Origin: a virus
Taxonomy: Duplodnaviria > Caudoviricetes
IMG/VR virus record: IMGVR_UViG_3300038314_000939
Coordinates: 1 to 25,781 of that record
DNA: 25,781 nt
Reading direction: 5' to 3' (one strand)
Shown here in pieces: positions 1-25,781 of the stretch. Under the pieces are notes generated by a model. The model did no database searches and was not told the DNA's origin. It saw only the letters and a list, made by a program, of their open reading frames with translations. How positions within the stretch are numbered: the first letter of the stretch is position 1; the number at the start of each line of letters is the position of its first letter. Position numbers and translations under genes: made by a program.

Positions 1-2465
1 ATATGCTTAGCCGTCTCTACACCATTGTTTGCGATATTTAAGCCACCCCAGTTCTCTATTCCGATAAACGCATCTATATCGCTGATTGACTCTACCTTCG
101 CTGCTACACCAAACTCAAAACTCTGAGAAGCGTCAATGGTCGCATCGCCACTCAAAGAGCAGCTGCTTGTCGCGCCACTGTCTAATTCGGTAGTAATAAA
201 CGGCCTGGTGATAGTTCCTGTCCCTGGAGTCTCTGTAAATCCATCTGCGCTATTCCCTAAGAAGAAGAACTCTTCAAACAAAGCGTTAGCCCTATCTTTA
301 ATCGTTGCAGCCTTCTGGCCGTTGATCACGAACTCTGCTTCACTGTCATCCCATTTCGCGTATTCCCCGCTCCCCTCTTCACCAAGAATCACATCACCTA
401 CATCTGTCCCACCTACAATCACTTCTAGTACATTATTGCCCCCAGAATCCTCAGCCAGTAGACCGGTATTAGCATCTGGAAACAACTGAACTCTCGCGCC
501 ACTAGACGCAGTGTTGTATTTCCCACCCAACTGTTTAACGCCCTGTGGAGAAATTCCCCCAGGATGCTGATAAAGCGTGTAAATTTCTAAAGCAGTCAAC
601 ACGGAGTCGTAAAGCCTAATCTCGTCTAAATGCCCATCAAATTCATTTGTTTGGTCAATGTCATTTCCGATATATAAGTCTCTTGATGAGTCATCTTCTA
701 TTGCCCCAGATGGCGTTTCATTTATCGTCAAGTTACCTAGCGCAACCCCGTTCAAATAGAATATTGGCACGTTAGATGTGCTGCTACCGTCATATGTCAC
801 GGCTACGTGAACCCATTCATTTAAAGGATAACGCGTGTTCGTGTCAGACGCCCACCTTCCACGGCTGTTTCCGCCTCCGTCAAAGTTAACAAAAAAGTTC
901 AGCCTTACACCATCCACCGTTTCGCTCCCGGTATACAAAACCCATCCATTTAAAAGCCCATTTGGCGCTTTCTGTAGAATCCTGCCTGAATGGAATCCCC
1001 CATCACTATCAATGTTCACCCAGCAGGAAACGGTTCCGCCAGTAGCAAACAGGTTATCAATGGCGGATTCAGCGGAAACAGTCACTACCTCTGGTCCTGC
1101 GTCAAAGTGAAGTGCTGTGCCTGACACACCTGTGTCATAAGTCGCACCAGTAATAACCCCGTTATTCCCGTTATTAGTCTCGTCTATCGCCGTACTTCCA
1201 GCCTGTTCATCAAAGCTCCAATACGCAGCAAGGTTTTCGTCAGACGGCATCGTATTCAAAGTAGACCCAGCCTTAACCGTCACTGTACCTGAAACCCTTA
1301 ACCCATTGGTCGTGTCATACGTTAAAGAATCATTAGTAACTCCAACTCCTATACCATATGCGTCCGCAACGTAACCTAGGAATCCGTTCAAGTTACCTAG
1401 CCTCAAGTGCGTGGTAATCGTGCTCCAAGGTGAACCAGCGTGTTCAAATATAGAAACAAATGGAGCATTAGTATCATTAGCTGTAATGAACACTCCACCC
1501 TGCCCAGATGGGCCAAAATTAACTACCGCCGTACCCTTCTGCCAAGCTGGATTAGAGTCAGCCGCATATCCTGCACCCTCATCTCTTGTGACTACATAGG
1601 TTGGCGCTGAACCTATATTAGTAACCGTCATCCACTCATCGTCTGCTCCTGATTTTATTCTAATAATATCATTTACTGCGAATGTGACATCTCCACTAAT
1701 CGTTAAAGTACTCGCATCTAAAGCAGTCATATCAGCATCTAAAACATCAGACCCTATCACTACTACTATATCCCCACTTACTGCAGATATGTTATTAGTA
1801 ACAAAGTTTGCTGTTTGAAATTTACCCCTAGCTGAAATGTTCCCTACTTCTAATAAGTCTGGTTCTAAAGTGAACCCTGCACCCAGTGCCCCTGATACAT
1901 AATTGCTAGACCTTATCCTTAAATTACCACCGTCTATAGCTATATTATCTCCTGCAGTAAGCCCTACCTGTAAATTAGATTTTAAAAACCCGCTACCATT
2001 TGCCAAAAAATACACCTCTGCGTTCTCATTACTTGAGGTAAAATCACTCTGAGTAGCTCCTATCCACATATTCCCAGTTGTATCAACATGAAAACTGCTA
2101 TCAGTCGTATCAAGATCTGGTATATGAATCGAACCAGCTACTAACGAACCCGTAATGGTTAAGGTGGATCCGTCCCATGTCATCTTATCCCCAGCACTAT
2201 CTCCTATGAAAAATTTATAAGCACTGCCGTCATTCCCCAGCCAAAACCCTGTCCCTGCATCATACCCTGTTGCCCCACCCTTAACGTACTGGTTCACCAG
2301 TAAAGTATCTATCGAGGTCTTATCATAAGGGATTGAGTTATCAGGAATTACCGCCTCTAAATTAGGTATAGAAATAGGGGCTTGTGGTGGTGTTAACCCA
2401 TTACCTTTTTGTAAATCCTGGTCCTTCCTGTTATGGACGAAGCCCAGTGAGAGTATTGTAGGCAA
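1..2465 (-). CDS. Tail/receptor-binding protein with LamG (concanavalin A-like) domain, 3'-partial (at least 821 aa)
   Basis: Not in the ORF track because it has no stop inside the window. Hand translation from TTG at 2465 (LPTILSLGFVHNRKDQ...) stays open to the window edge. LamG domain at about 1250-565 (AAYWSFDEQAGSTAID...LNEWVHVAVTYDG...FDGHLDEIRLYDSVLT). The start codon is uncertain. Confidence 0.88.
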   Translation of the reverse strand, partial: MPTILSLGFVHNRKDQDLQKGNGLTPPQAPISIPNLEAVIPDNSIPYDKTSIDTLLVNQYVKGGATGYDAGTGFWLGNDGSAYKFFIGDSAGDKMTWDGSTLTITGSLVAGSIHIPDLDTTDSSFHVDTTGNMWIGATQSDFTSSNENAEVYFLANGSGFLKSNLQVGLTAGDNIAIDGGNLRIRSSNYVSGALGAGFTLEPDLLEVGNISARGKFQTANFVTNNISAVSGDIVVVIGSDVLDADMTALDASTLTISGDVTFAVNDIIRIKSGADDEWMTVTNIGSAPTYVVTRDEGAGYAADSNPAWQKGTAVVNFGPSGQGGVFITANDTNAPFVSIFEHAGSPWSTITTHLRLGNLNGFLGYVADAYGIGVGVTNDSLTYDTTNGLRVSGTVTVKAGSTLNTMPSDENLAAYWSFDEQAGSTAIDETNNGNNGVITGATYDTGVSGTALHFDAGPEVVTVSAESAIDNLFATGGTVSCWVNIDSDGGFHSGRILQKAPNGLLNGWVLYTGSETVDGVRLNFFVNFDGGGNSRGRWASDTNTRYPLNEWVHVAVTYDGSSTSNVPIFYLNGVALGNLTINETPSGAIEDDSSRDLYIGNDIDQTNEFDGHLDEIRLYDSVLTALEIYTLYQHPGGISPQGVKQLGGKYNTASSGARVQLFPDANTGLLAEDSGGNNVLEVIVGGTDVGDVILGEEGSGEYAKWDDSEAEFVINGQKAATIKDRANALFEEFFFLGNSADGFTETPGTGTITRPFITTELDSGATSSCSLSGDATIDASQSFEFGVAAKVESISDIDAFIGIENWGGLNIANNGVETAKH

Positions 2466-2471
2466 ATTATA

Positions 2472-3956
2472 TTAGTTAAGTATGTCAGATTGTTTTTCAA
2501 CGTCCATTGCAAATCCAAAAAATGACCAAAAAGGATTACTCCCGTATTCTGATCCTGCTACTTGTAGCAACACTCCTCCTTCAGCTTCCACATCAAATGT
2601 GCTTACGTATTGCGTCAGCTCTCCCAGCTCAATGTATTCTGTTAACGCACGTGAGTTTTTATCAACAACCCTGTACTTCAACTTTAATCCTCCAGCTCTT
2701 TCTGCAAAGGCATGGATCTCTTTTATACGTTTGTTAAAACTAACGTCCCCTAAAAATATAGGAGCTAATTCAAAATTGGCAGCAATCGAAACCCCTGATC
2801 CGCTAACTGTTGTGTCAGTATAAACAAGGCTTGTATCAGTATATTTACTTTTATCCCATACATTCCCGTCATCATCACCCATATACCTTCTCAATTTCCC
2901 GCTATCATTAAAACGAGCAAATATGGTCATATTATCTGTATTCTCTCTCCACCTCCATGTTTGAGTAGGGATATTAAAAATCAGTTCAGTATTGCTATAA
3001 GCCACCCCGTTCACTGTTACGTCTCCTACATATAGTATGTATTCTTCGTCAATCAATTCAGCAAAGAAATTATTTGGAGTACCGTTTCTAAAGAAATCTA
3101 TTACATTACCAGCTATATTCTGTGGGTAACCTCCGCTCACAGATAGCCAAACCCCATCCCTATTAGCCCAGAACATATACTCTCCCTGGGTTCTTATAGT
3201 TCTATGGTTAGAACAACCTATGTCCCAAACCTTCTTCTTTTGTTCCTGATTGTAGATGTATGCACTATATTCAGTAAATATAACTAATCTGTCCCAGTTT
3301 TCTCCTAACCCTGTTATCTGTTCACTATAGTCCACATCAATAAAGTCACTCGCAACAGTCCATGTTATCGCCCCTGCGGACGGGACACTAGAGAAATAAA
3401 CCCTATAAGGATAAGCTGTTCCCGCACTGTCGCAATTACCTAAGTACAGTCTGTCCCTGTATCTTTTAATATATTTCGCCCCTGGCATATTAGTAACATT
3501 TACAGCGTCTGACCACGTTGTGCCAGTCAAGCTCCCTACAGGCAAAAATCCGTCTGTGTCCCCATGACCTACAAAGAAACAGTATCCGATAAAGTTCTCC
3601 ATTTCTACGTTTATATCCTCGTACCCATTCCATGTAGCTTCTGCCCCAGCTATCTCCGTCCACGCTCCAGCAGCTGTTTTATAAAACAACTGAGTATCGT
3701 CGTCCCCATCTGCGTCATTTACGGTGGCTAACATCTTCTCTGTGCCTGGTACTTGCCTAAAATTAAATAACCCAGTTATGCTCTTACTAGCCTGAATTTG
3801 TGTGCTAACCCTACTATATCCCAGATCTTTCACCAAAGCTCCCAGCTTATACGCCGGATTACAGCCATTTAAAACCACAGCCGTCCCCTCTGGCATTAAG
3901 AATGGTGACACATTCGTATTTACTCCTCCGAGTTGATTGAAATTTTGTATTAACAT
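2472..3956 (-). CDS. Tail nozzle / head-stabilisation protein (beta-propeller; P22 gp10 / T7 gp12-like role)
   Basis: 494 aa. N-terminal NFNQLGGVNT motif and propeller-like repeats (YRDRLYLG, VYFSS, EQITGLGENWDRLVIFTE, FWANRDGVW). Directly follows the adaptor-like gene. Confidence 0.7.
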   Translation of the reverse strand: MLIQNFNQLGGVNTNVSPFLMPEGTAVVLNGCNPAYKLGALVKDLGYSRVSTQIQASKSITGLFNFRQVPGTEKMLATVNDADGDDDTQLFYKTAAGAWTEIAGAEATWNGYEDINVEMENFIGYCFFVGHGDTDGFLPVGSLTGTTWSDAVNVTNMPGAKYIKRYRDRLYLGNCDSAGTAYPYRVYFSSVPSAGAITWTVASDFIDVDYSEQITGLGENWDRLVIFTEYSAYIYNQEQKKKVWDIGCSNHRTIRTQGEYMFWANRDGVWLSVSGGYPQNIAGNVIDFFRNGTPNNFFAELIDEEYILYVGDVTVNGVAYSNTELIFNIPTQTWRWRENTDNMTIFARFNDSGKLRRYMGDDDGNVWDKSKYTDTSLVYTDTTVSGSGVSIAANFELAPIFLGDVSFNKRIKEIHAFAERAGGLKLKYRVVDKNSRALTEYIELGELTQYVSTFDVEAEGGVLLQVAGSEYGSNPFWSFFGFAMDVEKQSDILN

Positions 3957-5471
3957 TTACCAAGTATAGTTATTATTTCTATTAGTGATCTTGCCCCCCC
4001 CTGGTGAATAATCCTCATAATAATGATAGGTATATTCATCAGTAGTTGGAGCCTTGTTCTTTAAAGCGTTTGAAAGCACTGCATTATTAAATACCTGCAT
4101 TAACTCTAAAGCTTTCTCGACATTCCCCTTTCTTCTTTCTATCATCGAGCCAATATAGTATTGGAACACATTAGTAAAAGGGATTGGTGTAGTATCAGAA
4201 GCCTCTGTTAATCTTGTAAGTTCTTTAAAGAATCTTATATATACGGGCCAGCCATCGTAATCAGAATTTACTGGAACCTCAAACTTCATGTTCTCTTGAT
4301 CTATGGCATACTTTCTAGGTAACGCCGGTGTCACCCCTTGCCATACTGGGGTGTCCACTAAATTCTGCGCTGTAATTGACCCTGCACCTGCCGCAGGTAT
4401 CCCCGCAAACGTAGTTGAGTTCGTCTTACTTGTATAAGTGAGCGTATCACCACCCAAGTACAATGTTCCAGCGTCATCAAATATCAAAGTGGAATCTACC
4501 ACCAAAGTCGTGTCTCCGATCTCTGCCTGTGTCGCTACCAGGGTTTTAGCCTGACTAGTCTGTAAATCAACATAGTCATCTAAACTCATTCTCATCGCTG
4601 GCGTCTTGTCTCCTATCGAAACAGATATAATACTTCTATCTGAATTAGGGTATTTCATGCTAATCGCTGCCAAGCTATAGCTATTCTCGTTAGTGCTTAA
4701 AGTTATATTAGTTTTATCGCTAGAAACCTCAAAGTCCCAATCCATTTGCATATATTCTCCACTCGTAGGGTCCTGATATACGAATTGTGAGATAGCTGAC
4801 TGTGCGTCGTTTGCCCATTCTACACACATTTCTCTCGTAATTACGTTGCTAATCCTACTACCGGTTATCCGTAAAGCTTGATTAATAAAGTTCTCAACAG
4901 AATTATAAACCAAACCAGCAGCAGCAACGTAGTCACTCGCATCACTAGTCGTGGTCCCATCGGTGAATTTGACATAATAATAAGCATAAGATGTATCAGT
5001 AGTAGCCTGGAGCGTATATTCAGTATAAGGTCTGTCCCACTGGACCATTTGAGCGTCAGCCAATTGTCGACCAGAAGCTGTCTTTGCGTCAATGGACTCT
5101 ATAATGGTTCCTGCTCCACCGTCAGTTGCAGCCCCGTATATAGTTATTCCTCTCTCGTTGATCTTCGTAACTTTGGCATCCAATTCGTGGTCAAAGGAGA
5201 AGTGATTAGTAACAGCTATTGTTGATCCCCTTGTAACAGCGTCATCCCCTACTGTTGTTTCAGTTTGATTATCCCCGATTGAACCAACAACCATCCAATC
5301 CGCATTAGCGAACCCGTCGTTATCTAGTACCGTTATAGACTCTGCTGCCGCTAATGCGGGCGCAGCTAAAGTAGTACTTATATTCCCAGATATATCCGGG
5401 TGAGCGATACGAAGGGTGCTTCCTGTAATGTTTATGATTTTTGGCTTTTGTAAAACTTGACTAGTTGCCAT
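3957..5471 (-). CDS. Head-tail adaptor (P22 gp4 / T7 gp11-like role) with extra beta-rich domains
   Basis: 504 aa. Adaptor-like helical core (FINQALRITG...EWANDAQSAISQ...WDF...SYSL...PRKYAI...TPIPFTNVFQYY). Lies just upstream of the nozzle gene. Confidence 0.6.
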   Translation of the reverse strand: MATSQVLQKPKIINITGSTLRIAHPDISGNISTTLAAPALAAAESITVLDNDGFANADWMVVGSIGDNQTETTVGDDAVTRGSTIAVTNHFSFDHELDAKVTKINERGITIYGAATDGGAGTIIESIDAKTASGRQLADAQMVQWDRPYTEYTLQATTDTSYAYYYVKFTDGTTTSDASDYVAAAGLVYNSVENFINQALRITGSRISNVITREMCVEWANDAQSAISQFVYQDPTSGEYMQMDWDFEVSSDKTNITLSTNENSYSLAAISMKYPNSDRSIISVSIGDKTPAMRMSLDDYVDLQTSQAKTLVATQAEIGDTTLVVDSTLIFDDAGTLYLGGDTLTYTSKTNSTTFAGIPAAGAGSITAQNLVDTPVWQGVTPALPRKYAIDQENMKFEVPVNSDYDGWPVYIRFFKELTRLTEASDTTPIPFTNVFQYYIGSMIERRKGNVEKALELMQVFNNAVLSNALKNKAPTTDEYTYHYYEDYSPGGGKITNRNNNYTW

Positions 5472-5472
5472 G

Positions 5473-5751
5473 TTATCTTTGGATTATTATATAAATTACT
5501 CCTATTAAATTTGAAATCATTGTTGTCCACATAAACCACTGATTCTTCTTCAACCATGATATCTCCGTCCCCAGATTCCCCAGCTTGTTTTCCATCGTGG
5601 AAATCTTTTCCGCCATATGCGCTAAATGATTCTCCCTTATATTATCAATTGTTACCATGATCAAACGGTTAGTTTCGTGCAAATTCGAAAGTTCCTTCTT
5701 TGTGCATTCCTGAAAGGATCTGAACTTACTTTCTAAAATTTTGTCAGCCAT
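5473..5751 (-). CDS. Coiled-coil protein with C-terminal transmembrane helix (XhlA/holin-like)
   Basis: 92 aa. Heptad-like middle (ENHLAHMAEKISTMENKLGNL) and hydrophobic tail WFMWTTMISNLIGVIYIII. Confidence 0.55.
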   Translation of the reverse strand: MADKILESKFRSFQECTKKELSNLHETNRLIMVTIDNIRENHLAHMAEKISTMENKLGNLGTEISWLKKNQWFMWTTMISNLIGVIYIIIQR

Positions 5752-5754
5752 ATA

Positions 5755-7659
5755 TTAAAGTGGTGATTGAATTGTTGGATAAAATTTAAAATTCCTAACC
5801 TTGTCTCCGGCATCTAATTCCAAAACCAAGAAAGAAGAATTGACTAGGGTGGTGTCTGTTCCTGTATCAATAGAAACCTCATTCACAAAAACCTCAAAAC
5901 TTCCTGAAGAATCTCTGGTTATAACCACCCTTACAAATTCGTCTGTAGCAATGACGCCCGTTGCCGTAGAGAATATGGTCGTGGACCCTCCGCCCGTAAT
6001 TCTTCTTAAGAAAATAGCCTCATTTGCCGTTATAGTCATTTGATAACCAAGCGCAGCGTTCCCTGCCTGAACTGAATCCATTACGAATCCTATTAAAGGA
6101 TTTGATGCAGCATCCTTGCTTAACTCAAACTCCCACGTTCCAAATGCTTGCTGGCTTGAAACAGATATAATTCCCGCACCTACACACGTAATCTGCTTGC
6201 CAGCACTAGTTGAGTCGTCTACCTGCCAAGTTCCGCTAGTTATTTCAAATCCTGTGTTCTCTAGGAAATCAGCGGTCACGTTTGCCGTACTCACACTCCA
6301 GTCTTCTCCCGTATAATTTAAGTCTACTCTCTTTTGCCCTTGTTCATATAATTGAGTTACTTGTGCTGCTGTAAGTTCTGTGTCCCACAGTTGTACTTGG
6401 TCTATTGCACCATCAAAAGTTCTTGTCTCACCAGCATTGTTGCCGATAATCAAATTACTGGCAGCATCTGTAGCGAAGGTGTTTCCATCCGTGGGCGTTG
6501 ATGTGCTATCTAACGCAACAGATTGCCCATTGACATAAACAATAGGGACATTTGAAAAGACACTGGCATCATAGGTGACAACTACATGATTCCACGCATT
6601 TAAGGCAATTTCACGATTAGTCGTCGCCCTGGTCAGATCAGCCCCTGACCACACTACGGTAAACGACATTTCAGCAAAACCTGAAACCTCCGAATCAATT
6701 CGTAGCAACCAGTTACTTTTGTCGGCCAACCGAGCGATGCTAGACTCACCATCGCTTCTTGGCTTGATCCAAATTGAAATCGAACCTCCTGTCGCCCAAA
6801 TGTCATCTATTGATGTATCCGACCCGCAGTCTACCAATCCACTATCTTCATCGAAATCACAAGCTCTACCAAAAAACCCTTCAATATCAGCTACAGGCGG
6901 TGTTATATCCCCATCATTCCCGTTCCCACTTACATCTGAAACCGTAGCTCCAGATAGATTCATATCTAATTTCAATTGCAAATTAGCCGAAGCTATATCT
7001 TCTGTCTGTTCTGGTATACGTGTAGCCGTAGGTATATGCGTAAGGTGCGCTTCTTGCATCCATTCGTTGTAGAGTTGTGACATTTGCTGCTCAGATAATT
7101 CAGTATCAAAATAAATAATTTCATTAATCGCATTATTCACTGGACTACCCAAAGAACTAGAATTACACAAAGTAATAGCTGCATCATCAGCAGTAATAGT
7201 TAATGCAGAATTACCATCACCAACTTTTACTCCATCACGATAAAACTTAGGAGTACTACCACTAGTTAAAGTAAAAGCAATCATTGAACGAGCAGTAATA
7301 CTCACTGCTAAAGAAGAAGTAGTTGAACCATCAAAAACTCTTAATTGAGAAGAAGTCATAAAAAAATCTACGTGCGTACCACCTACATCACGCTTATAAA
7401 AAAATCGATCATTTGTTTGACGAACAAACTCACCAAATAATACCACCGTCATATTAGTAGCTTGTAATTCTGCACTATCAGCAACCGTAACTGCTGCAGT
7501 ACCTTGAAACATTAAAGACTTACCAAAACGATTAGTTTGCCAATAAGGAACATTAGTAAAAGTTCCATCATTAGAATTACCACTTTGGTCAGCAATACTC
7601 CCAGTACGGAAATCCCAATGGCCTAAAGTATTTGAAGCTAATTGTTGTTTTAATGACAT
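5755..7659 (-). CDS. Virion protein with two LamG domains and a third beta-sandwich domain
   Basis: 634 aa. GHWDF..GSIADQSGNSNDG, DVSGNGNDG, WNHVVVTYD and FDGAIDQVQLWDTELTAAQV are LamG-like signatures. Confidence 0.85.
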   Translation of the reverse strand: MSLKQQLASNTLGHWDFRTGSIADQSGNSNDGTFTNVPYWQTNRFGKSLMFQGTAAVTVADSAELQATNMTVVLFGEFVRQTNDRFFYKRDVGGTHVDFFMTSSQLRVFDGSTTSSLAVSITARSMIAFTLTSGSTPKFYRDGVKVGDGNSALTITADDAAITLCNSSSLGSPVNNAINEIIYFDTELSEQQMSQLYNEWMQEAHLTHIPTATRIPEQTEDIASANLQLKLDMNLSGATVSDVSGNGNDGDITPPVADIEGFFGRACDFDEDSGLVDCGSDTSIDDIWATGGSISIWIKPRSDGESSIARLADKSNWLLRIDSEVSGFAEMSFTVVWSGADLTRATTNREIALNAWNHVVVTYDASVFSNVPIVYVNGQSVALDSTSTPTDGNTFATDAASNLIIGNNAGETRTFDGAIDQVQLWDTELTAAQVTQLYEQGQKRVDLNYTGEDWSVSTANVTADFLENTGFEITSGTWQVDDSTSAGKQITCVGAGIISVSSQQAFGTWEFELSKDAASNPLIGFVMDSVQAGNAALGYQMTITANEAIFLRRITGGGSTTIFSTATGVIATDEFVRVVITRDSSGSFEVFVNEVSIDTGTDTTLVNSSFLVLELDAGDKVRNFKFYPTIQSPL

Positions 7660-7660
7660 T

Positions 7661-8965
7661 TTAAAGGTTTATTAGTTTTAAGTCTCTACGGTGAATTTCT
7701 CTTACTTGAGTTGGTGTAAACGTCGCATTAAAAATTTTAGGCGTATAAATCTCGCCATTAAAATATCTGTTTATAGGGCTGTTAGTTGTTGCCCCTATCC
7801 GTATGGGGCCAGTAGACTCTCCCAGCGTATGCGATCTAGCTACCTCTGAAGATAGTTCCCCATTTATATAGAAAGTTACAGTTGTTCCAGTGTATGTCAC
7901 GGCTACATGACGCAAGACTCCGTCATCCACTACCATCCCAGAAGAATCCAATGTAAAAGTACTCGCGACCCCATCTGCTGCATAAAACGCCAATACTCCT
8001 GATCCCGCAGGATCAAGTTCAAACCCAAATCCTGTAAAAGGATTAGCTGATTCAAAATTGTCTATGATAGCTCCAGTTGAAGTGCTTGTCTTAATCCATG
8101 CCATTGCAGTCACATTACCGTCAGCAATAGACTGGCTTGCTCCTTGTATATAGTCTCCCCCATCAAAACTCATCCCATGCGGCGTTAATTGTGTAGGGAA
8201 AGTTCCTGCCGTACTTCCATCTCCTAACTGCACCGTTCCGCCCAGGTTGCCAATATTCTCAGTTACCTGATCATCACCATCGTTATAATGACTTCTTAAT
8301 GGTAGACTTACTAAAGCTTTTGATTCATCTATTTCCCGATACGTTGTCTGATTGGAGAGATCTACGACCTCTGCCGCCGTTACTGCTTGAGCTAGAATCA
8401 TAACAAAAGATATATTGCCCGCAAAACTAGCAGTCGGCCCTTCACCTACCCTAACCGTAAATTCCGTTGTTGGCACACCAATAATGCTACCGCCAGCAAC
8501 AGCAGTAGACACTAAAAGCCCCGTGTTCTTATAAAGTGAAAGTGTTGTTCCATCCCAGGTAAGGGTTACCACCTGGGCGGCATCTAGGTCTAAAGCAGAA
8601 ATAATAGTGTAGTAATTAGATCCAGCGGCATTGTTAATTTGCACTACAGCATTCCCATCACTTCTTCTTATGGCCATTAATATAGTGTGATTCGCGTCTA
8701 TCCTGTAAGCAAAAAATCTCCTAAAAGTCGTGTCTGGCGCTAAGGTAGTAGTTGCCAATCCAAGCACAATAGTAAATCCATTATCCCATAAATCGTAAAA
8801 GTACCCTGGATAAGAAGCGCCACCATTACCTACGCAAACAAGATTTCCTCCACTTATCGAAGCACCCCCATTAAGAGTTCCCCCGTTGTCCACGGCTCCG
8901 CTTATGTTGTCGTAACTGTCTCTTAGCAACACTTCCGACGACTTTATCCTAGGATATTTTGCCAT
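7661..8965 (-). CDS. Virion protein with two LamG domains
   Basis: 434 aa. VVTLTWDGTTLSLYKN...FAGNI and MSFDGGDYI...RHVAVTYTGTTVTFYING...YFNGEIYTPKIFN. Confidence 0.85.
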   Translation of the reverse strand: MAKYPRIKSSEVLLRDSYDNISGAVDNGGTLNGGASISGGNLVCVGNGGASYPGYFYDLWDNGFTIVLGLATTTLAPDTTFRRFFAYRIDANHTILMAIRRSDGNAVVQINNAAGSNYYTIISALDLDAAQVVTLTWDGTTLSLYKNTGLLVSTAVAGGSIIGVPTTEFTVRVGEGPTASFAGNISFVMILAQAVTAAEVVDLSNQTTYREIDESKALVSLPLRSHYNDGDDQVTENIGNLGGTVQLGDGSTAGTFPTQLTPHGMSFDGGDYIQGASQSIADGNVTAMAWIKTSTSTGAIIDNFESANPFTGFGFELDPAGSGVLAFYAADGVASTFTLDSSGMVVDDGVLRHVAVTYTGTTVTFYINGELSSEVARSHTLGESTGPIRIGATTNSPINRYFNGEIYTPKIFNATFTPTQVREIHRRDLKLINL

Positions 8966-9258
8966 TATTCTTCTTCGTTAGGTGCTACTGTTTTAAACTC
9001 CTCCCACAATTGTTTCACCTGATCTACCGTCAAACCACTAGCGTCAGCAGCGTTAGTAAATTTTGTGAACTCCTCTTTATCTGTTGGATAAGAACTCTTA
9101 CCAAACCACGGAAGATAAGGCCACAAGCTGTCAACTTTCTCCTGCGTAATAGTAGGATCTTTTGCCTTCACTTTAGCGGCAGGTTTCGCCGCCTCTTTAG
9201 CAGCCAAGACATCTGCCTCTGTCTTGTATTTACTTAATTTCGTTTTTGAGTAATCCAT
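8965..9258 (-). CDS. Hypothetical protein (97 aa)
   Basis: ATG start with an AT-rich leader. Stop overlaps the next start (TAATG). Lys/Ala-rich N-half. Confidence 0.75.
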   Translation of the reverse strand: MDYSKTKLSKYKTEADVLAAKEAAKPAAKVKAKDPTITQEKVDSLWPYLPWFGKSSYPTDKEEFTKFTNAADASGLTVDQVKQLWEEFKTVAPNEEE

Positions 9259-9277
9259 GTTTATTAGTTAATTAATA

Positions 9278-10864
9278 TTAAACTCCAGTTTCTGCTATAA
9301 GTGCGTGATAACTTGCAACCCACTGAATATTGGTAGCCGCTGCGCCAGTCACCCTTACACGAATATTGGTGCTATTTACGTCAAAGCCTGCACCCCATGC
9401 AGCCGTTACCTCTGCTGCATGAGAAGAAGTCGTTGCGCCTATTTGTGTCAAAACACCGCCATCATTCTGGAATGTGCCGTGAATTACGTAGCTCGCCGTC
9501 TCATTACTGTCTGCGGTTTCGTGCCCAACTACAGTGGCAGTAACGTGTATAGCGGTATCAGAGTCTGTATCAAGCGTTGCAAGAGTAGTCACTGTCCCAT
9601 CTGCTGTCGTAGTAGAGGCTGTCCCCCTTGCTGCTTCTCCATTTACTGAAAAGACACTAAATCTGCCGTTATTAGTGAATTCAAAGTTTAAGAACCCGTC
9701 AGCCCCCATTGTCAAGTATTGTTTTTCTCCAGAACCAGTAGCAGTCTCTGTTATGTCTATATTAATAACCTGATACCCCGCACTACCAGACTGATTAACA
9801 GTAGGAGAAATATCAAGAATAGTCTCTGTTCCTGAAGATGCTGTAAAGGCTGCACCTGCCGATATTTCCATAGGCCCTGTAAAGCTTGAAAGCCCACTCG
9901 CCACAAGTATCGCATAGGGGCCGTTTGTAAATGCCATATTCGTTCCTGCCACTGGAGGGCCTTCAACATAAAGCGTAGAAGGCGTTGTTACAGTTCTTGT
10001 TAACGTAGTCGAGTTATACGTAACCTGACCAAGATTAATAGAATTTAAAGTTGTTAAAGTTGCGGTTTGGTTACCAAGAGAAACATTACCAGACGCATCA
10101 CCGCCTACGCTTAATCCACTTCTACGCGAAACAGTCGTTATTCCGCTCCCAATACCAGGGATTACTACTAAACCTGCTGTCCCTATCCCCGTAATATCTG
10201 ACGTGTATCCCGCTGCATTACCTACGGCAAACGCTGCACCGACTGAAATCGTTGCATTCGCCCCAGGTTCAGGTATCCCAAAAATCCCCATCGTAAGCGC
10301 TACAGTAAGCGAACTTGCACCAACAAAGGCGTAAGTTGGAGCCTCTATCGTAAACGCCGCTTGTAACGTAAGCGCTCCAGCGGCGAATTCTACCGTCCTA
10401 GCTAGATCGAATACAACATCCGAAGCTTGCGTGCTTGCTGTTAATGTAGTATGCGCCGCTCCAGTAATCTTAAGGTGATTAGGCGAACCAGTATCATCTG
10501 CCACAGGAGTCATCTCCATGTCCCCCAAATCATTGATAGCGAAAAGAGACGTACCTCCTCGTTGTAAATCGAAATAAAATAATTCATCCCATCCCGTATC
10601 GTCCGTGACGACCATGTTCCCCTTAATAAGAGTGAACTTATCGCTTCCACCTGCTGCTCCCGCATCGTTTAATGTCTGTAAAACTTCTAAAGAAAAATCG
10701 TCTGTACCCCCTGAAGTAAGAGTGTCAGGATTTACATAAACAATACCGTCTAACTCTGTATCGCCAACTACATATAAATCTCCGCCTACCCCATCCACTT
10801 CACCAGGCGTACCTGCTCCTGATTGCACATAGGGCTTAAGCCCCGAACTTCTATATACTGCCAT
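9278..10864 (-). CDS. Gly/Thr/Ala-rich fibre or decoration protein
   Basis: 528 aa, beta-rich, low in Lys, located in the structural module. Family not recognised. Confidence 0.6.
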   Translation of the reverse strand: MAVYRSSGLKPYVQSGAGTPGEVDGVGGDLYVVGDTELDGIVYVNPDTLTSGGTDDFSLEVLQTLNDAGAAGGSDKFTLIKGNMVVTDDTGWDELFYFDLQRGGTSLFAINDLGDMEMTPVADDTGSPNHLKITGAAHTTLTASTQASDVVFDLARTVEFAAGALTLQAAFTIEAPTYAFVGASSLTVALTMGIFGIPEPGANATISVGAAFAVGNAAGYTSDITGIGTAGLVVIPGIGSGITTVSRRSGLSVGGDASGNVSLGNQTATLTTLNSINLGQVTYNSTTLTRTVTTPSTLYVEGPPVAGTNMAFTNGPYAILVASGLSSFTGPMEISAGAAFTASSGTETILDISPTVNQSGSAGYQVINIDITETATGSGEKQYLTMGADGFLNFEFTNNGRFSVFSVNGEAARGTASTTTADGTVTTLATLDTDSDTAIHVTATVVGHETADSNETASYVIHGTFQNDGGVLTQIGATTSSHAAEVTAAWGAGFDVNSTNIRVRVTGAAATNIQWVASYHALIAETGV

Positions 10865-10867
10865 AAT

Positions 10868-11359
10868 TTAATTTGTTAATAAATACTGAATAGCTGCGGC
10901 TATTACATTGGTGTCGTCGCCAAAACTTCTTATTGCAGTGTTGCATTTAGCGCATAACAAACCTCTTATCCTTCCCGTGTCATGACAATGGTCGACTGCC
11001 AAATGCTTTAATACGCCTTTTCTTGTAGCCGTCTCTGGATTTTTACAAATAGCACATAATCCCTCCTGCTTACCCCACAACTGATGATAGTCCTCCAGGG
11101 TCATATTAAACTTATGCCTTAAGTTGCCATCTTTTTGAAGAGCTACCCACTCCTCGTTACTTAAAGCTCTCTTTAACTTCTCCCTAGACCTCCTTGAGTA
11201 TTCACGCCACTTATCCTTATTTCTACTCCTCCACGACGAAGCCCTGTCAGCATGGCACTCTTTGCATTCGCCATACAGGGTGCCGCCAGAATGCCTATAG
11301 TATCCCTCTGCTGCCTTTTCTTCTTCACACTTTGTGCAAACCCTGGTTGTAATAGTCAT
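10868..11359 (-). CDS. Free-standing endonuclease VII-family (His-Me finger) nuclease, probable homing endonuclease
   Basis: MTLEDYHQLWGKQEGLCAIC...LAVDHCHDTGRIRGLLCAKCN motif and N-terminal CxxC..CxxC. Start revised to ATG 11359 (163 aa), which removes the overlap with the upstream gene. Confidence 0.9.
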   Translation of the reverse strand: MTITTRVCTKCEEEKAAEGYYRHSGGTLYGECKECHADRASSWRSRNKDKWREYSRRSREKLKRALSNEEWVALQKDGNLRHKFNMTLEDYHQLWGKQEGLCAICKNPETATRKGVLKHLAVDHCHDTGRIRGLLCAKCNTAIRSFGDDTNVIAAAIQYLLTN

Positions 11360-11372
11360 AATAATTAGGTTA

Positions 11373-12746
11373 TCAAAACATGCGCTTTGCGTATAATGCG
11401 TAGTCGTGATCGTTATTACCACCCGCTGTAACCGTCTTAACTCTGACGTACTTAAATGGTATTGGCGTATCGGCTATTGCAAAGAAATCAGTATCAACCC
11501 AACTAGCTACTCCAAACAAAGCCTGCGTAACATCCTGATAAGCACAACTTGCTGCCGCAGTACCGTCGTCTTGATTAGTCGCCTCAATTGTTATAGTTAA
11601 AGTGTCAGTAGGTGTTCCATCAGAAGTTTCTGCCTGAATAGAGAAATACCTGTAGCCGTCCATATCTATGTAATAATGATTAGTTCCGCTTGTCTCGTTC
11701 GTTACGTCAGCCAAGGTTTCTTCTACATGGTGATCTGAAATCGGATTAACCTCGAACCCCTTGAATGAGTCTGTTCCCGAATCGTAAGCTGGCTGCTCCG
11801 AACCATCCTCATTAACAGCCATTACATACTGAACGCCACTTAATGAAGCTGCTGGCCTCACTGCATCCCCTTCTGCTACACTATTAGGTAAAGCAGAATC
11901 ATCAAAATTTTTGGCTTCTGCCATTACTTGAGGCCCTGTAGCGATTACCGCTGAATCATGAGTCGCGTCTAGGGCTGCACCTCCACCACTCACTGCTACA
12001 GTAGCTACAGCCATTGTATTATAAGTACAGGTGTCAGAAGTACCAGCAGTCGCTTTTCGATAAAGAATCGTACCGGCTCTATAGTTAATGGCAAACTCAC
12101 CATCTGCCAATCCGTTTATAAATTCTTGTGCATCTTTCTCCTCATTATACTCAACCTCTGTTGTCAAAACAGTTCCTGTTCCCCATACGAATGAACTTTC
12201 ATTTGAATAAATTTCTATTCGCCTTATGGCCGTATGGTCAAAACTTCCCAACGTCCCTACCCAGTCTTGATCAGCCATTGCAGCCGTATCGTAAATGTCA
12301 AAAGTGTAAGCATTACTAGAGGCCGCCACCAATTTGATCCAGCCATACAGTACATTACCCCCGTCGTCTATTGCCTTCAAAATGTACCTTGCTGAAGCCG
12401 CAGTTGGAGTCTCGAACATTAACTCCAGATTATTAGCGGTATCTGTAATTACCGCTTCGGCTGACCCTGCTGTTTCAACTAGTGCCCCAATAAGGTCTGT
12501 GTCACTAACCGTATAAACCAGATTCGCCTGTTTATCCCAATAAGAACCAACCTTGTCTCCGTTTAAGTTCAAAATAGGAGCCTTGTCGGTTGAAACCACA
12601 CCTCTACCACTTTGAGCAGCTGCACAGGTGAAGGTTATAGTTTCGGCAGCAACCGCCACCCTGTCACTCGATTGAGTAACATCATCAACAGGCAAAGGCA
12701 ACTGTGCGCTGATCTCCTTTCCGCCTGGTCTTGTTAAATAGTTCAT
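11373..12746 (-). CDS. Acidic beta-rich virion structural protein
   Basis: 457 aa. C-terminal jelly-roll-like segment (YRYFSIQ...TIEATNQD...PFKYVRVK). Located in the structural module. Confidence 0.6.
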   Translation of the reverse strand: MNYLTRPGGKEISAQLPLPVDDVTQSSDRVAVAAETITFTCAAAQSGRGVVSTDKAPILNLNGDKVGSYWDKQANLVYTVSDTDLIGALVETAGSAEAVITDTANNLELMFETPTAASARYILKAIDDGGNVLYGWIKLVAASSNAYTFDIYDTAAMADQDWVGTLGSFDHTAIRRIEIYSNESSFVWGTGTVLTTEVEYNEEKDAQEFINGLADGEFAINYRAGTILYRKATAGTSDTCTYNTMAVATVAVSGGGAALDATHDSAVIATGPQVMAEAKNFDDSALPNSVAEGDAVRPAASLSGVQYVMAVNEDGSEQPAYDSGTDSFKGFEVNPISDHHVEETLADVTNETSGTNHYYIDMDGYRYFSIQAETSDGTPTDTLTITIEATNQDDGTAAASCAYQDVTQALFGVASWVDTDFFAIADTPIPFKYVRVKTVTAGGNNDHDYALYAKRMF

Positions 12747-12816
12747 TTTGTCATTTGTTAGTTATAAATTTAGGTTATAGATATAATCACCATTTCGTAT
12801 CACTTGAGAATGACTA

Positions 12817-12867
12817 TTGAAGTCTTGTTTGGAGGCAGACTTGCATCCGCCCCCTATAAGACCTCAA
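12817..12867 (-). promoter_or_regulatory. Long two-part RNA stem-loop (candidate processing, stability or termination element)
   Basis: Minus strand: UUGAGGUCUU/AAGACUUCAA (10 bp), 3x4 internal loop, GGGGGCGGA/UCUGCCUCC (9 bp), UGCAAG loop. The three non-Watson-Crick pairs are all G-U on the coding strand. Confidence 0.75.
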
Positions 12868-12876
12868 ACGAAGCTG

Positions 12877-13146
12877 TTAAACATCATAAGTCACTCCATC
12901 CGAAGTTCGGAGAGTTTTTCGCCCCCCATTGTCAGTCACGATTCCGCTAACCTTTTGCCCCACAACGTTACATGTAACGAGTTCGGGTTCAGGTGCTTTT
13001 TCAGTAACCTCTTCAGCTTCTTCAGTCACAGTTTCCTCCACCTCTTCAGGTGCAGTCTCCTCCACCTCTTCAGGTGCAGTTTCCTCCACCTCTTCAGGTG
13101 CAGTCTCCTCGACCTCTTCGACTTCTTCTTTTTTCCTTCTAGGCAT
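12877..13146 (-). CDS. Small acidic repeat protein (EEVEETAP)n with short C-terminal beta domain
   Basis: 89 aa, ATG start with an AT-rich leader, same strand as its neighbours. Confidence 0.8.
   Translation of the reverse strand: MPRRKKEEVEEVEETAPEEVEETAPEEVEETAPEEVEETVTEEAEEVTEKAPEPELVTCNVVGQKVSGIVTDNGGRKTLRTSDGVTYDV
13029..13119. repeat. 24-bp coding tandem repeat, about 3.8 copies
   Basis: Unit cagt(t/c)tcctccacctcttcaggtg starts at 13029, 13053 and 13077, with a partial copy at 13101. Confidence 0.95.
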
Positions 13147-13173
13147 TTTAAATTAGTTAAAAATTAATTGGGC

Positions 13174-13202
13174 TGGGAGAAAGGATCTAGCCATTTCTCC
13201 CA
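13174..13202 (-). terminator. Hairpin, possible intrinsic terminator after the capsid/beta-helix genes
   Basis: Perfect 9-bp inverted repeat TGGGAGAAA/TTTCTCCCA. The U-rich run is about 11 nt away rather than adjacent, so the terminator call is uncertain. Confidence 0.45.
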
Positions 13203-13260
13203 CTTGCGGGAATGACCACCCATAAACACTAGCTGACAAAGACCGAATAGCGTTGCATAA

Positions 13261-14208
13261 TCATGCTGCATCCACAACAGGCCATAGTTTACCAGATTTA
13301 TCTGCTACACCAGTGTAGTAGTTCTCAAAGTAAACCAGTCCCGTACCAGCAGTAGCGATAAGCTCACCAGTAGTATCAAGTGAAGAAACATAGTTTCTGG
13401 ACACGTCACCAGTAGAGGAAGATCCGCTACCAGTTAGGAAGATACCAACAGTTGCGCCCGCACTACCAACTACAGTAAGAACATTGTCTCTAATTCTTGC
13501 CCCAAGAATGTCTTTAGATGAAAGTGTCAAGAAGTGTCCAACGTCAGCAGTAGCTGCTTGATCACAAGTATTACCTGAAATCTCCACATCTAGCTGATCC
13601 TCAAGAATAGACACAAACGCCAACGGTGTTGTGTTCAGTCCGTATTGGAAACAGTTTAGTACTTTCAGCCCATCAGCCTCATTAGCCACTGCGCTTGTAG
13701 TGACACAAGATAAGAAATTCAAACTAGACGTATTGTCTTCAAACTTGGCACCATCTAAGTGAAAGTTAGCAGCAGTACCGATTGTAAATGCTGAAGCTAC
13801 GTCTAGGAAGTTAGCAACAAGCAATCCGCCTATCCATGTGATGTTGGCAGCTGAAACGTCAATAGTCGCAGCAGCAGCACCAAATGTGTAAGTTGGAGCC
13901 AATGCACCACTTCCAAGATTGATAATCGTAATACCAGCGGTTTCAAGATCCAGCGAAGTAGCAGTTACTGTTTCAGTATGACCCGGAGCAACGTAAATCA
14001 CGTCACCACGATTAGCCACACATTCGTCTACAGCTGCTTGCACTGTTGCGTAATACCTCAAGTTTCCAAGAGGATCCGACTTAAATACTTGCTGTAGAAT
14101 CTCACGCCCAGCAGCAGCGCTTTTAGCTACGACGAAAACTTGTCCACCTCCCAGAAATGGAGTGCTTTGAGCTAGTTGCCCGTAGCCGCTATTGTAATTA
14201 AAACCCAT
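13261..14208 (-). CDS. Right-handed beta-helix (pectin lyase-like) head decoration/fibre protein
   Basis: 315 aa. YYATVQAAVDECVANRGDVIYVAPGH is a typical beta-helix N-cap, followed by coil repeats (EISGNT, RIRDNV, DVSRNY). Follows the capsid gene. Confidence 0.7.
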   Translation of the reverse strand: MGFNYNSGYGQLAQSTPFLGGGQVFVVAKSAAAGREILQQVFKSDPLGNLRYYATVQAAVDECVANRGDVIYVAPGHTETVTATSLDLETAGITIINLGSGALAPTYTFGAAAATIDVSAANITWIGGLLVANFLDVASAFTIGTAANFHLDGAKFEDNTSSLNFLSCVTTSAVANEADGLKVLNCFQYGLNTTPLAFVSILEDQLDVEISGNTCDQAATADVGHFLTLSSKDILGARIRDNVLTVVGSAGATVGIFLTGSGSSSTGDVSRNYVSSLDTTGELIATAGTGLVYFENYYTGVADKSGKLWPVVDAA

Positions 14209-14257
14209 AATAATAGTTTGTCAATGTCATTGCTACCTCCACCTCCCTCCAGGGTTC

Positions 14258-14410
14258 TTATGTGTCCTTGATAGCTAGACGAAATAATTAAACGATGTGT
14301 GTCCATTGCTCTCTCAAAACAATGTTTCTTATTTGGACAGAAGACACATCGAACATTCTGCCTAAATGTGAATAATTTTTAATGATCGTCAAGCCAGGAG
14401 CATTATGTGT
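14258..14410 (-). ncRNA. Candidate multi-stem structured RNA directly after the major capsid stop codon
   Basis: Nested inverted repeats 14273-82/14386-95, 14293-300/14344-51 (perfect 8 bp), 14300-05/14334-39, 14304-12/14316-24 and 14353-57/14365-69. No known family recognised. Confidence 0.5.
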
Positions 14411-14411
14411 A

Positions 14412-15425
14412 TCATGCTCCAGCACCCGTGCTCCATAGCAATCCTCTTGGGGAAACTGTCGCTATACCGTATGCACACCTAGTGCCGTACGTCCAGTTAT
14501 CATTATGGAAGTCCTCACCGTTATTACCAGGCGCAGGTGTTTTTAACATTGGACGTTCCCAGATACCAAGATAAGCTTGCCATCCCATTTGGCCTTGTCC
14601 AGCTGCTACAAGTCCCCAATAGTCTTTCTTGGCAGAATTGTAAGCTCCAGCTGCGTCAGTAGCCAAATAAGGTAAAGCTAAATGTCTATACTTACCTTTG
14701 TATACATTAATAACCCCAGGGTTGTTTTGATCTACGTCAGTTGTAGATTGTAAAAATTGTTTTACGTTATTAACAACAGTTGGATCGTCAGTAGTAACGA
14801 TAGTATTAAAATCCATAATACGTCTCTCTCCAAATTGAGAGAAAATCTGTGTGTTTCCTTGCAATTCAGCAACCTCTAGTCCTCCTTTTGAGAAGATAGG
14901 ATTTCCAGTAATTACATTCGAGAATGTAGTACTAGATCCGTTAAGAGTATGTGAAGCTGATACAAGAGCCAAAGTATCACCTACAGTAGTAGCAACAGTT
15001 TGACCGTCCATGTCTGTGTAAGAAGTAGCAGTACAGAATGTTAATCTATGAGTTAGATCAATCTCCATCCTTTGTGGACAGAAATGTGTAAGAGAAGTGA
15101 TCTTAGCCATGATCTCAGGTTTCTTGTTGTACCTTCTCATTTCCCAAGTGATATCAATTTCCCTTGCGAAACGTCTAGCAACCATATCCTTCTCATAACC
15201 TCTGTAAACTTCAGCCTTACTTGCGTCTACCCCTTCCTCTTTGACCGCAGCGAATGTTTCAGGGTCAATCTCTGTATACCTTCTGGTATCCCCAGTATTA
15301 GCCGGCATATCTTCAGTAATAAAAAGCTGTGACGCTAGTCCAAGCTCTTTAAACTTGTTGTGTACTGACCAATTACGATTAATCACATCTGTAAACTGCG
15401 ATATTGTAACTATGTTTAAGTCCAT
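14412..15425 (-). CDS. Major capsid protein (HK97 fold inferred)
   Basis: 337 aa. E-loop-like FAAVKEEGVDA...FAREIDITWEMRR, DGQT..GDTLALVSASH and a terminal YGTRCAYGIATVSPRGLLWSTG. Position downstream of scaffold and cement genes. Confidence 0.85.
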   Translation of the reverse strand: MDLNIVTISQFTDVINRNWSVHNKFKELGLASQLFITEDMPANTGDTRRYTEIDPETFAAVKEEGVDASKAEVYRGYEKDMVARRFAREIDITWEMRRYNKKPEIMAKITSLTHFCPQRMEIDLTHRLTFCTATSYTDMDGQTVATTVGDTLALVSASHTLNGSSTTFSNVITGNPIFSKGGLEVAELQGNTQIFSQFGERRIMDFNTIVTTDDPTVVNNVKQFLQSTTDVDQNNPGVINVYKGKYRHLALPYLATDAAGAYNSAKKDYWGLVAAGQGQMGWQAYLGIWERPMLKTPAPGNNGEDFHNDNWTYGTRCAYGIATVSPRGLLWSTGAGA

Positions 15426-15447
15426 AATTTAATTGTTAAGAAATATG

Positions 15448-15891
15448 CTAAGTAGTACCAATTCCAGACTGCATGAACTTCTGAGAGTTCAATGTGAACA
15501 ACCCTACGTTGTCGCTGATATATTCAGTACAATAAGCCGCATCGTCATTTGACGTTGCATCCGTTACGTCAATACCTACCGGTGATCCAGCTAGATCAAG
15601 ATAAGTACCAACATTTGCTTGAGCAAGCGTATCTGATGAAAGAACACTTACTTTCCATTCTGACCCTGGGCTTGCAGGGACCTTAACAGGAATACGAGTA
15701 GTAGAAGCATAGTCGTCGTCAGTTGCTGCAATTGTTTTTTGCACGACTCCCAAATGGGACATCACCGCAATCGACGCAACAGTAACATATCCAGACGTTT
15801 GATCAACTACCGCACCTGTAGTCAGAACCTGTGAAGCTGCTTTTTGGCCCCAGTACGTTTTAAAGGGACCCCTCCATGGTTTCCATGCCAT
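15448..15891 (-). CDS. Capsid cement/decoration-like protein
   Basis: 147 aa, beta-rich (TTGAVVD..SGYV..A....HLGVV), immediately upstream of the capsid gene. Confidence 0.6.
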   Translation of the reverse strand: MAWKPWRGPFKTYWGQKAASQVLTTGAVVDQTSGYVTVASIAVMSHLGVVQKTIAATDDDYASTTRIPVKVPASPGSEWKVSVLSSDTLAQANVGTYLDLAGSPVGIDVTDATSNDDAAYCTEYISDNVGLFTLNSQKFMQSGIGTT

Positions 15892-15903
15892 ATGATTTAT
15901 GGT

Positions 15904-15992
15904 TAGTAAAATAAAATTCCGATCAATTTGTCGCTAACGTATGCGATGACCGAAATTTTACTCACTAACGCAGAGTATTCGAAGATTTACTA
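15904..15992 (-). ncRNA. Structured 5' leader (three-way junction) with two CGUUAG-containing loops
   Basis: Outer stem 15986-92/15904-10, hairpin 15973-77/15959-63, and a long stem 15947-58/15914-25 capped by UCGC/GCGA. ctaacg occurs at 15934-39 and 15965-70 on the plus strand. Confidence 0.65.
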
Positions 15993-15998
15993 GCTGCT

Positions 15999-16027
15999 AT
16001 TATACCTTACTTCTTGTCTTTTTGCAA
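15999..16027 (-). promoter_or_regulatory. Sigma70-type promoter for the cement-capsid operon
   Basis: TTGCAA (16027-22), 17-nt spacer, TATAAT (16004-15999). Confidence 0.75.
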
Positions 16028-16507
16028 ATCCTTCTTTAATTGGGAATACTTTTCTTCCAACTCCCTTGTCCTCCTTTCCCTATATGCGCCCCATTCCTCG
16101 TCGTCTTCGACATAAGACTCCTCTATCTCATCAAGCTCCTCAAGTTCCTCCTTAAGCTGACCATCAAGTCTTTCTTTGCCCTTTTTAATCACATCCTTCT
16201 TTAAGGCAGCCTCAATATCTTTAACTGTGATCTCCTCTCTATCTTTGCCCCATAATCTTTGGTGAGCCTCTTGTAAGCTATGCTCAAGACTCATATGTAG
16301 AGTTTCAAAAATTTGATTAAAGTGTTCTATTGCTAGACCTTTATAAAAGAATTCTAGCAATTCTAATACACGCTGCTCCAAATATGCGACATCATTATAT
16401 AGAAGATCCTTATCAAGGATATCTTTTATAATCTTCGCGACAATAGGCTCGCATCTTTTCCTACGAGCTTCTGTTAGATCAACTGGTTCTTCTGGTATTT
16501 TAGACAT
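16007..16507 (-). CDS. Hypothetical helical protein (166 aa)
   Basis: Tightly packed ORF with an AAATTATG start context and a charged helical C-terminus. Confidence 0.8.
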   Translation of the reverse strand: MSKIPEEPVDLTEARRKRCEPIVAKIIKDILDKDLLYNDVAYLEQRVLELLEFFYKGLAIEHFNQIFETLHMSLEHSLQEAHQRLWGKDREEITVKDIEAALKKDVIKKGKERLDGQLKEELEELDEIEESYVEDDEEWGAYRERRTRELEEKYSQLKKDLQKDKK

Positions 16508-16510
16508 AAT

Positions 16511-17278
16511 TTAACGGTTAAGTCCCACTGCGGGGAAATTTTTTAAAATTCTTCCAGACGGAAGTTGCACATTATACGTGATCTCTTCAGCACTAATCTG
16601 TACTGGAACCTTGCCAAGAGCTTTCGACCTATACTTATCATACTCCACTTTCGTCAAAGTGGTTGTGCCTGTAACTTTCTTAAGTTTCTTTTTCTTTTCG
16701 TCCATGATAGACACTTCTTCCCTATCATAAGCCATAAACCTTGGTAGCGGTAACTCTTCTAACAGCTCCCCGTCTTCACCTGACCAAGTGACCTGATATA
16801 TCAATTCCATCTCTCTCATCTTGTCATTAAACTGTTTACGTAGAAATTTCAATTCAATTGCGTAAAGCGGTTTACCGTCAAGCATCTTCTTACGAATAGT
16901 AGCTACTTTTTTCTTATCAACGTCATCGTCTGATTCCCATTTATCTGAAAACACCTGTCCTTTAGATTTCTTTTCAGTTTCAAGCTTCTCGACTCTTTCT
17001 AGTAACTTCTCCAACTCACTCTTATCTATCGTCACCTTATCAGTATTAAACATCTTTATCTTCTCCGGCACAGCTACCTTAACAGGCCTAGACATATCGC
17101 CCCCTTCCTCGTCAGCGAAAGTATCCCCATCATCTTCGTGATCAACTGCATACTTTAACCGCTTATACTTCTTCTGCCACTCACCTGGCATTTTAAAGAA
17201 CCCACTTTTAGCGTCACCTCTATGTTGCCGCATCTCCGTCTTCATATCAGCCAACATTTCCCTTTTAGTTTTAGGCAT
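16511..17278 (-). CDS. Hypothetical Lys/Glu-rich protein (255 aa)
   Basis: Tightly packed ORF with an AAATTATG start context. Confidence 0.8.
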   Translation of the reverse strand: MPKTKREMLADMKTEMRQHRGDAKSGFFKMPGEWQKKYKRLKYAVDHEDDGDTFADEEGGDMSRPVKVAVPEKIKMFNTDKVTIDKSELEKLLERVEKLETEKKSKGQVFSDKWESDDDVDKKKVATIRKKMLDGKPLYAIELKFLRKQFNDKMREMELIYQVTWSGEDGELLEELPLPRFMAYDREEVSIMDEKKKKLKKVTGTTTLTKVEYDKYRSKALGKVPVQISAEEITYNVQLPSGRILKNFPAVGLNR

Positions 17279-17296
17279 AATTTACTTTGTTAATAA

Positions 17297-17908
17297 TTAA
17301 TCTTTTTTAGGCGATTCCATAACTATCCCCAGTTCTTTTGCTAACGCCTTCCCGTCATCGGTATCAGCGAAATTAGTTTTCTTTTTTGAATACCCCCGCC
17401 CTTCAGCTGAAGGAACATAAGAATTCAAAGGATCAACCTGATTCTCTCTATTTTTACGATTTTCGATAAGTACGAATGCGTCATCTAACTGATTAGCAAC
17501 TGCATCAGGCGTTAAAGCGTTATCACCTAGTATCTTGTACTGCTTTTCCAACTCTTTTCTTAACTCCTTGTCCTCACCCACTAATTGTCTAATCTTACGC
17601 TCCTTAACAGATCCAACAACAGCCTCCGACAGCCTTTCGTTCTGATTATGCAGCGTCTCAACCTCTTGCATATAGAACTTCTTTTCTTCGCTCCAGTTGG
17701 CCATCTCCGCTTCTCGATCAGCTTGGTTTAAAGTTTTGAATCTTTTAAAATTCATATCTTTACTCTCAAGTTTCTCAAGCGCTTTTTCCTTCTCATCAAG
17801 CTGCCCCTGGATCTCTTCCAGTTTATCAGCTTTCTCCTTTAACTCCTTTGCTGCTTCCGGGGACAACACCCCCTCAACGGGATTCCCGTCTTCGTCATAA
17901 TACGACAT
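17297..17908 (-). CDS. Capsid scaffolding protein (putative)
   Basis: 203 aa coiled-coil with a C-terminal DDGKALAKELGI helix. Lies between portal and capsid genes. Confidence 0.65.
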   Translation of the reverse strand: MSYYDEDGNPVEGVLSPEAAKELKEKADKLEEIQGQLDEKEKALEKLESKDMNFKRFKTLNQADREAEMANWSEEKKFYMQEVETLHNQNERLSEAVVGSVKERKIRQLVGEDKELRKELEKQYKILGDNALTPDAVANQLDDAFVLIENRKNRENQVDPLNSYVPSAEGRGYSKKKTNFADTDDGKALAKELGIVMESPKKD

Positions 17909-17918
17909 ACACTTTTAA

Positions 17919-18335
17919 TTAAGTTATAATTGGTGGCAAACGGTCGTTATTCTCCCCTTTGCCGTATCTTTTATTAGAATTTAGTTCCACTTCAACCCCT
18001 CCTGGCAGAATCAAGGAGTTTGCTTTCTTCTCTTTTTCCGTAATTGTTCGCATAATCGGGCTATCCTCATCGGACAGGTCTATATACAATTCCGGCTGAC
18101 TAGCTTCATCTGTCCCGTATTGGTTTATATAAGCCTCGTAATTGCCTGCACATGCTGGGCACATTCTTATATCCCCTCTACGTGACCCACTTGTCTGCAT
18201 CTGCATCCCTGTATTCCCGCAATCATCACATTTTCTATGTTTAGATATATAAGGAGTGCCATTTATTGACCCGAATTGAGAGATAGGTATCCCCCCTTTC
18301 TCTAGTGCAGCTTTTTTAGCCTTCTTCTTTTTCAT
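17919..18335 (-). CDS. Hypothetical Zn-finger protein (138 aa)
   Basis: CDDCGNTG...CPAC and a basic N-terminus. Confidence 0.7.
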   Translation of the reverse strand: MKKKKAKKAALEKGGIPISQFGSINGTPYISKHRKCDDCGNTGMQMQTSGSRRGDIRMCPACAGNYEAYINQYGTDEASQPELYIDLSDEDSPIMRTITEKEKKANSLILPGGVEVELNSNKRYGKGENNDRLPPIIT

Positions 18336-18339
18336 AAAT

Positions 18340-18696
18340 TTAAGTTACAGAATATTTATCAAACTCGACCTCCAAATTAGGAGCAAGCGAACCATAAGAC
18401 TCAAGTCTCTCCTTTAATAAACTCACTCCATTAATAGTAAACCTATCATGAATCATGTTCTCTTCTTCTGTATGAAGAATCATCTCCTCCTTAATATCCT
18501 CAACTAGTTCATCTAAAATGAAATTCAAGGCACTATTCTTACTTAGAGACTGCGCCTCCATATAAAAGGAGTCCTGTTCAGTCTTCCCCTGTGGATGTTC
18601 AGGTTTATTAAAAACACCCAGCTGCTTGCGGGTCATTTTGCAAATATCTACCCTCCCCCACTTAAAATACAATTTTTCTATCAATCTTTTGAACAT
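18340..18696 (-). CDS. Small helical protein following portal (118 aa)
   Basis: ATG 34 nt after the portal stop. Ends EVEFDKYSVT. Confidence 0.8.
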   Translation of the reverse strand: MFKRLIEKLYFKWGRVDICKMTRKQLGVFNKPEHPQGKTEQDSFYMEAQSLSKNSALNFILDELVEDIKEEMILHTEEENMIHDRFTINGVSLLKERLESYGSLAPNLEVEFDKYSVT

Positions 18697-18730
18697 TTTT
18701 AACGAAGAGTTAACGTGCCACGAACACGAC

Positions 18731-20716
18731 TTAAGCTGTAAGCAATTGGCTTACAGAGTTTTTAGGACTAGGTGGTGCTAACTGATTCTGTAAATCAGTC
18801 TGCCCTGTAGCTTCTGGTGGTAACACCTGTAATTGTTGTTGTTGTTGTGCTGGCCAAATCTTACGAGGATCTTCACCCTGTAAAATAGCCTGCCTTTCAG
18901 CTAGATAATCAATATTAGGTATCTTACCTAACGGCACGAACATTGCTAATAATTTCTGTATATACTCATCAAATTGCGCTAATTTCAAACTAGAAGTATT
19001 CTTCTCTGTCGGATTAATCTCTATACTCCAGTGATAATCTATCGCCCTTAACTCTTGTGGATCCAGGTAAACCTTACTAACAGGCCTACCTCTAACAGCC
19101 TCCAAGATCTCTTCTTCAGCTAATATCTGTTCACCTGTAGGAAACGGGCCTTCTCTGAAGTCAACTATCTTCTCACCCGTCCTACCGTCCTCGAACTCTG
19201 AATCAATTGACTCTGTCCTATATACGTTAACCATCGCTTCAACACCTTCTTTAGTAGTCTCTACTCTTTTATCAATCGGTTCAGTCCAATATTTCAATAT
19301 ATTATACAACCTAAGCTTCGCTAACCTTTTCTCTAAATTAATTACCCCTAGTATAGTTATTCCTAATTTAAGCATCGACTGCTGTTTAGATTCGATAATC
19401 TCCCTGGCCGTCTGCTGTCCCGTAACGCTCTGCCCCTCCAAAACAGGGGATACCGATTTACTGTCAATTATCCTCTTAATAAATTCAGTAGCATTATACT
19501 CTGAAGGTGTTACCCCGATATTATTCCCGATCTCCTGTAATTTATCCGGATTAACACCATTGTGGATCGTACCTGGATAAAAAATCTTCTTACTCAACGT
19601 CTTACCAGTATTATTAGCCATCGGCGGCTGATAACTCTTCCTTGTCTTTAATATAATAGCCTTCAACATCTCATCAAAAATCTGTTGATCAACCTTCGTT
19701 TTCGCAGGGATACTTTTAGAATAAGCGAAAAACTGACTAATAGGCTCAATATCACCTTTAGCTAAAGGATATTCACATACACCCAGTAAAGAAGATAAGG
19801 GGAACGTACCTAGCACGCCTTTCTTACTCCTCTTAACAGGGAACATAGGAACACCATTTAACAAGATCATGAAATCGTTGCTCCACTTATTATAATATTT
19901 AACCTCCTCAACCATACCATCCTCCAACGGTTCAAGTGACCATCTATTATAGCTCAACCCATCCTCGCTATCACCAGCTATCTTCGTAACCTTTCTAGGC
20001 ACGTTCTCCCATCTTCCCCATTTTCCGTACTTACTTTGAGCTTCAGCCCTTGTTAATAACTTCCTTACCGCTACATACGGCTGTTTCTCTAAATCGAACT
20101 CTCTTATATTCCCTAAATATACATTCAAATTATTAATCAAACTCGCTGAACAATACTTGTAAACCTTATCAACACCCTCCTTCCAATCAAAATCACTAAA
20201 CTTCCCGTCGATCATCTCGAAATCTTTAGCTATCTTATTAGGTAATCTAAACTCAACCTGCGTATCCTCAACAAAAACTGTCCCCTGACTTAGCAACTCA
20301 TGGTAAATTAGAACCTTCTTAACATCATACTCAGGACTCTCTATCTTTCTACTCTTCTTAATCAAATCCTGCATCGTTAACCCTAACTCATAAACTTCCA
20401 CATTATCCTGATCAAATCCCTTAATAATCGGCTCTAAATTAAAATTTATCAAAGAACTCAAAACCGTGTTCCCTTTCTCCTTAGTAGTCCCTGTAGTCGT
20501 CCTGACATCAAACTCATTTATCTTCGGCGGAATATAAGAATTAGCCGCCTTAGCATTACTCTCCCAGTACTCACTAAAAGTCTGATCATCAAATTCAGCA
20601 TGACTGTTTTCCCTTTGTGTCCGCGCTTTTTCCAGCTCCCTTAGTATTTTACTCCGAAAATACAACTCATCTTCCGACAAGTTGGGAGCCTCGACATCAT
20701 GTTTGTCATTTTGCAT
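18731..20716 (-). CDS. Portal protein (P22-like size)
   Basis: 661 aa directly after terL. Portal-like segments (HELLSQGTVF, IIDSKSVSPVLEGQ..GQQTAREI...QQS) and a Gln/Pro-rich C-tail. Confidence 0.85.
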   Translation of the reverse strand: MQNDKHDVEAPNLSEDELYFRSKILRELEKARTQRENSHAEFDDQTFSEYWESNAKAANSYIPPKINEFDVRTTTGTTKEKGNTVLSSLINFNLEPIIKGFDQDNVEVYELGLTMQDLIKKSRKIESPEYDVKKVLIYHELLSQGTVFVEDTQVEFRLPNKIAKDFEMIDGKFSDFDWKEGVDKVYKYCSASLINNLNVYLGNIREFDLEKQPYVAVRKLLTRAEAQSKYGKWGRWENVPRKVTKIAGDSEDGLSYNRWSLEPLEDGMVEEVKYYNKWSNDFMILLNGVPMFPVKRSKKGVLGTFPLSSLLGVCEYPLAKGDIEPISQFFAYSKSIPAKTKVDQQIFDEMLKAIILKTRKSYQPPMANNTGKTLSKKIFYPGTIHNGVNPDKLQEIGNNIGVTPSEYNATEFIKRIIDSKSVSPVLEGQSVTGQQTAREIIESKQQSMLKLGITILGVINLEKRLAKLRLYNILKYWTEPIDKRVETTKEGVEAMVNVYRTESIDSEFEDGRTGEKIVDFREGPFPTGEQILAEEEILEAVRGRPVSKVYLDPQELRAIDYHWSIEINPTEKNTSSLKLAQFDEYIQKLLAMFVPLGKIPNIDYLAERQAILQGEDPRKIWPAQQQQQLQVLPPEATGQTDLQNQLAPPSPKNSVSQLLTA

Positions 20717-20724
20717 CGCCCCCT

Positions 20725-20753
20725 ATTATACCTCAAAAACTAGCAAATAGCAA
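20725..20753 (-). promoter_or_regulatory. Sigma70-type promoter for portal, near-leaderless
   Basis: TTGCTA (20753-48), 17-nt spacer, TATAAT (20730-25), then 8 nt to the ATG. Confidence 0.7.
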
Positions 20754-20772
20754 ACTTGTCAAATTCGTCACT
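20740..20772 (-). pseudogene. Relic copy of the terL 3' end (SDEFDKFAIC*)
   Basis: AGT GAC GAA TTT GAC AAG TTT GCT ATT TGC TAG versus terL AGC GAG CCG TTT GAC AAG TTC TCT ATT TGT TAA (20840-20808). Confidence 0.8.
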
Positions 20773-20807
20773 CTTCACTACTTAATAAACACCAGGGCGT
20801 CAAGTAT

Positions 20808-23438
20808 TTAACAAATAGAGAACTTGTCAAACGGCTCGCTGTTGCCCTCTTTCGCCCCTTCTGTGTATTCACCATCTATTTCAGTAAATGTCAACATAGC
20901 GGCATCTGCGATGTCAGGACTAACTATGCCACTTCTACGCATTTCGTCTTTTGACATAATTTGTATCCGTCCTCTTAAATTTCTTTTAAACTTTATATCT
21001 AATAATTGTCGCCATCCCTCGTCCTCTACTAGCGCTCCCCCTTTTTTACACCACTCCTTTAGCCCGAAGAAAGCTTCAGCTCTCAAATTGCCGTACCTTT
21101 CTTTATCATCAGGTGGATCACCCACGTTCACACCGTTAACACCCACCCCAGCTAGAGCTAGTTCTTGGCTTACGTTAGCCCCTATCCCAAAATTATCAAC
21201 AAACACATCGTCTCCGTTCAAATGATACAATTCCATTAGAGTTAGAGTTTTCTGCGCGATACTCTTATTGGTACTTTTCTTCTCTTTAGCTACCACTCTA
21301 GCTTTAAATTTATCTCTTAAAACCCAGATCGTCTCATTTGTCCCCTCGCCAGACGGGTCTACCCCTAACCTCTTAGGCCCTCTACTAAAGGCAGCATCAA
21401 CCGTATACCTCAAATCATTCTCAACCATCAAAGGCACGTACCCCTTCTGATCTATCGCGTCCTCACTTGGGAAATTACCACTTACCCTTATATTATGCTC
21501 ATCCGAGTCCTCCCCATGCTTATCAATTATCCTGTTAACAAATTTTATATCTACTATAGGAGATTCAGCTGAATCAAAATGTAAACATTGCCAACTATGC
21601 TTATCTGAATGATGCGAATCATAAAAATATCCACTAGTCCTAGTAGGATTACCTATAAGGATAACAAGAATATTCTCTTCAGTTAAGGCACCTTCAGCTA
21701 CATTAAAAATCTCATTAGGCACACCAGAATTGCCCGACCACATACAATAACCGTTTCTTCTAGTATAAATAAGTCCACTTGGTACAGTCACGCAATAAAC
21801 CATATTATCATAATCTATTGTAGCAAGGGGAGCCCGACTCCTTCCAAGAGTGTATTGAAAAGCCTGGGTACTTAATTTCACCATATGGAACTCACTTGGC
21901 GGACTAGCCGAAATAACATATCCATCCCTCGTACTTGTAGCCCAATGGTCAATTATCCAATGCTTTTGCCCTTTCAGGCTCCGTTTCTTTAAAGTAGTTC
22001 TATACCCAGCTAGCAAACACAACTCATGTAAATCATTAGCTAACCCCTCTCCAGATGTATACAAAACCATAGTCTTTTTTTTCATATACCCATCCCCGTC
22101 CATAAAGGCTTTTAGAAAGACATCTATTTGAACAGGAGGTAAACTCATAACATATCGGGGAACCCTCTTACTAGCAAAGCCAACTCCATACCTTGCCAAG
22201 TAAATACCTAGCTGAATACCTGATATAATAAACCCCTTCTCGTTTACTGAAAAAGACACACCCATACGCTCCAACAACCCCTGGATCTTCACTCTATTCT
22301 TAGGAATCCTTTGACTTATACCAACTCCATTATACCTCATCTTCCCATTCTTTAGCTTTCTTTTCACTAAGTGCCCTTCAGAAATATACCACCCAAGAAA
22401 TTCCAACCAATCATCCATCTTGAAAACTTGACCTTCTTTCTTGCCCCTCTTAGACTTAAAAGCTGGCAACCTAAACTCAGCCCTCTCTTCCCCCTGCCAA
22501 TTAATACATGGATTTGCAATCATATCCGACTTAATATCTTTAGGCTTTATCTTCTTGTACCCAGCCTTGACTGTCCTAAGCCACATATCATGATTTGGGG
22601 TAATACAAAAATCCGCCCCCCTAGTAACCGTAGGAACATACATCTTCCCCTCATAGGGCATCATTATTCTTCTCTCAACCTTCTCATACTTAGACTCCCC
22701 TGACTCATCCATAACCAAGACCTCTTCGTCCTTCTCCAAGTCCTTAAAGAACTTCCATCCTTGACGGGTTAGTACTTCTGTGGCATAATCATGACATGCT
22801 TCATCAACGATGAACATGACATGCTCGCCGTGCATACCTGCCAGGGCCTCTGGACTTTCCTTCCTGGCCGTCCTCGCACGCGCAAACCATGTCGCCGGAC
22901 TCTCCTTCATCCTTATATAACTTGTCGTCCACTCATACTGTCCTTTAATATGCGGTGGCATCTTCTCCATCCATTTAGCTATCTCTTTCCACAATACATC
23001 GTACATCTGCTCTGCGCCGGGTGCAGTACATGGGATCTGAGCGTCTAAAAAAGAAAAAAGGTACCAAAGTATCAACATGGCAAGAGAAGCGCTCTTACCG
23101 CAACCGTGGCCCGATCTGACCGTTATCCTCTGTTTCGCTTTTCCGCACAGTGCTTTTCCAACAGCTTCCATTAACTCTGTCTGATGATTAGTTATGTGCC
23201 TTCCCTTCTGGAATTTTTCCCCTTCCGCTACCGGTGTTAAGCCCCACATATCCATTATGAAAAGTAAGGGACTACGCTGATAATCATATAACCTATAAAC
23301 ATTATCAGAAATATCCTTCTCCTTCTTCAATTTCCGATACTTCGCTGTATCTTTCCTCAAATCTTTTGGGATCTCTATCCTTTCAATTTTTTTCTTTTTA
23401 ACCTCTTTCTTTTTAGCCCCTTTTAACTTTTTAGTCAT
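20808..23438 (-). CDS. terL: Terminase large subunit precursor containing an intein (876 aa; 520 aa after splicing)
   Basis: Walker A VRSGHGCGKS, Walker B MFIVDEA|SG, motif III IGNPTR, RNase H-like nuclease motifs LGVDPS, FVDNFGIG and SPDIADA. Confidence 0.95.
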   Translation of the reverse strand: MTKKLKGAKKKEVKKKKIERIEIPKDLRKDTAKYRKLKKEKDISDNVYRLYDYQRSPLLFIMDMWGLTPVAEGEKFQKGRHITNHQTELMEAVGKALCGKAKQRITVRSGHGCGKSASLAMLILWYLFSFLDAQIPCTAPGAEQMYDVLWKEIAKWMEKMPPHIKGQYEWTTSYIRMKESPATWFARARTARKESPEALAGMHGEHVMFIVDEACHDYATEVLTRQGWKFFKDLEKDEEVLVMDESGESKYEKVERRIMMPYEGKMYVPTVTRGADFCITPNHDMWLRTVKAGYKKIKPKDIKSDMIANPCINWQGEERAEFRLPAFKSKRGKKEGQVFKMDDWLEFLGWYISEGHLVKRKLKNGKMRYNGVGISQRIPKNRVKIQGLLERMGVSFSVNEKGFIISGIQLGIYLARYGVGFASKRVPRYVMSLPPVQIDVFLKAFMDGDGYMKKKTMVLYTSGEGLANDLHELCLLAGYRTTLKKRSLKGQKHWIIDHWATSTRDGYVISASPPSEFHMVKLSTQAFQYTLGRSRAPLATIDYDNMVYCVTVPSGLIYTRRNGYCMWSGNSGVPNEIFNVAEGALTEENILVILIGNPTRTSGYFYDSHHSDKHSWQCLHFDSAESPIVDIKFVNRIIDKHGEDSDEHNIRVSGNFPSEDAIDQKGYVPLMVENDLRYTVDAAFSRGPKRLGVDPSGEGTNETIWVLRDKFKARVVAKEKKSTNKSIAQKTLTLMELYHLNGDDVFVDNFGIGANVSQELALAGVGVNGVNVGDPPDDKERYGNLRAEAFFGLKEWCKKGGALVEDEGWRQLLDIKFKRNLRGRIQIMSKDEMRRSGIVSPDIADAAMLTFTEIDGEYTEGAKEGNSEPFDKFSIC
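21729..22796 (-). mobile_element. Intein with LAGLIDADG homing endonuclease (356 aa, residues 215-570)
   Basis: Starts CHDYATEVLT. Block B ITPNH, LAGLIDADG helices FLGWYISEG and FLKAFMDGDG, block F VYCVTV. Ends WSGN followed by Ser+1. Confidence 0.95.
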
Positions 23439-23962
23439 ATTTTTCTTTTATGTTTTACACTGGCCCAGTACTCCCTAGAATGCAGCCCCGCATGATCAGA
23501 ATTAGACATAACTTCAAGATTCTCTAACCTATTATCAGTCTTAATTCCGTTCCTATGGTGTACGACCTCGCTTCTACCAAGCTTTCGCCTCAACACCCTC
23601 TCCATGATATTGCGATGCAGCCTGCCGCTACCCTCTCTTTTATACCCCCCGCTATCCAGTTGCCCTCTTTTTAAAGGGACGCTGCCATATAACTTACGCC
23701 TACAACCCTTGCAAGATGAATACAGCCCGTCAACCTTTTGCCTATCCTTGTGGAATTCCGTCTTCAGCTTGATCTTCTTACACTTCTTGCACCTCTTATA
23801 TTCATCGCTCAACCGCTCCTTGTGATTTATACGACCAGTTCTTAAGCCCCACAAATGCTGACACCTTTTACAGGAAGAATACAGGTTATCCTTTTTACTC
23901 ATATCCCTTGTGAACATACTTGTGGCAAGAGACTCCTTGCATTTACTGCACACCTTCGCCAT
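23435..23962 (-). CDS. HNH homing endonuclease with two N-terminal Zn-ribbon repeats
   Basis: LHRNIME..L.RKL...EVVHHRNGIKTDNRLENL, with two CxxC-x22-CxxC units. ATGA overlap with terL. Confidence 0.92.
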   Translation of the reverse strand: MAKVCSKCKESLATSMFTRDMSKKDNLYSSCKRCQHLWGLRTGRINHKERLSDEYKRCKKCKKIKLKTEFHKDRQKVDGLYSSCKGCRRKLYGSVPLKRGQLDSGGYKREGSGRLHRNIMERVLRRKLGRSEVVHHRNGIKTDNRLENLEVMSNSDHAGLHSREYWASVKHKRKI

Positions 23963-24200
23963 TCTTGTCGGGGTTATACCGCTGCAATAAGACGGGAAAT
24001 AGCTCCCAGAGCCTTCTTTCTTTTATGAAAGGCTCCCTGCGAGACTTCTTCTCGTGTAAAGAATTGTGACACATGCGACATAAAAAAACAAGGTTTCTTT
24101 CGTCATTTAAGTTAGGATGCTTCCTAGCCTCACTACGGTAAACCAAATGATGCCTGTCCACTGCTGTCCCACCACATCTTTCACATTCTGTCCAGCTCAT
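23943..24200 (-). CDS. Small HNH endonuclease
   Basis: CERC...DRHHLVYRS...NLVFLCRMCHNSLH. Confidence 0.88.
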   Translation of the reverse strand: MSWTECERCGGTAVDRHHLVYRSEARKHPNLNDERNLVFLCRMCHNSLHEKKSRREPFIKERRLWELFPVLLQRYNPDKNGEGVQ

Positions 24201-24525
24201 GTAAACTTATTATTATTCGCTCATTACTACTCTTATACTTCGTCGCCTTTACACTCACCACATACTTGTCATTCTCTATCACCCCCCCCTCCTCCAACGC
24301 ATCTAACACCGGCTTAATTAAATTGTCCACGTCCGTTGTAGCAAAATGCTTAATATGAAATTCTAACTCAATATTACACCACTTAACCTTACCCTTACCC
24401 TTTACCAACCATCCCATCTCCTCCCTCCACTTCTTATACCTAGGCGTTTTAAACTTCCTCCCACACCAAGCCTGGTTTATTGTTATCGGCCTTATCGGCA
24501 CCACAAGAGTTTTAGAGTTCGTCAT
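24181..24525 (-). CDS. rusA: RusA-family Holliday junction resolvase
   Basis: PITIN, YKKW, DVDNLIKPVLDAL..GGVIENDKYV motifs. Confidence 0.9.
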   Translation of the reverse strand: MTNSKTLVVPIRPITINQAWCGRKFKTPRYKKWREEMGWLVKGKGKVKWCNIELEFHIKHFATTDVDNLIKPVLDALEEGGVIENDKYVVSVKATKYKSSNERIIISLHELDRM

Positions 24526-24664
24526 TAGTCAAATAATACATGATACTAAACAAGCATATCAGTATAAATAATAACACATACGTCAAGCTCCCCTTACCTA
24601 ACCAAGTCAACTCATAACCAAAGGCCACTATAGTCAACCACATCAACAGTTTTAGAATCTTCAT
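24512..24664 (-). CDS. Small two-helix membrane protein (50 aa)
   Basis: Hand translation MKILKLLMWLTIVAFGYELTWLGKGSLTYVLLFILICLFSIMYYLTNDEL*. Fills the gap before rusA and is below the ORF-track size cutoff. Confidence 0.65.
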   Translation of the reverse strand: MKILKLLMWLTIVAFGYELTWLGKGSLTYVLLFILICLFSIMYYLTNDEL

Positions 24665-24668
24665 GTTT

Positions 24669-24755
24669 TTAAGTTAAAAGTAGTATTATATCCCCCAGCA
24701 ATAAACAAGCAACCACTATCCCACCCAATATAGCGCCTAGTAAAGTGCTTATCAT
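24669..24755 (-). CDS. Single-helix membrane peptide (28 aa; 35 aa from ATG 24776)
   Basis: MISTLLGAILGGIVVACLLLGDIILLLT*. TAATG coupling to the upstream stop, and 4 nt before the next ATG. Confidence 0.55.
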   Translation of the reverse strand: MISTLLGAILGGIVVACLLLGDIILLLT

Positions 24756-24913
24756 TATAATTTGTATTGAGTCCATAGCGGCTCAAAAGGAATAACCCTG
24801 TCCCACCCAGTTGTCCCATAAGGCAAATCGCACAAAACCATATCAACACCCTTGTCGGGCATGTCTTTCATCACCTCCAGACAGTCCCCTTGTATTACCT
24901 GATTCGCCTTCAT
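24755..24913 (-). pseudogene. Truncated N6/N4 DNA methyltransferase (beta class), 52-aa N-terminal fragment
   Basis: MKANQVIQGDCLEVMKDMPDKGVDMVLCDLPYGTT.WD..IPFEPLWTQYK then a stop. No FxGxG SAM motif downstream in the frames I read. Confidence 0.85.
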
Positions 24914-24930
24914 AGTTTTATTTTGAATTT

Positions 24931-25083
24931 TTAAGTAAACGACATTGTTATAAAGTTCTCTTCCCCGCACTTCTCACACTTATAACTTTCAAAACCACTG
25001 GACGGGGCATAGTACACCGGTTCAGATTGCACCTTCTTACAACTCTTACAACTCATCTCCGGTATATAATACCTATCTCCCAT
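24931..25083 (-). CDS. Small Zn-ribbon protein (50 aa)
   Basis: Hand translation MGDRYYIPEMSCKSCKKVQSEPVYYAPSSGFESYKCEKCGEENFITMSFT*. Starts 1 nt after the upstream stop. Confidence 0.75.
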   Translation of the reverse strand: MGDRYYIPEMSCKSCKKVQSEPVYYAPSSGFESYKCEKCGEENFITMSFT

Positions 25084-25084
25084 C

Positions 25085-25285
25085 CTATAAATTATTTTTC
25101 AAATTCCGTAACTTGATTATCTCAAATAAACAGTAATTAATACTATCCTCCAACTCTTCCACTGCCTCACTAACCATATCCCTACCTTCCAAATCATTCC
25201 CATATTTCAACCGCCCAGCTCGCCTGCGAGCTTCCACCTCCTTCAATATCTTTTCACACTGATTTTCTATCTCACCCTCCGTCAT
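25085..25285 (-). CDS. Small all-alpha protein, MazG-like NTP pyrophosphohydrolase-type motif
   Basis: 66 aa with G..KYG..L...EAVEELEDSINY (ExxEExxD). Confidence 0.6.
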   Translation of the reverse strand: MTEGEIENQCEKILKEVEARRRAGRLKYGNDLEGRDMVSEAVEELEDSINYCLFEIIKLRNLKNNL

Positions 25286-25668
25286 ACAATCTTATTATAT
25301 CCCCTAACCATTATCTTATACATCTTCTCACTACTACACCTCTTCCTTATACACATGTCACATACCACCCGCTCCTCACCATCCTCCCAAAAAACCCACT
25401 CACCTACACCACCACATAACTGACACGCCTCCCTCTTAATACCATCTTCTGGCCAATCATCCTCCTCTTCTTCAATTATCTCCTCTTTTTTGGCCACACT
25501 TTCTTCCCTTACAGCTGCCCTCTTCTTCACTTTCTCACCCCAAGTTGGCCCAATTTTGCCGATTTTTGCATATTCCCACCCATCTACAACTATGGTGTCG
25601 CCTGCTTTCATCGCATCCAAATATCGTTTAAGATTAGCCCTAAACTTCCGTATCGTTATACTCTCCAT
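25282..25668 (-). CDS. Phd/YefM-like DNA-binding protein fused to an acidic linker and C-terminal Zn finger (128 aa)
   Basis: MESITIRKFRANLKRYLDAMKAGDTIVV resembles the Phd/YefM N-domain, plus CQLC...CDMC. Start revised to ATG 25668 because of the promoter directly upstream. Confidence 0.65.
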   Translation of the reverse strand: MESITIRKFRANLKRYLDAMKAGDTIVVDGWEYAKIGKIGPTWGEKVKKRAAVREESVAKKEEIIEEEEDDWPEDGIKREACQLCGGVGEWVFWEDGEERVVCDMCIRKRCSSEKMYKIMVRGYNKIV

Positions 25669-25674
25669 ATGTCC

Positions 25675-25703
25675 AGTATACCAAAAATGTGACACACTTT
25701 CAA
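25675..25703 (-). promoter_or_regulatory. Leaderless sigma70-type promoter with extended -10 and a palindrome in the spacer
   Basis: TTGAAA (25703-698), 17-nt spacer, TGg-TATACT (25680-75), then 6 nt to the ATG. Confidence 0.8.
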
Positions 25704-25781
25704 CCCTTACATAAGCCATTAACAAGCCACTTGACACCTTTTTGTTTTTTGTTTTTTTATTTTTTCCCAAAAATAGCCCCT

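Follow-up and report, generated by a model that had tools for sequence, protein, structure and literature searches.

Co-varying C-terminal tails on the large terminase and a small post-portal protein suggest a common docking site on the portal

Uncultured phages of one large group were found to carry the same short C-terminal motif on the large terminase (TerL) and on a small protein encoded directly after the portal. Because the endings of the two proteins vary in step among these phages, the small protein is likely to sit at the docking site of the packaging motor. It is established that the C-termini of large terminases dock on portals, and a synthetic hexapeptide analogue has reportedly been studied in T3, to judge by a title cited in PMC13595956. 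The reading preferred here, to which a probability slightly over 0.5 is assigned, is that the co-varying tails of TerL and the small protein bind one site on the portal and that the small protein is a placeholder there until it is displaced by the terminase. The small protein would hold the docking site during prohead assembly and would cap or organise the portal as an assembly factor, keeping the motor off unfinished heads. An earlier note on this DNA had tentatively placed the small protein on the terminase-docking site as a chaperone or packaging checkpoint; motif conservation, covariation and portal tracking support the placement, and the chaperone or checkpoint step is kept as a conjecture.

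According to a 2026 review, few atomic structures of portal-terminase complexes are available (PMC13595956, section 13). The 7-residue motif may offer a small handle on this interface, comprising a peptide, a natural competitor and approximately 70 co-varying pairs, and under the proposal a gene of this phage group that is conserved but hypothetical would acquire a likely role.

The tail and the genes that carry it

The window, that is, the whole stretch of 25,781 nucleotides that was analysed, carries all the features described below on its minus strand. TerL (876 aa; 20808..23438) matched phrog_2, terminase large subunit (E 2.9e-26), and includes an intein of ~356 aa after the Walker B motif (about 21729-22796, ends read from the sequence), for which a domain search returned a LAGLIDADG_3 match and a weak Intein_splicing match. 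The protein ends in EPFDKFSIC*. Its tail, FDKFSIC* (20808..20831), is conserved across five TerL classes and is a likely portal-docking peptide by analogy with T3, lambda, SPP1 and P22. The small protein (118 aa; 18340..18696) ends in VEFDKYSVT*, and its tail, FDKYSVT* (18340..18363), reads as a copy of the TerL tail. The phenylalanine lies at -7 from the stop in both proteins and in the terL relic described in the last section. The earlier note had reported the common motif and the common register of the three endings; both observations were confirmed, and the pattern was found family-wide over 105 related loci.

The small protein is predicted to consist of an N-terminal cationic amphipathic helix, a helical hairpin core and a free C-terminal tail. 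In its model (pLDDT 90), residues 104-118 lay outside any helix, in agreement with the low-structure stretch that had been noted before the tail. The family (73 representatives at 50% clustering) has conserved R85 and G90, and no Pfam or PHROG family was common to two of 78 members. A fold search with the model found nothing beyond helical hairpins of a generic kind (Z at most 7.1, a level common for such hairpins), and in the PDB no sequence relative was found with the profile of the small protein or with that of the portal. The amphipathic helix was scored in 39 of 82 small proteins versus 28 of 624 other ORFs and was absent from whole clades.

The gene of the small protein lies between those of the portal and the likely scaffolding protein; this position, directly after the portal and before a scaffold or protease, is the one occupied by Bbp19-like and phiEco32 gp9-like proteins. 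The 661-aa protein (18731..20716) is very likely the portal, of podovirus type, as judged from its position and AlphaFold model (pLDDT 83). Its Atlas neighbours at 0.97 carry P22_portal, SU10_portal or Head-tail_con, and one homologue (L073) matched PF12236 at E 1e-5, below the cut-off; no direct Pfam, PHROG or PDB sequence match was found for the window's portal. The clip is predicted at approximately residues 363-403, from a stem-clip-stem order read from the model's secondary structure. Among the genes upstream of the portal, 30 of 31 sampled from 99 candidates matched terminase-named PHROGs.

The likely scaffolding protein (203 aa; 17297..17908), coiled-coil-like and assigned by position and composition, had homologues in 9 of 10 genomes; it has no tail motif, and neither had any of the 8 C-termini inspected. 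The major capsid protein (337 aa; 14412..15425), used as the control partner, matched an annotated major capsid protein (E 2e-4) and had homologues in 10 of 10 genomes. The role of head-tail adaptor appears to be held by a separate 504-aa gene (3957..5471). In this family (450-520 aa), 4 of 9 members scored above the Pfam SU10_adaptor cut-off and a fifth matched at E 6e-4, the window's own protein gave no match, and the C-termini carried no tail motif. At the level of family matches, a head-tail adaptor identity of the 118-aa protein was rejected: an adaptor family was matched by none of its 78 family members and was matched by the 504-aa family.

The spread of the tail was determined at the 105 related loci, whose portal homologues were mostly 32-60% identical to that of the window. 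A strict tail pattern, a regular expression composed after the tails had been seen, ended 42 of 91 TerLs and 41 of 82 small proteins. None of the 97 portals had it, and of the 621 other ORFs it ended just one, which was cut by a contig end and lay directly upstream of a portal. The strict pattern occurred 58 times in 106,745 internal residues, which corresponds to 0.3% expected per C-terminus. A loose core pattern ended 71 of 91 TerLs and 68 of 82 small proteins, but also 8 of 97 portals. The small-protein family was delimited after removal of the last 12 residues. The motif was kept by 5 of 5 close homologues and, in the wider set, by 60 of 78 according to the loose core pattern and 33 of 78 according to the strict one. 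The consensus common to both tails can be read as F-D-[K/R/P]-x-x-hydrophobic-hydrophobic-COOH. In 125 small-protein sequences, the tail lay 26-36 residues from G90. The codons of FD tails vary synonymously, which indicates that the tail is kept at the protein level.

A profile was trained on the TerL tails of other phages only, the small proteins being left out. Among all genes of a genome, the small protein took the first or second rank in 10 of 11 cases, and so did TerL itself, also in 10 of 11; in 9 of 11 genomes the two had the top two scores, with the third at least 4 bits under the second. By this ranking, a genome-wide docking tag, with the motif on at least three unrelated proteins of a genome, was ruled out for the 11 genomes.

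The shared tail was absent from about ten loci. In one clade (L068/L070/L077/L079/L082), the TerL ending is an xFF motif to which nothing corresponds at the end of the post-portal protein; at L072, L074, L076 and L080, a related tail is retained by TerL and not by the small protein. A degenerate DNA search of viral contigs for the window's tail found only a near-identical phage and two chance antisense matches inside another gene. Among GenBank phages, no relative of the portal or of one small-protein homologue was found, and thus no cultured member; no relative was found in the prokaryote genome collection.

Covariation of the tails and their link to the portal

The earlier note had asked for a test of whether the two C-termini co-vary, and they did so in each comparison made. 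The similarity of the TerL and small-protein tails was 11.7 within a locus versus 5.5 +/- 0.75 for shuffled pairs (n=70, p=1e-4), and the linkers upstream of the tails, which served as the control, showed no covariation. For the 47 pairs in canonical register, the values were 17.6 and 13.7, respectively. Divergent pairs include L035 with xPL tails, L025 with a short register and L078 with an extended tail. The covariation survived collapse to 49, 40 and 21 portal clusters (p<=0.001). When the tails of nearest neighbours were swapped in 35 pairs, the own tail was better in 25, worse in 7 and tied in 3 (p=0.001).

The TerL class changes 24 times on the 87-row portal tree. The partial correlation of the TerL tail was 0.36 with the portal versus 0.05 with the TerL body, whose distance saturates between classes. 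When the capsid protein was controlled, the tails correlated with the portal at a partial r of 0.49 (TerL, n=47) and 0.38 (small protein, n=43); when the portal was controlled, the values for the capsid protein were -0.18 and -0.06, on which the capsid protein was rejected as the tail partner. The Mantel correlations are modest (0.18-0.49), and distances between short proteins are noisy. It is the portal tree that the tails follow, and not the capsid protein or the body of either TerL or the small protein; the portal is thereby indicated as the partner. One groove of the portal, presumably at the clip or between protomers, is probably common to both tails. A sliding-window scan for portal segments co-varying with the tails gave peaks at residues 117-128, 336-350, 363-374, 453-467 and 516-524, scattered over conserved helices, and localised no site. 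The shared motif also offers a possible explanation for the exchange of five TerL sequence classes on one portal family, in which only the tail was kept.

Candidate roles of the small protein at the portal

The C-terminal tails of T3 gp19, lambda gpA, SPP1 gp2 and P22 gp2 were reported to bind the portal or prohead, and their deletion to block portal binding (PMC13595956, section 13; PMC5290284); in P22, deletion of the TerL tail abolishes this binding (PMC5290284). Like the tail described here, they are short, charged and hydrophobic extreme C-termini past the nuclease domain. The P22 tail is basic and Pro-rich (PMC5290284), in contrast to the acidic-aromatic tail of the present family. In the portions of the T3, lambda, SPP1 and P22 literature that were consulted, no further phage protein is named that copies the tail, and no description of a terminase-tail mimic was found in the main texts of the mostly open-access papers searched.

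The closest functional model for the proposed placeholder is T4 gp40, which is likewise small (114 aa) and is described as a membrane-associated portal assembly chaperone whose action on the portal precedes packaging, at a stage at which the motor cannot yet reach the clip (PMC9958956). Homology to gp40 was ruled out (hhalign probability 0.3%), and, unlike the pair studied here, gp40 and gp17 have dissimilar C-termini. Placeholder timing before packaging is considered the likeliest role, with about an even chance of being right; the evidence throughout is comparative. As a speculation, the N-terminal cationic amphipathic helix might tether the portal to the inner membrane in about half of the family, a task in which gp40 assists in T4. 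It is tentatively proposed that this widespread podophage head-assembly factor, so far unnamed, could be a self-encoded terminase mimic whose tail, copied from TerL and co-evolving with it, plugs the groove where the motor docks on the portal, the amphipathic helix of many members holding the nascent head at the membrane; exchange for TerL would license packaging, and the tail would be a portable handle by which unrelated terminases are swapped onto one portal.

Similarly small proteins at the same gene position, from portal to scaffold, are phiEco32 gp9, PaP3 orf5, epsilon15 gp5 and BPP-1 bbp19/bbp20. The first two resemble the hairpin core by eye; for all of them, single-sequence profile matches were at noise level (best 5.0 bits versus 4.7 for the unrelated T4 gp40), and none carries the tail of its own TerL. 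The TerL of BPP-1 ends in a similar tail, YDPYARM*, and neither of the two post-portal genes of this phage has one; therefore, no mimic is needed for a TerL with this kind of tail to work.

The main competitor of the placeholder reading, considered clearly less probable, keeps the same portal site and changes the timing: while DNA is being packaged, the small protein would fill the sites of the 12-fold ring that a pentameric motor leaves free, or else it would oust TerL at the end of packaging and pass the head on to the adaptor, in which case it might remain in the virion. This alternative fits every result on conservation and covariation equally well. It is established that motor and portal meet at the clip in a 5:12 mismatch (PMC10359639, PMC9958956), and P22 gp4 was reported to bind both portal forms and proposed to help displace the terminase (PMC5290284). 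Two positional arguments favour the placeholder: the gene is grouped with the portal and scaffold rather than with neck genes, and there is a separate SU10-type adaptor, whose tail lacks the motif. P22 gp4 and the adaptors of Oshimavirus and SU10 are likewise small helical proteins with a portal-binding C-terminal tail, and in Oshimavirus clefts of the clip accommodate the final hydrophobic residue together with the carboxylate (PMC12407722). Unlike these adaptors, the 118-aa protein has no adaptor family match and is encoded between portal and scaffold, apart from the adaptor gene.

It is unlikely that the small protein itself is the receptor, i.e., a hairpin on the portal with a groove in which its own tail, or that of a neighbour, sits until the TerL tail displaces it, which would make the small protein a terminase adaptor and not a competitor. 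A tail that folds back would agree with the constant spacing between G90 and the C-terminus and with the fairly high pLDDT of the coil tail in the monomer model (final two blocks at 90 and 77). The correlation of the small-protein core with the TerL tail (r 0.17) lay within the range of length-matched, 75-residue portal windows (0.14-0.29). However, with the portal controlled, no significant link of the TerL tail to the small-protein body was found (partial r 0.04, p=0.27, and 0.09, p=0.07), whereas the residual link to the portal was retained when the small-protein body was controlled (0.20 and 0.18, p<=0.002), and in model phages the TerL tail was reported to bind the portal directly (PMC5290284).

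Still less probable is a common target other than the portal, such as the part of the capsid shell that surrounds the vertex, a host protease, chaperone or similar factor, or a defence sensor that the small protein would distract as a decoy. A free hydrophobic C-terminus, as present on both proteins, resembles protease tags. In whole genomes, however, the tail was found on these two proteins only, unlike a general tag. Although it has been speculated that hexons around the portal are bound by TerL tails (PMC12407722), the tails studied here track the portal and not the capsid protein, and clade-specific variants follow the portal through TerL swaps.

The relic and the promoter-like site

In the 91-nt gap between terL and the portal gene, another frame reads VVKSDEFDKFAIC* (20740..20781). 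This relic, a former 3' end of terL that is likely not translated, forms a direct repeat of 23 nt with the present end (87% identity, spacing 68 nt), which was listed first among 11 repeat families in 18200-21000; the tail of the small protein is not part of the repeat. A promoter-like site, TTGCTA-17-TATAAT (20725..20753; 10/12 match, by consensus only), has its -35 box within the relic.

A DNA-level cause of the motif, either the -35 box of a promoter (TTGACA, as contained in TTT GAC A) or repeated copying of the terL end, is largely refuted: TTGACA occurs in the window's TerL tail and in the relic, promoter-like sites overlap both, and own-locus tails share codons slightly more often (106/170, 62%, versus 54% cross-locus), but TTGACA was present in only 4 of 55 TerL and 4 of 49 small-protein FD tails, Asp was mostly encoded by GAT (37/55 and 41/49, respectively), and covariation was lacking in the upstream linkers. 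Such a cause would account for the relic and not for the family pattern; a promoter origin of the motif was rejected on the TTGACA and Asp codon counts.

The relic was present in 1 of 54 terL-portal gaps, by which a conserved micropeptide was ruled out. It had been counted earlier as a third instance of the shared tail; instead, it is a strain-specific old terL end that overlaps the promoter-like site. At L088, the portal of which is 79% identical, an upstream frame ends in IDRFAIC* at the position of the relic relative to TATAAT and the portal ATG, in the same arrangement (TTGCAA-17-TATAAT).

The tail shared by the terminase and the post-portal protein

The large terminase (TerL; 20808-23438, minus strand; phrog_2 match, intein-bearing) ends EPFDKFSIC*, and the 118-aa protein encoded directly after the portal (18340-18696, minus strand) ends VEFDKYSVT*, as the earlier note had read from the window. 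VEFDK(Y/H)(S/A)(I/V) was retained in all five close homologues of this small protein. For a wider comparison, a portal alignment was used as query, and the 80 best of 148 viral loci and the 80 best of 280 metagenomic loci were reduced to 119 distinct portals and then to 105 loci at 90% identity. The nearest large genes upstream of the portal fell into five BLAST classes, and 30 of the 31 sampled matched terminase families. The last 12 residues were cut off before the small-protein family was built anew; of 1,178 ORFs, this profile matched 92, and nearly all of these immediately follow the portal gene. The members had no Pfam or PHROG family in common.

The strict pattern [FY][DN][KRP]xx[IVLFM]x(0-4)*, composed like the loose one after inspection of the data, was found at the C-terminus of 42/91 TerLs, 41/82 small proteins, 0/97 portals and 1/621 other ORFs (loose pattern: 59/91, 57/82, 1/97 and 29/621, respectively). 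Independently, a profile trained on TerL tails only, with loci below 60% portal identity, was applied to every gene in the window and in ten further genomes. The small protein was ranked first or second in 10 of these 11 (third in genome G001), and so was TerL (23rd in G009, where its tail is extended). Therefore, a genome-wide tag is ruled out, and on these rankings the motif belongs specifically to TerL and the small protein.

In a clade of five related loci (L068, L070, L077, L079 and L082), TerL has a conserved xFF end (xSFF/xAFF); their post-portal protein lacks a matching tail and is no more than a weak homologue (hhalign probability of 9%, for four of the five). This clade serves as a natural negative control. 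At four further loci, a related tail was retained by TerL only. In another clade, which the profile did not detect (L041, L049, L123, L126 and L129), the small protein ends (N/D)PH(A/E)HI; the TerL ends of L049 (FNKFAHI) and L129 (FNPHAHI) agree with this and fit the shared-tail pattern. TerL of BPP-1 (bbp25, L197:10137-11738) ends YDPYARM* and that of epsilon15 (gp2, L198:640-2115) ends EYDPWK*, both close to the motif, whereas the post-portal genes of these two phages are without such tails. Considering this, the TerL motif is more widespread than its copy, and since both phages are cultured, they may allow tests of the code on its TerL side.

Docking tails on TerL and adaptors that bind by a tail have been described before (also PMC12407722, PMC10359639 and PMC7617512). 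In agreement with the earlier note, a search of full-text literature, with most subscription papers outside its scope, returned no description of a phage protein copying the tail of its own terminase. The small protein would be an assembly factor of the portal that uses the docking code of the terminase.

Covariation of the tails and their probable partner

Covariation of the two C-termini, proposed earlier as a check, was found. At 70 two-gene loci, the last seven residues of own pairs scored 11.7 (BLOSUM62) against 5.5 +/- 0.75 for shuffled pairs, and residues -17 to -11 of the same loci, used as a control, did not covary. The excess persisted among 47 standard-register pairs (17.6 vs 13.7; positions -4, -2 and -1 individually) and survived collapse to 49, 40 or 21 portal clusters. 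When tails were swapped between nearest neighbours (35 disjoint pairs), the own combinations were better in 25, worse in 7 and tied in 3 (p=0.001). Examples of TerL and small-protein tails are FDPNDPL and FDPNNPL (L035), FDRYDPI and FDKYEPI (L034), FDRFDL and FDKHNL, each one residue short (L025), and SPFNEI and SPLSEL (L078).

The portal tree (87 rows) required 24 changes of TerL class; one portal family (L004-L162) is preceded by all five BLAST classes of terminase. Terminase exchange is thus frequent, to judge from the tree, and the tail is retained. TerL tail similarity followed portal distance (partial r 0.36) rather than the TerL body (0.05), a contrast weakened because body similarity saturates between classes. 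These correlations agree with the literature: TerL C-termini bind portals in T3, lambda, SPP1 and P22 (PMC13595956), and deletion of residues 483-499 abolished binding in P22 (PMC5290284). At the level of sequence comparison, the tail is exclusive to the pair, co-varies between its members and tracks the portal.

Proposed role of the small protein

A single portal groove probably binds both tails. The small protein would occupy with its tail the groove used by TerL, cap the portal ring during prohead assembly and then be displaced by TerL; the probability of such a pre-packaging placeholder is about 0.5 overall. Helices were predicted at residues 2-13, 18-26, 38-53, 55-75 and 78-103, followed by a coil tail, in keeping with the low-structure stretch noted earlier before the motif. 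G90 was invariant and R85 nearly so (78 sequences), and since 26-36 residues separate G90 from the C-terminus in 125 sequences, this suggests that core and tail engage one target together. T4 offers a functional model, in which the portal is membrane-bound with the help of gp40 and the motor reaches the clip only after release (PMC9958956); the small protein has no homology to gp40. A stronger version, in which, in many members, an amphipathic helix holds the nascent head at the membrane and the swap for TerL licenses packaging, is possible but rather doubtful. A cationic amphipathic N-terminal helix was found in 39/82 small proteins vs 28/624 other ORFs, but it is absent from whole clades.

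It is unlikely, though the best of the rivals, that the small protein fills spare portal sites or displaces TerL at termination; action before packaging is favoured by the position of its gene between the portal and the likely scaffold and by the existence of a separate adaptor. That the small protein is itself the TerL receptor is improbable: partial correlations of the TerL tail were 0.18-0.20 with the portal and 0.04-0.09 with the small-protein body, yet the small core reached 0.17, inside the range of length-matched portal windows (0.14-0.29). A target other than the portal is less probable again, and the capsid protein was rejected, since tails followed the portal given the capsid protein (0.49 and 0.38; 47 and 43 loci) and not the capsid protein given the portal (-0.18 and -0.06, same loci), a clearer preference than that against the TerL body. 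A DNA-level cause is very improbable: although a -35 box can be spelled by F-D codons, just 4/55 TerL and 4/49 small-protein tails contain TTGACA, and Asp is encoded mostly by GAT.

The relic and neighbouring genes

The 91-nt gap between terL and the portal gene contains a frame (20740-20781, minus strand), probably untranslated, which reads VVKSDEFDKFAIC*. It repeats the terL end over 23 nt at 87% and was present in 1 of 54 gaps. L088 has a portal of 79% identity, and its upstream frame, by reading of the sequence, ends IDRFAIC* as far from TATAAT and from the beginning of the portal gene as the relic does; in both phages the -35 of a promoter-like site lies within the F-A-I codons. In the last eight codons, 4 differences were read, 3 of them silent. 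Most simply, the relic would be an earlier terL end, left by local duplication or gene exchange and retained for the promoter; this accords with its earlier description as a terL-end remnant.

The long ORFs of this 25.8-kb virus record lie on the minus strand. The 661-aa gene product had no direct family match; in the Atlas, portals of P22/SU10/T7 type are its neighbours (0.97), one homologue matches PF12236 weakly, and the predicted model has a confident fold. The module is podovirus-like: the SU10 adaptor domain is present, above cut-off in 4/9 members, in a distinct family to which a 504-aa protein of the window belongs. In this family (450-520 aa; window 3957-5471, minus strand), the match covers only the C-terminal part, preceded by ~270-300 additional residues.

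Among the ORFs scanned in the window, no obvious small terminase candidate was found. At 23435-24525 and 10868-11422 (minus strand), terL is closely preceded by two genes of HNH type and one RusA-like gene, and the structural module contains an endonuclease VII-type gene. The terL intein (21729-22796, minus strand) is of LAGLIDADG type and begins immediately behind Walker B; in L002, a near-identical phage, this intein is 14 residues shorter, and several related TerLs of 800-1,100 aa are probably intein-bearing too. The small gene is separated from the likely scaffold gene by an ORF (17919-18335, minus strand) whose 138-aa product matches a zinc ribbon weakly; a homologue was seen in 1 of 10 genomes. 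An acidic 89-aa protein (12877-13146, minus strand) contains a repeated EETAPEEV unit.
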